Source of the DNA: a virus
Virus record (IMG/VR): IMGVR_UViG_3300036939_000082
Location: 32,001 to 96,000 of that record
Reading direction: 5' to 3' (one strand)
Length of the DNA stretch: 64,000 bases
The notes beneath the pieces were generated by a model. The model ran no database searches and was not told the DNA's origin. It saw only the letters and a program-made list of their open reading frames with translations. Below are positions 1 through 64,000 of the stretch, piece after piece. Position numbers and translations under genes: made by a program. Positions within the stretch are counted from its first letter, which is position 1. Each line of letters begins with the position of its first letter.

Positions 1-39
1 CAGCGTCACACCGTTGTTTTCAGTCACTTTAACTTCCAT
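1..39 (-). CDS. 5' end of a gene running off the left edge (MEVKVTENNGVTL...)
   Basis: ATG at 39 with AGGT RBS-like sequence and an upstream TTGACA-17-TAAGAT promoter on the minus strand. Confidence 0.5.
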   Translation of the reverse strand, partial: MEVKVTENNGVTL

Positions 40-152
40 AACTCTTACCTAAACTTGAATCAGTACATTTATCTTAGACGGTTGCAAGCCAGGTGTCAAT
101 ATTTATCTAATACAATTTTAGTGGCAGCGTTGGTCTAAGATGGTAGATATGA

Positions 153-188
153 CAAACCAACCGCGTTTCGGGCGATCGGTTTATACAA
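153..188. repeat. Degenerate copy of the HIP1-cored palindrome found at 553-583
   Basis: caaaccaaccgcgtttcgggcgatcggtttatacaa versus caaaccgatcgcgtttcgggcgatcggtttgtataa. Confidence 0.85.
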
Positions 189-194
189 AGAGTT

Positions 195-473
195 TTACCA
201 GAACAACCAGATAGAAATAAGCTCAGCAATACACTGACCTATTCCAACACCAGGAACTATAGCTAATACTGACATTAATATTAATTCATCTTCAGTAAGC
301 ACCCACAGGGGTTGATTTAAAAAACAGAAAAACAAAACTAAACAATGAAGCAAGAGGAATACCAAATTAGAAATGGTTGCTTGAATCTGAAGACTACGAA
401 TAGCGCGATTGTATTGCTCTTTAGACATTTCAAGTTCTCCTAAATGAGTGTTTGGCATCAAAAATTTAGTCAA
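195..473 (-). CDS. Small predicted membrane protein
   Basis: 92-aa ORF with two hydrophobic stretches; lies between the two palindromic repeats. Confidence 0.55.
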   Translation of the reverse strand: MTKFLMPNTHLGELEMSKEQYNRAIRSLQIQATISNLVFLLLHCLVLFFCFLNQPLWVLTEDELILMSVLAIVPGVGIGQCIAELISIWLFW

Positions 474-552
474 ATTATAGCAATTGTTGTGAAAATCTAC
501 AAAATTTTGGGATGTTACCTACTATAGCTTGCGATAAAATTAATAGATACGG

Positions 553-583
553 CAAACCGATCGCGTTTCGGGCGATCGGTTTG
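553..583. promoter_or_regulatory. Perfect 12-bp-stem palindrome 31 bp upstream of the bstA-like gene (candidate aba-like cis element)
   Basis: caaaccgatcgc-gtttcgg-gcgatcggtttg; function inferred from position only. Confidence 0.5.
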
Positions 584-614
584 TATAAGCCAAATTACTT
601 TCATCGCAAGTAAA

Positions 615-1409
615 ATGACCAACATTATTGTAAGCATTCCAGACGAAATCCGCAACGAATTCCGAGTTGATGTCGACGGTAAAGCATTTGTGTCTATCAG
701 AGGGGCTGCACGGATTGCAGATGTCACCCATGTTGCACTTCTTAAGGCGTTTGAAGGTGGTAACAAAAATCCTAGCAAACTTGCTCAAATGCTTATGGAT
801 GCAGGATTTGAACCTGGTAACTTTTCTGAAACTGGTATCCCAGACATCGCGCTGTCGATCCTCCTCAAATATTACGCATTTAAAGCAAATCGTACTACAG
901 AACAAGCTGAGCGCTTCTATGATGCTATGAGTGCGGTCGGTACGCGCACTTGGATACAGCAACAACTTGGTTGGAACCCTATACTAAGCCAAGCTCCATA
1001 CTGGTATCAGCGTTTAGTTCTATTCTTGGCTCAAAACAAAGTGCCTGCCGGCTACTTTTCAATATTCCAAGAAACGATCGCCCTCGTTGGAGATTTGGAG
1101 ACAGCAGGCTATGTACTACCCGATAATGCAATCCCCGATATTTCTATCGGGAAATGTTGGGCAAATCACTTGCGAGCTGAAAAAATAAACCCCAGCGATG
1201 TAGCAATCAATTACCCACATCAATATCCGGGTTGGGCGCACCCGGTGGATGCCAACGCCTATCCTGAAGAAATGCTGCCAAAATTCAGAAAGTGGTTCCG
1301 GGAAACCTACAAACCCGTCAAACTTCCCGCTTACCTCGCAGGCAAAGATAGCAATGCGCTGCCCGCGCTCAGCAAAATGCTCGATATCCCGATCGCCCTC
1401 TTGAAATAG
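615..1409 (+). CDS. bstA: BstA-like phage abortive-infection protein (KilA-N-like N-terminus plus BstA C-terminal domain)
   Basis: Motifs match the BstA family as recalled: IPDIALSILLKYYAF, VPAGYFSIFQE, IPDISIGKCWA, HQYP, NAYPEEMLPKFRKWF..Y...KLPAY. Confidence 0.78.
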   Translation: MTNIIVSIPDEIRNEFRVDVDGKAFVSIRGAARIADVTHVALLKAFEGGNKNPSKLAQMLMDAGFEPGNFSETGIPDIALSILLKYYAFKANRTTEQAERFYDAMSAVGTRTWIQQQLGWNPILSQAPYWYQRLVLFLAQNKVPAGYFSIFQETIALVGDLETAGYVLPDNAIPDISIGKCWANHLRAEKINPSDVAINYPHQYPGWAHPVDANAYPEEMLPKFRKWFRETYKPVKLPAYLAGKDSNALPALSKMLDIPIALLK

Positions 1410-1429
1410 TTTCCGCAATTTAGACAACA

Positions 1430-1465
1430 AAAAGCCTTGGAATCCAATAAATTCCAAGGCTTTTT
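1430..1465. terminator. Bidirectional intrinsic terminator
   Basis: aaaagccttggaat-caataa-attccaaggctttt between convergent genes. Confidence 0.85.
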
Positions 1466-1476
1466 AACCTAGATTA

Positions 1477-2103
1477 TCAATCTGGGTTTTGATACTCGAC
1501 ACAAATATTGCAACTTGGTAGCTTGCTTTGCAACCACGCTACATCCGTATTTTTGAGCTTATTGTCTTCAAGAAATAAGTGTTTCAAAACAGTCAAAGAT
1601 GCTAGTGGTTCAATGTTACTAATTTGATTTTGATTGAGACTAAGTACGTTTAAATTAGTCAAGGAAGCTAGCGGCTCAATGTCGATGATTTTATTGGCTC
1701 CAAGCCACAACTTCGTTATAGTCTTCAAAGAAGCTAGCGGTTTAAGATCGCTAATTTGATTACCTCCAATGCCAAGCCAAATCAAATTACTCAAGGATGT
1801 TAACGGCTTAAGATCGCTAATTTGGTTGTTTCCTAAAAACAGGTATCTCAACTTAGTCAAAGATGTTAGCGGTTCAAGATCGCTGATTTGATTGGCTCCA
1901 AGACCAAGCAAATCTAGGTCAGTCAAAAATGCTAGCGGTTTAAGATCGTCGATCTTATTATTCACAATGTAGACGGTCTTCAGATTAACTAAAGATTTTA
2001 GCGGTTCAAGATCGCTAACTTGTCTGCTTGAAATGTCAATTTCTGTCAAGGTATTCAAATCACTAAATTGATCCAAAATCTTTTGAGTGTGCTTAGCTGT
2101 CAT
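1477..2103 (-). CDS. Internalin-like leucine-rich-repeat protein 1 (8 repeats of 22 aa)
   Basis: Repeats of LxxLxLxxNxIxDLxPLxxL; C-cap WLQSKLPSCNI; no signal peptide. Confidence 0.9.
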   Translation of the reverse strand: MTAKHTQKILDQFSDLNTLTEIDISSRQVSDLEPLKSLVNLKTVYIVNNKIDDLKPLAFLTDLDLLGLGANQISDLEPLTSLTKLRYLFLGNNQISDLKPLTSLSNLIWLGIGGNQISDLKPLASLKTITKLWLGANKIIDIEPLASLTNLNVLSLNQNQISNIEPLASLTVLKHLFLEDNKLKNTDVAWLQSKLPSCNICVEYQNPD

Positions 2104-2255
2104 TGTTTTGGTTTACGTGTTCAACATTATACTTTAATTGTAGCATACCGATCGCCCGTATTTCGATCGCCCGCTTAAAATAGAATCGTCCAATAAATCT
2201 GAATTTCTCAACTATTTGTGATAAACTGAATTTAAGACATCACCCAATTAATAAT

Positions 2256-2513
2256 ATGTTGATCGCCCAACCTCCAGAAAATTTCCCTATCCGCGTCTAC
2301 TATTCAGAATCTGAATACAAATGGTATTGGCAGTACGAATACAAAGGCGAATTTTGGGAAGGCTTCGGCTTTGATTCAGAGAAAGAAGCCCTAGAGTATG
2401 GCATTAAGTACGTAAAATCGCAACTTCTTGCCCATAAGCGACAAGCTCAACAGAAAATGGAGGAAGCTAGTTCGTGCTTGGAACAATTAGAACAACAAGT
2501 AGGGCGGCTTTAA
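2256..2513 (+). CDS. Hypothetical protein
   Basis: 85-aa ORF with aromatic-rich N-terminus and coiled-coil tail; upstream TAGAAT. Confidence 0.6.
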   Translation: MLIAQPPENFPIRVYYSESEYKWYWQYEYKGEFWEGFGFDSEKEALEYGIKYVKSQLLAHKRQAQQKMEEASSCLEQLEQQVGRL

Positions 2514-2565
2514 GAAAACTGTTTTAAATCTACAGCGAGTGGAGATCGCCATTTGTCGCTCAAAA

Positions 2566-2925
2566 TTAACTTTGCTCATTTTGTTTTTCTAAACCAACAT
2601 CAACGATCGCCAGTCGATTTAAAAAAGACTGGCGATTTTCTATTACAGATTTCCCGGTTTTTGTAATTTGATAATATTTCCGTCGTACCCCTTCTAATTC
2701 ATCGCCCCATCTAGGAGTTATCCAACCTTTTTTTTCAAATTCTCTAAGAGTTGGATACAAAGATACTGGATTGTATTTTATTGTATTATTTGTCGCATTA
2801 CTGATAATACGAGCTATCTCTAAACCATACAAGGCTTGACCGTACAGGCTCCGAAGGATAGCTTCTTCTTTGGTTGTTATATCAGAAATTTTACTATTAG
2901 GCATACTACACAGTATATATAACAA
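2566..2925 (-). CDS. PadR-family transcriptional regulator (generic type)
   Basis: LYGLEI...SLYPTLREFEKKGWI..RW...RRKYYQITKTG winged-helix signature. Confidence 0.88.
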   Translation of the reverse strand: MLYILCSMPNSKISDITTKEEAILRSLYGQALYGLEIARIISNATNNTIKYNPVSLYPTLREFEKKGWITPRWGDELEGVRRKYYQITKTGKSVIENRQSFLNRLAIVDVGLEKQNEQS

Positions 2926-3033
2926 GTTTTTACTTAAGTCAATATATCGCTAACAGTAACTTTTTGCAATTTTTTCGTCCGTTTAAAAATAAAGGCACTA
3001 ACCTCAAAGATAGAAATCTTAATACTTTGCCAA

Positions 3034-4107
3034 ATGACTCCCACCGCTGGTAATCCCAGTTCTCCGGCAGACGCAGCCACTCTAGGCTCCATCAGCCCAG
3101 CCTCTTCAGGCAAACTAGCCAACGCTATTCCAGTCAAAGAAGTTCGATCGTCAACCGTTAAATACGGCGACTTCACTCCCTCAAACCTGCCGACGCTACC
3201 GTTTGGGCTTTACTACCAACCGACAGACGACGAACCAACAGAAAGGTTGAGGGATTACACGCTGGTCGAAAACCTCGACACAGGAGCCTACAGCGGACTG
3301 ATATCGAGAATGATGGAAAAACAGAGGCCGTCGTTTGAAAGAATTGTCAAGATAGCTTCTGAATTTCTTGCAAGAGCTGTTACTCATTTTGGAAAATACC
3401 CGATCGCCGAGATCGCAAAAAAAATGAGCGTCACTCCCGAAATACTCATCCAGCGGATGTACCGGGAAGATGTTGTCACTTTGATTTTTGCCTGTCGCCT
3501 GAAAGTCGTGGGTTCGTCGTGCGATTTTCAGGGCGACATAAAACCCGAGCAGCAGCCGAGAACGCCGTTTGACTACGCGATCGACACTGAATGCGGCTGC
3601 GAAGACGCAAAACGGATCAAGTACGACCCGCGAGAAACGGGAGACTACTCCCTCCGGCTCGTCGAAATAAAACTGTACGAAACCGACTCGATCGCCAAAC
3701 CAGTTTTTGAAATAACACTGCCGCGCGGATTTTCTGACGGAGGCAAGACAAAAATTACTAAGCTTTTTGTGGAACCGCTGAAATGGTTTCAACTGGGAAA
3801 AGTTGTCAGCAAAGAACAAGAAGGCAGCGACGATTTTAAAATCATGCAGGAAATGATCGTTGCCGTACCTGAAAGCGAAATCTACGGGCAGTCCAAAACT
3901 TCTAACCCATTTTGCAAAGAACTTTACAACGCAATGTCGATCGCCGACATTAAAGCGGTAGGGATGGGCATAAAAAATCTGCTAGATATAGGGCCCGGTC
4001 AGACGTTTCAAATTTTTTGCTATCACTGTCAAAAAAACGTACAGCACCAAATTCCTTGGCCCTCGCTCGCCCAGTTCATTTATAGTACCGACGAGTTGAC
4101 AGGCTAA
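3034..4107 (+). CDS. Putative baseplate hub / tail assembly chaperone (T4 gp26/gp51-like, internally duplicated)
   Basis: Two related halves (LPTLPFG... and ITLPRGF...), each with a Cys pair (ECGC, CYHC) near its end. Confidence 0.45.
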   Translation: MTPTAGNPSSPADAATLGSISPASSGKLANAIPVKEVRSSTVKYGDFTPSNLPTLPFGLYYQPTDDEPTERLRDYTLVENLDTGAYSGLISRMMEKQRPSFERIVKIASEFLARAVTHFGKYPIAEIAKKMSVTPEILIQRMYREDVVTLIFACRLKVVGSSCDFQGDIKPEQQPRTPFDYAIDTECGCEDAKRIKYDPRETGDYSLRLVEIKLYETDSIAKPVFEITLPRGFSDGGKTKITKLFVEPLKWFQLGKVVSKEQEGSDDFKIMQEMIVAVPESEIYGQSKTSNPFCKELYNAMSIADIKAVGMGIKNLLDIGPGQTFQIFCYHCQKNVQHQIPWPSLAQFIYSTDELTG

Positions 4108-4793
4108 TGAACGACTCTTTTCGATTTAATGCGGTATGGGAGCAAATAGCCCGAGTTGAGGAAGAATTCAAGAAAGATACCAAAAACGACTCAACTACAA
4201 AAGGGGAAATTTCGGTTGTCATGCGGGAAGATACTCCCAATGCCAAAATTAGAACTGTTTTTTCCTCGTTCTTAACGGTAGAGCTAAGAGAAAAACCCAG
4301 CAATCAACTATTTGCAGAATTGCGGGCGATCGTGCAACCTGCAATTCTAAGCAGTACCCGAAACGTAGATACGGCAACCGAAATTCTTCTCGAACGCGAA
4401 AACAACTCAGTTTTTATTTCGACCACCACTCTAAAAATGTGGTTTGTAGATGTTCGGACAGCCGAAATAGTAGCCCAAAAAATCGGGCGCAGGAAAGAAG
4501 ATTCGCTGGCGATCGCGTTGGAAAAATTGAAAGTTTCAGTTTCGCGCTTTGTAAACAACAACCATACTTTAGACGTTCACCTAAAGAATGGCAACCTCAG
4601 CACGATCAAGCGAATCAAACATTCTATCGATTTAGAAAAAGAGCTGGGTCTGCCAAGTTTGAAAAAAACTTTGCACGATAATTTGTTTGACAGCCGTACT
4701 CAGAATCAGTGCGAGTTAACGGCCCTTATTCGAGGCGGAAAGTTTGAACGCTGCGAAAAAGCGAGTCGCGAAGAGTTCAATTGCCGAGCTTGA
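4107..4793 (+). CDS. Hypothetical protein
   Basis: 228-aa ORF; start overlaps the upstream stop (TAATG). Confidence 0.7.
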   Translation: MNDSFRFNAVWEQIARVEEEFKKDTKNDSTTKGEISVVMREDTPNAKIRTVFSSFLTVELREKPSNQLFAELRAIVQPAILSSTRNVDTATEILLERENNSVFISTTTLKMWFVDVRTAEIVAQKIGRRKEDSLAIALEKLKVSVSRFVNNNHTLDVHLKNGNLSTIKRIKHSIDLEKELGLPSLKKTLHDNLFDSRTQNQCELTALIRGGKFERCEKASREEFNCRA

Positions 4794-4796
4794 ACA

Positions 4797-6188
4797 CTAC
4801 CAGAGAATTGGCTCCTCCTCCTCGTATTTTTCGACAATTACGGCTTTCGCAGGTTCAACTGCGGAGGCTTTTTCAATTTCAGCAATATTAGCAGCCAAGA
4901 TTTCTTCTGCCTTGGTCGGTCTGCCAAATCTTTTATTGAGGAGCGATCGCGCCCTTTCTCTCGCCGCCAAACTTTCTGGGGTCGGTGCATACGGGTCTGC
5001 CGCTTCCTCTTCCTCCGTCGCTGGATCTAAATCTGTACCCGTCGTCGGTTCGAGTTCCGGAAGTGAAGTCTCAACGCAAGCGATCGCGTAGGTCGGTAAA
5101 TTGTTGGCGATCGCCCGTTCCTTCGGTACTCCCAGCTCAACCTGTCGCGTCGCATCTTCGATCGCCCGCTCCAATCCCAATTTCACAGCATTCGCCACCG
5201 CCGCCACGACTGGCAGTCTCCGCAACTGCCCCGCTGCATTTTTGGCCGCCTCTGTTGTCGTCGCGCCGACTTTGTTAATGCAATCCTGGGCGATCGCCTC
5301 AGCTACTACCTGTTCCGGCACTCCCCGCAGCCTGAAGCCCGGGGGAACCAAGCGACTGCCCAATTCCTCACCGGAAATAAACTCTTCCCACAATAGGGCC
5401 ACACTAGCTTCTGGAACTTTCGCCTTAGACTCGCGCATGACCCAGTTGGCATATCCCTCGGGGGAATCGATGTCTACCCGCTGGTAGCAGTATTCCAAAA
5501 GTCTCTCAAAAAATAATTGTCGCTCAACCGGACTCGACCGCACGGAACACCGATCTTTTTCCAAAAATTCATTTTTTTTGAGAAGTTCGGCAACCACCTT
5601 TGCTTCCAGCAGACTGTCTTCAAGCAACCTCTTCTCTTCGTTCTCTTTTTCTATTTCTAAAAATTTATCAATAGTTCCGCCCGCTTCTCCGGGAGAGATT
5701 TCTTGAAAAACTTTTTTTGAAGATGTATCTTGATATGATTTGCGCTCAGTCGCGAGATCGATAGGATCATTTTCGGGTGATCGATTTGACGGTTTTGCGC
5801 AAATCGAGAGCGGCGCACCTTTCAGCAATTCAGCCAGCTTTTCGTAGCTGACTGCGTAGTATTTACATTGGTCAAAATAATTAGCCCTCAGTTGGCGGAC
5901 GACAATCAAGCCCAGCTTCTCAAGTCGAGCAAATATGCGGCGGAGTTTGTGGGCGCTCAGCCAGGGGAAGTTTCCCAGCCAGTCTACCTGCTTGCCGTGA
6001 GACTTGTTTAGTTTGCGCGGGTTGGTGCAGAGGATCGGGTTGCGAATCATTTTTATGCCGTCGGGAGCGATCGTCCCGCTCATCGCTGGGTTCTCGACGC
6101 ACCACTGAAGTTTGTTGAAGATTACTGCTTCCTCAAGTCCGATAGCGGCCGCTAGGTCTGGGCTGAAAAATCCTAATTCTTGAGACAT
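4797..6188 (-). CDS. Phage/plasmid replication initiator (N-terminal winged helix)
   Basis: FSPDLAAAIGLEEAVIFNKLQWC...NFPWLSAHKLRRIFARLEKLGLI...DQCKYYAVSYEKL is typical of phage replisome-organiser N-termini. Confidence 0.78.
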   Translation of the reverse strand: MSQELGFFSPDLAAAIGLEEAVIFNKLQWCVENPAMSGTIAPDGIKMIRNPILCTNPRKLNKSHGKQVDWLGNFPWLSAHKLRRIFARLEKLGLIVVRQLRANYFDQCKYYAVSYEKLAELLKGAPLSICAKPSNRSPENDPIDLATERKSYQDTSSKKVFQEISPGEAGGTIDKFLEIEKENEEKRLLEDSLLEAKVVAELLKKNEFLEKDRCSVRSSPVERQLFFERLLEYCYQRVDIDSPEGYANWVMRESKAKVPEASVALLWEEFISGEELGSRLVPPGFRLRGVPEQVVAEAIAQDCINKVGATTTEAAKNAAGQLRRLPVVAAVANAVKLGLERAIEDATRQVELGVPKERAIANNLPTYAIACVETSLPELEPTTGTDLDPATEEEEAADPYAPTPESLAARERARSLLNKRFGRPTKAEEILAANIAEIEKASAVEPAKAVIVEKYEEEEPILW

Positions 6189-6263
6189 GGGGATTACCTA
6201 CAAGCTGGGTTTGCTTGGTTGGGCGCGATCGGTGCCACTTGTAGGTAGATTCTTAGATTTAGC

Positions 6264-6290
6264 TTGACATTTGAAGAAATGTGCTACAAT
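6264..6290 (+). promoter_or_regulatory. Sigma70-type promoter pointing into the rep leader (antisense)
   Basis: TTGACA at 6264-6269 and extended -10 TGcTACAAT at 6282-6290. Confidence 0.7.
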
Positions 6291-6296
6291 CTTAAT

Positions 6297-6392
6297 TGAG
6301 ATTACCTACTCGTTCCTACAAGTGGTGTTCGTCGCACCCAAACAACTTTTGCAAGAAGCCCCGCTATTCGACTAGCGGGGCTTCTTGTTTTT
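6297..6392 (+). ncRNA. Candidate ~95-nt counter-transcribed antisense RNA controlling rep
   Basis: Between the promoter and a strong terminator; no ORF; antisense to the rep leader; shares repeats with the rep RBS region. Confidence 0.55.
6352..6392 (+). terminator. Intrinsic terminator
   Basis: caagaagccccgcta-ttcgac-tagcggggcttcttg followed by a T run. Confidence 0.85.
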
Positions 6393-6467
6393 GATAGTAA
6401 CACAGGTTTGCCGGATAGCCCAAAAATTTGCAGGGGGCGGGGGCAATCGGGCAAAACCTTAAATCTG

Positions 6468-6953
6468 TCATAACATATCTTTTGAGTAACTGAAATTGTG
6501 AAATTTTAGCAATTCAGGTGAATCAAAATTTATATCAGTCAATTCTGGTATTTCTAAGATAGGGAATATTGACCGAAGATATAGAACTGATTGAACGTAT
6601 AAATTTTCATCAGTCCAAAATGCTTTATTGTGAGCTACGTTATGGAATCCTGCGTTTTGTATCTTTGCAACGTGAGCTACGTTATGGAGTCCCGCGTTTT
6701 GTATGACTGCAAATGGTTGACCTTCAAACCACGCAGTTGCCAATTGCCAATATTTTATACTATCTTCTTGGCGATAAAGTGCTTTTATTTCTATCTTTTC
6801 ATTATTTTTAATGAAACCTGTGTGATTTATGTAGTTTGATGTATGTGCAAATTCGTGTATGTGACACACAAAATCTTTTAACTTAAAACTTGTTGATTGA
6901 GGAGTTAATCGATAAAGTTCGGCAATATTCATGATTTTAAGAGTGTTTGCCAT
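6468..6953 (-). CDS. Hypothetical protein with a 14-aa tandem duplication
   Basis: Start reassigned to MANTLK (6953) behind the cassette promoter; QNAGLHNVAHVAKI/QNAGFHNVAH from a 42-bp duplication at 6630/6672. Confidence 0.7.
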   Translation of the reverse strand: MANTLKIMNIAELYRLTPQSTSFKLKDFVCHIHEFAHTSNYINHTGFIKNNEKIEIKALYRQEDSIKYWQLATAWFEGQPFAVIQNAGLHNVAHVAKIQNAGFHNVAHNKAFWTDENLYVQSVLYLRSIFPILEIPELTDINFDSPELLKFHNFSYSKDML

Positions 6954-7062
6954 TTCTAAATGGGATTTGGTCTGCGTTGTTTTGATAGTAACACAGGTTT
7001 GCCGATCGCCCCTAAGATTCCGCGACGACGGACGATCGCCTTTTACGATCGCCTTTTTAGGA

Positions 7063-7096
7063 CAAAACCCGGCGATCGGTTGATCGCCGGGTTTTG
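7063..7096. terminator. Intrinsic terminator with HIP1-like stem
   Basis: caaaacccggcgatc-ggtt-gatcgccgggttttg. Confidence 0.8.
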
Positions 7097-7107
7097 CTAT
7101 GGTTTTC

Positions 7108-7326
7108 CTAATCTGATTTTTTGTTTTTTGGAGTACAGTATTCCTCAACCCATTGCTCGATCTGCTGCTGCGCTTCACGCCGACCACCGGCTAGCTTTTC
7201 AAATTGGGCGATCGTTCCGACTTCCAGAAAAACCCAATACTGCTGTCGCTTCTTTTTTGGCGGTACTTTGGGACGACCGGCTCCTTCGCGCTTACCACCT
7301 CGACTCATCTCTTTTAATTTTGTCAT
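7108..7326 (-). CDS. Small basic DNA-binding protein
   Basis: RGGKREGAGRPK AT-hook-like motif common in phage regulators. Confidence 0.65.
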   Translation of the reverse strand: MTKLKEMSRGGKREGAGRPKVPPKKKRQQYWVFLEVGTIAQFEKLAGGRREAQQQIEQWVEEYCTPKNKKSD

Positions 7327-7455
7327 TTATTTTTCTTAAAACTATTGACAGTGCTTTTTGATTATGGCATAGTTTATTTAACTGATACAAAGTACGTCTA
7401 ATGTTTCATTTGATTTTCCAGCAATACAGTTAAGTTTTGGAGCGCTAGTTTAAAA

Positions 7456-7635
7456 ATGAGCCAGAAACAGTATTTCAAAGATACTAACGTTCGAGATACT
7501 TGTTCTGCATTAAGTATTGCCGAAGTTGAATCGTTTGTAGAAGGTCAAGTTATTGATGGGATGTTGACTGTCAAGGGTCAACGAATTGATGTTGACTTTG
7601 TTGAAATAGAAAAAAAGAAGCGGATCGAGAACTAG
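7456..7635 (+). CDS. 59-aa hypothetical protein (not in the supplied ORF track)
   Basis: MSQKQYFKDTNVRDTCSALSIAEVESFVEG...KKKRIEN*, translated by hand. Confidence 0.5.
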   Translation: MSQKQYFKDTNVRDTCSALSIAEVESFVEGQVIDGMLTVKGQRIDVDFVEIEKKKRIEN

Positions 7636-7683
7636 ATAGGTGGATTATTAGCGAGTATGGCTAATTGCTGATTCACTATTTTT

Positions 7684-8406
7684 TTGAATGTCTTAAAAAC
7701 ACAAATACGAACAAAAATAATGAACTCATCTAAATTTACCCGTCCTTCTTTGGCTGAATATTCTCAAGGCTATTATCAGGCAGCCCCAGTCGAGTCAATC
7801 TGCAATAATTCGTACAAATTGATTGAGCAGTGGGAAATCCCTGTTTTAGAATCTGGGGAAATCCTTGTATACGGGGTGCGTCTCGTTCCCTCTCAAAAAG
7901 CTAAAATTAAAGTCTATTTTGGCTCAAGATCTAAGCGAGCAGTTGTTTGGTCTGAAGACCAACCATATAAAATGATGGGCGTTAGCTACGATTGCTATGG
8001 ACTTAAATTCAAAGAACAAGGGGATACTGTTTCGGATGAAACTATTGAAAGATACCTTGTTAATAATACAAGTCACGGCGTGTTGTACTTATCTTTTACT
8101 GGCGTTTCAATAAATTGCACTGACGAAAACTGGAAATTGCATCTTTCTAAGCCAGAGAAATATCTGAGCTGGACAGGTTCGGAACGTTTTTGTTCATCGG
8201 AAACCAATCAAATTTTTCAAAAAATAGCAAAACAAGTAGGCTGCACGGTTCCCAGAAGAGTTTTTGTACAATGCAACTGGCAATTGGAAGCTAACAACAA
8301 ACAAAACATTACGCCACGAAAAACTTCTTATCTAAAAATTTGCAGAGATTTGTCAATAGTTGAGTACAAATCTGCTGACGATGTTATGGTTTCTATCCAT
8401 TTTTGA
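7684..8406 (+). CDS. Hypothetical protein (AT-rich)
   Basis: 240-aa ORF; true start may be MNSSKF slightly downstream. Confidence 0.7.
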   Translation: MNVLKTQIRTKIMNSSKFTRPSLAEYSQGYYQAAPVESICNNSYKLIEQWEIPVLESGEILVYGVRLVPSQKAKIKVYFGSRSKRAVVWSEDQPYKMMGVSYDCYGLKFKEQGDTVSDETIERYLVNNTSHGVLYLSFTGVSINCTDENWKLHLSKPEKYLSWTGSERFCSSETNQIFQKIAKQVGCTVPRRVFVQCNWQLEANNKQNITPRKTSYLKICRDLSIVEYKSADDVMVSIHF

Positions 8407-8516
8407 GGATTTGGTGAAAACAAAATTTAAATATTACTAATTTTCAAAATCCAAGAGCCAGCAATTAATGCCCGATCGCCCACAGTCTCAAATTTCACCT
8501 AATTGAACGTGACCCA

Positions 8517-8954
8517 TTGAACGCAAACAACTTAAACCCTATGCCAGTAAAAGGATTTCGACAACTCCGCGTTCCGACGCGCACTTTTGAAATAGAGTTC
8601 AAACACCGTCCGCCGGATGACGCAACGGGCGATCGGGAAGTGTTAATTAAGACCGAGCAAATACAAGTTCCGGATGTTGGTAATCGTGAATGGGAGAAAC
8701 GGTGGGCAATGATGACCGTATGGAATACTTTTTCCAATCCGGAAGCGAAAGAACTTGGAATTAACCAGGCTTTCATCTTTTCTAAGGATTTTCGGGAATT
8801 GGTTTTTCGGATTGAACTCAATCCTTTCACGGACGAAGAAGCACACAAGTTGGATGTGCCGGCGCAGCAAGAATACGATCAATGGCTGGCGGCAGTGCGG
8901 AAACAGTTTAAGAAGCGCTATGGCGTCGAACTCGACGATTGGATGGGTACTTGA
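8517..8954 (+). CDS. Hypothetical protein
   Basis: 145-aa ORF with no recognised motif. Confidence 0.7.
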   Translation: MNANNLNPMPVKGFRQLRVPTRTFEIEFKHRPPDDATGDREVLIKTEQIQVPDVGNREWEKRWAMMTVWNTFSNPEAKELGINQAFIFSKDFRELVFRIELNPFTDEEAHKLDVPAQQEYDQWLAAVRKQFKKRYGVELDDWMGT

Positions 8955-8997
8955 TGTTGCGGGCGATCGTCCGCTGCATTGCTGACCAAAAAACTGG

Positions 8998-9388
8998 GTA
9001 CAAGCCCGTCCTTCTAGAACGGCTTTAGTTAAGAGTTATGAATAACCAAAGATATGCTTTGTCAGACTGCTACAGTTAGGGATGTTGCAGCAGCGCAAGT
9101 AGTTCTAATTAGAGGACTTGCAGCCGTGGGACACACGGTGAAGATGCTTGGGGAGGGTAAATTCATTGGAATCCCTACAAACCAAGAAGCTTAGTTTGGT
9201 ATTGTCAACTAGCCTATTATTTCCATTAAAAGATCAAACAGCAAGCACTTGTGTGAAAAAGCTCACAACCCAGTATGGTGTAATTAATTGCAGTCGTAGG
9301 GCATACGGTAAAGAAGCTTTTGGAGGGTTAACTCAGTAGAGTCCCTATGAAGAAAGAATCCCCACGCCTTTAGGCTGGGGAGTGTCAA
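8998..9388 (+). mobile_element. Internally deleted IS200/IS605 element with two stacked tnpB 3'-end / omega-RNA-like segments
   Basis: Left-end-like hairpin gtacaagcccgtccttctagaacggcttt; 9054-9194 encodes a TnpB C-terminal remnant (RDVAAAQVVLIRGLAAVGHTVKML.EGKFIGIP); right end gaatccccacgcctttaggctggggagtgtcaa. Confidence 0.8.
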
Positions 9389-9502
9389 GCAATCGAATAC
9401 GGAGGTACTGCGAGCCCGGGTTCTTTTAGTTTGTTCGTTCTTGGGTTGGGGCGATCGGTGCTACAATATTAACTGGCAGACAAGCGACAAGCCAACCGAA
9501 AG

Positions 9503-9543
9503 CAAAACCCGCAGATTGAGAGAGACTGCGGGTTTTGTTTTTC
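9503..9543. terminator. Bidirectional terminator
   Basis: caaaacccgcag...ctgcgggttttg plus T run. Confidence 0.8.
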
Positions 9544-9618
9544 TTGAGGGGCGATTGTTGGGTTTTGGCTTTTACAAAAGAATCGATTTTATTTTTGTGG
9601 ATTCAATCGACCTTTTTG

Positions 9619-10161
9619 CTAGCGATCGCCTAGAAAATCCTCAAATATTGCACCCCGTTTAATCAGATATTGCTTCATCGATTTAGAAATGACGGAGTTT
9701 GAGTTGAATCGGGCTTTCTCAACATTAGTCTGACTTAAGTCAGCACCGCTCAGGTCAGCACCGCTCAAGTCAGCACCGCTCAGGTCAGCACCGCTCAGGT
9801 CAGCACCGCTCAAGTCAGCACCGCTCAGGTCAGCACCGCTCAGGTTAGCACCGCTCAGGTCGGCATCACTCAGATCGACATCACTCAAGTTTCGATCTGT
9901 GATTCCCTGGGTAACAAGTTCTCGTACTAGATGCCACTTGTTGTTGATTTCGTTGTTATTGTCATCCTTTGAGTGTTCACTCAAGATTTGAACACTTGCA
10001 ATAGGAAAACCGCTTATTTCTTCTAATTCTCCTGACTTGATGCGAGATACAAGGCGTTTGACATATTCTTGAGAACCTTCTACCGTTAATACGGTACTGT
10101 GTGCAGGATTCTTATTTTGGTTGTCAACAATTCGATCGCCCGGAACTAATTTCTTTTTCAT
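9619..10161 (-). CDS. Pentapeptide-repeat protein (cyanobacterial type)
   Basis: LSGAN plus (LSGAD)x7; C-terminus ARF..N..IS...KQYLIKRGAIFED typical of cyanobacterial pentapeptide proteins. Confidence 0.88.
   Translation of the reverse strand: MKKKLVPGDRIVDNQNKNPAHSTVLTVEGSQEYVKRLVSRIKSGELEEISGFPIASVQILSEHSKDDNNNEINNKWHLVRELVTQGITDRNLSDVDLSDADLSGANLSGADLSGADLSGADLSGADLSGADLSGADLSGADLSQTNVEKARFNSNSVISKSMKQYLIKRGAIFEDFLGDR
9739..9858. repeat. Eight near-identical 15-bp tandem repeats (coding)
   Basis: gtcagcaccgctca(g/a) x8, in frame with the pentapeptide ORF. Confidence 0.95.
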
Positions 10162-10378
10162 CTTTGTTTAAAGTGTGGTTTTGTTTTTTTTGAGGGACGA
10201 TCGGCTATTCCCACCAAATTTCTTTAACAGGACGGCTCCAATCTGTTTCGGGGTGCATATTTTCTGGGGTAACTCCCTCCATTAGCTGTTCTAGTGTTGA
10301 AGGCTTTTTACGATTGTCATTTGTTTTTGCTTTATAGGATTACCAAGTTATTATATACTCTAATACATCGATTAGAGG

Positions 10379-10684
10379 TTGTTCTTTATGAAACGAGACG
10401 AAATTAAGCTCAGTTTTATAGAGACAGACAACGAGTCAATTAGCGAGACTTGTAGGTGCGAATTTTGCGATCGCCCTATCCGATTTTACCGATATAAAGG
10501 ATGGCTCTTTAACAACTATGTCGTTCAAAATACAGATGGTAGCGTTCACCGTCGCTGCGATCGCCCGGTAGCATGGTCGCCGTCTCGCAGGGATATTCCA
10601 GATGGCTGGGAGTATTGGCGACCCGACAGCGATGACGATCGCGCGTGTTACATCATAAAAAAGTACACTCGTTTTGAAAAGTGA
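10379..10684 (+). CDS. Hypothetical protein, possible Zn-binding
   Basis: CRCEFC motif plus HRRC. Confidence 0.6.
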   Translation: MFFMKRDEIKLSFIETDNESISETCRCEFCDRPIRFYRYKGWLFNNYVVQNTDGSVHRRCDRPVAWSPSRRDIPDGWEYWRPDSDDDRACYIIKKYTRFEK

Positions 10685-10769
10685 TCCACTATCAAAAAAT
10701 AGACCCGCATCTTTGTTTAAGAGCAATTGGAGCGGGTTTTAATTTTGGGGCGATAGCTGTGCTATTATG

Positions 10770-11020
10770 TCATGATACATACTGAGGTAACATCGTGGAA
10801 ACAAGGCAACAGCGGTACGAGCAAACTAAAAAAGGTAAACAAACGCGACAAACGGCAATTGCCGCTTATAGAACTAGGCGGGTCAAATGGGAAGTTTGGT
10901 TAACTCCGGAAATATCAAAGGCCCTAGAAGCTTCAATCCCTGACGGGGAAAGCAAATCAGAGTTTTTGAGAAAAATTTTACACAAGCACCTTGACAGGGT
11001 AGTTTTCATGATACATACTG
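10770..11020 (+). promoter_or_regulatory. 15-bp direct repeat TCATGATACATACTG (10770-10784 and 11006-11020) overlapping promoters
   Basis: Exact repeat; the second copy overlaps the -10 of TTGACA(10991)-17-CATACT. Confidence 0.6.
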
Positions 11021-11058
11021 TAGGGGAGCCTGATGAAATAAAAACAAAAAATGACTAA
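10795..11058 (+). CDS. Small DNA-binding protein (RHH/CopG-like)
   Basis: Basic N-terminus then KWEVWLTPEISKAL...SKSEFLRKILHKHL. Confidence 0.6.
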   Translation: METRQQRYEQTKKGKQTRQTAIAAYRTRRVKWEVWLTPEISKALEASIPDGESKSEFLRKILHKHLDRVVFMIHTVGEPDEIKTKND

Positions 11059-11353
11059 CCCAGAAATGTCGGAATTAATTGCTCAATCTGAAGCTGAAAT
11101 TGCTGCGCTCAAAGCTAACCTCGATCGAATGCAGGAGCGTCACGATTTACTCAATGCTGTCGAAGCGGTGCGCGAATCTATTTTGTTGCACCTTGACCGG
11201 GCGATCGAAATGTTAAATAAAGTCGCCCCGACTCAAGTTGCAACGTTCAAAAGTGAAATTGACGCAAAGTTTGAAGCGGCAGAATGGCGATCGGAATGTA
11301 ATGCTAGCAAAATTGGAGAGATAGTATTCGTCGAAACCAAGATGAAGAGTTAG
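11051..11353 (+). CDS. Coiled-coil hypothetical protein
   Basis: 100-aa ORF overlapping the previous gene. Confidence 0.7.
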   Translation: MTNPEMSELIAQSEAEIAALKANLDRMQERHDLLNAVEAVRESILLHLDRAIEMLNKVAPTQVATFKSEIDAKFEAAEWRSECNASKIGEIVFVETKMKS

Positions 11354-11427
11354 TAGTTTAACGGCGATCGGGGTTGCGCATCGTACACGCGAAATTTTAA
11401 TTTTCTAAAAATGCAAAAAGAGACAAT

Positions 11428-11928
11428 ATGACTAGCTACATTGAACTTTTGATTGAAAATCTACAGTTACGCACGAAAAAAGAACGCCTGACTATAGAAA
11501 AGAAAAGTCTGAAGACGGAAATTGAACGCTTGACTAAACAATTAGAACACATGAAGGCATTAAGAATTGAAATGCACAACGCATTTAAGCACGATCGCCC
11601 GATAGGTACAATGAAAGAAGTAGGCAGGGAGTCGCTAGAGTTTAACTGTGATGGCACTGGTGGAACGATTCACATAGTGAAATACGTTGATGATAGTGGT
11701 ACTTCTTTTATATACACAGAAGGGTTTGCCGAAAACGGTGATATAGCTCCTAAATTGTTCTGGCTAGGATATGCTGTTTTTTTCTTAGCTGAATGGCTAG
11801 GGCAACTAGGTTTTGTTTCTGTACCCGATCGGTTTGTAAAACTTTGTGAGGAAAATCCTAAATTTTTGGGTTTTGTTGATCGGGAGTTTCAACGGATCCG
11901 CGACACAAACCGAGGTGATAATACATGA
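11428..11928 (+). CDS. Hypothetical protein with N-terminal coiled coil
   Basis: 166-aa ORF in the operon. Confidence 0.7.
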   Translation: MTSYIELLIENLQLRTKKERLTIEKKSLKTEIERLTKQLEHMKALRIEMHNAFKHDRPIGTMKEVGRESLEFNCDGTGGTIHIVKYVDDSGTSFIYTEGFAENGDIAPKLFWLGYAVFFLAEWLGQLGFVSVPDRFVKLCEENPKFLGFVDREFQRIRDTNRGDNT

Positions 11929-12269
11929 AAAACCGCAAATTAGTCGAAGTTAAAGTTTTTGAACCTGCAAAACACTCCTCACTAGGAGAATGTAAAATAG
12001 ACGGACAGTTCTCTCATCTCGATCGCCACCGATTCACTAATTGCTGGCAAAAACCTTTACCCAGCGGAGCTATTAGGTGCTGGCAACTAGGTTGCCAAGG
12101 TCGCTGGGATTTTGTAGACGGCGTTTGCCTTGATTTTCTTGGTCGGTATCGCGCTGAGATTGTTGGGGAAATTTCGCGCGATCGCCAAGGAGAGAAAGAT
12201 AGATTTGTTTCCGCTGATGCAGCACAATTGAAATTTTTTACACAAAACGAAAACTTTTCCAAGGATTAA
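11925..12269 (+). CDS. Hypothetical protein
   Basis: ATGA overlap with the upstream gene. Confidence 0.65.
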   Translation: MKNRKLVEVKVFEPAKHSSLGECKIDGQFSHLDRHRFTNCWQKPLPSGAIRCWQLGCQGRWDFVDGVCLDFLGRYRAEIVGEISRDRQGEKDRFVSADAAQLKFFTQNENFSKD

Positions 12270-12270
12270 A

Positions 12271-13299
12271 ATGAACACTCAACTGACACTTGCACTCGAC
12301 ATATTCCCCGACGCCAGTCTAACTTTAGAGCAAAAAATCGAATGGAGTTTAAAAGTTTTTGACAGTTTAGACGAAGAGAAAGAGTACCGACTTGCTTTTA
12401 GTGGAGGTAAAGACAGCCACGTATTACTCGGAATATACTTAAAGTGGCGCGAGTCTCGTCAAAAAAACTTGAAGTTAAATGTGGTCTTTTCTGATACGTT
12501 GCTAGAAAGTCAGCAGCTTTACAGTCTGATCGAATTGACAGAGAAGACTTGCAAGGCAAAAGAAATCAACTTTATTCGAGTTAAACCCTTGTTAGAACAC
12601 AATTTTTGGGTAATTCTGTTTGGACTGGGTTATCCTGTACCGAATCACAGGGTTAGATGGTGTACAAGCCGTTTAAAAATCGATCCAATGGAAAAGACCC
12701 CGGGCATCGGCATTACGGGTTCTCATTTTGGAGAGAGTACAAAAAGAGACAACAGACTAAAAAAATGCGGTTCCAACGAATGCGGTATCAATGAATTATC
12801 TAATACTGTTGAACCTTTAGCAATCTGGCGAAACTGCGATATCTGGGATTGGATAATACTGTACTCTGACAGTATTATCTATAACGGAGTAAGCAGTCAA
12901 TTATTGTCCACATACAACATAGCAGAAGATAAAAATGGGAGCTTGAGAATGGGTTGTTTTATGTGTCCCGTGATAGCTCAGAGTACAACAGTTAAATTGG
13001 TAAACGATGGCATCGTGTCTCCAATTACCCTCAAAATTCGGGAGATTCTTGAAATTTTGCGAAAAAAACCCAGGATTTTATCGCAAAGGACTAAAAAGAA
13101 TGGGGCAATTTTAGTGGACGCTAGAATCGAAGTTTGGGAAAAAATGAAACCTTTTTTTCCTGTACTTTTAGAAAACAACTGGATTCAGCCCGAGGTAATA
13201 CACTTGGTTGAAGAAATGTTGTCTAAGAGAACTTACCCCCCAACCTACAAACAAGATTGGATAAAAGAACAGGAACAACTTCTCAAAAGTTTAGACTAG
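12271..13299 (+). CDS. Short DndC-like / PAPS-reductase-family protein
   Basis: AFSGGKDS PP-loop, SDTLLE, FWV.L.G.GYP.P...RWCTSRLKIDP, LRMGCFMCPV. Confidence 0.85.
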   Translation: MNTQLTLALDIFPDASLTLEQKIEWSLKVFDSLDEEKEYRLAFSGGKDSHVLLGIYLKWRESRQKNLKLNVVFSDTLLESQQLYSLIELTEKTCKAKEINFIRVKPLLEHNFWVILFGLGYPVPNHRVRWCTSRLKIDPMEKTPGIGITGSHFGESTKRDNRLKKCGSNECGINELSNTVEPLAIWRNCDIWDWIILYSDSIIYNGVSSQLLSTYNIAEDKNGSLRMGCFMCPVIAQSTTVKLVNDGIVSPITLKIREILEILRKKPRILSQRTKKNGAILVDARIEVWEKMKPFFPVLLENNWIQPEVIHLVEEMLSKRTYPPTYKQDWIKEQEQLLKSLD

Positions 13300-13330
13300 A
13301 GACAAAATACCGATCGCGCAATCGTCTACA

Positions 13331-13364
13331 GCAAAAACCCAGCAAATGTTTGCTGGGTTTTTGC
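13331..13364. terminator. Bidirectional terminator
   Basis: gcaaaaacccagcaaa-tg-tttgctgggtttttgc. Confidence 0.85.
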
Positions 13365-13389
13365 GTGTAAAGTATCGGTGTAACCGCTT

Positions 13390-13875
13390 CTATTGCATGA
13401 TACAATTTGGCAGCGCTTTCTGAAGCGAGCTTTTTTCTTCTCGACTAATTTCATTTCCGCCAATATAAAGCTCGGCTAAGTTGTGCAGCGAGCTTAACGG
13501 CTCAAGCGTTGTAATTTTATTGCCTGACAAGTTTAACCTTGTCAGATTGGTTAATTTCGCTAGGGGTGCAACATCGACAATTTGGTTGTCGTCTAGATAG
13601 AGCCACGTCAGATCCAGCAGCGATCCCAGTGAGCTGAGGTTGACTATTTTATTTTGTCTCAAGTCTAGGTGTATCAACTTGAACAATGGTTCTAGCGGAC
13701 TGATGTCGCTGATTTTGTTTCCCTTCAACCAGAGATACATCAGGTGCGTCAATTCACTGAAAGGCTGCAAGTCCTCAATTCCTTTGTCCTCGACAGCTAC
13801 ATCCGTCAGCCTAGTGATTTCGCTGATTTTAGGTAGCTGTTCTGCCGTGTACTGGTCGGGGTATATGTACGTCAT
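13390..13875 (-). CDS. Leucine-rich-repeat protein 2 (6 repeats)
   Basis: 22-aa LRRs; C-cap SLQKALPNC. Confidence 0.9.
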   Translation of the reverse strand: MTYIYPDQYTAEQLPKISEITRLTDVAVEDKGIEDLQPFSELTHLMYLWLKGNKISDISPLEPLFKLIHLDLRQNKIVNLSSLGSLLDLTWLYLDDNQIVDVAPLAKLTNLTRLNLSGNKITTLEPLSSLHNLAELYIGGNEISREEKSSLQKALPNCIMQ

Positions 13876-14075
13876 TAGGTGTATGAGTAAAAATCTGTTT
13901 TGTTTTTGATGGTATCACAAGTTGTGGCACTACGCAAACGAAAAGCCTCTCGGTTAAGTACCAAAGGACTTTTTCGATATTTAATTGGTAAACTAAAAAT
14001 TTACACAAATGCTTTAAGATGTAAATAGCGTGCTACTAGGCTGCTTTTTCCATCACTGACAAGGACTAAACCAAT

Positions 14076-14495
14076 ATGACTTTTAAAGAATCTCGTTTTT
14101 TGCTTCGCTTTGACGAATTTGCGCCAAAAGCTTTCTTGATCGCCTTAGCAAAATTTGAAGGAATTTTTTCCTCTGACTTGATACATCAAGTGAATCAAGT
14201 AGGCGATGCTTTAATCGGTAATGAATTAGAACAAACATCTCAACTTATTTGTATTGCCCAAAAAGATGTTATTTTTTACGAGGTTTTCAAACAGGCTTAC
14301 GAGGACTTGCTGGAAGTTGACAGTGAAAATGCAAGTTACTTTGATAAATCAGATATATGCTTGCGACGGACTGGTGATGATATTGAGAGATTTTTAACTA
14401 CTCCCCTGAGTGATGCAAATCCTCAGACTGCGGTCAAAAGACTTTTTGGAGGAGCAGATAATTTAGTTGAACGGGTTTATCAACTGAGATTTTGA
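14076..14495 (+). CDS. Hypothetical protein
   Basis: 139-aa ORF on the opposite strand between two homologous promoter/terminator blocks. Confidence 0.7.
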   Translation: MTFKESRFLLRFDEFAPKAFLIALAKFEGIFSSDLIHQVNQVGDALIGNELEQTSQLICIAQKDVIFYEVFKQAYEDLLEVDSENASYFDKSDICLRRTGDDIERFLTTPLSDANPQTAVKRLFGGADNLVERVYQLRF

Positions 14496-14622
14496 TTTGA
14501 TCTGTTATCGTAGTTAGTACCCAGCTAAGTCATTAGACGTTTTGGAAAAGGTTCACTTTTTTGTTCGGGTCTACAGAGGTGAGACTGCTTTGTTTTTGAT
14601 GGTGTCACAAGTTTTAACGGGA

Positions 14623-14671
14623 CGCAAACAACAAGCCCTTCAGTATTTAAATGAAAGGCTTGTTGTTTGCG
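14623..14671 (-). terminator. Terminator downstream of pex
   Basis: cgcaaacaacaagcc...ggcttgttgtttgcg. Confidence 0.8.
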
Positions 14672-14734
14672 TTGAAAGCTACGAAGCATCAATCTCTATC
14701 CAACCAGGATTTGGTGTGTAAATTTCACAACTCT

Positions 14735-15097
14735 TTAAGTGTGTTGTGTGTCCCAAAAATTAGCTAATGTCTGAACCTCTTTACGCCATTCTGCCGTCAA
14801 ACTGTACATTCGACGGGGGCGACCGCGCCCTTCTGTCTTTTTCCAGTAGGGTTTTGTTATCCCCTCTTTCTCAAGAAAATTTAATGCGACATAAAGTACC
14901 GTATCAGAAACCTGATAAACAGGAAATTTTTCTTTCAGTTTGTCCATCAGTTCTGTTCCGTAGGAATCTCCCTCTAATAAAACCGAAAGGATGTAACATA
15001 CTGCCTCTTCTGGGTTTAGGTAAATAGGGGGTGGGAATTGAAAATATTGATAAATTTTTGCGAGGCTGAGCCGTGAATTCGTTGGGTTGTGGATCAT
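14735..15097 (-). CDS. pex: Pex (circadian period extender) homologue, PadR family
   Basis: IYQYFQFPPPIYL..EEAVCYILSVLLEGDSYGTEL...SDTVLYVALNFLEKE...YWKKTEGRGRPRRMY matches cyanobacterial Pex nearly residue for residue as recalled. Confidence 0.88.
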   Translation of the reverse strand: MIHNPTNSRLSLAKIYQYFQFPPPIYLNPEEAVCYILSVLLEGDSYGTELMDKLKEKFPVYQVSDTVLYVALNFLEKEGITKPYWKKTEGRGRPRRMYSLTAEWRKEVQTLANFWDTQHT

Positions 15098-15437
15098 TGG
15101 TTTTGTTGATTCTAATACTTTTATTAGTTTAGCACGATAAAACGTTTAGCAGTTTATTTCGATCGACAGGTTTTTGTTTTTTACGGTTAGAGATTACGCA
15201 GTTTGTTTGCCTAAAATGTGGCAGTGAGGCGGATATATAGAATTTTGCGATGTTATTGTTTTGATTTATAACAAACCTTGATTTAGTATTGCTTGTAACT
15301 CTCCCCCGTGCTAGAATGAATTATAAAATTTTCAGGAAAGCCCATAAGACGGTAACATTCCTTCAGTGTCAGCTTTCTCACTACATCTTGCTCGGGAATG
15401 TAGATAAAAAACCTACCCGATGTTTCTTGCGAAGGAA

Positions 15438-15574
15438 TTGTGGGATGTACTCCATCTACCGAATAAATGCGATTAGGTTGTCTGTGAACTCTCGATAAAT
15501 GTATCGAATTGTTTACCGGGCAAGCCGACTGACTGAACCAAGAATCCTCGTACCTTTAGGTCGAAGAGTGTCAA
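15438..15574 (+). mobile_element. IS605-family tnpB 3'-end / omega-RNA-like remnant
   Basis: gtgggatgtactcc...accgggcaagccgactgactgaaccaagaatcctcgtacctttaggtcgaagagtgtcaa is typical of cyanobacterial IS605 right ends; no tnpB ORF. Confidence 0.65.
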
Positions 15575-15652
15575 GCACTATGCAAAACGTGAATTTGAGA
15601 TTGAGGTAGAAATAATAACCTGCAATTATTGCTACTCCGATCACCCGCTCTT

Positions 15653-16234
15653 TCAATTTTTCAAGAACTGTTCAGCCGCCAGCCAAGCTTTTTCGGGAGT
15701 TGGATGCGGTGCGCTCAATGTCCGATCGCCCGCGCCCACACCAAAATCGTAAGGAAAAGATCCGGGTGCTCGAACGCGGAAGCTCCAACCTTCCGATCGC
15801 CCACGTTCCACTAATTCGACTCGATACTGAACCCGCTGCACCGTGTATATCTGGCGATTGCCGTTCCTAACGTCTAATCCGCCGTAGCAATCGGGACGGT
15901 AGGTTTCCACGATTTTTGCAACCAAGCTTCTGTGGCAGCGCACGGGCGATCTCTCCCAACAGCACAAGGTTACATCGGTTTCTGGATCGAGATTGTCCAG
16001 CCAGTGCTTGATAGCATTCCAGCGCGATCGGCAAGTTTTTCGATAAGCTTCCACATAGTCTTCCCAATCTGCTTTAGACTTCGGGCTGTTTTTGTACTTT
16101 TGTACCGCTCTCCAATTAGGGACAAACAGTTCGATTGTCTTGACATCGGAGTGGGACTTAGGTGGATACTTGGCGATTGACTGGAGTTCGCCAAACTGAA
16201 ATTCCCATTTAGAGAATGCTGTGAAGTAAATCAT
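15653..16234 (-). CDS. DUF488-family protein
   Basis: DVTLCCWERSPVRCHRSLVA motif. Confidence 0.75.
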   Translation of the reverse strand: MIYFTAFSKWEFQFGELQSIAKYPPKSHSDVKTIELFVPNWRAVQKYKNSPKSKADWEDYVEAYRKTCRSRWNAIKHWLDNLDPETDVTLCCWERSPVRCHRSLVAKIVETYRPDCYGGLDVRNGNRQIYTVQRVQYRVELVERGRSEGWSFRVRAPGSFPYDFGVGAGDRTLSAPHPTPEKAWLAAEQFLKN

Positions 16235-16236
16235 TT

Positions 16237-17976
16237 TTAACTGTTTTTAACGCCTAGTTTTGCCGAAATTTCTCGTTGTAGAACTCTTCTAAATGCTATT
16301 TCAATATTGCAAATTCGAGTTTTGACCATATTTAATAGAGGAAGCGAGGTGATTCTAATCTCTGCGGTGTTATTGACGATCGCCACTAGGCGACCGTGCT
16401 GTCTCAATAATTCCTGCGTTCCGTAGGGTCTAACCTCGTTTAAAGTTTTATTCCACAAACGATGTAACTCGATCGCGCTTAACGGCTTGTTTTCTTCGTT
16501 AGCTTCTTGATACTTGAGTCGAGCCCACTTGGTTGAATGACCCAGTTTTTTTGCTAAATATCGCCAACTACCCAGAGAAATTTCCGATCGCCACTCTTTG
16601 CTTGTTTCGGTAAATTGATGGTATACCCAAGCAGTTGGGTACTTAAGGCGTTGGCAGTTAGCCAATAAATCATCAATTATTGCAGTGTGTGTTGGATTGG
16701 GAGTTAAATCGATCTCTTTGTCTTTGTCGTTTGCATTCAATTCTGGTTTTGGTTTTTCTCCTCCGCCACTACCCACTTTGAACGTGTTTTCAGTCAGACA
16801 GTTTGGACAAAGACATTTTAAATCGGGAATCTCGTGCGACAGCGGCTTGAAGATGTGAGAACACGATTTGCAGACAACGTGCAGGAACCGTTTAGCTTCT
16901 ATTCCAAGGCTTTGAGGTTCCAGCGACCATTCTCTTTCTTCATCTGGCAGTCCTAACGATTCCCAACTTTTGCCGTGATCGATGATTGTGGCAAAAGTCT
17001 TGCCGTCTGCCAATCTCAGTCCGCGACCGACCATCTGGAGCCACAGGCTCAAGCTTCTTGTGGGCCGCACGATCTGAACAACTTCAATACTGGGAAGATC
17101 GAATCCTTCTGAGATAATTCCGCAGTTGCAAAGGACGATCGTCTCTCCTGAGTTAAACCTGTACAGAACATCCCGCCGATCGCCCGTTTCCGTTTCTCCG
17201 TCTAAATGCTCCGCTGGAATCCCAGCAGCTTGAAAAGCTCCTGCATATTCGCGACTTCTAGCAACGTCTACAGCAAAAACCACAGTCCGGTTCCCGCCTG
17301 CCCGTCGCTTCCACTCGGCTACCACATCGTTTGGCTCTATTTGTTCGGCAACCGCTTCGCTCAATCTTTCACTATTGAAGTCTCCACCGCTGCTTTTGAT
17401 TTTGTTGGTATTGATTGTCTTGCCAGCTTGGTACAGTTTGTACTGAGACAGATATCCGCGATCGATCAGTTCCTTGGTGGACGGCCCGCAGATTAGTGAT
17501 TGAAATAGGTATTTAAACCCTTGACCGTCATTTCTACACGGAGTTGCAGTGAATCCCAAGATTTTGGCATTTGGATAGTTTTGCAAAACTTTTGTGTAGC
17601 TCCGACTGCAAGCGTGGTGTGCTTCATCAATAATTACTAGGTCTGCTGGCGGTAAATATTGGCGGCGGGCGAGCGACTGGATTGATGCAATTTGTAAATT
17701 GTAGAGAGGGTTTGGCTTGTAGCCGTTTTTGATGATTCCTGCGGAAATTCCAGAAATAGCCTCCATTTTTTCTTGGGCTTGCAAAAGCAATTCTTCTCTG
17801 TGAGCAATAACTAAGACTCGCAGTCCACTATTCAAAAACGGTGCGCTAATCGTTCCGAACGTAGGTGTTTTTCCACCGCCAGTAGCGAGTTGCACCATAA
17901 TGGAGCGAACGTCGTTTTGCCACAACTCCAATACCTTGAATTCTATTTCTTCTTGGTAATCTCTTAACTTGTACAT
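16237..17976 (-). CDS. SF2 DEAD/DEAH-box helicase with Zn-finger insert and extra C-terminal domain
   Basis: ATGGGKT, DEAHH, TATP, EGFDLP, QMVGRGLR; CKSC...CPNC. Confidence 0.93.
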   Translation of the reverse strand: MYKLRDYQEEIEFKVLELWQNDVRSIMVQLATGGGKTPTFGTISAPFLNSGLRVLVIAHREELLLQAQEKMEAISGISAGIIKNGYKPNPLYNLQIASIQSLARRQYLPPADLVIIDEAHHACSRSYTKVLQNYPNAKILGFTATPCRNDGQGFKYLFQSLICGPSTKELIDRGYLSQYKLYQAGKTINTNKIKSSGGDFNSERLSEAVAEQIEPNDVVAEWKRRAGGNRTVVFAVDVARSREYAGAFQAAGIPAEHLDGETETGDRRDVLYRFNSGETIVLCNCGIISEGFDLPSIEVVQIVRPTRSLSLWLQMVGRGLRLADGKTFATIIDHGKSWESLGLPDEEREWSLEPQSLGIEAKRFLHVVCKSCSHIFKPLSHEIPDLKCLCPNCLTENTFKVGSGGGEKPKPELNANDKDKEIDLTPNPTHTAIIDDLLANCQRLKYPTAWVYHQFTETSKEWRSEISLGSWRYLAKKLGHSTKWARLKYQEANEENKPLSAIELHRLWNKTLNEVRPYGTQELLRQHGRLVAIVNNTAEIRITSLPLLNMVKTRICNIEIAFRRVLQREISAKLGVKNS

Positions 17977-18160
17977 TGTTCTTGTTTTGTGTTGGTTGAG
18001 GACTTAATACTAGAGATAAGATCGACTTTCCTCAAGGATTGCCAATATCTTGTTTAGCTTGTCAATAGAGCATCCAAGTCCAAAACGCATAGTGATTGAT
18101 TTTGGTTTTCACTGCTTTTGTTCACAAAAATTGATTTGGGCTTTATGGTGGGGAAAATTG

Positions 18161-19726
18161 TTAGTGTTTTTGACCAAATTTTAAGTCTGCCCACGACAAT
18201 TGCTTGTCTATATTCTCTTTTGGCTTGCTAATTAACTCCTTAATTTTTTCCATGCCATCAACTCCATTGTTAACCGCTGCACTCAACTCGTGTTTTTCCT
18301 GTGCTCGCGATATCGCATCCTCCCGAGATTCTCCATTCCGCTCAAATGCTTGCTCCAAAGGCTTATAAACGTTTTTGCGATGGGGTGATAAACGTTGCTT
18401 ATCCGTCAGACTTAGCAAGCTTGCCATCAGTTCTAGGTGATTTTTGTCGTCACCACAAACCTCTTTAAGCGCTTCCCACTCTTCATTGCCAAGGATAGTG
18501 CGCTCGTCAATATGTCGAACATCTTTAAAAACTTCACCCGTCGCTTCTTCGTAAATTCGTGGCAAACTGTCGTCAAATTCATGCTTCTGTTCTAGCCAAA
18601 TCCTGCGGATTTCACTGAGTTCTTCTGGGGTAATTAAGGTGATGTCGCGCATTTCTAGGGGTGCAGTTTTGCGGATGTGAGTCTGTGTTTCTAGTACCCG
18701 TCTGAGCCAGTGTTCGCGCCAATGTCGTAGATATGGTCCTGGTATAAGTTCGACAGACGTGGTGCCGTCGTCCATCGTCTTGTCGAATAGATCAACCCTG
18801 CCGTTCATCCGTCGATAATCGCGCCGATCACGATCGTCCGGGACTTGTAGTTCGTTCCGAATATCAAGCAACGGTTGCATCCATTCTTTTTGACTGTCGT
18901 TAATAATCATTGCTTCCATCGATTTGTCTTTGCTAACCATCGTGCAAGTCCAACAACCAAACCGAGAACTACCACAGCTAGGGGTAGAAGTATCAACTAC
19001 TAGCGGGCATTCATTATCTGCCGTTGCGCCACGATACATGACAAACAGATCTTTGTTGCTCCCGCCCCACGGATTGTCAAATTGCATCAAATACATCCAT
19101 ACCTCGTCCGTGCGCCAATCTTCAATCGGAAGGTAGATAAAAGATCCAGGATTTGCTGGGCTTGAGTTTAAATGTTTTGCTACCCTGCTTTCCCTATGCT
19201 TCGCCATATTGGTGGCACGGGTAGAACTTTCAGCACTACGAGTGCCAAGTGCCAAAACAACTTGACCGCAGGTGGCGATCGACTGACGTATAAAGACCGT
19301 GGCGGGATTGATTTTTAGACGATCTGTACACCATCGAAAATTACGCCGGGGTGCTGCATACCCTTTCCCAATCAAACAAACCCAAAAAGTGTCCTGAATA
19401 GCTGGTGTAGTGACTTGAGTTACGATCGGCATTTCTTGTTCCAATGCTGCTCGCTCCATCTGCTTCAACGAACTGCGAACTTGGGCGGACACAATTGGAT
19501 TCTCCACCAGCGTGTCATTTGTGAGTACGTAGATTTTGTGGATGCGTTGATCGATCGGTAGTTGGCGGACGGCGTTCCAAATTAACTGCAAAACCGTGGT
19601 ACTATCTTTGCCTCCACTCCAACCGATGACAATTGGATTGCCCTCTAGATATATTTGCTGAATTTCTTTGGTCAGCAGTTCGATTTCGGTCATTAGACCG
19701 GGAACGGTACGGAGAGTATCTGTCAT
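18161..19726 (-). CDS. dndC: DNA phosphorothioation sulfurtransferase DndC (full length, host-like)
   Basis: GWSGGKDST, DTLVENP, FWVCLIGKGYAAP..NFRWCTDRLKINP, ADNECPLVVDTSTPSCG.SRFGCWTCTMV.KDKSM, PGPY, EELSEIRRIW. Confidence 0.92.
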   Translation of the reverse strand: MTDTLRTVPGLMTEIELLTKEIQQIYLEGNPIVIGWSGGKDSTTVLQLIWNAVRQLPIDQRIHKIYVLTNDTLVENPIVSAQVRSSLKQMERAALEQEMPIVTQVTTPAIQDTFWVCLIGKGYAAPRRNFRWCTDRLKINPATVFIRQSIATCGQVVLALGTRSAESSTRATNMAKHRESRVAKHLNSSPANPGSFIYLPIEDWRTDEVWMYLMQFDNPWGGSNKDLFVMYRGATADNECPLVVDTSTPSCGSSRFGCWTCTMVSKDKSMEAMIINDSQKEWMQPLLDIRNELQVPDDRDRRDYRRMNGRVDLFDKTMDDGTTSVELIPGPYLRHWREHWLRRVLETQTHIRKTAPLEMRDITLITPEELSEIRRIWLEQKHEFDDSLPRIYEEATGEVFKDVRHIDERTILGNEEWEALKEVCGDDKNHLELMASLLSLTDKQRLSPHRKNVYKPLEQAFERNGESREDAISRAQEKHELSAAVNNGVDGMEKIKELISKPKENIDKQLSWADLKFGQKH

Positions 19727-20175
19727 TATTTTTTCCGGTTTGCGAGATTTTTGGTAACTGGGAGCAAAGCAAAGATTTGCTCTGAGCTTAATTTCAAAAG
19801 CTGCTGCGGAGGATTGATGCCCGCATCTTTTAATGCAACAAGGTCGATCGCGCTTTCAAATCTTTTGGGGCGATCGACCCACACCGCTACCCCTGCATCC
19901 TTACCCTGATAATAAGCGTCGAAATCTTCCGCCGACACTTGTGCATACTGTTCAGTTTCTCGTCGGAGTCGATCTATCCAGATTTGAGATCGATCGCGCA
20001 CCCTAACTTCGCCAATAACTTCGCCTACCGGGAGCGTTGCGTAGATTAGGAGGCGATCGCCCGCTGATAGCGAACTTCCAAAATTACCCTTGCGGAGTTC
20101 TACGGTTTTCGGGCGATCGTCCGAAAAAAACAAACTAGCCCAAGTCGGCTTGACTGACATCAGGTAAGTTTCCAT
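19726..20175 (-). CDS. ASCH / PUA-like domain protein
   Basis: LMSVKP.WA..F....KTVELRK...LIYAT.PV..VIG...F..YY.GK..G...PPQ; stop overlaps the dndC start. Confidence 0.85.
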   Translation of the reverse strand: METYLMSVKPTWASLFFSDDRPKTVELRKGNFGSSLSAGDRLLIYATLPVGEVIGEVRVRDRSQIWIDRLRRETEQYAQVSAEDFDAYYQGKDAGVAVWVDRPKRFESAIDLVALKDAGINPPQQLLKLSSEQIFALLPVTKNLANRKK

Positions 20176-20384
20176 TATTCTTCCTTCCCAAAGTACATTT
20201 TTATGTGTTCTTCTATGCTGAAAACCCTTCCGTATTCCTCAAAATAGGCGTTGTCGAACAAAACCCATGCTTCGAGCCTGCCGCACATAGGGATGTCTCC
20301 CTCAGCGCACAACTTTTTGAACTTTCTCTTGTCTGAAGGATGCAAGAAAACGCTTACTTTGTCTTTATCTGGGGGTTCTGGCAT
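20175..20384 (-). CDS. Ribbon-helix-helix-like regulator
   Basis: KVSVFLHPSDKRKFKKLCAEGDIPM. Confidence 0.6.
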   Translation of the reverse strand: MPEPPDKDKVSVFLHPSDKRKFKKLCAEGDIPMCGRLEAWVLFDNAYFEEYGRVFSIEEHIKMYFGKEE

Positions 20385-20410
20385 TTTTTTGGATTAAAAA
20401 GTGATTGTCT

Positions 20411-20495
20411 CTAACTATGCTACTTATTCTACCAGTTGTCAAGTATTTTTGATGAAATAATTTTAGCACCTCTTGACATAAGTAGTATACTTATG
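20411..20495. promoter_or_regulatory. Divergent promoter pair with palindromic operator
   Basis: TTGACA on each strand (20473+, ~20443-); palindrome cataagta-gta-tacttatg at 20477-20495. Confidence 0.65.
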
Positions 20496-20641
20496 CCACT
20501 ATTGATTTATTGTAAAAGCAGTGAACTGATTATGGCTATCGATTGGAATTAAATTCGTCAAACAGCAAAAGCTGTAGAAAGTGTTTAACCGCGATGCAAT
20601 CAACTTACTTGAATACAAAAATACGGAGGGAGTGCGAGAAA

Positions 20642-21670
20642 ATGACTAATATTGAATGGTGCGACATCACTGCAAATCCAATTCATTTAATCCGCGAGGA
20701 CGGATCGAACGGCGGTCATTTTTGCCAGAAGTTGTCCCCTGGATGTTTAAATTGTTATGCAGAGGAAATAAATCAAAGCAATTATTTTGGTTTTGCTTCA
20801 CACTTGCCGTATTCTGGAAAACCACCAGAAAATTTGATTTTTGATGATGAAGTGATGCGAAAGCTAGTCAATATGCGATCGTCCAAAACAATCTTCCTCT
20901 GTTCGATGACCGATCTATTTGGCAACTGGATTCCATCTGAATGGATCTATAAAGCATTTGCCTATATGGCGATCGCCTCGCAGCACAAATTTTTAGTCTT
21001 GACCAAGCGACCGGAAAGGATGAAAGACATTTTGCGCTGTGGCGGAAAGCAACGCATCAGACGAGATGCTGTCGATGTAGGGCGATCGATGGGCTTAGAA
21101 CCAAGACGCTACGAAAGTTTCGAGACTTGTGATTTTGATTGGCCTTTGGCGAATGTGGGGCTGGGAACGTCAATCGAAAATCAGCAAGTTGCGGGCGATC
21201 GGGCAACAGATCTACTTGACTGCCCAGCCGCAATGCGATTTTTATCTTGCGAACCACTCCTAGAGGAATTGAATTTAGTTTCGTACAAGCGTAACGGTGG
21301 TAGCTACAATTACCTCCTAAATACATGGGAACCCCACAAGTCTGGGGCTGGTGGCGCTGTCGCTGGAGGTCGGATATCGCCTTTTTATAATGACGGAATT
21401 AATTGGATTATCTGCGGTGGAGAGTCTGGCTCCGGTGTTCGCCCCTGCCATATCGATTGGATTCGATCGCTCGTTCAGCAATGCCAGCAAACCAAAACAG
21501 CGGTGTTTGTCAAGCAATGGGGAAGTCACGCGATCAACTCCACCCCATACATTGATGGAGTTGTTCAAAGTCACTTCCGGGTAAAGCTCAAGAGTCGGAA
21601 AGGTGGGGACATTTCTGAATTCCCTGCCGACTTACAGATTCGACAATTTCCACATTTTTTAGGGAAGTGA
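20642..21670 (+). CDS. Phage Gp37/Gp68 (DUF5131) radical-SAM-like protein
   Basis: TNIEWCD...NPI, CQKLSPGCLNCYA, IFLCSMTDLF, LTKRPERM, FLSCEPLL, WIICGGESG, FVKQWG. Confidence 0.92.
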   Translation: MTNIEWCDITANPIHLIREDGSNGGHFCQKLSPGCLNCYAEEINQSNYFGFASHLPYSGKPPENLIFDDEVMRKLVNMRSSKTIFLCSMTDLFGNWIPSEWIYKAFAYMAIASQHKFLVLTKRPERMKDILRCGGKQRIRRDAVDVGRSMGLEPRRYESFETCDFDWPLANVGLGTSIENQQVAGDRATDLLDCPAAMRFLSCEPLLEELNLVSYKRNGGSYNYLLNTWEPHKSGAGGAVAGGRISPFYNDGINWIICGGESGSGVRPCHIDWIRSLVQQCQQTKTAVFVKQWGSHAINSTPYIDGVVQSHFRVKLKSRKGGDISEFPADLQIRQFPHFLGK

Positions 21671-22071
21671 ATGCTATGTCTCAGATCAACATTGAAAGAC
21701 ACCAATCATTTAGTCATTCGGGTTGTAACTTTACAACTTACGACGAGTCTCAATTTTTGATGGTAGCCGAGTATTGGGAGGCGAGTCAGGAAAGATCGAA
21801 CAAATTACCTTTGCAGGGATTTGGGAGAGCCACGTACAGAAATTGTGTAGAAGCTTGTATTGAGGCAATCGAGCAAGCTGTTAACGCAGAATTTAGTCTT
21901 AACCATGCAATCGGGAAAGAAACTTTACTAATCGTTCCAGTAGTTGTAATGCGTTTTACCTTGCACCCTAGGAAAAGCACGGCAGGACTTCCTAGAGCGG
22001 AGAAAGATGAGCTACACCAGCGACAAACCGCCCACAGAACTAATAACAATACAAATGGGGAAGAAAAATGA
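21667..22071 (+). CDS. Hypothetical protein
   Basis: Overlapping operon ORF. Confidence 0.6.
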   Translation: MNAMSQINIERHQSFSHSGCNFTTYDESQFLMVAEYWEASQERSNKLPLQGFGRATYRNCVEACIEAIEQAVNAEFSLNHAIGKETLLIVPVVVMRFTLHPRKSTAGLPRAEKDELHQRQTAHRTNNNTNGEEK

Positions 22072-22463
22072 GTTGTAATTGTGAAATGCCAGCGCTGTAT
22101 AGGTCAAAGCTGGTAAAGACAAGAAAAAAACATAAATGCGTAGAATGTAACGAGCATATTGCGATTGGGGAAAAGGCAGAAAAAGTAGACGCTATCTACG
22201 ATGGTAGTTTTCAGACTTTTTACACTTGCTTGCAATGTCAAGAGATAATCGAATTCATTCGTCAAGAACATGAAGACGATTTACTCAAAGACTTGAAAGA
22301 GGCACTGTGTTGTCATGGCGAACTGTACGAATTGTTGTCTGAAAGTGTTTTTGACAGTCAGGAAGAGGAAGAAGGTTATGCCTGTCATTATCGACCAAAC
22401 GTTTCTTGGTTGAATCCGTTTGTTCAAGGAAAACTATCTCTAAATATTGAGGCAAAGTTATGA
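22068..22463 (+). CDS. Cys-rich (Zn-finger) phage protein
   Basis: RKKHKCVEC...YTCLQC...CCHGEL. Confidence 0.7.
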   Translation: MSCNCEMPALYRSKLVKTRKKHKCVECNEHIAIGEKAEKVDAIYDGSFQTFYTCLQCQEIIEFIRQEHEDDLLKDLKEALCCHGELYELLSESVFDSQEEEEGYACHYRPNVSWLNPFVQGKLSLNIEAKL

Positions 22464-23674
22464 GAGCCTCAATCGGTTTTGCGGGCGGTGGATTGAGTTC
22501 GATCGCCCTAGAGCTAGCAGGAATTAAAGTAGTACACGCGGTTGAGAATAATCCCCAGGCAGCAGGGATTTATGCGATGAATTTCCCCGAAACAAATCTA
22601 GAGATTAAATCGATCGCCAATATTGATTGGTCGGCGATCGGGAAGATTGACTTCTGCCAAGATTCTCCGCCGTGCCAAAACTTCAGCGAGGCTGGTACCG
22701 GCGAAGAAACCGACTTAGATGTTTTTTTGGCGCAAGCCTTGGTGCGGAAAATTGAAGCGCTCAATCCCAAGTTCGGAATTATAGAGCAAGTTCTCCGCTA
22801 CTTTGGTAAAGAGTCAAAAAGCTGGGCGATCGTAGAGTCCGGGTTGAAGCGGATGGGATATAACGTCAGAGTCGATCGCGTCAACGCAGCAGACTTTGGC
22901 ACCCCTCAATCTAGAGAAAGGGGGTTTGCAATTTATAGTCGCGGTAAATTGCCTGCCGTGCTACCGTCTCACGCAGAACGAAAAGATGAAGGCACTTTGT
23001 TCGATACTTCCGTTTACGGACTGCCGACTTGGCGGGGGTGGTACGGGGCGATCGCCGACTTGTTGGCAGAACTGCCCGTCTACACGGTGGCGACTGTCGG
23101 CGGAACGCCTCTAAAAAAGCCAAACGGTCAGTACCAGTGGATTGTCAACGACAAAGAACTGACGGACAAAAACGGTTTAGCGCTTTGGCAGATTCAGCGA
23201 CTGGCGTCGGGGGCGATCGCCTCTAAATATGGGTTGTGTCAAAGCAAGGCTGGTGGTCAGAAAGACTCACTGATCAAAGATTTTAAATCCACAAGTCCAA
23301 CTGTTTTGGCATCGATTTGGAAAGGTATGCCGAAAGTGCTCGTTGGCAAGACGGGGGCGAAGAACGGGCCATTGAGCGCGATCGCCCCAGAGTATCCCAG
23401 CAACACGATTCGAGCTTTTGGCAAGGACGGACACTGGCACCGCATGGACTGCGTGTTTGGTGGAACTCCTAAAACAGGGGCGATCGATGACTACCTAAAA
23501 TCTCTTAAGGTTATCCAACTGTCCCCTCGGTGCTTGGCTCGACTTCAGGGGTTGCCCGATCATCGATTCAAGCTTTCAGGCAACAACGTCCAAGATTGTA
23601 AGGTAATCGGAAATGGAGTGGCGATCGAGCCGATGGTCGCTTACGCAAAAATATTGATAGGAGCAAAAAAATGA
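22460..23674 (+). CDS. DNA cytosine-C5 methyltransferase 1
   Basis: Motif I FAGGG, IV SPPCQNFS, VI EQV (variant), VIII PQSRER, X IGNGV. Confidence 0.88.
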   Translation: MRASIGFAGGGLSSIALELAGIKVVHAVENNPQAAGIYAMNFPETNLEIKSIANIDWSAIGKIDFCQDSPPCQNFSEAGTGEETDLDVFLAQALVRKIEALNPKFGIIEQVLRYFGKESKSWAIVESGLKRMGYNVRVDRVNAADFGTPQSRERGFAIYSRGKLPAVLPSHAERKDEGTLFDTSVYGLPTWRGWYGAIADLLAELPVYTVATVGGTPLKKPNGQYQWIVNDKELTDKNGLALWQIQRLASGAIASKYGLCQSKAGGQKDSLIKDFKSTSPTVLASIWKGMPKVLVGKTGAKNGPLSAIAPEYPSNTIRAFGKDGHWHRMDCVFGGTPKTGAIDDYLKSLKVIQLSPRCLARLQGLPDHRFKLSGNNVQDCKVIGNGVAIEPMVAYAKILIGAKK

Positions 23675-24306
23675 AACAAATAATTTTACCTGGTGATAAA
23701 TTTGGATATTTAGAAGTCATAGAAGAGGTTGAACCTTTTGTAAGCAAATCAGGTAATTCTTTTAGGCAATTCATATTTAGATGTCAATGCGGTAAAGTGA
23801 TAACAAAAAAACTTGGACCTATCAGAGAAAAACGAGTTGTTTCGTGTGGGTGTTACAATAATACACGAAGAATCAAACATGGTTTAAGTGAAACAGCTTT
23901 GTATCAAGTTTGGACTGGAATGCGTCAAAGATGCTACAACCCCAAAAATCCTAAATATTCAATATATGGAGGGAATGGTATAAAAATTTGTGAGGAATGG
24001 AACACTTCGCCATCTGCTTTTGTTGAATGGGCATTGTCTAATGGATATTCGCCAGGACTCACAATAGATAGAATAGACAGTAATGGTAATTATTGTCCAG
24101 CTAATTGCCGGATTGTTGACTATTTTATTCAAAACAACAACACAAACAGAAACCATGTTGTTGAAATTTTTGGTGAAAACAAAACTATTGCTGAATGGTC
24201 TAGAGATACGAGGTGTGTAGTTGACTATGAAACATTTGCGTCTCGCATAAAAAGAAAATGGAATCCGCTTTTAGCCCTTACGAAAAACAAGCAAAAAAGA
24301 AAGTGA
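23671..24306 (+). CDS. HNH-type (homing) endonuclease
   Basis: CQCG...SCGC, W.GM.QRCYNP...Y..YGG.GI..C.EW, TIDRIDSNGNYCP.NCR. Confidence 0.85.
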   Translation: MKQIILPGDKFGYLEVIEEVEPFVSKSGNSFRQFIFRCQCGKVITKKLGPIREKRVVSCGCYNNTRRIKHGLSETALYQVWTGMRQRCYNPKNPKYSIYGGNGIKICEEWNTSPSAFVEWALSNGYSPGLTIDRIDSNGNYCPANCRIVDYFIQNNNTNRNHVVEIFGENKTIAEWSRDTRCVVDYETFASRIKRKWNPLLALTKNKQKRK

Positions 24307-24486
24307 AAATTACTAAGAAGCTACTAACGTGGCGACGTAACAGCGGTGCTGATGTCGAAATAATTGCGACTTCACTGGGTGGCGCCGGTCACAAACAGGT
24401 GGCGGTTTTTGTGCTGTGGTCAAAATTAAGCCTTGCAAATTTTTAAGATTTGCAAGGCGACTATCAATTTGATGGAGGGTAAAAGT

Positions 24487-24972
24487 ATGACTGTTCAAGC
24501 ATTAAGCAAATATCTAAAAACGTTAAAAAGACAAACAGAATTGGAACTTACCAAAACAGAGGTAAAAATTGCACAGATTGAGGAAAATATAGCTTATTAT
24601 GAAAGAATGTTGGCGTTAATAGATCCTGACGGATCTGTTTCAAAAGATGGAGATTTAAAAACGATCGTCTCAAGCGCAGACTCTCAACGCCTCAGCTTAG
24701 AACACTGTCGTACTCCCAAGAAAATGAAACGCCCTCAATACGCAGGGTTTACTCTTGTAGAATCAATACAAAAAGTTCTTGATAATAATCAAGACCCGAT
24801 GTTGGTCAATCAAATTGTTGAATCTATATTTGACGTGCGTTCAAAAAAAGAGTTTTTGCGAGCTAAAAATGCTTTGTATGTAGAGTTGCGGTCAAATTCA
24901 AGAGGAAGTGCCAAGAAGTGGAAAAAGATATCTAAATATCTTTATGCTTCACTTTTATTTAAAGCGGAGTAG
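24487..24972 (+). CDS. Coiled-coil plus winged-helix hypothetical protein
   Basis: N-terminal heptads; C-terminal TLVESIQKVL...VNQIVESIF. Confidence 0.65.
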   Translation: MTVQALSKYLKTLKRQTELELTKTEVKIAQIEENIAYYERMLALIDPDGSVSKDGDLKTIVSSADSQRLSLEHCRTPKKMKRPQYAGFTLVESIQKVLDNNQDPMLVNQIVESIFDVRSKKEFLRAKNALYVELRSNSRGSAKKWKKISKYLYASLLFKAE

Positions 24973-25022
24973 TTTTGAGCTAATAATTAATTGTAGTCAG
25001 TAATAAACAAGAGGTAAAAACA

Positions 25023-26276
25023 ATGTTGTGTGCAACTGAATTTAGTGGGGCTGGGACAGTCGATCATGCTTTCAAGCGACGCGGTGGAAAAATAGTTTTT
25101 GCAGTTGAATATTGGAAAAAAATGGCAGATGAGATGTACATCCCAAATCATGGAGCTGAACATCTTTTAATCTCAAAAGTCCAAGATATGTGTACAGAAA
25201 GTTTTAAAATTGGTAAAGGCAATTTAGATATATTTTGGGCATCACCGGAATGCGACGAATTTTCAAAAGGCAAAAAAGGTGGTGCAGAAGGGCTAGAGCA
25301 GACGAGTTCTGCTTTTGCGATCGCCGACCACATCAAAATATTGATGTCGAAGTGTGTGGTTATCGAAAACGTCGAGGGCTACGTTGGCTCTAGGAGTTAC
25401 AACCATTTGAAACTCACATTGAGCAAGTTGTTTTATAGCACACAGACTTTCCTGTTAAATGCCGCTGACTACGGAACGCCGCAAACCAGGAAGCGGATGT
25501 ACCTGATTGCAACTCGCAAAGACATTGGCTCAGTACCGGCGATCGCCCCAACACACGCCAAGCATCCGATGCCTTCACTGTTTGGCGATCCTATCAAACC
25601 TTGGAAAGGTTGGCTTGAGGCGGTAGCAGACTTGTTGCCCGATCGCCCTTACTATACCTGGAATTCGGAAAAATCTGATTGGGTGTTCCATCAAACCAAT
25701 GGCGACCGCATGACCAACGGTTTAGCTAAGTGGCAGATGAATCGACTGAAAGAGGCGATCGCCTTTGGCAAACTCAAGGAATTCAGTTCCTTAATAGTAG
25801 ACGGTAAAAATGCTGGTCGCGAAATCACCTTTTGCAATGAGCAAAAGCCTGCCTACACGATCGTCGGCAGTTGCAATTCAGAAAGTCACTGGCCGACAGC
25901 CATACTTGTTCCGGGGGCAAACGCTGGCAACAATTCTCCAACTGTTCGGTTAGGTGACAAGCCAACAGTAACGATAACTCCGGGCGTATACCCTACGGGA
26001 GTGCTGTCGGGCGATCGGATAAAACTGAATCCGCTAAAAACCCCTGAATCTCAACTTCAAATCATTCTCGAAAACTGCATTTTTGTGAAATTTTCCACAA
26101 GAATGCTGGCGAGGTTGCAGGGGCTGAGTGACGACTACAAATTGCCTAATAACAATGCACTTGCTAGCGAAGGAATCGGCAACGGCGTTGCCGTAGAAGT
26201 TGCTGAAGCTATTTATACGGCACTTGAAAAACAAATTAATCGTAGTAGTAACGGATTCCAACGTCATGCTTGTTGA
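25023..26276 (+). CDS. DNA cytosine-C5 methyltransferase 2 (paralogue of MTase 1)
   Basis: FSGAG, SPECDEFS, IENVEG, PQTRKR, ARLQGL, IGNGVAVE. Confidence 0.88.
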   Translation: MLCATEFSGAGTVDHAFKRRGGKIVFAVEYWKKMADEMYIPNHGAEHLLISKVQDMCTESFKIGKGNLDIFWASPECDEFSKGKKGGAEGLEQTSSAFAIADHIKILMSKCVVIENVEGYVGSRSYNHLKLTLSKLFYSTQTFLLNAADYGTPQTRKRMYLIATRKDIGSVPAIAPTHAKHPMPSLFGDPIKPWKGWLEAVADLLPDRPYYTWNSEKSDWVFHQTNGDRMTNGLAKWQMNRLKEAIAFGKLKEFSSLIVDGKNAGREITFCNEQKPAYTIVGSCNSESHWPTAILVPGANAGNNSPTVRLGDKPTVTITPGVYPTGVLSGDRIKLNPLKTPESQLQIILENCIFVKFSTRMLARLQGLSDDYKLPNNNALASEGIGNGVAVEVAEAIYTALEKQINRSSNGFQRHAC

Positions 26277-26556
26277 ACAAGAAATTATTTATTGGAAACG
26301 ACAACATCCACCACTCCTAATTCCAGCAATCGCCGGAAAACGTTTTTCAATAGGAATTGACCCGCTTGACAACACTCGCTTTGTCTTGATATGGAAAAAT
26401 ACTGGTACTGTAGCTTATGAATTTGTCACCGCACAATGCTTAGTGGGTTGTTTCAAAGAGCTGGAATTTTCCGATTCTAAATTAGATGACAATCGCTTGT
26501 TGTTTCTTGATCTTGTAGAAAAATGGCGGTCTATTGAGCGTGACACACAACTATAA
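26266..26556 (+). CDS. Hypothetical protein
   Basis: ATG overlaps the end of MTase 2. Confidence 0.6.
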   Translation: MLVEQEIIYWKRQHPPLLIPAIAGKRFSIGIDPLDNTRFVLIWKNTGTVAYEFVTAQCLVGCFKELEFSDSKLDDNRLLFLDLVEKWRSIERDTQL

Positions 26557-26613
26557 CGTCACACTTGTTAATAGAAAAATGTCCACTGAACCGAACGCAA
26601 CAAAACAAAAAAC

Positions 26614-27357
26614 ATGAAACCAGTAACTCAAGAACGAATCCTAAAAGCTTTGGATAAATTATTCACTCGGACGCACAATAGTAAAACAATGAAGCAGACC
26701 CAAGCTTTTGCGCTGCACGGTCTGAAAACTTTGACTGGTTCATTGCAACCAATTGATAGCGACAAACTGGAGTTGGAACTTTCACTGATTGAAGGTGATC
26801 GACCCACCAGTCGCGCAGATTTTTCCGCCAAACTGAATCGCTTAATGGATATTCATCACGAAAGGCGATCTCGTATTCTCGACATTCAAGTTAAGCATCG
26901 GGTCAGTGGATTAGAGTGGCAGCATATTGAGCAGACTGAAACAAGTAGCAATTTTTACTTTTTAACTTTCAATCCTCTGTTGCGACAAATTCCCAGTGAT
27001 ATGCAATTGTTAGCAAAGCAAAAGCCTTACGTTGTTCAACACTGGATTGATTATGCTGTCACTGCTATTTTGACGGTCTATCAGAATGTTGAGGATGAAT
27101 GGCAGCCTACAGCGCTTGATCGAGTCTGGACAAAGAGTTCTGAGTTTGATTGGGCTATGATTTCGATTGATAAGTATTACCTTTCGCCAAAAATGATGAA
27201 AGTTAGGGGTTTTGATAGCCCGCAAAAAAAACCTGAGATGCCTGACGATAAATTACACGTTGAATGCGACTTGACGATCGGGAGAGGCGAAGATTTTGAC
27301 AGTATTGATGCAGACATTCTTTGGTTCCGTGCCACTAATCATCAACTAAACTTTTAA
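26614..27357 (+). CDS. Hypothetical protein
   Basis: 247-aa ORF followed by a terminator at ~27374-27413. Confidence 0.7.
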   Translation: MKPVTQERILKALDKLFTRTHNSKTMKQTQAFALHGLKTLTGSLQPIDSDKLELELSLIEGDRPTSRADFSAKLNRLMDIHHERRSRILDIQVKHRVSGLEWQHIEQTETSSNFYFLTFNPLLRQIPSDMQLLAKQKPYVVQHWIDYAVTAILTVYQNVEDEWQPTALDRVWTKSSEFDWAMISIDKYYLSPKMMKVRGFDSPQKKPEMPDDKLHVECDLTIGRGEDFDSIDADILWFRATNHQLNF

Positions 27358-27466
27358 ACAACATTTACAAAATAAAAACCCGACGCAATCGAGGGATTGA
27401 ATCGGGTTTTTTTAGTGACAACTCAAGGGAGTTGTCGGCAATCTAGTCGAGGGACTTAATCGCCCG

Positions 27467-28285
27467 TTATTGATTGACCATCAACCAGTCCACAAGGGCT
27501 GGCTTTTTGGCTGATTTTTTAGGCTTTGCAACTGAGGAGCTGCTTTCCGCAATTAACTCGCGGAGTTTCAGTATGGTGAGCTGGTTGAGCTCGCGTTTAG
27601 ATTTTTTCTTTTTGGGTGTACGTTGGACGTACACCCCTGGGAACGACAGAGCTAATATTTCTGTTTGTTTCCCAATAGTAATTACCTTGCCGAGGGGTTC
27701 GGTAGTTACTGGGACGATCGCCTCAAGGGATTTGATCGCCTCATCTGGTTCTGCAACCGCCAACTCAAGGGAGCGGGCGATCGCGCTTGTGACCTGATAC
27801 TCGAATGCAGTTCTTTCCAAGGGGATAGGTGCTGCACCGACAAGCATCAGCGTTGTGAGTGCGACTGGTAACTCAAGGGAGTTGGTCGCAGGTTGTGGTT
27901 TACGCTGGGCGCTCGACTCAAGGGAGGCGATCGCTGCTTTCTCAAACGCAGTTCTTTCCGAGGGGAAAGATTTTGCATTTAAAATAGAGGTTGGGCGATC
28001 GTTATTAGTCGGTTTTGGGATTGTCGATATCATCCAATTCTCAAGGGAGGTTTGAAGGGTGTCAACAATGCCGTCGATCGCGGACAAGAGCCAGTTAAAG
28101 CCACTCAGTGCCTGCTGAATGGCTTTAACTGCTTTGCAGGCAACCTTGGCAACAAATAGGATTGTCGCCAAGATTACTTGCACTACTTCGATTGCAGACT
28201 GAATCAGTCTGATGATTAAGTTCAGTGTTGCCAATACGAAGACTGCCAGCATTGCTACTGACATGAAAATGTTTTGAAGTTTCAT
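27467..28285 (-). CDS. Hypothetical protein: hydrophobic N-terminal helix, internal repeats, C-terminal Rho-N/HeH-like domain
   Basis: ERTAFE..SLE repeated; ELNQLTILKLRELI...KKPALVDWL. Confidence 0.65.
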   Translation of the reverse strand: MKLQNIFMSVAMLAVFVLATLNLIIRLIQSAIEVVQVILATILFVAKVACKAVKAIQQALSGFNWLLSAIDGIVDTLQTSLENWMISTIPKPTNNDRPTSILNAKSFPSERTAFEKAAIASLESSAQRKPQPATNSLELPVALTTLMLVGAAPIPLERTAFEYQVTSAIARSLELAVAEPDEAIKSLEAIVPVTTEPLGKVITIGKQTEILALSFPGVYVQRTPKKKKSKRELNQLTILKLRELIAESSSSVAKPKKSAKKPALVDWLMVNQ

Positions 28286-28639
28286 GATTGTTTTGTGTTC
28301 TAAATTACTTGCAAAATATTTGTGAAGTGTTATTTTGCCTATACTTAATTATAACTTATAATTACACAATATACAACAATTTTAGATGTTTATTGATGGA
28401 TTTATACGAAAAAGCCTCGGAATTAAATTCCAAGACTTTTCAGTTAAATCGTTATTACTGCTTTACCATTGTCTTATATATTCGCCTCTAGATTCGTCCC
28501 AGACATAAGTTTGCTGAACGGGAAAAGGTGGAGGTAAAGCACGGTCTTTATCGCTAGGAGGAGGAGGTGGTACTATCTTATCTATTCCTGGTGGCATAGT
28601 TTTGTGCTTGTTTGTTATAACAATCTAATTATAATACAT

Positions 28640-29680
28640 TTAATTGCTAATGTTACGCATTAATACCTTGAAACTCATTGTAGGCAAGCTTCCGCTTTTG
28701 ATATAATTTTGCGTTCCCTTTTTTAAACTTCCAACTACTTGCAGCCCGATCGCCAGGTCGTGTGGCGGGGAATAAACACTACCACTTTGCTGAATCAGTG
28801 ACATCAACCCGATCGCCACCTGTCTCGCTTCGCCTTCTTTCGATGCGATGCAGGAAATTTCGATCGCCCGATCGCTTCCGTAAACCAGCGGCACTTTAAT
28901 GCTTTCGTTTTCTGAAACTTGAATGGCATCTTCCCATTGTGGTCGGTGGTGAACGCCTTCTTCGATTTCGCGAATCACGACGCAGGGAACAGTCGATATT
29001 TGGTAGAGGTACTGACTGAACTCGACGCTGGGACACACAGAGAATAGCAGTTGCCCGATCGCCCCACCTGTTAATTTTTCAGAAAGCTGTATATTTCCCA
29101 ATTCTGGTACGGGCGTCGCCGAGACAGGGAGCTGATTGAATAGCTGGAATTTTACGTCTGTCAGAGCGCTTCCGTCAAAGCCCTGTGGGAAAGGGGTTGA
29201 ATATCCGTCGCTGTTGATTGCCACGTTCTGGGAAAAGGCGATCGGCGTTTTCAGTTTCTGAGGCAGTGCGGTTTCCAGAAGGTATTCCACTATGTCCTGG
29301 CGGACGCAGTAGCCTACCTTTAGTTCTTTAAACAATGAGTTAGGTTCAATTTTAACTAAAAACTGAATTGCTCCAGCCCATTTAGATATTCCCGCCCGAA
29401 TTTCCGCAGGTGTGGCAAAAACAGGAAATTCAGATTCTTCCCAGCGCCCGTTAGTGAAGTAAAACCAATTGTCGCCCGTTGAGGTGATCGCCGCGCTCAT
29501 TTTGCCAAACCCGTTCAACTCAAATCCCATCCAACTGTCTGCAAGTCTTGGGTGAAGGATAGGAAGCAAGATTTCTGCTGCATTCTTTCGATCTTTGGTT
29601 GTCCAGAATTTGTCAAATTTTACTAGATTTTTATAGGCGATCGGGGCGATCGAATTGTCAAAAGTACGAATAACTTGCAT
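28640..29680 (-). CDS. Probable virion neck / tail-completion protein
   Basis: 346-aa ORF from MQVIRT; context next to the neck-like gene; no firm motif. Confidence 0.45.
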   Translation of the reverse strand: MQVIRTFDNSIAPIAYKNLVKFDKFWTTKDRKNAAEILLPILHPRLADSWMGFELNGFGKMSAAITSTGDNWFYFTNGRWEESEFPVFATPAEIRAGISKWAGAIQFLVKIEPNSLFKELKVGYCVRQDIVEYLLETALPQKLKTPIAFSQNVAINSDGYSTPFPQGFDGSALTDVKFQLFNQLPVSATPVPELGNIQLSEKLTGGAIGQLLFSVCPSVEFSQYLYQISTVPCVVIREIEEGVHHRPQWEDAIQVSENESIKVPLVYGSDRAIEISCIASKEGEARQVAIGLMSLIQQSGSVYSPPHDLAIGLQVVGSLKKGTQNYIKSGSLPTMSFKVLMRNISN

Positions 29681-29805
29681 TAATTCAGAAGTTAAAACTA
29701 TAAATTTGAAATTATACAATAAAATAAGACCAAAAGCTCTATTTAACGTTGAATTTAATATATTTCTATGATATAATAATAGTAATAAACACAAAACAAG
29801 GCATT

Positions 29806-30099
29806 ATGAGCTTAAATAATCACGTCAATCGGAGCAATCCGATCAAATTTGTGATGGAATTTTTCCCGGTGGTAGCTTCTTTGTTGGAATTCGGCGAGGC
29901 AATCGTCGAAACAGTTGAGATGTCCTACATTCATGGATTTATAATACATATCCCTGTTCACTTTATAAGTGAAGTTGTAGGGTTGACACTAGCTCAATAC
30001 GCCATCGCATTCTTAATAGCCTATAAAAGTAAGTGGTCAAAACACTCTGTGAACGCAACTTTAGAAGTAGTATTACTACTATATTGCGTGTTTAATTAA
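29806..30099 (+). CDS. Small membrane protein in a cassette
   Basis: Hydrophobic segments; own TATAAT promoter, ACACAAAACAA leader and hairpin at 30104-30136. Confidence 0.55.
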   Translation: MSLNNHVNRSNPIKFVMEFFPVVASLLEFGEAIVETVEMSYIHGFIIHIPVHFISEVVGLTLAQYAIAFLIAYKSKWSKHSVNATLEVVLLLYCVFN

Positions 30100-30125
30100 G
30101 ACATAAAGCCGTAAGACAAAAAGTT

Positions 30126-30671
30126 TTACGGCTTTATTTTTTTGTTTTTACCAAAGACAATATTATTGAAGTCTCGCTTCAGCCTAATTTTTGCTTCATC
30201 GATCGCCCGATGGATGGAATCGCTCCAAGATCCGCGACCCGGTACGACGATCGCCATCGTATCGGTTCGCAAGAAGATTCCCCTCGAAGCAAGGAAGCCT
30301 CGCATTTTTGGGGTAAGGGTAATTGTGGCTCCCCTGTCTTGGACTATCGCCACCACGGTCGGTTTGCCGGATGGAATTCCTACCCAGGCGATCGCGCCCT
30401 TGGCGTTAGCCTTGCTTCCAAATTCTATGTGATTTAAGATGCCGGAGCCGTCGGGTTCCCCGTACTGGCTGTAAAGATACTCGGTTGCTTCCGACAGCGG
30501 AGGAGGCGCGCCGCCCCTACCCTGTGTCGCCAAGTGCGATTGGTAGGTTTCTTCAAAATCCTGCGCTGACTCCTCCGCCCATTTTTGCCCAGTCGGCACT
30601 ACTTGTTTTTGGATTTGAGTTAGGCGCGATCGGAGTGCAGGAAACTCGTTTTTAGTTACTTTAAATTTCAT
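30126..30671 (-). CDS. Virion morphogenesis / neck protein (HK97 gp10-like)
   Basis: PPLSEAT...A.VQD.GATI..TPKMRGFL...IVVPGR pattern of neck proteins. Confidence 0.6.
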   Translation of the reverse strand: MKFKVTKNEFPALRSRLTQIQKQVVPTGQKWAEESAQDFEETYQSHLATQGRGGAPPPLSEATEYLYSQYGEPDGSGILNHIEFGSKANAKGAIAWVGIPSGKPTVVAIVQDRGATITLTPKMRGFLASRGIFLRTDTMAIVVPGRGSWSDSIHRAIDEAKIRLKRDFNNIVFGKNKKIKP

Positions 30672-30748
30672 AGTTTATTTTACTTGTTTAGACTTTATTT
30701 CTTTGTTATAATAATAAAGTAACACAAATGTAAACAAAAGCAAATTCC

Positions 30749-31138
30749 ATGACAACTACATTTCCTAAAGCTACACTGACAAAAGTAGATTTTACGTCAG
30801 ATCCATTCGTTTTTCGTAGACCCGATGATTCGTTAATAAGTAAACGGGTACTGGTTGACTGTCATAAAGCAAGCCAGCCTATTACAATATCCCTTTACGA
30901 TTATCGTGGATATCACTGTTCTATCTGGATAAAAGATACTCACTGCTTAACTGGACACGGGAAAGGCTCAACCATTTTAAAAGCCTTAGTTGGAGCTTTA
31001 AATGAGATTGGCATCACTTTTGAAACACCAATACCCGAAAACCTCACAACTCAAGAACAAATAGAGGGTGTCATGCACGCGATTGCAGATGCACTGCAAA
31101 TCAACCAATCAAGAGTGATCACACACGCTTGGACATAA
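30749..31138 (+). CDS. Hypothetical cassette protein
   Basis: 129-aa ORF between cassette promoter and terminator. Confidence 0.75.
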   Translation: MTTTFPKATLTKVDFTSDPFVFRRPDDSLISKRVLVDCHKASQPITISLYDYRGYHCSIWIKDTHCLTGHGKGSTILKALVGALNEIGITFETPIPENLTTQEQIEGVMHAIADALQINQSRVITHAWT

Positions 31139-31260
31139 TTGACACCATAAACTAAGCGGTAAAAGCCCGTAGCTTAATTAATAAGCTACGGGCTTTTTAT
31201 TTGTTTGAATTATTATTGTTTGGTATAATGAAAGAGTGACACAATCGTAAACTTAAAACA

Positions 31261-31515
31261 ATGACACATACAACGTTCTCACACATACGCAATTCCGCTT
31301 ACTTTTCTTTCATAGATAGAGACAAGGAACCGAAAAGCCCAGAGGGATTAGAAGGCAACGTATGGAAAAAAGTATCCATACGGAAAATCCGCAAACTAGG
31401 CGAAACTAAAGAAAAAATATTTGCAAAAGCAGATACACCAGTTGTTTTAGTTGCAAATAACCTAGACGACTTGATTGCAAAAAATCCGGTCTACGTCTCA
31501 ATTAAAGAGAGCTAG
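31261..31515 (+). CDS. Hypothetical cassette protein
   Basis: 84-aa ORF between cassette promoter and terminator. Confidence 0.75.
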   Translation: MTHTTFSHIRNSAYFSFIDRDKEPKSPEGLEGNVWKKVSIRKIRKLGETKEKIFAKADTPVVLVANNLDDLIAKNPVYVSIKES

Positions 31516-31627
31516 TGTTTAACACAAAACTCGTAGCCTATTAATCAAGCTGCGGGCTTTTATTTGCTTAACACATACATATTTGTTACAATAAAAGAGT
31601 AACACAGAGTAAACTAAAACAAATCTA

Positions 31628-32017
31628 ATGACAAGAACACCATCTCAAAAACAATCCATAAATAGGTTTGTCAAAGAATACAAAAGAGGCGTAGAACTTA
31701 CCAATAGCGGAACAAAGGTTAATGTAGGTTCTTGGAACTACGATTATGTTGATAGAGAAGGTTTGCGTCAATGGTTTATGTCTGGATTAAACCGTAAAAT
31801 AAATTCCCACGGTAACATCCGACAAGAGTACCGAAACTATAGCATAGATTTGTATAGAGATTGTCAAATCTATACTGCTTGGAAACAAAAAGGTCAAAAA
31901 ACCCAATGGGGTTTTGGTTTTCGCAGTTTATATTTCAAAAAACGATTTCCTGAAATACAATTAGAGATGAAAGAGGTTGAAATAGAATTCAAAGAACATT
32001 TTGGTTACTATTCTTAA
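31628..32017 (+). CDS. Hypothetical basic cassette protein
   Basis: 129-aa ORF between cassette promoter and terminator. Confidence 0.75.
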   Translation: MTRTPSQKQSINRFVKEYKRGVELTNSGTKVNVGSWNYDYVDREGLRQWFMSGLNRKINSHGNIRQEYRNYSIDLYRDCQIYTAWKQKGQKTQWGFGFRSLYFKKRFPEIQLEMKEVEIEFKEHFGYYS

Positions 32018-32136
32018 TTGATTTCTCAAGCAAAAACAATCAAAAAACCTGCAGTTTGATTGAGAAGTTGCAGGTTTTTTTGTATATAGCAGTCAATAAT
32101 TGTTATAATTAAAGTGTAAGCATTAATCATAGAGCA

Positions 32137-32877
32137 ATGACAATTAAGCACACTCAAACTGTTTTAAGTAAATTCAACAACCTAGGTGAGCGAAAAGAGC
32201 TTGCACTCACAAAACGTCAAATCAGCGACCTCAGTCTTCTAGGATGTTTGACTAACTTGACTTTACTCGAACTCGATCAAAATCAAGTTAGCAACATTGA
32301 ATCGCTAAGAACTTTAACTAACTTGACAGAACTCTACCTCTGCGACAACCGAGTTAGCAACATTAAACCGTTAGCTGATTTGACTAATTTGACGAAACTC
32401 AGTCTCAGACAGAATCAAGTTAGTAACATTGAACCGTTAAGTAAGTTGACCTGCTTGACCCAACTTAACCTCACCAACAATCAAATCAGCGACATTAAAA
32501 CGCTAAAATCCTTGACTAACATACAATGGCTCAGCCTTGGAAACAATCAAATTAACGACATTAAATCGTTAGCTAAATTAACTAACCTGACCCAGCTCAT
32601 GATTTACGGTAATCAAATCAGCGACCTTAAGCCTCTAAAAGATCTGACCGACCTACAATGGCTGAGCCTTGGAAACAATCAAATTAGTGACATTAAACCG
32701 CTAGTATCTTTGACTCATCTGAATGGAATAGTTCTCGAAAACAATCAAATTAGCGACATTAAACCGCTAGCATCGCTCACCAATCTGACAAGACTCCATC
32801 TCGGAGGCAATCAAATCAGCGATCGCGATATCCACTGGTTGTGCAAGAAGCTTCCAAAATGTGATATCACCATTTAA
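32137..32877 (+). CDS. Leucine-rich-repeat protein 3 (10 repeats), paralogue of LRR1
   Basis: MTIKHTQ N-terminus like MTAKHTQ; C-cap WLCKKLPKCDI. Confidence 0.92.
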   Translation: MTIKHTQTVLSKFNNLGERKELALTKRQISDLSLLGCLTNLTLLELDQNQVSNIESLRTLTNLTELYLCDNRVSNIKPLADLTNLTKLSLRQNQVSNIEPLSKLTCLTQLNLTNNQISDIKTLKSLTNIQWLSLGNNQINDIKSLAKLTNLTQLMIYGNQISDLKPLKDLTDLQWLSLGNNQISDIKPLVSLTHLNGIVLENNQISDIKPLASLTNLTRLHLGGNQISDRDIHWLCKKLPKCDITI

Positions 32878-33109
32878 ATCTAGATCGATCTAGTTGAAAA
32901 AGCCTTGGAATTTAATTTCAAGGCTTTTTGTTCTCTAAATTGTGAAAATTACTTCAATACGACAATCGCCCGAAATGCGTTAGATTTACTGTATTTACTT
33001 ATCTTTCCCGATCGCGCGAACTTGAATTATAATCACCAAATCTAATTGCATTAAATTGATTTATTTGTTATAATAAATAACAATCATGTAAAACCCAAAA
33101 TACAAAATA

Positions 33110-33442
33110 ATGAAAAACTTAACAGGTGATGTGGTACCATTCACATCTCCATTGGGTACGGTAGTACCTCACATCAAAAGATGCGATGGCATCATACTTT
33201 GTGATTTCATTGGAATCGCAAAACTCTTAAACTATCCTATCGGAAAAGCATTGAACATGGCAAAAGAACGTGATTTAGTGACGACCGTCAACGGACACGT
33301 TTACTGTACGGCAGATGATTTCGCCTTTTGGACAGATGAACTTCCCGATGCTCCGTTGCCAGCAAAAGCGTTGGCAAGTAAAATTCATAAGACATCAGCT
33401 ACTGAAATGGCTTATTATTTCTTGTTTAACAACAACAAATAA
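33110..33442 (+). CDS. Hypothetical protein, possibly BRO-N-like
   Basis: LCDFIGIAKLLNY weakly resembles BRO-N. Confidence 0.5.
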   Translation: MKNLTGDVVPFTSPLGTVVPHIKRCDGIILCDFIGIAKLLNYPIGKALNMAKERDLVTTVNGHVYCTADDFAFWTDELPDAPLPAKALASKIHKTSATEMAYYFLFNNNK

Positions 33443-33641
33443 AATCTGCTGTTAGCTTATTGAAACCGTCGCGATCAAATTAATTGCGACGGTTTTTATT
33501 TAAAATGATATTTTGTTTACCGCTTTTATATGTTAAAAATACATTTTCTTTATGAATACGTGATACAATATAATAAGTTACACAATACGACACAAAACAA
33601 TGAAAACAACAGCAAGGTGATCGTATGATATAACACGAATT

Positions 33642-33860
33642 TTGAGAGAGCTAAATAAACTTTCTCGACACGAAAAGCTTCTCATAATAGGAGCAGTTTA
33701 CTGCTCGTCACGCGGCCCCGAAACAGTTACAAGTCTTGTTAATCGTTCTGTTGAGAAGCCATCTCAGGATTTCACAGATGCAGTACAGGAAATTTCCTGT
33801 TTGGAGAAAACAGAATTAACGGATTTGGCAAAAACCTTAAGTTTTATCTATTTCCATTAA
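33642..33860 (+). CDS. Small hypothetical protein
   Basis: TTG-start 72-aa ORF before the terminator at 33865-33904. Confidence 0.5.
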   Translation: MRELNKLSRHEKLLIIGAVYCSSRGPETVTSLVNRSVEKPSQDFTDAVQEISCLEKTELTDLAKTLSFIYFH

Positions 33861-33957
33861 AGTGAAAACCTCGCGATCAAATCGGTTTGATCGCGAGGTT
33901 TTTTGTTGTCAAAATTCACTTTATCACTTATAAGGGTCGATACTTACTTAAAATCAA

Positions 33958-34079
33958 AAGGCGCGCTGGGAGTCGAACCCGAGGCAACGAACTGCAAACG
34001 GTTTGGGAAATCCACCTACTTGCAACGGTAGTCTGAACTACATAGTAGCTAATCTAGATCCGGTCTAGAATCACGCCTT
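33958..34079 (-). ncRNA. tRNA-like structured RNA (~120 nt)
   Basis: Terminal stem AAGGCGTG/CGCGCCTT, T-loop GGTTCGACTCCC at the 3' end, several internal hairpins, TATAAT at 34104-34099. Confidence 0.55.
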
Positions 34080-34109
34080 CGCCTGTTACGGCTAAGCTAT
34101 TATATCTTA

Positions 34110-34943
34110 TTACCAATCCGTCGGCAAGCCAGTCGATCGCCCGCCAACGGCAACTGCGATTCGTCCCCACCCGCTGTCACCCCAAATAGCTTCTAAAGAC
34201 GCTTGGCTGTAGACATCGTATTTCCCGCTGTCACCGCCGATCACCGCGTAGTAATCGGCGGTGCCGGCCCTAGAACCGTAGGGGTCGTGAACGTAGAATA
34301 CTCGTTTGGCGCGATCGTACCCAACCAGCAAAATCATGTGACCGCTGATTTTGTAAGTGACTCCCAGCACCACGGGATAGCCGTTTTCAAGAGAGTGAAT
34401 CGCTTCTGGAACGTCTAGGGTGTAACTGAAATAGCTGTCAATCCCTATATCTCGTAGAACTTTTGTCTGGGCTCCGTGGTCGATAGTGTCACCGTATTTG
34501 TTTAAAATTTTACCGTAGTAGTCTTCCGGCTCCTGTAAACCGTCATTCTCAGCTCTTTGGGAAAGAGTTTTTTGACCGAATTTCTCTAACAGGTATTCGG
34601 CAAACATCGCGCAGGCTGTCAGGTTGCACTGGCGCGTTCCGGGTCCGAAATAGCCGCTGTAGTTATCGACTTGGCTAAAATATTTGACATCCAATCGAGT
34701 GGTAGCTTCTGGTAGCTGCCAGTGCGGAGAGTAAATGTAGCCCTTTTTAATTAAAGTGCCGTCGATCGCCTCAATACCGTCAGCAAGCACTATTTGATAA
34801 TGCTGATCTCGAACGGGAGTAAGATCCGAGTAATTGAATAAAGTTTGACCGAGGGCGATCGAAGCTTTGTCTGAAGGTAGCAGGCTCGCTGCATCTTGCA
34901 TTTTAGCTTTTAAGACGGTAGCTTTAAGCGCTTGAATTGTCAT
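34110..34943 (-). CDS. C39-like peptidase (putative cell-wall hydrolase / lysin)
   Basis: YFSQVDN...QCNLTACAM...GHMILLVGYD...YVHDPYG Cys-His-Asp triad. Confidence 0.85.
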   Translation of the reverse strand: MTIQALKATVLKAKMQDAASLLPSDKASIALGQTLFNYSDLTPVRDQHYQIVLADGIEAIDGTLIKKGYIYSPHWQLPEATTRLDVKYFSQVDNYSGYFGPGTRQCNLTACAMFAEYLLEKFGQKTLSQRAENDGLQEPEDYYGKILNKYGDTIDHGAQTKVLRDIGIDSYFSYTLDVPEAIHSLENGYPVVLGVTYKISGHMILLVGYDRAKRVFYVHDPYGSRAGTADYYAVIGGDSGKYDVYSQASLEAIWGDSGWGRIAVAVGGRSTGLPTDW

Positions 34944-35189
34944 GGTTTTGGGTAAATTTTACAAAAAAACTGGTAAACATCAGGTTCCCAGTTAAGGTTG
35001 GATATTTGTGTTTTTTGGGGCGATCGCTCAAATATTGTTGGAACAATTCGTGCTAGAGTGTACGAGTAAACTAAGCCCTTGACAAAGGCTTGGGATATAT
35101 CAACAGACTTGAAGCTCCCAACCCATCTGGGAGCTTTTTGTTTTTGACCTAGCGCGATCTCGCCCTCAACTTCGCAAAAATGCGACTTT

Positions 35190-35693
35190 TTACGCCAAAC
35201 TCTGAACCCACTTGATAGACGCTTCGATCGCGCGATCGCTCAAAATTCTCACCACGTCCGACCACTGCAAAATCTCAACTTGTTTTAGTTCTTGAGCTTT
35301 TTTGAGAGTGATAGCGGAAATTGCGCTGTTGATTTCAACAGGTTCGGCGGTCATGAAAAAATTAATCAAGCGAACGCTTTCAATCGGAACGCCGGGTTCA
35401 GCGGTCGAAGGAATAAAAGGTTCTAGCGGCGGTATCAACTGCAAGTTTGAATTTTGGTCGATATATACCTGGCGATCGACTGCTGCTACTTCTACTGGTT
35501 CCGGCTCTGGCTGCTTTTCCGGTTCCACCAACTTGCAATACCCGCTAGCGACCAGCCAATTTGCTACGGACTGATAGTTCGTAGTCAAGCGCCCCCCCAG
35601 TCCGGGTCGAGTTACAATCCCGTGACCCGGAACAACTAATATTGGGGGGCGCGATCGCCATTTATTTGTAACAACAAGAGAAATACTTAACAT
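35190..35693 (-). CDS. Head-module hypothetical protein
   Basis: 167-aa ORF directly after the capsid genes. Confidence 0.65.
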   Translation of the reverse strand: MLSISLVVTNKWRSRPPILVVPGHGIVTRPGLGGRLTTNYQSVANWLVASGYCKLVEPEKQPEPEPVEVAAVDRQVYIDQNSNLQLIPPLEPFIPSTAEPGVPIESVRLINFFMTAEPVEINSAISAITLKKAQELKQVEILQWSDVVRILSDRAIEASIKWVQSLA

Positions 35694-35695
35694 TT

Positions 35696-36181
35696 TTAAC
35701 CCTCAAACCTAGAACCGCGAGGAGCCCTTACGTCGAGCCTGAAAATTCCTTGATCGGTGAAATCTTTCATGTCAACGATATAGTACGAAATGATGTCTGC
35801 TTCTGCCTCTGCTCTATCTTGCAAATAGACGGTAGGAACTATTTCTACATACCCAAATGAAGTAGAAATAGCTGGTACTTTAACGCCGGGAATTATCTCT
35901 TTTACGTGATGAAACAATTGCAGCTTTTTGAGTTGTGCAGTAATCAATCGAACACCAGCTCCGCTACAAAAAATATGTGTCGGTTTGATCGGCAATTTTG
36001 GTCGATACGCCGATCTTGTACAGATTTCGTCAATCTTGTCACAAATTACATCGGGATTATCGCTAGTGATGTCTGCTTCAAAAAGGTTACTAGCAGGTAT
36101 TTCAGCTACCATTCCGTTCAAAACAATCCGACATTCTACGACATCTAAGCTTTTTAGTAATTTGTCGTGGTTTTTGTTCAT
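35696..36181 (-). CDS. Truncated, internally deleted paralogue of the major capsid protein
   Basis: Aligns with the MCP from NGMVA to IVDM, lacks ~46 aa, ends in an identical GIFRLDVRAPRGSRFEG. Confidence 0.85.
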   Translation of the reverse strand: MNKNHDKLLKSLDVVECRIVLNGMVAEIPASNLFEADITSDNPDVICDKIDEICTRSAYRPKLPIKPTHIFCSGAGVRLITAQLKKLQLFHHVKEIIPGVKVPAISTSFGYVEIVPTVYLQDRAEAEADIISYYIVDMKDFTDQGIFRLDVRAPRGSRFEG

Positions 36182-36225
36182 AATCTTGTCCCGTTAAAGC
36201 CTCTTTCCTATCGTGATTGGCATTG

Positions 36226-37281
36226 TCAGCCCTCAAACCTAGAACCGCGAGGGGCTCTTACGTCGAGCCTAAAAATTCCCCGACCTTCGTCCATAGCTTT
36301 TGGAGTTCCGTAAAGAATAATCATTCTTTCTCGCAGGGTTGGCAAACCGTTCACTACGTGACTCAAGTCAAAAATCTGAGGTTCAAATTTTCTTTCGCCG
36401 CCGTATGGGTAAACGCCGAACCACGCAAAATTGTTCATATCGACGATATAGTACGAAATAATATCTGCATCTGGCTCAGCTTTGTCTTGCAAATAAACGG
36501 TAGGAACTATTTCTACTTCTCCAAACGAAGTAGAAATAGCTGGCACTCTAACGCCCGGAGTTATCTCTTTAACGTTGTGATACAGTTGCAACTGTTTAAT
36601 CTCTTTGGTAATCAATCGATTACCGGCTCCGCTACAAAAAATGTGTGTCGGATAGTGTTCGATCAGCGAATTTGGTCGATACGCCGACATCTGGCAAATA
36701 AGATCGATTTTGTCGTGAATTGCATCTGGATCGTCAGTGGTTATATCTGCCGTGAAAACGTTAGTTTCCGGCATTTGAGCTACCATTCCGTTGAAAGCAA
36801 GCGGGTTAACTCTTGCGTCTCCGGTAAATAAAGATCGTTCTAAAAAACGCATTGCCGACAAAATTAAATTGTCGGTATCTGTTGACATTTGATCGCCAAA
36901 AGCGTTTTTTTGCTGGTGGGCCATGCTCAGAGCAAAGTGTTCGCAGTGAATGCGCCCGACAATTGCTTTAACTTCTTGTCCGGGACCGTAGCCGAGGGAA
37001 ACTGGAGGTTGAGTGACAACGGCTTCTAAGTTTCCTCTAGGGGCAAACGCGACTGTCGGCAGCGAGGAACTAATCATTTCTTGGATGATCGGTGATGCTG
37101 CCGGAAGTTTTGTTTTAATTTTATTCCAAAACTTTGTAACTTTGACTCGGTAATCTCCAATAACAGGCAAATAATCTTGGCGGACTGCCAATCCACCAAG
37201 ATTGCTAGCTGCCGCTTGAATTGTGGAATTGTAGACTCCAAGAGGATTCTCAAAAGTGATTTCGCTTACGTGATTAGGCAT
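36226..37281 (-). CDS. Major capsid protein (HK97 fold inferred)
   Basis: 351 aa, follows portal and protease; LFTGD..VNPLAFNGM motif typical of MCPs. Confidence 0.85.
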   Translation of the reverse strand: MPNHVSEITFENPLGVYNSTIQAAASNLGGLAVRQDYLPVIGDYRVKVTKFWNKIKTKLPAASPIIQEMISSSLPTVAFAPRGNLEAVVTQPPVSLGYGPGQEVKAIVGRIHCEHFALSMAHQQKNAFGDQMSTDTDNLILSAMRFLERSLFTGDARVNPLAFNGMVAQMPETNVFTADITTDDPDAIHDKIDLICQMSAYRPNSLIEHYPTHIFCSGAGNRLITKEIKQLQLYHNVKEITPGVRVPAISTSFGEVEIVPTVYLQDKAEPDADIISYYIVDMNNFAWFGVYPYGGERKFEPQIFDLSHVVNGLPTLRERMIILYGTPKAMDEGRGIFRLDVRAPRGSRFEG

Positions 37282-37366
37282 TTAGTTAAACTCAATACGA
37301 AAAGAATAAAAAGCCGAGAAAATGATGGTTTCCCGGCTGAGGTTGTATTTGCGGTGTTTTGCGGTA

Positions 37367-38992
37367 TTAGTTCGCAGATAATTGTTTCAATTGGTGGACT
37401 TCATCTACAAGTGCATTTCGCTGAGGACCGATGATTTGTTCTCTTTCCATAACTGCTAGTTCTCCCATCGCCATCATCAACCGATCGCGCACCGCGTTTG
37501 GCTGTTGGCTTTCCTGTCCGGAAGCTTCGACTCCCACTATCGGCTGAGTGAACCTCGGGGGCGATCGGCGAGGATTGATTGTGCTAAGAATATCGTCTTT
37601 TAGTGGAGCAACTTGAGCTTGCACTTGGGCTTGTACCGCAGCGCCAATAGCTGCAATTAGCTGCTTTTGTTCTTCTTCTTTTTGAGCCGCCAAAGTTTGC
37701 GATTGAGCTGCGACGATAGATCTTTCCCGCTCTGCTTGAATGGTTTGCAGCATTTGTTCCTGAGAATTGACTGTTTCTGTCAGTTGCGCAATCCTAGCCG
37801 CTGCAAGTTCAGCTTCTTTGGCGCTAGCTGCCCTAATTTCTGCTAAGGTTGTTTGGAGTTCTCCGATCGCCCGTTCTAATTCCATATTTTCTTGTACTCC
37901 TTCTGTTAATTGGTTTTCTGTTGCAGATGCTGCGATTTCATCCATTGAAATTCGCGTCTTTTGATACGTTGCTCTATTCTTGAGCAAAATATTTGCGCCT
38001 AAAATTTCTAGGTTGGATAACTGAAAAACTTTTGAGTCATTCATCGGGACAATATTTCCAGATGCCTTTCCGTTTAGAGACATCCCTAAATTGTCTTGAT
38101 TGAGTACAATTGCTTTTACAGTATCTTTTTTGTTCCAATCGAACAAGTGTCCTTTGACAATAAAGTCTGAACCCTCTATTTCTGCTGAAGACATAATTCC
38201 AACGATTTTTTCATTAGCGTGTTTTAAAAAAGAATCGTCGGCATCAAGAGGCAGTCCGGGCGTGGAATTGACAAATTCCATTGCTTTTTCTGCCACGTCC
38301 CTAGGAATAAGCAAAGGATACGCAGAACCTTTTGACGGTGCCGTTTCCGAAGGTTCGTCAATCCTAAACAGCACTCCTTTTAAGGGCGTAGTGTTTGCGT
38401 TTGGATTGGAAGCTTCTAAAGTTTCTAGAGATTCAGCATCTACTTCGATCGCCCCTTCAAGAACTAGGGGTTCTTCAAGACCAAAAAGCAAATCTACATC
38501 CACTAACTCCGATGCAGAGTCTACTAGCTCAGAAGCAGATAGTTCGTTAGAGTTTTCGGCTTTAGCGCAATAAAGACCGCCGTGCATCATTCCAAAATCT
38601 TCTGGAATCGGATCGAGAGCGGAAGCTTCCAGCAATATTTCTTCCAAAGTGTCCTTAAAGTCGGAAACAATTGCAGGTACTCGATCTGCTGCATCGCGGG
38701 GATTCCGAAAAAGTCCAGAACACATAAATTCGAGATGGCTGAGCAACTGACGAAAATTGCTAAAGACAATTTCTCTTTTGTACCGTTCCCGAAGAGTCAT
38801 AGCTGCACCCGCTTCCAAGGTGTTTTCACCCTCAAAAACGTCTGGAACCCCTTCAAAAAGATTGCTTAAATCCGATGTAGAAATCGTGCCTGCGTCTATA
38901 AGCGTTTTCCCTAGATCTACAAACGCCTTTTTTAGGCGATCGCCGTTTAACTGAGATATTTGTTTTCCGACTGCGGTTAGTTCATGGTGCAT
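37367..38992 (-). CDS. Prohead protease / scaffold fusion
   Basis: Central KH..IVG...FIVKGHL...GMSL protease-like core; C-terminal coiled-coil scaffold; position between portal and MCP. Confidence 0.72.
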   Translation of the reverse strand: MHHELTAVGKQISQLNGDRLKKAFVDLGKTLIDAGTISTSDLSNLFEGVPDVFEGENTLEAGAAMTLRERYKREIVFSNFRQLLSHLEFMCSGLFRNPRDAADRVPAIVSDFKDTLEEILLEASALDPIPEDFGMMHGGLYCAKAENSNELSASELVDSASELVDVDLLFGLEEPLVLEGAIEVDAESLETLEASNPNANTTPLKGVLFRIDEPSETAPSKGSAYPLLIPRDVAEKAMEFVNSTPGLPLDADDSFLKHANEKIVGIMSSAEIEGSDFIVKGHLFDWNKKDTVKAIVLNQDNLGMSLNGKASGNIVPMNDSKVFQLSNLEILGANILLKNRATYQKTRISMDEIAASATENQLTEGVQENMELERAIGELQTTLAEIRAASAKEAELAAARIAQLTETVNSQEQMLQTIQAERERSIVAAQSQTLAAQKEEEQKQLIAAIGAAVQAQVQAQVAPLKDDILSTINPRRSPPRFTQPIVGVEASGQESQQPNAVRDRLMMAMGELAVMEREQIIGPQRNALVDEVHQLKQLSAN

Positions 38993-39063
38993 TTTGGGTT
39001 TAAAAACAAATAGCCGAGAAACTACTGTGATAGTGGTTCCCCGGCGAAGGTGCGTGTGTCGTT

Positions 39064-40479
39064 TTAGAATAATTTTAATTGTACTCCATTAGTTTCGTCT
39101 ATGGAAGACCTCTTGGGTTTTCGTTGAGATTTGCGTCGAGTTCTGCCTTGAGCTTGCGGTGGACTTATGGGAAGTTCCATTGGTAATGTCGGAGGTTCCG
39201 CTGCAATTGCAGGAGGTTCTCCGGTCGCCCCCGGTTTTCCTTCAAAAAATTTATCCCCACCTTCTTCGCTTAAAGGTTTTTCACCGACGCGCCTTCTACT
39301 TTCGTCTTTCGTAATAATTCCGTTAGTGTACAGAGTGCTTGCTGTGTCAGCTTCCTCGCTTTCTTTTCTCGGTTCCGTGTCAGTCAGCGTCAAGGTGTAC
39401 CCAGGAGCATAAAAGTCGATTACTTTGATGTTTAAATTTTCAATTACGCAGGTGGCGATCGGCAAGATTGCATCTTGAAACGTCAAGTCCGCTGCAGGTC
39501 CCATCGTCGATCGGTTGTCGTGGGGGTCAATTCCGTAATCGCGTTTCGACAGTCCAAACTCGATCGCGATCAACCCAGCCAGATAGTCGGAAAATTTCAA
39601 AAACAGCTCTTCGTCGTTTTTGGCTCCAAATTTTATGACATCTACTTTGCCTGCTAAGATTGGAACCTCTCCAGATCCTACAACGTGAACCTTCCAATAG
39701 TCTCGAAACGGTTGCAATTCGTCGTGAGTGGCATTTTCAACTGTGATCATGTAATCCCGTACCGGATTGTTCACTATCCGACTTTGATAGTTATCGAGAT
39801 CTAGCCATGTAGTTAAGCGTTCGTAGGCGCAAGCTACCGGAGATGGCGGAAACAATTCGTTACTCGCAGATCGGTTTTGAATTAAGAAAAGATTTTTGCT
39901 GAGAATCGGTATCCAGTTATTGTCGTCTAAATAATGATAAGAACTTCTGTCTTGGTTTTGGCAGTACCAAAACTTGGGGTCTATACCTTCCCTAGACGCA
40001 TCCCAATTTTTATCTAGGTGAACTTTTTCCGGTGGAACCGCCCACAGCCAAAAGGGTTGAAATCCTTCGGTTCCCGGTTGCCTTTCTACCGCTGCAACGC
40101 CCATAACTAAGATATCCCGGATTATTGCTTTGACGAAACTGCTGTACAAGTCGTGTTCCGCATTGTTCGGTTGGCTCAGCGCCTTAGTTAATTCGAGCGT
40201 TTTTTTTCGAGCGCCTTCGTCATCGCTCAGTTCTTCTGGCGGGGCGATCGTCCACGGCATCGCCACAACAGCATTCGAGATCCGCTCGATCGCCCGCGAA
40301 AACAAAGTCTTTTTGGAAATCGATCTCAATTTTTGGGGACTCACCGGATCGCAGTTGAGCGATTTATTAAAGTGACCCACTGGATTGAAATACTCCGAGG
40401 CACTATATAATGAGGCAATGGCGCGTTGCTGATACTGAAAATCTGGAACGGGCGATCGGGTTAAGCTGTTTGGAACCAT
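39064..40479 (-). CDS. Portal protein
   Basis: RAIERISNAVVAMPW, D.LV.G.A.VE, IAIEFGLSKRDYG, IITKDESRRRVG. Confidence 0.88.
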   Translation of the reverse strand: MVPNSLTRSPVPDFQYQQRAIASLYSASEYFNPVGHFNKSLNCDPVSPQKLRSISKKTLFSRAIERISNAVVAMPWTIAPPEELSDDEGARKKTLELTKALSQPNNAEHDLYSSFVKAIIRDILVMGVAAVERQPGTEGFQPFWLWAVPPEKVHLDKNWDASREGIDPKFWYCQNQDRSSYHYLDDNNWIPILSKNLFLIQNRSASNELFPPSPVACAYERLTTWLDLDNYQSRIVNNPVRDYMITVENATHDELQPFRDYWKVHVVGSGEVPILAGKVDVIKFGAKNDEELFLKFSDYLAGLIAIEFGLSKRDYGIDPHDNRSTMGPAADLTFQDAILPIATCVIENLNIKVIDFYAPGYTLTLTDTEPRKESEEADTASTLYTNGIITKDESRRRVGEKPLSEEGGDKFFEGKPGATGEPPAIAAEPPTLPMELPISPPQAQGRTRRKSQRKPKRSSIDETNGVQLKLF

Positions 40480-40923
40480 ATCAAAAAAAAATACCGCAAT
40501 CTGTAGGGACTCCGGCTAGGAAAAATATTTAATTTTATGACTCTTGATTCGATCGCCCGCAGAGCGTCGCCCGCAGTTATTTACGGTCGCGATATTCCGA
40601 GGAAATCAAATAAAATGAGTATCTACAACGATACCCTGATTCCTTACTTTTTGCTCGAAAATTCGGGGGAGCCTCGGAACTTCCGGGAATTCTTGATCCA
40701 GAACGAGGTTGGTTCTGTATTTGAAGAGATGTATCCGGGGATGGAAGTCAAGGTTCAGCGGGGGGGTGATCGGGGGGGTGAGTTCCTGCGTCACCCGGAA
40801 GCTTGATTTTTTTTACAAAATTGTAGGTTTTTCCAAGACAATTGTTGGTTCTATACAAAATCGCGTTGTTTCTTGCAAGCAATAATATACAATAAAATCA
40901 TCAACTGTCGTTACGGGTAAAGT

Positions 40924-41295
40924 ATGGCTTCAAAATCGATTAACCAAACTACTTCAATTTTGGGATTTTTTGGATTTATAGCTTTGTTGTTGGCGATCGC
41001 GTTTGTACTTTGGTTTATCCCTAATTACAATGTGTACAGCTCCGAGCAAGACGGAAGGGCAGCGCTAGCCCGTGCAGAATACTCAAAAAAAGCACAAGTG
41101 CAAGATGCAATGGCTAAACTGGAGTCTGCAAAGTATATTGCGGAATCAGCAAAATTAATTGAGTCGTCGCTAACTCCAGGATACTTGCAATACTTGCGGA
41201 TTCAAATGCAAGAGCAAGTAGGAGAACGCAATCCCAGTGCAGTGTATTTTTTCGACGGAAATAGCAGCGATCGAATAGTTGTTCCCGCAAAATAA
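40924..41295 (+). CDS. Small membrane protein with coiled coil (phage membrane-protease-subunit-like)
   Basis: One TM helix then P.YNVY...G.A.LA.AE...; terminator at 41313-41362. Confidence 0.55.
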   Translation: MASKSINQTTSILGFFGFIALLLAIAFVLWFIPNYNVYSSEQDGRAALARAEYSKKAQVQDAMAKLESAKYIAESAKLIESSLTPGYLQYLRIQMQEQVGERNPSAVYFFDGNSSDRIVVPAK

Positions 41296-41370
41296 TTGCA
41301 ATTTGTTTACCCAAAAGAGAAGGGGCGATCGAATTACTATTCGATCGCCCCTTTCTCTTTTTGTATTAAT

Positions 41371-41706
41371 CTAGCAGATCTCTGCTAATACTTGCGACTT
41401 GAGTGTTTTTCCGTCAATAGGTCTTTCCCACCCAATATGCTTGTATTGTAAAGTGTGCAGAACACTTTCAAGCATAGTACACACGGACTTATATTCTTTA
41501 GCGTTGTTGTAGTACAACTTCAAGATACTTTTGTCTTGACCTCCTAAAGCGAGATTAACGCCATACTTAACAGTGTACCCAGGCATTGAAAATGCTTTTG
41601 ACATTTGTTCAAAAACTTCTTCGCTTATTCCATCTCGGAAAGCGCATTCAAGTAAACAACATGGCTCGTTTATTTCTACCACAACTTCATTGTTTGTGTT
41701 TTGCAT
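41371..41706 (-). CDS. Hypothetical cassette protein
   Basis: Start MQNTNNE behind TGTGTTATAAT...ACACACAAAACA leader. Confidence 0.65.
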   Translation of the reverse strand: MQNTNNEVVVEINEPCCLLECAFRDGISEEVFEQMSKAFSMPGYTVKYGVNLALGGQDKSILKLYYNNAKEYKSVCTMLESVLHTLQYKHIGWERPIDGKTLKSQVLAEIC

Positions 41707-41822
41707 TGTTTTGTGTGTATTATATACAATACGTTTATTATAACACACACAAAGAAGAATATAAACACAAAGCGCACAAATTTTTCGTTATTTTGACGCG
41801 AATCGATCGCCCGCCACACAAA

Positions 41823-42173
41823 TCAATCAAAAGTAGGCAAGCCGTCAGTTGGTACAGGCATATCGATAATCTTGATCGTGACAACCGACGGAGAGCCTAC
41901 GGTATTTGGTTCTGTCGCTAACAGTTGCAGAGTGAAAAATTCATCTCCTTCTACAAGGTAATCTTTTTTTGCAAATACTCGGACTACTTTGTGAGTTTCG
42001 TCAACAGCAAAAGAAAGAATTTGATTTATTGGAACGTAGTCTGTTTCTTTAGCACTCCTATTGCTGGTCGCAACTCGAACAGATGCAGGTCGAGAACTGT
42101 CGTGTCGAACTACGGGAACCTCGATCGACTCGCCTTCTCTGACTGAATAATTTACCTGGCGAAAAAAGAACAT
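41823..42173 (-). CDS. Stand-alone Calx-beta domain protein
   Basis: FRQVNYSVREG..VPVVR...SA.E.DY......F...E..K...D...EGDE.F.L.L. Confidence 0.82.
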   Translation of the reverse strand: MFFFRQVNYSVREGESIEVPVVRHDSSRPASVRVATSNRSAKETDYVPINQILSFAVDETHKVVRVFAKKDYLVEGDEFFTLQLLATEPNTVGSPSVVTIKIIDMPVPTDGLPTFD

Positions 42174-42187
42174 TTAATTTTTTATCC

Positions 42188-42613
42188 TTAAGATAGAAAC
42201 AATCTTCGTTCCAAAACTCTTCGTCGAGTCAAACCCGGGACTTTTTGTTTACCGACTTTATCCCATCGCAACAATTGGTCGGCAGCTCCTTGATAATCCC
42301 CATCATTTAGCATTTTAAGCAAAGTAGATTCAAAAAATGCCCCAAAACCAACATTAAAAATAAAAGATACTAAAGCAGAATATTGATTTGCATTTAATTC
42401 CACCGTCACTAACGAGTCAACTGCGGATTGTGCGTCTTGCAAGTCTTCTAAAAGTAATTTTTCTGCTTCTAATTCCGTAATGACAGACCCTTCTACTGCG
42501 TTGCGAGTATGTCCGTAACCAATTGTCCAAATACCTGCAGAACAAAGATAAGCATTCAAGTGCAAGCCTTCAAAAGACTTAATTAGCTTTAGACCCGCAT
42601 CGTTGATTTTCAT
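42188..42613 (-). CDS. Phage lysozyme (GH24 endolysin)
   Basis: GLKLIKSFEG...AYLCSAGIWTIGYGHT...GLTRRR..ER.LF. Confidence 0.95.
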   Translation of the reverse strand: MKINDAGLKLIKSFEGLHLNAYLCSAGIWTIGYGHTRNAVEGSVITELEAEKLLLEDLQDAQSAVDSLVTVELNANQYSALVSFIFNVGFGAFFESTLLKMLNDGDYQGAADQLLRWDKVGKQKVPGLTRRRVLERRLFLS

Positions 42614-42879
42614 AAAATACCTAAAATTTCAAAAGTAAATTCATTAAGCAACGGCGGTCTGCCAAAATGCAAAATCAATTCTTTACCTCGCAACAAACAA
42701 TCTGGTTCAACTACCTCGTCAAGACAGGTAAGCAATCTCCACGAAACAATAATTGCAAATGGCAAAATAAATTTAAATTTAGTTTTAACTCCATCGCCAA
42801 TTTTGACACATATTTTTTGCACTTTGTCAGGCGACTGTTCTGGAAGTGGCTTGAATGGAATAATTGTAATTTCTTCCAT
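42610..42879 (-). CDS. Hypothetical protein
   Basis: ORF between fibre and lysozyme genes, overlapping the lysozyme start. Confidence 0.55.
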   Translation of the reverse strand: MEEITIIPFKPLPEQSPDKVQKICVKIGDGVKTKFKFILPFAIIVSWRLLTCLDEVVEPDCLLRGKELILHFGRPPLLNEFTFEILGIL

Positions 42880-42996
42880 GATTGTTTTTGATAAATACAC
42901 AAATAGCCTCACCGAGCGCGGGTGCAAAGTGAGGCTATTTTCAAACGTTAGTTGAAATCCACGACCAAATTCTAGTCGGAGATTCTATGAAGAAAT

Positions 42997-43995
42997 TTAG
43001 CCCAAAAAAGGTTTTCTCATTCCCATGATTGACACTTCATAAGATCCTGCTGGCGGTGCCGCGCCGTCGAATTTGACGGTAACGCTGTTAAGGGCGTATT
43101 TTACGCCAACTTTCATTTCTTCGTTGTCGGAAAGCCGCATCACTTTCACAAATACCGTTTTTGTATTGTTCCACCCGTGAGTCACCAAAAATTCGGTGTC
43201 GGTACCGTTACCGATCGTCACGGACAATTCCTCCGGAATACCAAAAGCAGCTTTTGCCCCGGCAACAGAGTTAGCGCCCGTACCGCCTCTCTCGATCGCC
43301 ACACCCTGACCGTTCCACTGAGCTTCGGGGTTGGAGATATTCCCAACTGTCGTAATAGAGGTTTGACCTGGGTAGGTAGCGGCGATATCAATACCGGGAC
43401 CGGAAACGCTAACGCGATCGGCTGTACCGATCAGCGAAAGTACGTGGGCTGCGTCTAAGTCTAAACCGCCGCCAGCGACGGTAGTTTCATACGGCGAACG
43501 CGATCGAATGAACGTCAGATCGCTTGTATCCAGCACGATCGGATCGCGGGTTGTTAGCAACCACAAAGTGCGGTTGTCGAGGTCACCGCCAACAACAGGA
43601 ACAGCCATACCCGATGTAACTTCAGCGTCGGCGTCAGCGTCAGCAGCCCGCACCCAGGAACCTGCGGCAGCTACGTACAAGCCGTTTTCAGTTCTATCTG
43701 TTTGAGCTGTAAGCAGTACGCGATCGCCCGCAGCTAGCGCCGTTTCTTGAAGAGTCAGCAGTCCGCCCGCTGCGATATCGACGTTTTCAGTAGCAGCAAT
43801 TATGCAAGCGTCTTTAATGTCGAGGTTGTTTACCGCTGCTGCAAGCTGCGCTTCAAGAGCTGCAATTTGTCCGTTGAGATCTATTACAACATTGCTGACG
43901 CGATCGTTGCGGCAGGCTGAAGAGCCGTCAACAATAGAAGGATCGAGATTGGTAATTGTCAGGCCTTCGGCGTAGATCTTGCTACCTAATCGCAT
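42997..43995 (-). CDS. Fibre / decoration structural protein A
   Basis: KDAC..A.T.N...AGDRVLL.AQT...ENGLYV...W.RA.DAD domain; GGTGA motif; C-terminal VTHG..N domain. Confidence 0.75.
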   Translation of the reverse strand: MRLGSKIYAEGLTITNLDPSIVDGSSACRNDRVSNVVIDLNGQIAALEAQLAAAVNNLDIKDACIIAATENVDIAAGGLLTLQETALAAGDRVLLTAQTDRTENGLYVAAAGSWVRAADADADAEVTSGMAVPVVGGDLDNRTLWLLTTRDPIVLDTSDLTFIRSRSPYETTVAGGGLDLDAAHVLSLIGTADRVSVSGPGIDIAATYPGQTSITTVGNISNPEAQWNGQGVAIERGGTGANSVAGAKAAFGIPEELSVTIGNGTDTEFLVTHGWNNTKTVFVKVMRLSDNEEMKVGVKYALNSVTVKFDGAAPPAGSYEVSIMGMRKPFLG

Positions 43996-44026
43996 TTAGT
44001 TGCTCCTTGTAAGTGAATAATTGTGG

Positions 44027-44848
44027 TTAATGGCGCAATCCGACGATGGTGATGGCAATACTGTTGAGAGCGGGAGGACGCCCAAAAGTAACTTCTACTC
44101 TGTTCTCGTCCAGCACTCGATTGGAAGGCTTCATGTATTTATTGAGTCCTCCAGTTAGATCGATAATGCTGGGTTCTTGAACGAACCGATTGTTCAATCC
44201 GTGAGTAACGACAAAAACTGTCTTTGCACCATCACCTAGGGGTGAGAAAATTATTTCTTCGGCTGCGCCCAAAAACTTGCGGACAGCTTCAGGGGTGTTA
44301 CCTCCCACACCCGCTCCCGAAATTTCAATTACACCCCGTGGTTCTTGTTTTTTGAAAATTAATGGAGTTTGATCTAAGACGATCGGATCTGGAGTTGTGA
44401 GCATCCAAAACCCTTTATTTGTGGCGTCTCCTCCCAGCACTTCGACTGTAAAGCCGAAAGTAAAATCTGCCGGATCGTTGGAGTCGTATGCTCTAATCCA
44501 AGTTCCAGAGCGAGCGACGTAGGGGCCGTTTTCGGCTGGATTTGTTTGAGCAGTCAATAAGACTCGCGAGTTCGCTGACAAGGTAACTCCCTGCTGCGGA
44601 GCCAACCCGCCTAAACCAATATTGAAGTGAGACGTGAGAGCGAGATCGCACGGAGCTTTCACATTTCTGTGATTCAGACCCATCATGCGAGATTCAATTG
44701 CTTTTAACTTTTCTTCAAACGCATCTTCGATTGCAGCAATTTGAGCGATTACAAAATCCCGGCGAACTGCGGAAGAAGGGTCTTCGCTTTCCTTTAACTC
44801 TACAATTGAATAATTATTAGCGTTTAAGTCGTCAACTATAACTGGCAT
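44027..44848 (-). CDS. Fibre / decoration structural protein B (paralogue of A)
   Basis: Same RVLLTAQT..ENGPYV...W.RA.D and C-terminal VTHGLNN domains. Confidence 0.75.
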   Translation of the reverse strand: MPVIVDDLNANNYSIVELKESEDPSSAVRRDFVIAQIAAIEDAFEEKLKAIESRMMGLNHRNVKAPCDLALTSHFNIGLGGLAPQQGVTLSANSRVLLTAQTNPAENGPYVARSGTWIRAYDSNDPADFTFGFTVEVLGGDATNKGFWMLTTPDPIVLDQTPLIFKKQEPRGVIEISGAGVGGNTPEAVRKFLGAAEEIIFSPLGDGAKTVFVVTHGLNNRFVQEPSIIDLTGGLNKYMKPSNRVLDENRVEVTFGRPPALNSIAITIVGLRH

Positions 44849-44851
44849 ACA

Positions 44852-45250
44852 TTAATCAAATAGGTGTTCGACAGTCAATCTTTGATTTTCAATAGTCGTG
44901 GCGACGAGTTCAATTAAACTGCCCAATCGAAATTCTTTTTCAACAGCAAGACGAGATCGCGTTTCGCTGTCAAAAATTATTTTGTTGCGACAGTCGTTTA
45001 CAACTTCGATCGCCCACTGAATGTAGATTTCTAGCCATTTATCTCTTTTTTTTGCGTCGTCGAGCTGCTCAAAATCATTTTCAAGTTGTTTTGATTGAAG
45101 GGCGATCGTCGCTGCACTCAAAGCTAATATCGCTGACTGGGTATTTTCCTGAGTATCAGCAGATTGCTCGATAACGCCGTCAACGGAAGCGGTTATCCGT
45201 CCCAGACTTTCTTGAACTTTTTGAGCGAGGTTGTTGATCGCGCTTGTCAT
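44852..45250 (-). CDS. Hypothetical coiled-coil protein
   Basis: 132-aa ORF in the tail operon. Confidence 0.65.
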   Translation of the reverse strand: MTSAINNLAQKVQESLGRITASVDGVIEQSADTQENTQSAILALSAATIALQSKQLENDFEQLDDAKKRDKWLEIYIQWAIEVVNDCRNKIIFDSETRSRLAVEKEFRLGSLIELVATTIENQRLTVEHLFD

Positions 45251-45334
45251 TGGATTTCCCCAAAACTAGACAAAAAAACACCGAGACGGGTTGCCTCGGC
45301 GTGAGTTGATTATTAAGTTTTTTTAAGGGTTTTA

Positions 45335-45691
45335 TTATAACTGACCCCCGTCGCTGTTGCAAGATGGGGCAGTTAACTGCCACTGCTGAACTTGATTTAG
45401 TATATTCAAAATAGAACCTGCTACAGCTCTATACTGTTCTACTGTAGCAGGTTTGCTCGCATTGTCAAGTTGTGCGATGTCCGGGGCAACAGAAGGAGAT
45501 GGCAGGCGATCGCCCACAATCATAGACGCTTTCTCGGCAGCAATTTGAGCTGCTGCCGCTCTGCGATTATACGCAATTCCTTGAAACAAGGATTGAATAA
45601 ACCGAGCCTCCATTCTTGCCATCTGCTCTTCTGGGGAGAGGGTAGACGGAAAAGAAAAATCTGTAGGATAAAATTCAAGATTTTCACGCAT
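45335..45691 (-). CDS. Hypothetical protein
   Basis: 118-aa operon ORF. Confidence 0.6.
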   Translation of the reverse strand: MRENLEFYPTDFSFPSTLSPEEQMARMEARFIQSLFQGIAYNRRAAAAQIAAEKASMIVGDRLPSPSVAPDIAQLDNASKPATVEQYRAVAGSILNILNQVQQWQLTAPSCNSDGGQL

Positions 45692-45965
45692 TTGTTTCTG
45701 AAAGTGATAAAATCGTGCGAATTCGGTCTTCAGGAAAATTTACAGTTAGTGATTTAAGAGCCGGAATATATCTAATTCCATTATCTTTTGAATCTCTTTG
45801 GGACTTAACTAAGATTTTCCGATACAAAGTTTCACCTAGTCTATACAAACATTCCTCTTTACCTATAGGTGTAATATTAAGCTCGGAGTTTTCTGGAATC
45901 ACTAAAAAACCTGGAATCTTATTGTTAGATTCGAGTGATATACTATCAACGGTAACATAATTCAT
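45684..45965 (-). CDS. Hypothetical protein
   Basis: 93-aa operon ORF. Confidence 0.6.
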   Translation of the reverse strand: MNYVTVDSISLESNNKIPGFLVIPENSELNITPIGKEECLYRLGETLYRKILVKSQRDSKDNGIRYIPALKSLTVNFPEDRIRTILSLSETNA

Positions 45966-45969
45966 GCTT

Positions 45970-46320
45970 TTACATTTTTCTAAAACTCTTTTTTAGTCGA
46001 TCAACCGCATCAGACCAAGATCCCGATGAGACTCTATAAATGCCGTTAACCCTAGGGTTAGCTTGTTGGTAAGCTACCGCTCGCCTATTTTTTTCTTCAT
46101 CCCAAGGAACAAGAATTATACCGTTATATTTGGGATCGGAATCTTGAAAGACAAGCGCTCTTCTAAAATAAACTCCTTCTACTTCAATCAACTTTTCTTC
46201 GGAATGCAACGGAGTGCGTTCGCATTCTTTGGCTAAATCTTCTCTGTTTGTCCCAACAAGAAATATTGAAATTTTGTCACAAACTTCAAGTGCTTGCCCG
46301 TCAACCGCAAAATTGCTCAT
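45970..46320 (-). CDS. Hypothetical protein
   Basis: Start MSNFAV overlaps the upstream stop (ATGA). Confidence 0.65.
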   Translation of the reverse strand: MSNFAVDGQALEVCDKISIFLVGTNREDLAKECERTPLHSEEKLIEVEGVYFRRALVFQDSDPKYNGIILVPWDEEKNRRAVAYQQANPRVNGIYRVSSGSWSDAVDRLKKSFRKM

Positions 46321-47960
46321 AAATTTATTTTGTAAACGGGAATTACAGTGCAAGGTTCAAAACCTTTGTTGCTCAATACTATACCATCTCCATAGCTACC
46401 GACAACAGAAACAGTTGGCGAAGGATACAAGAAATCTACTCCATAATTCTGCCAAGGAACAATGGTTTCACCGTTGGGCGCAGGCTGCGAAATTATTTGA
46501 CCGGGAAGCAACAGCTCTATAGTATCGAGTTTCAACCTTCGAGACGCATTGTCAGCAGAAATTACTTCAACAGTCCGGATGTCTGCACCCGCAAGGGTTT
46601 GTATAAAAGCCTTTCCAGGCTTGAAGGATAGAGTTGAGTTGATCTGTACTTCTTGCGTTGAAGGAAATAATTTTTCAATTTCCTGCGGGTCGATCGCCAA
46701 AAACGGCATTCTTGCTGCTGCGTAGCCGGGAACAACAAAACCAGATTCGTCAACCGAAGCAGGCGGGACTTCTACGGGTTTACCGATAAACTTTTGTGCG
46801 GAAGATCCAATAATTTCAGCCGGAATAGGAATTCCCTCAAACAATCGTTTGATATCTTTGAGAGCCAAGTGTCCGATTTCAACCCTGCCGTCTTCCATTA
46901 AACCTTCGGTGCAAACCAAGTGCTGAAAGCACCTCAGTCCTTCGCTCGACAAAACCATTGCTGCTTCGGATGCTCGGTACAGATTTGGGGAAGGCGTTTT
47001 TGCTGCCAGCTTTCCGTCTATGTAGACGTTTGTCATTCCAGTTTCGCCAACTACCTGCACGTAAAATTTAAAATTGTTTGGCAATTCTTCACTTGCAACA
47101 GAAGAAGTACCGATTTCTACGCACAACTTTTTATCTTTGATTGCTACTTTAAAATCGCCGCATTCGACAACATTGCCGTCGCCCCTCCAGTATTCGATCG
47201 CGCCCATCACTCCAAAAGTTCTCAAACCTTTTAACGGCGATTGGTGGTAATAAAGAATTGTTGGCTCTACAGGTACAATAGCTGACTGCTGGTACACCGG
47301 AAGGGTAGGAAAATTCCTTCTTTCAACTTGCACGATCGTCACTTCGAGCGTCATTGAATTTTCCATAAAAAATTCAATGTGAACCAAAGTTTCGTCAATT
47401 GGGACAAATTGAATGTCAATTCGTTTGTTTGCGTCGATCGCGTCGTTGAGCATTTCACCCAAGGAAGCTTGAGCTAGTATCGATCCAGACTGAGTTACGC
47501 GAAATACATCACCCACACCGGCGCTGCCGTTGGCAAGCCGCAGAACAGTCCAAGCTGTGTGTGCTTTATTCGGCTCTAGGTGGATCGACCGCCTCAATAT
47601 TTGACGCTTTCGACTTTCTTCGTCTTGACCTTTTCCGGCAATAACGGCGATCGAATCGGCTTCTTGACGGACAGATACCGCGCCGCGGGTAACTTCCCGA
47701 CGAACAAAAACGTTAGAACCTGCAATCCACTCTGAACTTTTTAAATCGTCGGAATATGTTAATAAATTTACAATTTCCGGTGCAATTACAAAATTGCCGC
47801 TGTTGTAAATTGCTGGCTCGTTGCTTGATATCGCTATCAAATCTAAAGATCCATTTATTTCTTTTTCAAGAAACAAAGGAGAAGGTCTGCTGAAGGTTGG
47901 AAGTCTACCTTGATAAAAATCTCCAAACGTACCTTTAATTCCGAAATTAATTTTTCCCAT
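46317..47960 (-). CDS. Putative tail / receptor-binding structural protein
   Basis: 547 aa; NLLTYSDDL..S.W motif plus LamG-like region seen in tail proteins. Confidence 0.55.
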   Translation of the reverse strand: MGKINFGIKGTFGDFYQGRLPTFSRPSPLFLEKEINGSLDLIAISSNEPAIYNSGNFVIAPEIVNLLTYSDDLKSSEWIAGSNVFVRREVTRGAVSVRQEADSIAVIAGKGQDEESRKRQILRRSIHLEPNKAHTAWTVLRLANGSAGVGDVFRVTQSGSILAQASLGEMLNDAIDANKRIDIQFVPIDETLVHIEFFMENSMTLEVTIVQVERRNFPTLPVYQQSAIVPVEPTILYYHQSPLKGLRTFGVMGAIEYWRGDGNVVECGDFKVAIKDKKLCVEIGTSSVASEELPNNFKFYVQVVGETGMTNVYIDGKLAAKTPSPNLYRASEAAMVLSSEGLRCFQHLVCTEGLMEDGRVEIGHLALKDIKRLFEGIPIPAEIIGSSAQKFIGKPVEVPPASVDESGFVVPGYAAARMPFLAIDPQEIEKLFPSTQEVQINSTLSFKPGKAFIQTLAGADIRTVEVISADNASRRLKLDTIELLLPGQIISQPAPNGETIVPWQNYGVDFLYPSPTVSVVGSYGDGIVLSNKGFEPCTVIPVYKINL

Positions 47961-47963
47961 TTT

Positions 47964-50180
47964 CTAAACCAAGGTAAATAAATCGAATGCAGTTCCAGCA
48001 GAAGTGTCGCAAGCAACAGCAGTTCCGCCAACTCCGTCGTGCGTTACAACCAACAGCCTGATTTCTTTTTCCTTCCGAATCACGATCGCCACAACGCCTT
48101 GAAACAGAGAGTCGTGAGATAAATTAGGAAGCCTGAAGCCCATCGTTTCGCCCCCGATCGCCAGTCGCCCCTCAATTCCCCGATCTCCCAGAATAGGAGC
48201 GATCGGATTTTTCACGTATTCTATCGTTTGACCCAAAAAAGGAAGCGCTAGCCCCGGACTGGCTTGAATTGGCAAAACCCGCATTGTCAAAGGACCCGGG
48301 TAAGTTTCGCCGGCAAGGTGAATCGGTCCGTAGAGTTCGGGCGCTCTAGCTGCGCTGGCTTGAGGCAGGTATTTGGCGATCGGGGAAAATCGAAAAGTCG
48401 CTTCTCCCCGGTGTACCGTGTTGCCACCGCCTTGAGAATGAGCCACAAACAGGGGATCGGAAATTATTTCGGCACCGTCGAGCAAGCCCGCGTCGCCCAG
48501 ACCTTCATATTTGGGATAAGCCAAAAGGAATTGCATTTTGTCCGAAGGGCGGGGGCTGCGGTAAACTAGGGCTCTGTAAGCCGTGTTCGGACGCGAAACC
48601 CTGACGATCGGCGAATCCAGCCTTCCGGAGATTCCTTCTATAAAAGCAAAACATCCGCCGGGTTCGTCCGGAACAGCTACCATTCCAAAAGCATTGGACT
48701 GAACTACAACATCTTCATATAAATAGAGTATTCCAGACCGCTCCCGCGCCATGACAGCAATTATTGACTGATCGCCTGCGGGTTCTTGATACTCTATTAG
48801 GTCGTTTTGACCGCCTTCTCGAATGTTAGCCTCAGCCAATTCTTTCCCAGCAAACCAAACTTTTTCGCAGCGGCGGAAAGGAACTTGAAAACCGCATCCG
48901 GGCGGGTAGCAAATTGCTGGAACGCAGTAGGCAATACCGCCGGGTTTGATTGAAGAATCTTCGCTGGCAATCCAAGCCAACACCCCAGAATGTCCGAGCC
49001 TAGTAAATCGCCCCAAACTAGATTGGTCTTTGCCGTCGGGACTGTAAATCTTGTGAAGGGAAAGATTTTCTGAAAAGTACGTGCCGTAGGGAGTCGGTTG
49101 CTGCAAGACGATCGACACCAGCGCGCGGTCGGTTCCGTCGTTTTCTGCTCGAACTTTTACTACCGAAATGTTGTCGGTAACGGCTTGATCCAAGAAAGTC
49201 ATGCGCTGCCCGTTGGCAATCATGTTCGTTCCGTTCGAGGCGATCGCCGCTTCTCCCGGAGAACTGTTTCCTTGAATCGTCCCCAAGGACAAGTTCTGAA
49301 CTGTTCGGGAATAGTTGCGGCTGAAACCGGAAAACAGATCTACGATTCGCTTCCAGGCGATCGTGTTGACATCTTCCGTCGAAGCGGAGCCATCTAAAAT
49401 GATCCCGATAATGTCAATGCCGTCGCCACCCGTGTAGCCTCCTTCTGTATAGTTGGCTTTGCGGCGAACCGTACAAATTTGCAGTACATCTATATGATCT
49501 GGAAAAACTCGATAGCTTTTTGATTCCATCCAGTTGTCGTCGATCGCCCAGATGTGATGTTCGCCAAACGGAAACCCTGTACCGCCTTTTTTAGTTACGG
49601 TAAATCGGTGGTGCGCGTCAATGTCGCCGCTGCGGGGAATCGCCGTCAATTGGCGAAAATCTTCTGGGGCGATCGGTTCGGGACACAAGATGGCAATAAA
49701 AAACACCCTTTTTCTGCGGGAGTTCTCGCCTACCATCTGCTTGATCTGAATTTCTTGTGTTTGTTCGTCTTGATCCCGGTACGAGAATTCTAGCTGACCC
49801 AGTTCTGGGTCTTGTTCTGCGCCAACTTCGCAACTGAACGCAACTAAGTATAAATAATCCTCCCGGTTGACAATCGACCCGGCTGACGCCTTAATAGATG
49901 GAATCTTCAGGTTAAAGTCTAAGCTGAGTCCGTCGTTCGGATAAATCGGTAGGTGCGCTTTACCGCGAACTTGGTAGACATTTTGTTCGGAGGCGATCGG
50001 AGTGACTTGCGGCAGCTTTAGCCACTTCGGCTCTCCTCGGGAGCAGTAAATATATTGAACTTGAATATCGTTGTTGAGGTTAACTTCCTCCGCAAGAAGG
50101 ACGGATATGTCTCCAATGCCTTCTGGAGCCTTGGGATTGACCGCCAGATCGTTAACTTTTCTTTGAAATGGTTCAGCCAC
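47964..50180 (-). CDS. Putative baseplate / tail structural protein
   Basis: 738-aa ORF in the tail operon. Confidence 0.55.
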   Translation of the reverse strand: MAEPFQRKVNDLAVNPKAPEGIGDISVLLAEEVNLNNDIQVQYIYCSRGEPKWLKLPQVTPIASEQNVYQVRGKAHLPIYPNDGLSLDFNLKIPSIKASAGSIVNREDYLYLVAFSCEVGAEQDPELGQLEFSYRDQDEQTQEIQIKQMVGENSRRKRVFFIAILCPEPIAPEDFRQLTAIPRSGDIDAHHRFTVTKKGGTGFPFGEHHIWAIDDNWMESKSYRVFPDHIDVLQICTVRRKANYTEGGYTGGDGIDIIGIILDGSASTEDVNTIAWKRIVDLFSGFSRNYSRTVQNLSLGTIQGNSSPGEAAIASNGTNMIANGQRMTFLDQAVTDNISVVKVRAENDGTDRALVSIVLQQPTPYGTYFSENLSLHKIYSPDGKDQSSLGRFTRLGHSGVLAWIASEDSSIKPGGIAYCVPAICYPPGCGFQVPFRRCEKVWFAGKELAEANIREGGQNDLIEYQEPAGDQSIIAVMARERSGILYLYEDVVVQSNAFGMVAVPDEPGGCFAFIEGISGRLDSPIVRVSRPNTAYRALVYRSPRPSDKMQFLLAYPKYEGLGDAGLLDGAEIISDPLFVAHSQGGGNTVHRGEATFRFSPIAKYLPQASAARAPELYGPIHLAGETYPGPLTMRVLPIQASPGLALPFLGQTIEYVKNPIAPILGDRGIEGRLAIGGETMGFRLPNLSHDSLFQGVVAIVIRKEKEIRLLVVTHDGVGGTAVACDTSAGTAFDLFTLV

Positions 50181-50311
50181 TCAAATGCTTCTCCAAAAAA
50201 AAATAACCAAGACTCGTTTGAGGGAGTCCCGGCTTGGGAAATTATACAGGGTATGGTGCAATCAATACACTGGGTCGATTATAGCGGATCGGGCGGGCGA
50301 TCGCAAGTCAA

Positions 50312-50725
50312 TTAATTTTGGGCGATCGTATCTAAAAGTTTTAGAGCAACTCTCGTTTTCGCTACTTCGCGCAGAAAGGAACGTTCCGGAGGTTTCATTC
50401 TCTGAAATATACTAACTATTTGTATCGCAATACCCATAATTGTTTCGACAAGTTTTCCTCTAGGTATTTCATCAATCATTTGTCGCCAAAAAGAATCAAA
50501 CAAGTTAGAAAATTCATCGTATGTAACAGAATCTACCCAAATTCCTAATGTTTTATTTAGGACGCTTTTGGATATTAAATCTTGAGCTTGCAAAAAGTCT
50601 GTAAATAATTCCATTAAATAACCGTCCATGTGCTTGGTGTACTCTTTACTGGATTCCGTGTTGTTTGCAATTGATTCCATTTTTAAAGTAAACGGCGAAA
50701 TAGAAACATCTGTTATTTTCATCAA
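50312..50725 (-). CDS. Hypothetical protein
   Basis: 137-aa ORF overlapping its neighbour. Confidence 0.6.
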   Translation of the reverse strand: MMKITDVSISPFTLKMESIANNTESSKEYTKHMDGYLMELFTDFLQAQDLISKSVLNKTLGIWVDSVTYDEFSNLFDSFWRQMIDEIPRGKLVETIMGIAIQIVSIFQRMKPPERSFLREVAKTRVALKLLDTIAQN

Positions 50726-51270
50726 TTTTCCTCTACTTCGTAATACAAATTGTCTCCCGGTAGTCGCAAAGCAGCCAGTTCAGCTTTATTTTCAGCAAGT
50801 GCTTCAAGATATTGTTTAAATGTCATTCCAAACAATTTACGTTTTACGTCTGGCGATTGCTGCGGTTTTCCGAAAGCATCTCGAAACCGAGACTCAATAC
50901 CTTCAAGGGTAAACGCCGACTGAATAGCGATCGCCCGCTTATTATTCGCGTTTGCTTCAACGGCGATTATCAATGTTAATTCTTTGAGACTTATAGTCTG
51001 TGCTTTTGTCGCGCCACCCCTACCCTGTCTCTGAATCGCTACAGGAAGTGGGTTGTACCTAAAACCTTCAGCCTGTAAAGCTTTAAGCTTTTTAGGAGCC
51101 TTTGAGGGTAGTACCAAAAACCAATCTCTTTGGTAGCCCAAAAGTATAGACGTACCAACAATGCCTGCCCGAAATTCTTCATTTGGCATTAGGTAGTCGT
51201 CGATCGCCAGTGTGTCACTAAGTCGCACAGTAGCTGCTACTACTTTAATCGGTTCGCTTTTATCACTCAT
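50722..51270 (-). CDS. P63C-N-like / antirepressor-type DNA-binding protein
   Basis: IDDYLMPNEEFR.G.VG.S.LLG...KKLKALQAEGF...A.TISL; family common in cyanobacterial phages. Confidence 0.55.
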   Translation of the reverse strand: MSDKSEPIKVVAATVRLSDTLAIDDYLMPNEEFRAGIVGTSILLGYQRDWFLVLPSKAPKKLKALQAEGFRYNPLPVAIQRQGRGGATKAQTISLKELTLIIAVEANANNKRAIAIQSAFTLEGIESRFRDAFGKPQQSPDVKRKLFGMTFKQYLEALAENKAELAALRLPGDNLYYEVEEN

Positions 51271-51493
51271 TTCCTAAAATCTCCCTGTCTTTGTTTTTAG
51301 GCAACCGTCTAATGAATAAGCGAACAACGTCTGTCATGTGCAATCCTTGACGATCGGCTTCTTTTTGAAGTTGATCGCGCTCTTCCTTTGTTAGTGTCAC
51401 CTGAAAGCTATATGACCTATTTATCAAACTTGCCTCCGCGTCTGTATAAACATTGTATCTACTAATGATACAGACAGGTACACAGCAAGTCAA
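51263..51493 (-). CDS. CopG / RHH regulator
   Basis: SFQVTLTKEERDQLQKEADRQGLHMTDVVRLFIRRL. Confidence 0.72.
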   Translation of the reverse strand: MTCCVPVCIISRYNVYTDAEASLINRSYSFQVTLTKEERDQLQKEADRQGLHMTDVVRLFIRRLPKNKDREILGNE

Positions 51494-53403
51494 GCTAATT
51501 GTAGAATTATTCTTACGCCAAAACCGCCAATCGCCGCCACAAACAAAGACTTATCAAAACAGCGCGCTTCAATCAATTCACCTGTTAAGTATATTTTGAT
51601 AGAATCGACGAAAGTGTCGGATTCACATCGCCCCAAGAATTCAACCAGTAAGTACGGAAACTCTCTAGAAACAGCAGTTGATCGCCTTGCTGTTTTCCAT
51701 TTCGCATTGCTGAGAGCAACTATAGAAATAGGGGGATAGACCAGCCAGCCAAGTGTCGTCGATAGCTGGCACTCCCAATTCTTAGAGTCTGACGCCTGTT
51801 TTAACATTGGGAATAGCTCGTGCAGGGCGATCGCCCGCTGTGGAATTACTTCTTTCTCAACAACCGTTAGGATGCGTCGGCTGTACCGACGAGTGAAGTG
51901 GCACAACTGAATTAATTCAGTAGTTTCAGCGCTCGATCGCCCTTGCCCCGATTTTCTAACGAAGTAATTCCAAGGTGCGCCAGAATTCCAAAAACCAGAG
52001 GCAATAATTGAGCCAATCTTTTTAACTTCTTCAACCTTGGTTGCAGCATAGGGCTGTAGAAAATTTTGGTGCAAGTCAAAAAAGCGATCGCCCTGGAACG
52101 CTGAAATACTTGTAAGACGATCGCCCGTTGGTATTTCAGTTTCGACAGTCGTAACTTCTACTGTTAAAATCTGTTCGCTAAATCGCCCGCCCGACACAAC
52201 CTTTTCTGAAACCTCAAGCCAAATTCCCGGACTGCAAATTAAGGTTTCCACCTTTGCAGACTCAGTTAAAACGCCGTCGCCGTAATAAAACTTAGCAGGG
52301 TGTGCGCGCGATCGCCCCGACTCATCGGAAACTTTGGCGACAGTTCCGTAGAGATCCCCGTAAAAAGCTAATGCCATTGGCGGGCGAGGGGGAGGAATAA
52401 CAGTTGTTGGTTTCGCCCATCCAAAAGCGTCGCCGTACCGACAAGCTTTATCCCAAAAAGTCCAGCGCCTTTCTGCCCTGACAACTTCTTGCTGTTTTTT
52501 GACGAGCCGGGGCTGGTAGCGATCGCCGTAGTGGATGCCGTCGCACTCAAACTTGTACTTGTGGGCGATCGGTTTTGGCGGTAAAACTTTTGGTTCTAAT
52601 GCTTTGACGGGAAAATGAAACCATCCGATTACGGTCGGGGTCGATGTTGCCATCCAAATCTCGTGATTGAGATTGAATATATCGGGGAATATTTTGTGCC
52701 AGTCGGTTTCGTCTAATTCGTTGAAGTGCATCCAGGGGCGGTATATTCCCATCATCGAACACTCATCGGAAATTTCGTTGGGCTTGCGGTACAGCAGCCG
52801 GCGACTGCTGTACCTGTTGCCGTAAACCCAACTGCCACCGGGATCTGTAAATATTTTGTAGCGAGGTCGGTAAGTCCTTCCGGGAGCGTCGCCCCAACCC
52901 ATCCGCTGCAAGTCGTTGAAAGTTTGAGTGCGGAAATGATTGTAGCGAGTTCCGCAGGTTATCCAGTTGGGCGGTTCTTCGAGCGGGAACCGACCCAGGG
53001 GTTGTCTGATTTCTAGTAGATGGCGATCGTCCGACTTGTCCCAAAGCAGCCACAGGGCGATCGCCATCCGAATCCCTTTTTCCGTTCCTTTAATCTGCCA
53101 ATACTTCCAGGCAGATTTAATTAGATTTCGTTTGTGGATTGTTGGCCACTCGGGATTGATACCAATTCCCAAATAGTGATCTTCAATTTTCCCCAAACCA
53201 ACAAATTGACCTAGCCAGTCCAAGTGTGGAAAAGATGCGGGGTGATCTGGATCGTAGAGATATTCTTGGAGCTGGACTATCTTGTAGAGGATGTCCAGTT
53301 GTGGCTGGACTCCTACGTCGCACAAATGCTGCAATAAACCGATTTCGTCCGCCAACTGTGCGTACAGCGGAAGCATTTCAAAGAGGCGACGAGAATGTGG
53401 CAT
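51490..53403 (-). CDS. Baseplate wedge protein (P2 gpI-like N-terminus)
   Basis: LFEMLP...LDWLGQFVGL...KRNLIKSAWKYWQIKGTEKGI. Confidence 0.75.
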   Translation of the reverse strand: MPHSRRLFEMLPLYAQLADEIGLLQHLCDVGVQPQLDILYKIVQLQEYLYDPDHPASFPHLDWLGQFVGLGKIEDHYLGIGINPEWPTIHKRNLIKSAWKYWQIKGTEKGIRMAIALWLLWDKSDDRHLLEIRQPLGRFPLEEPPNWITCGTRYNHFRTQTFNDLQRMGWGDAPGRTYRPRYKIFTDPGGSWVYGNRYSSRRLLYRKPNEISDECSMMGIYRPWMHFNELDETDWHKIFPDIFNLNHEIWMATSTPTVIGWFHFPVKALEPKVLPPKPIAHKYKFECDGIHYGDRYQPRLVKKQQEVVRAERRWTFWDKACRYGDAFGWAKPTTVIPPPRPPMALAFYGDLYGTVAKVSDESGRSRAHPAKFYYGDGVLTESAKVETLICSPGIWLEVSEKVVSGGRFSEQILTVEVTTVETEIPTGDRLTSISAFQGDRFFDLHQNFLQPYAATKVEEVKKIGSIIASGFWNSGAPWNYFVRKSGQGRSSAETTELIQLCHFTRRYSRRILTVVEKEVIPQRAIALHELFPMLKQASDSKNWECQLSTTLGWLVYPPISIVALSNAKWKTARRSTAVSREFPYLLVEFLGRCESDTFVDSIKIYLTGELIEARCFDKSLFVAAIGGFGVRIILQLA

Positions 53404-53439
53404 TTTTTATTGTATAATTTTTGATTACAATTTAATTGT

Positions 53440-53766
53440 ATGTTTGTATTGAGCAGTCCATCGCTGATTGTAGCAGAAGGTCGGTTAGCGCGATTCTCTG
53501 TAATCAGAAAACAAGATATCTCTCTTCCAGAAAGAGTCCGGGTTACTTCGCAAAACGGAACAGCTAAAGCGGGTATTGACTTTGATCGCCTCGATCGCCT
53601 TTTGTTGTTCATACCCGGTCAGAGGCAGTGCGATATAGAAATTCCAATATTTGAAGATAATAGTTTAAACTTCGATCGTGACTTTACCGTACATTTAAGT
53701 TCAATAAGTGAAATCGGAGAGCCAAATATAATGAATGTAGAAATAGTTGACGTATGCTTTGATTGA
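53440..53766 (+). CDS. Second stand-alone Calx-beta domain protein
   Basis: V.EG...V.R...V...NGTAKAGIDF...LF.PG...IEIPI.ED...DF.V.L. Confidence 0.82.
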   Translation: MFVLSSPSLIVAEGRLARFSVIRKQDISLPERVRVTSQNGTAKAGIDFDRLDRLLLFIPGQRQCDIEIPIFEDNSLNFDRDFTVHLSSISEIGEPNIMNVEIVDVCFD

Positions 53767-53824
53767 TGCTTGCTTATTTTGTTTTTCTTGGGTTATAGTA
53801 TTAATATGTGTATACAACAAAGCA

Positions 53825-54103
53825 ATGAGAAGCATAAACGTCAAAATTTCTTGTTTCACAGGATACTGGATAGTTCCAAAATCTAATATTGAAAAGTTCA
53901 AGGAAACTGCCTTGTCAATACCCCGAACTAACGGGATAATCTTCGACGAATTTGCAGAAAGATTAAGACCTTTAGCAGAGGAATATGTGTCGGTTGGCGA
54001 AATAGCCAGACAGTGGAGAGAATGGAATTATAATATTCCAGAATTTGGTTCTAATAATTTCCCTAAAAACGACGCAAGTGTTGTAATAGACATACAGTCG
54101 TAA
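53825..54103 (+). CDS. Hypothetical cassette protein
   Basis: MRSINVK start behind the cassette leader; terminator at 54109-54149. Confidence 0.65.
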   Translation: MRSINVKISCFTGYWIVPKSNIEKFKETALSIPRTNGIIFDEFAERLRPLAEEYVSVGEIARQWREWNYNIPEFGSNNFPKNDASVVIDIQS

Positions 54104-54169
54104 TTGTTAAAAAGTCCGCAACCTATTAATTTAGGTTGCGGACTTTTTTGTATTTGTTTTTATCTACGA

Positions 54170-54300
54170 TCAAGTCAAAGTCAAGCAACTTTTCTGAGCT
54201 TTGAGAATCTCGATCGCCAGATCTAAATTTAACGACACCGAATCTAGAGCTGACACCCGATTTTCAAGTTCGGTGATTTGCCTCGACCGAGCAATCGCCT
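54170..54300 (-). pseudogene. Start-less copy of the 3' end of the IPT/TIG gene
   Basis: Translates AIARSRQITELENRVSALDSVSLNLDLAIEILKAQ versus AIAQSRQISELEQRMMAMDSMQLNLDLAIAILKAQ. Confidence 0.8.
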
Positions 54301-54400
54301 TTTTGCAGTTAAAATATTTAATACATCGATTAATATCTTGTTTAATTTAATTACTTAAGTTATAATATAATTAAGTACAAATTAATCACAAAACAAACAA

Positions 54401-54775
54401 ATGGGAACTAAAACTCTAAAAATCCATGCAAACAAGGAAGATTTTCCATCTTCTGTTTCAACTGAAGAGGTCTTAAAACTCGTTGAACAAATGTGGGTTA
54501 ATTATGTCAAAAAAATACTCAAAGCTGTTCAAACAACAATTGAACTACCTAGCGAACGTTTGTCAGAAGAAGAATTAGATAAACTTTCTTCTGAAAGTTC
54601 ATTTGAATGTGATGTGTTTAAATGGAAATATTTAACACAAGATGAACCTACCTGTATAACAGGTAGTCTCGAAGTATCTTGTCCCGAGTGCACCCCAGAA
54701 ATCATTGGAAATCATTGGGGTAGCCCTAGCGAATACCCTTGGATTAAATTTTCAGAAAAAGTTTCTGATAAATAA
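54401..54775 (+). CDS. Hypothetical cassette protein
   Basis: TATAAT and CACAAAACAAACAAATG leader; terminator at 54834-54874. Confidence 0.7.
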   Translation: MGTKTLKIHANKEDFPSSVSTEEVLKLVEQMWVNYVKKILKAVQTTIELPSERLSEEELDKLSSESSFECDVFKWKYLTQDEPTCITGSLEVSCPECTPEIIGNHWGSPSEYPWIKFSEKVSDK

Positions 54776-54888
54776 CTCAAGTCTTGAGATAACAGCCATT
54801 AAAGCACTAGCAAGTTAATAATGGTTAAATGACAAAAAGCCTGCAATCTAAATCAATAGATTGCAGGCTTTTTTGTGTCAAATTTCGA

Positions 54889-55707
54889 TCAAAGCAAACT
54901 TAAACTGCTTCCTTGAGCCTTGAGAATCGCGATCGCCAGATCGAGATTCAACTGCATCGAATCCATTGCCATCATTCGCTGCTCAAGTTCTGATATTTGC
55001 CTCGACTGAGCGATCGCCATTGAACTCAAGCTACCGACCATTGCCATCAAAACATCTTGAGGTGTAGATTCTGGGGTTTTAAGTTCCCAGCGAATCCAAC
55101 TATTCGTCGCCATATCCCAATATTCAAATCCGTCGCCCACAGTCCTAAAAGTAGGATTCGGGACGGGATGCAAAACTTGGAACGATTCCGAATCCTCGCC
55201 TGCAACAGTTTTAACTTTTAACAGAAGGTTGCCCGGTTCGACAGCGGGAATTTTGACTCGAATTTTGCTCGAATCAATTACAGCAACGTCTGTAGCGGGT
55301 ACATCGCCAAAAAATACGGATGTCGCTGGTGTAAATCCGGAACCTTTAATCGTCGCGATCGCCCCGACAACAGGAGAATCCGCGCAAACAACCTTAATGC
55401 TGGGGGGAGGCTGCGGTTTTATCGGCGGGGGCGGTGGAGAAATTACAGAGTCGCTGTTGATCGCCACCCGTACTGCGTTGGACTTTACCCCGGCGCGATC
55501 GGCGACAACAAAGTAAGTTCCCGGAGGGACGGCTGGGACAACCGCCGAGATTTGAGTTTGGCTGTGGAATGTTGTCTTTAATTTTACAGTTTCCCCTAGC
55601 TGAATAAAAGTTTCCTTTGTAAATCCGCTGCCGTTAATCGCAATCCTTTTGTTTGGCAGTACCAGCCAAGGGGAGATTGACACAATGCGAAGAGGTTTAA
55701 GAATCAT
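54889..55707 (-). CDS. Tandem IPT/TIG (Ig-like) tail-associated protein
   Basis: Two I.GSGF...V.FG...S.T.I...VP repeats, Pro linker, C-terminal coiled coil. Confidence 0.8.
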   Translation of the reverse strand: MILKPLRIVSISPWLVLPNKRIAINGSGFTKETFIQLGETVKLKTTFHSQTQISAVVPAVPPGTYFVVADRAGVKSNAVRVAINSDSVISPPPPPIKPQPPPSIKVVCADSPVVGAIATIKGSGFTPATSVFFGDVPATDVAVIDSSKIRVKIPAVEPGNLLLKVKTVAGEDSESFQVLHPVPNPTFRTVGDGFEYWDMATNSWIRWELKTPESTPQDVLMAMVGSLSSMAIAQSRQISELEQRMMAMDSMQLNLDLAIAILKAQGSSLSLL

Positions 55708-55708
55708 G

Positions 55709-56278
55709 TTAGAAACTGTTCCCGAACGCGCCGTAATCGCCGATCATTTCTACGTCATCGTAAGATAGGGTCATTGACAGCGTACAAAGATCCTCGCCGT
55801 CCATGTCAAAGTCCGGGATTTCGCAAGAAGATGGGAAGACTCCAATTAACTTGCAAACAATAGGTGGATTCTCGTCATACAAGCGGTGATAAATAATTGA
55901 CACTAATTTTTTGTATTTAGGGTCAATCCCCGGAACAGCCCCGTAAGTTTTGGCAGCAACGTCGCCGCCGGTTGCGTTGACTAACTCCCTAGTTCGCGCA
56001 TAGGTAGCCCGCAAAGCAGAACCGCGGTCGATACACATGGAAAACCACCGCATATATTCGTTTCTAGCTTTGTCGTCGGCAAAGTCTAGTGTGATGCCAA
56101 AATCGCCCGGGTTGATCCGACCGATCGGAACTTTAGTTTTATCCGGGCGATCGGCTGTAGCAATTTCAATGTTGATTGCATCCCTAGTAATAATTCGGTT
56201 GCATTCAGGCAATCCTTCGACAACAAATCGCTGCTTGTTTTGAGGGATCGGATTTGGAGATAAAGTTGCTTTACGCAT
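55709..56278 (-). CDS. Tail tube protein
   Basis: Follows the sheath; gp19-like features (KLIGVFPSS..IPDFDM....TLSMTLSYD). Confidence 0.8.
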   Translation of the reverse strand: MRKATLSPNPIPQNKQRFVVEGLPECNRIITRDAINIEIATADRPDKTKVPIGRINPGDFGITLDFADDKARNEYMRWFSMCIDRGSALRATYARTRELVNATGGDVAAKTYGAVPGIDPKYKKLVSIIYHRLYDENPPIVCKLIGVFPSSCEIPDFDMDGEDLCTLSMTLSYDDVEMIGDYGAFGNSF

Positions 56279-56299
56279 TGTACAGAAACCTCAAAAAAG

Positions 56300-59200
56300 T
56301 TACAGAGAATTAGAACCCGTGCTACCAGTCCCAGTGCGAGATACTACAGTCTCCGGTCCCACAAAAATTTGCAGTCTTTCCAGTACCCCTGTCGGGACGT
56401 AGCTGTAATAAATGTTCAGTTCTCCATTGAGGATGGAAACCATCACGTCAAAATCGCCGCTTTCGCGTCCCGAAGAGTCAATTCTTACCGCCTGGTCAAA
56501 AGACAAATACCTAGTGTAAACGCCTTTTTGATATTCCCGTCGCGCAAAGCTTTCAAGAATTAGTACGATTTGCTGTGCCAATTCAGGTTGATTTGGTTGA
56601 AACAGCGCTTCTAAGAAGCTTTTTGCTTCTATAAAAATTCGCACGTAATTCGATTGGGTTCGTCGGACGTGGAGAAAAGTATAAATGTCGTCGATAGACG
56701 GACACCTTGCGCCAAAAACTATGACTCGGCCTGCATAGACTTTTATCGGTTGAATTCCGACCAAATTTAAAATTGCTTCGTCGCTAGGACTGGGAATAAA
56801 CGGCAGTTTTGTTACCCTCGACAATCGAGCATCAATCCCAGCAGCGGGGTAGTGGTAGCCTTCTGCTAAACTAGCTTTGGCGCTTTCTAGTCCCATAATG
56901 TCGCCCGAAAGCGAGACAAACCGATCGCCAGTTCCCCTCGGATTTGAAACGTACCCATAGGAAGGAAACGCAACTGATATACAGTCGTTGCGCTCTAAAT
57001 CTTGATTGACAAAAACCTCAGCTACGGCTGAATTGTTGATGTTTGATGGAATTTCTGCCCGATACTCAAATGCTTTTTGATAGGCATATTCAATGCCCGC
57101 CTTTTGAGTTGATATGTCGGCAATACCGGGAACTGCCATCCTCACGAGTCCGACGTTTCGTCCGAAGACGGCGGTTTCTAAATAATTCCGATCGAGGTCG
57201 AAATACTTCGTGAAGTTGTAAGGAGTCAATCTCGCCGTGTCGCCGTCGTACCCGGATTTTAAATATTCGGGGTAAGAAACCAAGAAGCGATCGCCGACTT
57301 TGCAGTAATTAGTAAAATCGTTGCCCTGATCTACAAGCAAATACCCGGAACGCATCGCTTCTGTACCCGACCGAACGTTTTCTGGAAACATAGTTTCCAA
57401 AATTAATTCGGTATCGCTCGGTATCAACCTAATTTTGCGAACGGTTCCCGATGTCGGGTCGTAGAGGTAATCGCCTCTCTTCAACTGCCTGCGGAAAATC
57501 GTTCTAGTACCCGTAACGTTTACACCGCTAGAACTGATCGATCCTTCTAGGGGTAAAGGAGCGCTGGCATTTTTTACCCTCATCCCGTTGCGCGGGTATT
57601 TGTAGGGGTTGGGATAAAACAGGCGACCGATGGTGGCAGAGTAATCGAAGTCGCCGACTGTATAGAGCCTTTGAGCCGCTAGCTCTAGTATTTTGCCCGT
57701 ACCGTTGCAGGGGCGAACGTCGGACTGCACTCCCGTCGTGTAAGTCGAACTCCACAATGCTTCGACAACGATCCACGTTTGGTAGTTTTGCCCCGATGTT
57801 CTGTAGCCGATGTTGCCGTCGTTGACGATCGTCTCGACAAAATAAGGATCGTCCCTTTCCAGGGAGGCGTCTGGAACCGACATCATCAGAGTTCCGTTGA
57901 AGTAGCACTTCAAGGAAAAATGAGTGTCTGGGTATCTGGTTCCCTGCCCGATTTCTACCGCCAACCCGACATTTTCCGGCTGTTCGAGTTTTACGCTAAC
58001 TTTTTGAGACTGTTTTGTTAGTTGAGAGTCGGTAAAACCGGAAGAAAAACGGGGGAATACTTTAAATCTCTGAAGGGCTGAATCGATTTCAACAACAGTG
58101 ACTGCTTCTCCCCGGCGGTTCGGATCGATAATTGCATCGCCAGTTTTTAGATCGGCTTCGTATTCTGAGTTGCGACCCGTGACCCACAAATTGTCAGCGT
58201 AGGCAGATGAACCGGCTAAAATCGGAAAATCAAAACCGGAAACAAGGCTCAAGGAAGTGGGAGAAGAAATTGACGCAATTTCTCGGCTGTATTCTTCGCC
58301 GTTATCTGAAAAATAGATAGAATCTCCGGGCTTCAATTCAGAGACAAATTCTGTTCCGACTCCGCTTACGATAAGGTTGTCGCGCTGCATCAACAAATCT
58401 CTGCCGTCGCTGGTAAAAGGCTCTGCAATAGTTAAAGTGGTATCGGAAGTAATACTTTCAATTCTTCTAGCTTCGCCGTTCAGATAGATGTTTGCGCCTA
58501 CTTTTAATTCCGAAACAAACAAAGTTGATGTTCCCGTAACCGTAGTCATGTTGGCGGTACACTGACCCGACAAATTGGTCAACAGGGGAAACGAGATCGT
58601 GCCGGAAAGCATTCGGGTCGTCGCATAACTCGCAGTTCCGTCTATAGAAATCGGACCCGACACTCCGTCGGCTACAAGGTCGTACTGAGCGCCTACCGTA
58701 AATACAACTTCGCCGGAATCGGCCGCTGCGGTGTTTGCAATTATTTCGTAGGTTTTGCCGGAGCTGGACGAAAAACGAACTTTCGCTCCAATAAATTCGT
58801 TGGATTCTACTAACGGTGCGACTATCGTAAAAGTCCGCGAAGTAGCCACAACAACTGTAGAAATCGGAATTTCATTTTTGTAGCCACCCCAGCGACCGGG
58901 GTTGGCAGCGGTAACTTTGAGAGCGTCCGCACCTTGACGGTTCTTGATAATTAGTTCCGCAGGTCTGGCGTTATCGATTTCAATTCGCGTCAGGAATAAA
59001 ATTCCCTTGCCGTTGGATGTTGCAAAAAAACCGTCGATCGCGTCGGGTCCGAGGTGAGCTCCATTTTCATACAAGTGCCACGCCGGATTCTTTGGATCTC
59101 CAAACAGTTCGAGATACTGTTTTTTCGAGGAAATTGGCACGGGGATGTTAGTTGGCCCGCGACGGGCGTTCATCCAAAACGCAACAGCTCCGTAACTGGG

Positions 59201-59302
59201 ATCGTCGAGCATACTCGCTGAACGCTGCTCGATTACGGAAACTCCGGGCGCGCCTTCAGGCGGTCCAAAAATCTTGATTGATTGTTGCAAAGCGCTAGGC
59301 AT
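56300..59302 (-). CDS. Contractile tail sheath protein with large insertions
   Basis: APGVSVIE, RGPTNIP N-terminus; GINPI-like GIQPI, V..GAR, HVRR, FQPN..L C-terminal sheath domain. Confidence 0.9.
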   Translation of the reverse strand: MPSALQQSIKIFGPPEGAPGVSVIEQRSASMLDDPSYGAVAFWMNARRGPTNIPVPISSKKQYLELFGDPKNPAWHLYENGAHLGPDAIDGFFATSNGKGILFLTRIEIDNARPAELIIKNRQGADALKVTAANPGRWGGYKNEIPISTVVVATSRTFTIVAPLVESNEFIGAKVRFSSSSGKTYEIIANTAAADSGEVVFTVGAQYDLVADGVSGPISIDGTASYATTRMLSGTISFPLLTNLSGQCTANMTTVTGTSTLFVSELKVGANIYLNGEARRIESITSDTTLTIAEPFTSDGRDLLMQRDNLIVSGVGTEFVSELKPGDSIYFSDNGEEYSREIASISSPTSLSLVSGFDFPILAGSSAYADNLWVTGRNSEYEADLKTGDAIIDPNRRGEAVTVVEIDSALQRFKVFPRFSSGFTDSQLTKQSQKVSVKLEQPENVGLAVEIGQGTRYPDTHFSLKCYFNGTLMMSVPDASLERDDPYFVETIVNDGNIGYRTSGQNYQTWIVVEALWSSTYTTGVQSDVRPCNGTGKILELAAQRLYTVGDFDYSATIGRLFYPNPYKYPRNGMRVKNASAPLPLEGSISSSGVNVTGTRTIFRRQLKRGDYLYDPTSGTVRKIRLIPSDTELILETMFPENVRSGTEAMRSGYLLVDQGNDFTNYCKVGDRFLVSYPEYLKSGYDGDTARLTPYNFTKYFDLDRNYLETAVFGRNVGLVRMAVPGIADISTQKAGIEYAYQKAFEYRAEIPSNINNSAVAEVFVNQDLERNDCISVAFPSYGYVSNPRGTGDRFVSLSGDIMGLESAKASLAEGYHYPAAGIDARLSRVTKLPFIPSPSDEAILNLVGIQPIKVYAGRVIVFGARCPSIDDIYTFLHVRRTQSNYVRIFIEAKSFLEALFQPNQPELAQQIVLILESFARREYQKGVYTRYLSFDQAVRIDSSGRESGDFDVMVSILNGELNIYYSYVPTGVLERLQIFVGPETVVSRTGTGSTGSNSL

Positions 59303-59724
59303 TATTCTTTAGCTCCTGGTAGTCCTTTGAATCCCGTACCCCTATAACCGGCTTCCCGAATCAGCAAAACCCGCTCGAACAACTGTCGGGTTCCGCCGCC
59401 GATCGGTTTGCGAGTTGGAGGCAGAGATTGTTCTTGTTCGAGAGAATCTAATTGGTCGTGATCGAATTCGAGCAGCGGATCGTCTTCGTCGATCATGATG
59501 CAGCCCGTCGAAACCAATTCTTGCGAATAAGGAAGGGTCTTTAGGTACTCTCGAATGAGGCTAATTTCGTCAAGACTAAAAAATCTCGGTTCGGTAGAAA
59601 CGTAAAACTCAGTGTCATCAAAATCTGGGTTTCCACCGTCGTATTTGTCGCCCTCAAAATCTTCGGGATATCGAATTTGTAAGGGTTCGCGATTAAATCT
59701 CAGATGAACTTGTTCGAGTACCAT
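59302..59724 (-). CDS. Hypothetical protein preceding the sheath
   Basis: Stop overlaps the sheath start. Confidence 0.65.
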   Translation of the reverse strand: MVLEQVHLRFNREPLQIRYPEDFEGDKYDGGNPDFDDTEFYVSTEPRFFSLDEISLIREYLKTLPYSQELVSTGCIMIDEDDPLLEFDHDQLDSLEQEQSLPPTRKPIGGGTRQLFERVLLIREAGYRGTGFKGLPGAKE

Positions 59725-59798
59725 GTTTGCTCCGATCTAAAAAGCCGGACTAATTAGGGTTAGCCCGGCTTGGGTAAATATTGAATTTTTCATTGAGT

Positions 59799-60119
59799 TT
59801 AATTTACAGTTACCTTCATTTCTGGTTTGGTAAATTTGGCAGAAGGAGTCTCATAAACCCACAGTCCCGGAACTTTGATTGTAAGTTCTGGAATTGTCTG
59901 AGTCGCGTACATTTTTTGATAAAACTTGACGTGCTGATCTTGAACTCCTTCTACAAAAATCAGGTAATGACCTGACGTGTAAGCGTCAACAGGAAGCCCG
60001 GGTTCGATCGCGCTGTTGTTAACAAAATGCAGTTTTGTTAAATCAATCGCTTCCACTTGACCTAAAATTTCTTTTTGATGGTCGGTGAGAGTTAGTGAGG
60101 CTGGAGTCGCTGTAGGCAT
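59799..60119 (-). CDS. Hypothetical protein (paralogue of 60121-60477)
   Basis: MPT...L.L.D.Q.E.L...VD.YT.GHY..F.EG shared. Confidence 0.75.
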   Translation of the reverse strand: MPTATPASLTLTDHQKEILGQVEAIDLTKLHFVNNSAIEPGLPVDAYTSGHYLIFVEGVQDQHVKFYQKMYATQTIPELTIKVPGLWVYETPSAKFTKPEMKVTVN

Positions 60120-60120
60120 A

Positions 60121-60477
60121 CTAGGACGTATAATTAATAGGGCTGATCGGTGCTGCTTGTACGTTCACCAAATTTGCAGGCGTAACGTACCTCTCGGTCG
60201 GACTTCCGTAAATAGTGATACCTCGGAAGCGAGTAGGCATTACAATTTCATAGCTTTTTCCGTACAAATACTGCAAAAACATCGCGTGTTCGGTAGCAGT
60301 ACCTTCAAGAAAAAAAACGTAGTGCCCGTTGGTATAGCCGTCAACTCGCACCGCAGATGGGTGCAAAGTTTCCCGCTTAATGATGTAGATAGAGCTGGGT
60401 GCAATATCTTTTTCAGCTAGCACTTCAAGCTGATCGTCACTAAGCGCTAGATTGTGAGGAACTGTTGGCATAAGCAT
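60121..60477 (-). CDS. Hypothetical protein (paralogue of 59799-60119)
   Basis: Same shared motif as its neighbour. Confidence 0.75.
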   Translation of the reverse strand: MLMPTVPHNLALSDDQLEVLAEKDIAPSSIYIIKRETLHPSAVRVDGYTNGHYVFFLEGTATEHAMFLQYLYGKSYEIVMPTRFRGITIYGSPTERYVTPANLVNVQAAPISPINYTS

Positions 60478-60480
60478 GGG

Positions 60481-60633
60481 TCGCGATCGCCTTAAACGAC
60501 GAAAGGGGCCCTAGGGGCCCCTGCATGGGTTGAGATGGAAATTTGGTGGTTACTGAATCCAGACGACACCAAACCAAAGTTGCGATTGCCTCAAACGACA
60601 AAAGGAACCCCGGGGTTCCTTGTATAGGTTGAA
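60481..60633. repeat. Two ~54-bp direct repeats with GC-rich palindromic cores
   Basis: tcgcgatcgccttaaacgacgaaaggggccctaggggcccctgcatgggttga versus ttgcgattgcctcaaacgacaaaaggaaccccggggttccttgtataggttga. Confidence 0.85.
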
Positions 60634-60685
60634 GTATTTTTAGTATTTAGCGTATGCTAACACTACAAGCGATTGGAATCAAGTT

Positions 60686-61333
60686 GTGAGAAAACTTTAC
60701 CTTACCCCCGACGAGGCTTCGACTCGATTAATAGCAGCTCGACTTTGCAGTCTTGAGTCTTTGCCGGATTTGCTAGAACTAGAAAGCTGGCTCACGATCG
60801 CCCAAGCAGAGATGGACAACTGGCTCCAGCAATGCTTGCTGCCAACGGAATACGAAGATTTTTTAGAACCCAACTATCAAGGGATACTGCATATTCCCCG
60901 ATCGCCCGTACTGGAAGTCAGGCGCATTACCGTTTCTTCACCGTCAGTATCGGTTGTGGGGGGGCGACAGATGATAGGACGATACGCTCCAACATCAGAG
61001 ATTGAAGTTTCAGCTATATGGGGCGGCGGGCAAAACATTGAAGTAGGCAGGTCTTGCTGTTCGCCTAGCAGTCAGCGGTATAAAGTGACTTATCTCGCCG
61101 GCTACGATCCTTTGCCCTCGATCGTCCCTCAAGTTATGTTCAACATACTGAGGCGGTTGATGGCTGGGATTGAACTGGGCGATCGAACCCGCCATTTAAT
61201 TAACGTTGGGTTGCAAGGCGGAATTTCGCAAACTTTTGCGGTTGGCAAGGAAGCTAAAAACCAGCGATCGTCAACCAACCTCGACGATTTAATGTCGCCG
61301 CTAGAGCGCTACCGGAAAAAACTATGGTTTTAG
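60686..61333 (+). CDS. Head-tail connector / adaptor protein
   Basis: AQAEMDNWLQ.C...P.SPVLEV...YKVTYLAGYDPLP..V adaptor pattern. Confidence 0.78.
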   Translation: MRKLYLTPDEASTRLIAARLCSLESLPDLLELESWLTIAQAEMDNWLQQCLLPTEYEDFLEPNYQGILHIPRSPVLEVRRITVSSPSVSVVGGRQMIGRYAPTSEIEVSAIWGGGQNIEVGRSCCSPSSQRYKVTYLAGYDPLPSIVPQVMFNILRRLMAGIELGDRTRHLINVGLQGGISQTFAVGKEAKNQRSSTNLDDLMSPLERYRKKLWF

Positions 61334-61719
61334 ACTTGAGTTCGCCCTGGTTCGACATGGAGGCTTTTCGACAGTGTTCCCTAGAACAGGGTACTCCGCT
61401 GTTTCTGTGTCAGAAAGGAATTGTCGAACCAGCAAATCCTGAATACGGGGTAAAAGCGCAAGTGGGATTTACCAGGCGATCTGTTCAAGGTCATATCGAA
61501 CGGAAACAGTCGAGAATTCCAACAGACGCAGGCTGGGTAACGACAGAAAAGATTTTTGCGTATATACTGGCGATCGAGTTCACAAACAAAGATGTTTTGC
61601 CCAACTCTCGCTTGCTAGTAGGCAGCATTTACTATCAAATGGAATTAGTTGATGAAATTTACAGTCGCGGTGTGGTGTTGCAGTACAAGTACAATTTGGT
61701 AAAAACAGATGGAATTTAG
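61324..61719 (+). CDS. Head closure / stopper-like protein
   Basis: 131 aa, overlaps the adaptor gene, beta-rich. Confidence 0.55.
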   Translation: MVLDLSSPWFDMEAFRQCSLEQGTPLFLCQKGIVEPANPEYGVKAQVGFTRRSVQGHIERKQSRIPTDAGWVTTEKIFAYILAIEFTNKDVLPNSRLLVGSIYYQMELVDEIYSRGVVLQYKYNLVKTDGI

Positions 61720-61821
61720 GAGTATATTAATCGTGGAATGGCAACAAGCTTTGGTGTTAATTTGTTTGACAATTTCAATAACGTTTGTATTATTTTTTAT
61801 CGCTCTCGATGAAAATATTAA

Positions 61822-62139
61822 ATGGTAGTTAAAGTGAAAAATACGCCTGAACATTATTACGCAATCGCCGAAATAGTCAGATCGTTCACACCGTTAGCGC
61901 TTACAGCCGCTGGAGCAGGAGTAGCTATTTACGTTATTACTGCAACAAACTTGTCCTCCGAAAAGTTTGCAATCGCCATTGGCGTTGCAAGTTCAGCATT
62001 AACAGGTGCTTGCGGTACTTACAATCCCCAGTCAAAAGAAAGAAGACAAGAACAAACACGAGTAGGTCATATCGATCGAGTAGATATTGAGCAAACTGTT
62101 GAAGAGAATGAAAGTGAAAATAGGGGTGATCGGTTATAA
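61822..62139 (+). CDS. Holin-like two-TM membrane protein
   Basis: Two hydrophobic helices and a charged C-terminal tail. Confidence 0.5.
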   Translation: MVVKVKNTPEHYYAIAEIVRSFTPLALTAAGAGVAIYVITATNLSSEKFAIAIGVASSALTGACGTYNPQSKERRQEQTRVGHIDRVDIEQTVEENESENRGDRL

Positions 62140-62739
62140 GAAATCATGAAAATTATACAAATTAATTTCTAGTTTAATTGGAAAAAAATGATATAATTCA
62201 ATTTTTCCTTTTCTTTCAATTTTTAAAATATGCAAACTAGGAGCTTGAATGTCGTCCGTTATATAAACAGCTTTAGTTATTTCATTTGTGCCTAATATAG
62301 TAGTTAGGGAGTTTTTTGCAGATTCTAGCGTTAGGTTTGTTATTTTATTAATAAAACCAATCAAATGCGGAGTAATTACAAAAAAGATTTCATTTGTATT
62401 TTCTGAAGATTGAAACTTATTGCAAATCAAATAGTTGTAGCAACAACCTCTATTGGTATAATTATTTTGTACTGTCTCAGTACATATTCTTATGCAAATC
62501 TTTAATTGCACAAAACTAGAAAAAAGTGCGTTACAAAGTTCATTATCAATGTAAAAATAATCTTGTTCATTAAACCCTTCCAAAGCAATAACGCAATTAA
62601 AAGCTTGCTCATCAAACTTATGAAATTTCAATTCATTTTTGTCTCTTGTAACGTCATAAAAGTGTAGTTGGACTTTTTCTGCCATTTGTTCTGCGATTTC
62701 AGGTGATTCGGGTGATTTAAATTTTACTGTTTTTAGCAT
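62134..62739 (-). CDS. Hypothetical protein, paralogue B
   Basis: MLKTVKFKSPES...FYDVTRD.NELKF.KFDEQAFNCVIALE shared with 62847-63437. Confidence 0.75.
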   Translation of the reverse strand: MLKTVKFKSPESPEIAEQMAEKVQLHFYDVTRDKNELKFHKFDEQAFNCVIALEGFNEQDYFYIDNELCNALFSSFVQLKICIRICTETVQNNYTNRGCCYNYLICNKFQSSENTNEIFFVITPHLIGFINKITNLTLESAKNSLTTILGTNEITKAVYITDDIQAPSLHILKIERKGKIELYHFFPIKLEINLYNFHDFL

Positions 62740-62747
62740 TTTTGTCG

Positions 62748-62820
62748 TTCTCCCCAAATTATTGCTTCCTGTATTCGGTTCATCGTTTCAATTATAGCAT
62801 TAAAATTTACAACCTCAATC
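62748..62820 (-). pseudogene. Duplicated 3' end of the ATPase gene
   Basis: IEVVNFNAIIETMNRIQEAIIWGE versus IEVVNFDAVIEAMNRIQEAIIWGE. Confidence 0.85.
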
Positions 62821-62846
62821 AAGATGTGATCGGTTGTAGGAAATTG

Positions 62847-63437
62847 TTAAAACTGTTCTCGTCCCCAATGAATTGTTAGATCGGTCGGAAAAAAACGATA
62901 TAATTTCGTTTCTCCGTTTCTTTCGATTTTTAGTATGCGATGCAACGTAGGTTCTTCAAAAGAAGAATCTCTTATACAAATAGCGCTTGTTACGGAATCT
63001 ATAATTGGGATAGGTTCTAAAATATTTTCTGCAATTCTTTTTATTAGAGTAGCAAAAAAAAGTAATTCAGGATTAATGACTAAAGGAATTTCATCCATCA
63101 TAGTTCTTGAAATTTGAAAAGTATTGCAAACTAAAAGTCTAAAGTGATGACAAGATGTTCGAGTAGTATTACATATTGCTAACTCTAAAATAATTCGAGG
63201 CTCTCTATGATGATAAACAGGTGCTATCCAACTTTCTTTGTTATCAACAAAAGAATAATCTCGCCAACTAAGATTTTCCAAAGCAATAACGCAATTAAAA
63301 GCTTGTTCATCAAACTTGTAAAATTTCAATTCATTTCTGTCTCTTGTAACATCATAAAAATATGATTGAATTTTTTTGGTCATTTCTTCCGCTAATTCAA
63401 GTGATTCAAGCGATTTAAATCTTACTATTTTTAGCAT
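62847..63437 (-). CDS. Hypothetical protein, paralogue A
   Basis: MLKIVRFKSLES start directly after the ATPase stop. Confidence 0.75.
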   Translation of the reverse strand: MLKIVRFKSLESLELAEEMTKKIQSYFYDVTRDRNELKFYKFDEQAFNCVIALENLSWRDYSFVDNKESWIAPVYHHREPRIILELAICNTTRTSCHHFRLLVCNTFQISRTMMDEIPLVINPELLFFATLIKRIAENILEPIPIIDSVTSAICIRDSSFEEPTLHRILKIERNGETKLYRFFPTDLTIHWGREQF

Positions 63438-63442
63438 TTCTA

Positions 63443-64000
63443 TTATTCTCCCCAAATAATTGCTTCCTGTATTCGATTCATTGCTTCAATTACAGCATCA
63501 AAATTTACGACTTCAATTCCTGACTCAGTTACTTCATTGCATTCTAACTGAAACACGCTAACTTCTATTTGTTTAGTGTTGTAAGCTTTGACTCTATTTG
63601 GACAAATGAACTCCGAACAGTCGTAACCTTCTTTTTTTGCAAGTTTCATTAGATAAGCAGTAGTAACACTAAACATAATCAGCGTATTAAGTTCTTTTAC
63701 TATATAATCGCTGTTTGTTGCTACTACTACTTTTACTCCTAGATTTACAATTTTTGCAATAAGCCGAGCCATTCTTCGTTGGTTTTCTGGATGCAGTCCC
63801 AATTCAGGGGTATCTAATATAAGAATAAAATCAGTGCTACCAAAAGGTTCTTTGAATTGAAAAGCTAATTCAAAAAAGTCTTGCGCCCTTTTAGCCTCCA
63901 AGCATTTAGAACCTTTTACGGATGTACCGATCGCGCGAATTAGCGAAGATTTTCCAGTACCGTTCGACCCACAGACAACCGTAAGATCTCCTAACTCTAT
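63443..64000 (-). CDS. Miniaturised, degenerate AAA_15/AAA_21-type ABC ATPase (5' end off the window)
   Basis: Frame open to the edge: LTVVCGSNGTGKS (Walker A), ~44 aa, ILILDTPELGLHPENQ (Walker B, E to T), VATNS (H-loop, H to N). Confidence 0.75.
   Translation of the reverse strand: MELGDLTVVCGSNGTGKSSLIRAIGTSVKGSKCLEAKRAQDFFELAFQFKEPFGSTDFILILDTPELGLHPENQRRMARLIAKIVNLGVKVVVATNSDYIVKELNTLIMFSVTTAYLMKLAKKEGYDCSEFICPNRVKAYNTKQIEVSVFQLECNEVTESGIEVVNFDAVIEAMNRIQEAIIWGE

Follow-up and report, generated by a model that had tools for sequence, protein, structure and literature searches.

The window, by which we mean the whole 64,000-nucleotide stretch analysed here, carries a pex-like gene on its minus strand (Table 1). 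The 120-amino-acid reading frame and all three Pex motifs quoted for it in a preliminary description of this DNA are present exactly as claimed. The gene is adjoined by a methylase relic and by genes for a DUF488 protein, a helicase, DndC-like proteins, and an LRR protein; in many Microcoleaceae genomes a single region resembles the relic, with identity as high as 92%. Two DndC/PAPS-reductase-like genes lie on either side of the pex region, and the 521-amino-acid product of one of them scores 631 bits against a DndC cut-off of 290, a version of about 400 amino acids being carried by the relatives instead.

The gene had also been credited with a promoter and a terminator of its own. Upstream, TGCTAAACT occupies positions 15134-15126, 28 nt ahead of the pex ATG, and its core TGCTAA is found, together with an A/C-rich leader, in all five aligned phage loci. 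A sigma70 consensus scan makes no call at this element, yet the element is conserved, so we regard it as a conserved candidate for an extended -10 promoter; A/C-rich leaders also stand ahead of neighbouring genes (families D4, D7, D9, and D13), and the leader is therefore not special to pex. Downstream, the hairpin is real, but a terminator scan does not call it and the relatives are without it, so that the terminator stands as a candidate. Just downstream of pex, two copies of a 60-nt direct repeat (78%) enclose a 139-amino-acid reading frame that is absent from the related genome G002 described below; the repeat pair is a possible insertion footprint.

Table 1. Features of the pex region and of other loci mentioned in the text (window coordinates unless another record is named)
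Feature	Coordinates	Strand	Remarks
pex-like gene	14735..15097	-	120 aa, ATG start; Pex-subfamily PadR winged-helix transcription factor
Candidate extended -10 promoter with A/C-rich leader	15098..15141	-	conserved in 5 phage loci
HIP1-core-like site (CGATC)	15160..15166	.	about 65 nt upstream of start; invariant columns in 5-locus alignment
Hairpin with 21-nt arms, candidate terminator (I7)	14622..14672	.	63 nt past pex stop; z = -5.07
3' relic of C5 DNA methyltransferase gene	15289..15502	-	89-90% to L005/L111, where it is intact just upstream of pex
Direct repeat, 60 nt	13895-13954 and 14585-14644
139-aa reading frame	14076-14495
DndC/PAPS-reductase-like gene	12271-13299	+
DndC/PAPS-reductase-like gene	18161-19726	-
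Replication-initiator-like gene	4797-6188	-	PHROG 11233
Second PadR gene	2566-2925	-	generic
Two-component module, three genes	G000 128664-131916 (L020:13664-16916)		outside window
6,321-codon reading frame	G000 134444-153409	-
Xre helix-turn-helix/metallopeptidase-like fusion	L115:10-1179 (G002 40010-41179)		near possible small terminase
Nodularia phage Pex-like gene	GenBank MK605246 52693-53028 (L278:2693-3028)		and 8 other records
Two Pex-like genes, Pantanalinema VRZD01000018.1	L245:5330-5671 and 8001-8342

The assignment of the protein to Pex, as first proposed, was borne out by sequence, profile, and structure comparisons. It belongs to the PadR family (Pfam PF03551, 50.1 bits against a gathering cut-off of 27), and a phmmer search of the PDB placed Pex of Anabaena (2dql) first, at E = 4.7e-37, followed by Pex of Synechococcus (2e1n and 2zfw) at about 1e-33, with the next PadR protein at 2.8e-9. 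A profile built from 129 cellular-type Pex sequences gave the protein 170 bits and gave the second PadR protein of the same phage 12 bits. The AlphaFold model (pLDDT 89) has the order of helices and wing expected of a winged-helix fold and superposes on 2dql with a TM score of 0.85 and an rmsd of 1.5 A, against about 0.6 for other PadR proteins; Foldseek likewise ranked Pex structures (8e-16) far above other PadR structures (1e-6). A generic PadR identity was ruled out by the gap among the PDB matches and by the cellular-Pex profile scores. The second PadR gene is itself generic and is kept in G002 (65%) and at locus L008.

In structural alignment the phage protein is 52-53% identical to Pex of S. 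elongatus PCC 7942 and Anabaena PCC 7120 (2e1n, 2zfw, and 2dql; TM 0.81-0.85), with which it has in common the Pex-type N-terminal helix, the proline run, and a nearly identical recognition helix and wing; identity to Microcoleaceae Pex is 62-66%. We propose that it folds as a Pex-type winged-helix dimer. Unlike known Pex, it is phage-borne, does not adjoin CCB1, belongs to a separate, long-stemmed clade, and has evolved faster.

The source record (G000; 188,942 bp) comes from a biocrust metagenome in IMG/VR, where it is rated 98% by CheckV and labelled a provirus. By its gene content, the replicon is a tailed phage of about 190 kb (Caudoviricetes, with a contractile tail), terminase, portal, capsid, sheath, and baseplate genes all lying on it. 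The matches are to a gpA-type terminase ATPase (5.5e-12), a portal (3e-19), and a sheath (1e-14), those to an SU10-like capsid and to the baseplate being weak. A second genome, IMGVR_UViG_3300035684_000001 (G002; 188,553 bp), has 140 of 172 open reading frames in common with it, at 74% nucleotide cover and 82% identity. G002 is a circular permutation of the source record, whose ends are neighbours there, about 3.5 kb apart; the two records thus represent a single phage group, each as a near-complete genome. The statement in the preliminary description that pex has phage genes on both sides thus holds at the scale of the genome, but the genes adjacent to pex are accessory genes and not hallmarks.

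No tyrosine integrase (PF00589) was found in G000, and neither a serine recombinase (PF00239) nor a ParA-type ATPase (PF01656) in G000 or G002; the searches covered the trimmed records, G000 being roughly 6 kb shorter than its 194,977-bp parent contig. The provirus label may reflect this trimming of the ends. With no integrase found, the effect on lysogen physiology that had been suggested for phage Pex is unconfirmed. In the bridging stretch that is missing from G000, G002 encodes a fusion of an Xre helix-turn-helix to a metallopeptidase-like domain, a possible lysogeny-type repressor.

A pex gene could also appear at this position if host DNA had been joined to phage DNA in assembly, or if the phage had recently picked up a functionless passenger. 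The provirus label would fit such an origin, as would the methylase relic, with its close host match, just upstream of pex. The locus itself argues otherwise. Contig depth is 13-15x and even across it, repeats excepted (the run may be the source sample), and the locus is present in a second assembly as well. The closest homologues of the gene (65-74%) are those of G002, L005, L008-L013, L111, and the P0012 contig, which have a common neighbourhood of DNA methylase, DUF5131, DndC-like, helicase, and DUF488 genes, although the genes right beside pex vary; in G002, circularly permuted as it is, and in four further contigs, pex occupies this same neighbourhood. Of the chromosomal pex loci fetched, all but one have CCB1 or DUF751 as a neighbour, which no phage or plasmid locus has, and the phage gene accordingly lacks the setting of a chromosomal ortholog, which adjoins CCB1 and usually DUF751. 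The mis-joining to a host chromosome against which the preliminary description had warned was ruled out by the relatives, the second assembly, the depth, the permutation of G002, and the absence of CCB1 and DUF751; given also that pex is under purifying selection, artefact or neutral carriage is nearly excluded.

All pex-bearing relatives were located through pex itself, and pattern scans of viral and metagenome sequences for phage Pex added G002 alone; the replication-initiator family, used as another way to relatives, led to other paralogous loci. The phage copies, 12 proteins of which six were checked for phage context, form one clade with support of 100/99 and a long stem, and the window copy is the longest branch in the inner phage clade. 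The attachment of this clade among cellular Pex is supported at no more than 43/87, the distant PadR outgroup rooting the tree unreliably; a root within the phage clade, obtained with that outgroup, is probably the result of long-branch attraction and was not used. Between phage pex copies dN/dS is 0.10-0.25, 3-5 times the value for host pex (0.03-0.05 for Microcoleus and Kamptonema copies), and synonymous divergence between phage and host pex is near saturation. A recent copy of the host gene was ruled out by the separate clade and the near-saturated dS. Judged by this divergence, the gene is an old capture that has been retained under purifying, somewhat relaxed selection, and phage pex can be described as an auxiliary Pex-subfamily regulator of host origin that resides in a phage.

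CRISPR spacers matching G000 or G002 occur in six Microcoleaceae genomes, the best spacer of each genome having one or two mismatches; one of the six (G192) is Microcoleus sp. S13_C5 by its coordinates. Each of the six contains kaiA, which is present in 137 of the 144 genomes of the family, and host pex, which adjoins CCB1, is single-copy in 61 of the 63 genomes in which it was found. HIP1 density is 0.67/kb in the phage and 0.96/kb in host loci. The likely hosts are thus Microcoleaceae that have kaiA and a pex of their own; Microcoleus, the likely host, is a dominant builder of biocrusts.

Phage Pex has not changed evenly along its length. At 23 sites of the DNA-reading head, the 12 proteins of the phage clade match the cellular consensus at 98%; at 30 further sites of strong conservation the figure is 84%. 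The window copy matches at 21 of the 23, its recognition helix and arginine-rich wing being intact, and the start of the recognition helix and the wing are nearly invariant. Arita in 2007 and Kurosawa in 2009 are reported to have found the wing of Pex necessary for DNA binding. More diverged Pex-like proteins match at 71% of the head sites and the copy in Nodularia phages at 35%. In cellular Pex, too, the head sites are the most conserved (99% against 96%), and part of the signal is therefore structural. The contrast between head and remainder suggests, all the same, that phage Pex still binds Pex-type operators. Changes common to the clade lie outside the head and set it apart from cellular Pex: an N-terminal extension, I51M, G83P/A (G83P in the window copy), and the loss of the C-terminal Tyr. 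The window copy adds R62Q, L63V, and E55K, the first two at near-invariant sites immediately before the recognition helix.

From these observations we propose that a cyanobacterial pex was captured long ago by a phage lineage and would have been retained as an accessory regulator, small and with a transcript of its own. During infection of Microcoleus, phage Pex would most likely act on operators of the class that host Pex recognises and would supply Pex repression that does not depend on the dark-controlled expression of the host's own pex. That phage Pex binds operators of the host type, outside the host's control by darkness, is a reading that we hold with about as much doubt as confidence, and the selective retention of the head, in contrast to the Nodularia copy, is the main argument for it. 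Weighing against it are the long branch of the window copy and its R62Q and L63V, the raised dN/dS of phage pex, and the operator searches described below, which defined no operator. Expression, DNA binding, operators in common with host Pex, and the identity of the targets we infer; phage Pex probably acts on the host's Pex-controlled genes, so that it would target the Pex regulon of the host, concerned with dark or stress adjustment, possibly together with phage promoters. One of them may be kaiA, in which case the circadian period would be modestly longer, and the selected benefit need not be the clock.

The preliminary description had gone further, proposing that the phage can retune the host clock or mimic a night state. 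Pex is a cyanobacteria-specific repressor of kaiA that is absent from Prochlorococcus and Synechocystis 6803 (PMC5520375), and kaiA is its only established direct target (PMC5520375; PMC12000584). That manipulation of the clock is the selected function, with kaiA repressed and a longer period or a night-like state timing replication or lysis, would agree with this target, with the intact head, with the presence of kaiA in nearly all Microcoleaceae genomes, and with the diel rhythms of cyanophage infection (PMC6628666). Deletion of pex, however, makes the period shorter by no more than about 1 h, and the rhythm stays largely stable (PMC12000584). It is light, not the clock, that the infection rhythms track (PMC6628666), and infection by phage AS-1 was unchanged by deletions in the host clock, by the account of that work given in the same paper. 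In favour of a broader role for Pex are its effect on acid tolerance, with an acid-stress phenotype (PMC10781874), and its place among the high-influence nodes of a network obtained by inference (bioRxiv 10.64898/2026.06.09.731130).

Sequence searches, too, count against manipulation of the clock. Neither G000 nor G002 contains kaiA, kaiB, or kaiC, and the integrase and ParA searches yielded no indication of the multi-day residence that a change of period needs. Upstream of Microcoleaceae kaiA, an S. elongatus-type kaiA box was unrecognisable (best match 16 of 25, shuffles 17 of 25), and upstream of phage pex the S. elongatus-type kaiA element scored at the level of shuffles; both are weak tests, since the query element was taken from locus L158 as the presumed equivalent of the PCC 7942 site. 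Although it is compatible with binding to host-type operators, we rate it as unlikely that the clock is what selection has acted on, and are similarly doubtful of the fuller proposition that phages of filamentous cyanobacteria captured Pex at least twice and that in the Microcoleus lineage its use is repression of host kaiA, by which an infecting phage would alter the circadian or night state of the cell. The remark that no phage-borne clock regulator had been described agrees with our search of the literature, which fell short of most subscription papers and in which neither Pex nor a clock gene was described from any phage.

Another use of the gene would be internal to the phage: a repurposed Pex could control phage promoters (its own, or those of the neighbouring DNA-modification and replication genes), any effect on the host being incidental. 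The place of pex among methylase, DndC-like, helicase, and replication-initiator genes would suit such a role, as would the recurrence of Pex-like genes in other phages and on plasmids, in many cases with further regulators close by, the altered recognition helix of the Nodularia phage copy, and the fact that this phage keeps an ordinary PadR protein too. The replication-initiator-like protein of the window has its like at two other loci, with three paralogues on the contig and three on G002. Under internal control, however, DNA-binding specificity would be free to drift, yet the head of the clade is almost wholly host-type. Enrichment of gapped palindromes in 108 phage intergenic stretches, moreover, returned only HIP1- or terminator-like words and no enriched operator-like palindrome, and ATGT-N8-ACAT occurs once in the whole phage genome and never in intergenic DNA. 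A purely internal regulator thus appears unlikely to us.

The clade-wide changes outside the head raise the further prospect of an antagonist of host Pex, which would form mixed dimers with it, or occupy its sites without proper repression, and so lift host Pex control. A host-phage heterodimer model scored 0.60, against 0.26 for the best control, with at least 90% of contacts agreeing between runs and a partner pLDDT of at least 86. This is weak support: 58 of 80 solved pairs came up to the mark, as did 2 of 110 mismatched ones, passes at or below 0.60 being more often wrong than right, and the score is explicable by likeness to the solved Pex homodimer. Dominant negatives, moreover, usually lose their DNA-binding residues, and in phage Pex those are the best kept; we consider antagonism very improbable. 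Host-type operator binding remains the reading we prefer.

Phage Pex is not the sole mobile Pex. Plasmids of Acaryochloris marina (pREB3; AM1_RS33300, annotated as 'circadian period extender'), Chroococcidiopsis (pCHRO.01), and Kovacikia (pA) likewise carry an extra Pex on a mobile replicon; these replicons are plasmids and not viruses, and their copies branch among cellular Pex, outside the phage clade. No functional study of plasmid-borne Pex homologues was found in the literature. With an E-value limit of 1e-10, a Pex profile search gave 112 clusters, of which many are diverged; one is located on a contig of phage-like character and another close to an integrase. In Pantanalinema, two Pex-like genes are surrounded by response regulators and a GAF/PAS kinase, with an integrase near. 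Given homologues on plasmids and on other cyanophages, mobile Pex is recurrent rather than unique.

Among cultured phages, tblastn with the window protein gave no Pex-like match, and the Nodularia gene emerged through fold search only, in which the top viral match was gp073 of Nodularia phage vB_NspS-kac68v162. The best PDB matches of gp073 are the three Pex structures (E = 6e-11; next PadR 0.038), and a Pex-like gene, annotated only as 'PadR family' or 'transcriptional regulator', is present in nine records of cultured Nodularia phages, vB_NspS-kac68v162 and vB_NpeS-2AV2 (Ravarandavirus) among them. These copies, like phage Pex, are cyanophage-borne and have Pex as their nearest structures, but they are only 26% identical to the window protein, and their recognition helix and wing are changed. 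The capsid-like protein of the window phage has no match in any cultured phage, and the Nodularia Pex is therefore probably an independent capture.

Cyanophage auxiliary genes such as CP12 are host-derived genes that phages keep and that override a light- or dark-regulated host process. Genes of the CP12 type act on metabolic or photosynthetic proteins, whereas phage Pex is a DNA-binding regulator linked to clock input. Were the clock reading true, phage Pex would be a means, encoded by a virus, of acting on the circadian clock of a bacterium; studies of phage rhythms point instead to host photosynthesis (PMC6628666). Given that phage Pex has been conserved for long and that its DNA-reading surface is intact, reporter strains of S. 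elongatus would allow a direct test of the clock reading; for infection work there are the cultured Nodularia phages, whose Pex, however, has diverged. Should the clock prove not to be the target, the fact that phages and plasmids have taken up pex repeatedly still suggests a reach of Pex beyond kaiA, and the phage proteins are a route to finding the Pex regulon.

Elsewhere on the phage genome, a three-gene two-component module, 77-88% conserved in G002, encodes a GAF/histidine kinase of 641 amino acids, a single-domain receiver of 138 amino acids that presumably resembles Rcp1, and a second receiver protein; the module is a possible environmental sensor. Beyond it lies a reading frame of 6,321 codons, matched in G002 at 88% identity over 6,037 residues.

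Follow-up and report, generated by a model that had tools for sequence, protein, structure and literature searches.

A large phage of filamentous cyanobacteria encodes a full-length DndC whose gene is translationally coupled to that of an ASCH-domain protein and preceded by a gene for a 69-aa protein. The sequences suggest a stripped-down viral version of DNA phosphorothioation. We tentatively favour the reading that these three genes form a phage-borne, DndD/E-independent module that marks DNA with sulfur, probably as phosphorothioate; judged from sequence, this is a serious possibility, if not yet a probable one.

Gene organization of the locus

The phage record, IMGVR_UViG_3300036939_000082, has 188,942 bases (~189 kb), and the window, the whole stretch of DNA analysed here, covers its positions 32,001–96,000 (64,000 nt). 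A sequence-only reading of the window had described five co-oriented genes with mostly overlapping or abutting ends. This layout was confirmed, all five open reading frames (ORFs) being found on the minus strand at the coordinates given here. The five genes and the neighbours discussed below are, in window coordinates:

12271–13299, plus strand: second, distant PP-loop/PAPS-reductase (DndC-like) gene, 342 aa (PF01507, 37.9 bits)
15653–16234, minus strand: DUF488-N3a protein, 193 aa (PF22751 and PF04343)
16237–17976, minus strand: SF2 helicase with a RadD-like core and a DnaA_N-like C-terminal domain, 579 aa (Pfam)
18161–19726, minus strand: DndC, PP-loop ATP pyrophosphatase and Fe-S sulfurtransferase, 521 aa (TIGR03183, PADLOC)
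19726–20175, minus strand: ASCH-domain (PUA-like) nucleic-acid-binding protein, 149 aa (by profile and predicted fold)
20175–20384, minus strand: 69-aa small protein, possibly ribbon-helix-helix (RHH), first gene of the putative module (ORF)
20543–21670, plus strand: DUF5131 (Gp37/Gp68 family) gene, divergent from the module (PF07505, 201.9 bits)
22460–23674, plus strand: C5 cytosine DNA methyltransferase 1 (PF00145, 122 bits)
25023–26273, plus strand: C5 cytosine DNA methyltransferase 2 (phrog_116 DNA methyltransferase, 159.5 bits)

The 69-aa and ASCH genes overlap by 1 nt, as do the ASCH and DndC genes; 184 nt separate DndC from the helicase gene and 2 nt separate the helicase from DUF488. 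A promoter-like site at 20442–20414 on the minus strand lies ahead of the 69-aa gene. The divergent DUF5131 gene is syntenic in the related locus L011 (79% identity) and in a sister phage, L053 (61%). The first C5-methyltransferase, part of a DNA-modification island, is 78% identical to a methylase of L011 and the second 84%, and GGCC sites are scarce (71 observed against 419 expected). The surroundings of the module (DUF5131 and the two C5-methylases) are best read as an anti-restriction island. The distant PP-loop gene at 12271–13299 scores 76.9 bits with TIGR03183, under the cut-off, and its product is 27% identical to the window DndC. Megablast of the region against GenBank phages gave no match. 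The sequencing runs listed comprise one DNA run, from a biocrust metagenome that is possibly the source sample, and no RNA run.

DndC is intact and belongs to a separate phage clade

The window DndC scores 630.8 bits with the TIGR03183 equivalog model against a cut-off of 290.4 (631.2 bits in the genome search), and the PADLOC models give 598 bits for DndC, 54 for BrxP and 32 for SspD. The SGGKDS PP-loop (S37–S42) and Cys133, Cys240, Cys251, Cys258 and Cys261 are invariant in the 27 aligned phage and cyanobacterial DndCs, being 100% conserved in both clades alike; the conserved cysteines of DndC are the Fe-S ligands and the cysteine dyad. By these sequence measures, the window protein is a true, full-length family member with its catalytic residues intact. 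PDB sequence searches with the DndC, a DndC profile and the sister phage's enzyme found no relevant structure. As a query of IMG/VR, the single DndC protein retrieved no relative, and the relatives described here came from an alignment query.

The window DndC is 59–64% identical to cyanobacterial DndC, its nearest named relatives being those of Microcoleus, Coleofasciculus and Lyngbya. DndCs in a phage context form one clade beside cyanobacterial DndC (18 sequences, 62–81% identical to the window DndC), set off by a stem branch of 0.43 with an SH-aLRT of 100. This phage clade is old and separate, not a recent capture. Over the whole length, the two clades have 208 conserved positions in common and only 5 clade-fixed differences, which argues that phage DndC is under the same constraint as host DndC.

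Classical Dnd partners in the phage genome

The sequence-only reading had noted that the window lacks DndB, DndD, DndE and DndA/IscS, and the search of the rest of the record found none of them either. DndD (TIGR03185) and DndA/IscS (PF00266, class-V aminotransferase) had no match in the 188,942-base record, while each model matched in 14 of 14 control genomes; DndB likewise had no match in the whole record. The DndE model (TIGR03184) also found nothing, but it matched no control genome, so this blank is weak. In a cyanobacterial Dnd locus (L013), a hidden DndE between dndC and dndD was considered and rejected, the gap containing only a repeat-like ORF. DndD is absent from 29 of the 34 IMG/VR records with DndC relatives, complete genomes included. 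A full-length, host-like DndC that is coupled to an ASCH gene and unaccompanied by DndB, DndD, DndE or DndA thus stands as first described, with the above limit on DndE. A cysteine desulfurase of the host could serve in place of a phage DndA/IscS.

Conserved linkage is limited to three genes

The neighbourhood survey divided the proposed linkage in two: the pairing of ASCH with DndC recurs, and that with the helicase and DUF488 does not. ASCH and DndC are adjacent or fused in at least five other cyanophage contigs, ASCH adjoining DndC in the window, L004/L005/L063 and L062, and being fused to it in L003, L006–8 and L009/10. The fusion proteins, of 668–691 aa, come from three relatives (P0003, P0013 and P0014). 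The adjacent or fused pairs outside the window are on contigs of another phage lineage, in which the terminase and further neighbours lack homologues in the window's phage genome. Downstream of DndC in that lineage are proteins of 174–193 aa and 141–146 aa, 77–86% conserved among those phages, with no Pfam family and no homologue in the window's phage genome; an Atlas query with the 141-aa protein brought no usable result. In L011, L053 and two short contigs, the gene immediately ahead of ASCH or DndC encodes a homologue of the 69-aa protein (52–72% identity). ASCH is not beside DndC in L011, L012 and L014, where DndC apparently manages without it or ASCH lies elsewhere.

The sister phage L053 retains the gene order, with a helicase 91%, a 69-aa protein 71% and an ASCH protein 73% identical to those of the window. 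Its DndC slot holds a 402-aa DndC-like PP-loop enzyme that is 24% identical to DndC, scores 117 bits with TIGR03183 (under the cut-off) and lacks the C-terminal third. This swap suggests that the 69aa–ASCH pair works with interchangeable PP-loop enzymes, one of them non-canonical. Codon 160 of this phage's helicase gene is TAA, and the core of its DUF488 (residues ~24–145) is deleted, while the 69-aa, ASCH and PP-loop genes are all intact.

As domain calls, the helicase and DUF488 hold, both scoring above thresholds. The helicase matches ResIII (PF04851, 92.3 bits), Helicase_C (PF00271, 50.8), PF23007 (38.6) and phrog_16 DNA helicase (316); its 131.7 bits with the RadD model, far under the cut-off of 720, indicate that it is not RadD itself. 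The 193-aa protein, the sole DUF488 in the phage genome, matches PF22751 (37.9 bits, cut-off 27) and PF04343 (27.3 bits, cut-off 22.2), over residues 37–111 only and with the C-terminal half of the profile only.

The sequence-only reading had joined all five genes in one system, and in one of its three options the SF2 helicase would take over from DndD, here as the NTPase that the system requires, and DUF488 would be an extra component. In its favour, a P-loop NTPase accompanies the PAPS-reductase protein in Dnd, in Ssp and in BREX type 4 alike (PMC12914056). Here the helicase gene comes after DndC on the shared strand, and the 184 nt between them contain no terminator-like site; the order is kept in the sister phage, and a helicase homologue (58% identity) lies <6 kb from ASCH–DndC in L004. 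That homologue, however, sits beside a primase, as expected of a replication gene, and none was found near DndC in L011, L003, L006–8, L009/10, L012 or L062. The helicase also occurs in a third large phage (60% identity), whose sole match to the DndC model, at 18.6 bits, is far under the cut-off and ~13 kb away. No relative examined has a DUF488 counterpart beside DndC, and the sister phage has lost both genes' integrity with the other three preserved. We therefore consider the five-gene system very unlikely and abandon it as an operon-level unit. The helicase is probably a replication or repair gene and no member of the module, and DUF488 is an accessory neighbour not conserved with DndC. On comparative sequence evidence, the conserved core is 69aa–ASCH–DndC, and conservation as a unit does not extend to all five genes.

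The same data bear on how the phage enzyme might relate to host Dnd proteins. In a host-dependent scheme, phage DndC would join host DndD–DndE (with IscS), either in hosts that have a DndDE core without DndC or by raising or retargeting modification of phage DNA, and ASCH would merely help to recruit phage DNA. The 59–64% identity and the 208 common positions are in line with this, as full-length similarity to host DndC also fits continued use of host DndD/E. DndD–DndE cores without DndC occur in ~30% of core-bearing taxa (PMC10853773), orphan dndD/dndE are enriched in Nostocales, and DndA, DndC, DndD and DndE are all essential in the classical Dnd system (PMC8569181), a requirement that also counts against a DndD/E-free module. 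Still, the phage clade is old and separate, a second copy brings nothing to a host that already has DndC, and a specific fit to DndDE is hard to reconcile with the below-cut-off enzyme in the sister phage's slot. Host dependence is thus rather unlikely in our judgement, and the module would work independently of host DndDE.

Phage DndC with ASCH might instead act non-enzymatically as an anti-defence decoy, titrating host DndD/E or IscS or blocking Dnd. A phage-encoded Dnd inhibitor, JSS1_004, is known (PMC12345140), and in E. coli, overexpressing dndC along with dndD seems to be toxic (PMC12707154). The PP-loop, five cysteines and 208 positions kept across the 18 sequences would be superfluous in a decoy, and poisoning of the host complex is weakened by the conservation of every catalytic residue across the phage clade. 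Since the slot in the sister phage is, moreover, occupied by another PP-loop enzyme that looks active, we regard a decoy as very improbable.

The ASCH-domain and 69-aa proteins

A Pfam search of the 149-aa protein, the ASCH model included, gave no match. Its 17-sequence profile matches the Zymomonas ASCH structures 5GUQ/5GUS (E 3e-11, residues 6–143), and its AlphaFold model (pLDDT 82.6) aligns in Foldseek with 5GUQ/5GUS/5Y6B/5Y6C at TM 0.74–0.80 (E 8e-12 with TM 0.76/0.79). Sequence profile and modelled fold agree that the protein is an ASCH domain. TRIP4, THYN1 and VcaM4I, whose ASCH/EVE domains bind DNA, are among the fold matches. Y45, T47 and Q124 are kept in the family and align with Tyr47, Thr49 and Gln127 of Zymomonas ZmASCH, which contact the phosphate backbone (PMC5615036). 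ZmASCH Lys53 and Ser128 are replaced by Gly51 and Gln125, and with both lost, a ZmASCH-type RNase activity of the phage protein is doubtful.

The domain also occurs in other company. Two close relatives (P0137 and P0138) are fused to C-terminal regions without any family, and remoter subfamily members (40–49% identity) adjoin not PP-loop genes but a 527–586-aa P-loop protein with an N-terminal membrane segment, i.e. a transmembrane P-loop ATPase. These other fusions and neighbourhoods indicate that ASCH is not specific to DndC; that it is neither DndC-specific nor always beside DndC is an observation that speaks against the DndD/E-free reading. A metagenome scan with the ASCH alignment recovered two loci only.

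PUA-like domains frequently guide RNA-modifying enzymes, and PP-loop adenylation is used for modification by ThiI, TtcA, TilS and QueC-type enzymes. ASCH–DndC might thiolate RNA (e.g. tRNA) or install another base modification by PP-loop adenylation. The distant DndC-like enzymes of the window and the sister phage weakly match TilS and TtcA models, and single-stranded RNA is both bound and cut by ZmASCH, the closest ASCH of solved structure (PMC5615036), so that an RNA substrate has to be reckoned with. Two genes downstream of the deazaguanine transglycosylase DpdA in L018, a complete phage, lies a DndC relative with 49% identity; DpdA was for this reason sought in the window's phage genome, and none was found. 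The window protein is moreover a full DndC equivalog, beyond a mere PAPS-reductase relative, its neighbours are DNA methylases, and the domains of TRIP4, THYN1 and VcaM4I bind DNA. ZmASCH itself binds single-stranded DNA too (PMC5615036). Another substrate or chemistry is distinctly unlikely on this balance, and we infer that DNA, not RNA, would be modified.

The 69-aa protein has no family match, its PDB sequence search gave nothing below E 0.7 and its Atlas search returned unnamed clusters only. A low-confidence monomer model (pLDDT 57) places helices at residues 19–29, 34–51 and 57–65 after a hydrophobic KVSVFLH segment. An RHH is plausible, the model fitting strand–helix–helix without demonstrating the fold, and the protein has room for one RHH at most. 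DndE carries two RHH repeats (PMC10853773).

A proposed sulfur-marking module

In the DndD/E-independent module that we favour, the functional unit would be the three-gene 69aa–ASCH–DndC, not the five-gene string. DndC would be its sulfurtransferase, ASCH would most likely provide the hold on nucleic acid for which bacteria have DndD/DndE, and the 69-aa protein could either read sites, as an analogue of DndE with one repeat, or regulate the module. Sulfur would be drawn from a host cysteine desulfurase during infection and the phage DNA marked with it, most probably as a backbone phosphorothioate. Progeny DNA would then be shielded from phosphorothioate-based restriction, by the same logic as for the two orphan C5-methylases next door. 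Such restriction is common in filamentous cyanobacteria, and the likely hosts carry Dnd, as the nearest named DndCs (Microcoleus, Coleofasciculus and Lyngbya) and the biocrust sample suggest. Phosphorothioation by one gene has a precedent: according to the statement in PMC12914056, tdpC is enough by itself. The NTPase pairing of Dnd, Ssp and BREX type 4 weighs against a DndD/E-free writer, and no conserved P-loop NTPase partner of phage DndC was found among the relatives examined. The fullest version of the proposal, a self-sufficient viral phosphorothioate writer in which a small protein reads DNA, ASCH clamps the backbone and DndC needs nothing from the host but a housekeeping cysteine desulfurase, is conceivable but doubtful.

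If true, a self-sufficient writer would be the first virus-encoded DNA backbone modification, and a natural minimal DndC system showing which roles of DndD/E a PUA-like domain can replace. There is still debate on the way in which DndC locates the backbone and activates it; a phage DndC clade without classical partners and with a fused ASCH could offer a compact system for DndC chemistry, the ASCH–DndC fusion being a single protein of ~670–690 aa for expression and assay. Dnd and Ssp are common in biocrust and mat cyanobacteria, and the module could represent a likely new anti-restriction strategy in their phages. Surveys in which dndCD co-occurrence is the sole measure of phosphorothioation potential need caution, as such DndD-less elements would be missed.

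Comparison with known systems

The literature searched treats DNA phosphorothioation as a cellular defence trait (Dnd, Ssp, Tdp and BREX type 4), and no description of an ASCH–DndC pairing in phages was found in it. DndABCDE has the same DndC, with PP-loop and cysteines, the window protein scoring twice the equivalog cut-off. It differs in having DndD (an ABC ATPase), DndE, DndB and DndA, none of which was found in the 189-kb phage, whose DndC sits in a virus and in a separate clade. In the phage, ASCH is coupled or fused to DndC instead; the cyanobacterial Dnd locus L013 is without ASCH, and we know of no ASCH domain in Dnd clusters.

ZmASCH (5GUQ) and other ASCH/EVE/PUA-like readers share the fold of the phage protein, which keeps the three backbone-contacting residues; the phage domain differs in being the accessory of a modifying enzyme. 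BrxP (BREX type 4) and SspD insert sulfur through a PAPS-reductase domain and do so without DndD/E (PMC12914056), but BrxP needs BrxC and SspD needs SspB/C, and no such partner is linked to phage DndC. The window protein is neither of these, with 54 and 32 bits against 598 for DndC. The phage 'PAPS reductases' (PHROG 424, 12882 and 2302) are solitary PP-loop enzymes, to which the gene at 12271–13299 and the sister phage's 402-aa protein belong (24–28% identity to DndC); unlike them, the window enzyme is a true DndC. Because the sister phage has a distant DndC-like enzyme where DndC would stand, these unexplained genes are tied to the same kind of job. TdpC of TdpABC is likewise a single modification gene (An et al. 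2025, as cited in PMC12914056) and, phosphorothioating by itself, the nearest precedent for a DndD/E-free writer. As the citing account (PMC12914056) describes it, and our comparison is with that description only, Tdp is a chromosomal defence of thermophiles with TdpAB as restriction partners, and an ASCH partner of TdpC is not mentioned there.

A DndC gene coupled to an ASCH gene in a phage genome

Five ORFs lie on the minus strand of the window (69, 149, 521, 579 and 193 aa), placed as the sequence-only reading had stated:

20384-20175 (-), 69-aa protein
20175-19726 (-), ASCH protein, 149 aa
19726-18161 (-), DndC, 521 aa
17976-16237 (-), helicase, 579 aa
16234-15653 (-), DUF488 protein, 193 aa

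The 69-aa/ASCH and ASCH/DndC junctions both overlap by 1 nt, a gap of 184 nt follows DndC, and a 2-nt spacer precedes the DUF488 gene. The 521-aa protein is DndC, scoring 630.8 bits on TIGR03183 (cut-off 290.4) and, in PADLOC, 598 bits for DndC, 54 for BrxP and 32 for SspD. The 579-aa protein is an SF2 helicase bearing a DnaA_N-like tail, and the 193-aa protein scores past both DUF488 models; it also matches the PADLOC candidate-defence models PDC-M19A and PDC-M45C. The 69-aa protein had no match in family and PDB sequence searches and its predicted fold is of low confidence; RHH is only a reasonable guess.

The window spans bases 32001-96000 of an IMG/VR virus record of 188,942 bases. It carries genes for a portal and a tail-sheath-like protein, and an open frame of 6339 codons lies outside it in the record; on these grounds we identify its source as a phage. 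Across the whole genome, the HIP1 octamer of cyanobacteria, GCGATCGC, is present in 127 copies where 1.6 would be expected, and the sole sequencing run containing the region comes from a biocrust metagenome. Together these make a filamentous cyanobacterium the very likely host. Genome-wide, GGCC is depleted (71 found, ~419 expected), GATC is in excess (1202, 712 expected), and GAAC and GTTC counts match expectation.

Missing Dnd partners and a second PP-loop gene

Searches of the whole record for DndD, DndB and a DndA/IscS-type desulfurase found none, with control genomes positive, which extends the absence first noticed in the window. The same reading had reported dndE absent; the record gave no match, but the control genomes were blank too. 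A phage module that uses host DndDE is an unlikely explanation, albeit the first-ranked of the rivals. In IMG/VR, DndC relatives occur in 34 records, five of which also encode DndD and none of which encodes this ASCH type. One complete phage without DndD (IMGVR_UViG_3300027985_001729, 75 kb, terminal repeats) has a 49%-identical DndC relative two genes downstream of the 7-deazaguanine DNA transglycosylase DpdA (locus L018, 3925-5034 and 5887-7449).

The window holds a second, distant PP-loop/PAPS-reductase gene with 27% identity to DndC (TIGR03183, 77 bits), translationally coupled to an abutting upstream gene of no known family. A sister phage (IMGVR_UViG_3300035684_000001) retains the 114-aa gene without the 342-aa enzyme.

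11925-12269 (+), 114-aa protein
12271-13299 (+), second PP-loop protein, 342 aa

Several small leucine-rich-repeat proteins are dispersed over the phage (window 13390-13875 (-); whole record 33504-34112, 64146-64862 and 182675-183130), one of them flanked by PadR and the second PP-loop gene; the sister phage and L011, a contig described below, also have homologues.

The phage DndC forms its own conserved clade

We built a tree of 120 DndCs and six distant viral outgroups (quick search, LG+G4, no bootstrap). All eight sequences of known phage context fell in one clade of 18 (SH-aLRT 100, stem length 0.43), adjacent to rather than nested in a clade of 101 containing all 24 named cyanobacterial sequences. 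The two clades have 208 conserved positions in common and five clade-fixed differences. Conservation of the PP-loop and of five cysteines is 100% in each, and at one further cysteine position, 98% conserved on the cyanobacterial side, most phage sequences carry alanine. This placement and the shared conserved positions argue that the phage DndC is an old enzyme that evolves separately and under full constraint. A non-catalytic decoy, to be read against this conservation, is the least probable of the rivals.

Gene neighbourhoods define a smaller module

The closest DndC proteins are metagenomic (71-81% identity), followed by named cyanobacterial DndCs (59-64%). Nine contigs around close relatives were retrieved and compared by BLAST. 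In a separate phage lineage, with terminases 91% alike, ASCH immediately precedes DndC in L004/L005 and L062, and a single fused protein, 668-691 aa long, combines the two in L003, L006-8 and L009/10. Behind DndC, these phages encode two small proteins, one of 174-193 and one of 141-146 aa (77-86% conservation); these belong to no known family and have no counterpart in this genome, nor did tblastn find homologues here of the lineage's terminase and other neighbouring genes. Both are candidates for further DndC partners:

L003 10133-11092, two small genes after ASCH-DndC
L004 9647-10611, the same
L006 2679-3708, the same
L009 7409-7849, the same

L011 is related to this phage (methylases 78-84% and DUF5131 79% identical) and has the 69-aa gene directly before DndC, then PadR; its locus lacks ASCH, helicase and DUF488. 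DndC also occurs without ASCH in L012 and L014 (a complete phage, 91.7 kb). As several contigs are short, such absences often mean 'not within a few kb'. A helicase homologue was found in just one compared contig, L004, 6 kb upstream and beside a primase.

The sister phage (188.5 kb) has a helicase 91% identical to ours and the order DUF5131, 69-aa gene (71%), ASCH (73%), X, helicase, DUF488 remnant, PadR. X denotes a PP-loop protein of 402 aa with SGGKDS and a CxxC motif, only 24% identical to DndC and under the TIGR03183 cut-off at 117 bits; no further DndC-type gene is present in that genome. Its helicase (locus L053, 5001-6740) has an in-frame TAA at codon 160, Ser160 in the window, and its DUF488 gene (L053, 6743-7050) is frameshifted and has lost the core (residues ~24-145); either genuine decay or faulty assembly may account for this. 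The 69aa-ASCH pair has thus held its place while the following enzyme was swapped for a very distant relative, and helicase and DUF488 look dispensable. Mainly for these reasons, we define the putative module as 69aa-ASCH-[PP-loop sulfurtransferase], leaving both out. A system of all five genes, in which the helicase would serve as the NTPase, is accordingly improbable, ranking third among the rivals.

Divergent from the module are further genes:

20543-21670 (+), DUF5131 (Gp37/Gp68), syntenic in L011 and the sister phage, also matching PADLOC candidate-defence models PDC-M41B and PDC-M30B
21667-22463 (+), two small overlapping genes after DUF5131, one of them weakly matching the zinc-finger-like Pfam family zf_UBZ

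The ASCH protein resembles a structurally characterized ASCH domain

The 149-aa protein has no Pfam match. A profile of 17 homologues matched crystal structures of the Zymomonas mobilis ASCH protein (ZmASCH) over the full length (E 3e-11), and its structure model (pLDDT 82.6) superposes on them with TM 0.74-0.80, followed in the fold-match list by EVE, TRIP4-ASCH, THYN1 and YTH domains. An RNA substrate or other chemistry, the second-ranked rival, is rather unlikely. In the HMMER alignment, Y45, T47 and Q124, invariant across the ASCH family, pair with ZmASCH Tyr47, Thr49 and Gln127, which touch the phosphate backbone (PMC5615036), whereas ZmASCH Lys53 and Ser128 are not retained. Among the PADLOC candidate-defence components, the gene product also matches PDC-M11B, at 75.7 bits.

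ASCH is not exclusive to DndC, since close relatives occur fused to other regions without known family and distant ones beside a membrane-anchored P-loop protein. Proteins of the latter family (527-586 aa) combine a membrane segment at the N terminus with a GSGKT/S Walker A motif (L054 185-1855; L058 3222-4805; L057 7565-9325; all cyanophage-like contigs); the gene is just upstream of the ASCH-subfamily member in two of the three contigs and ~2 kb downstream in L057.

A possible sulfur-modification mechanism

DndC, an ATP-pyrophosphatase and Fe-S protein, is supplied with sulfur by a cysteine desulfurase and passes it to DNA. We tentatively favor an ASCH-assisted phage DndC, for which the host would provide the persulfide and whose product would shield progeny DNA, as two adjoining C5-methylases would; the 69-aa protein may be a site reader or module regulator. 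From sequence comparison, what emerges is a clade of genuine DndCs in cyanophages, joined to ASCH by coupling or fusion, without DndB or DndD and apparently without DndE. The claim is narrower than the original proposal and has better support; of that proposal, the DndC-ASCH coupling without DndB and DndD stood, but the inclusion of helicase and DUF488 was not supported by relatives or the sister phage. We found no description of a phage ASCH-DndC pairing in the literature searched, most subscription journals being outside its scope. One or three genes would be enough for a direct test of the system. The role proposed for DndD and DndE is to scan DNA and keep hold of it (PMC10853773, PMC12707154), and the ASCH domain would take over the holding function in these phages. 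In the Tdp system, modification requires tdpC alone (PMC12914056).
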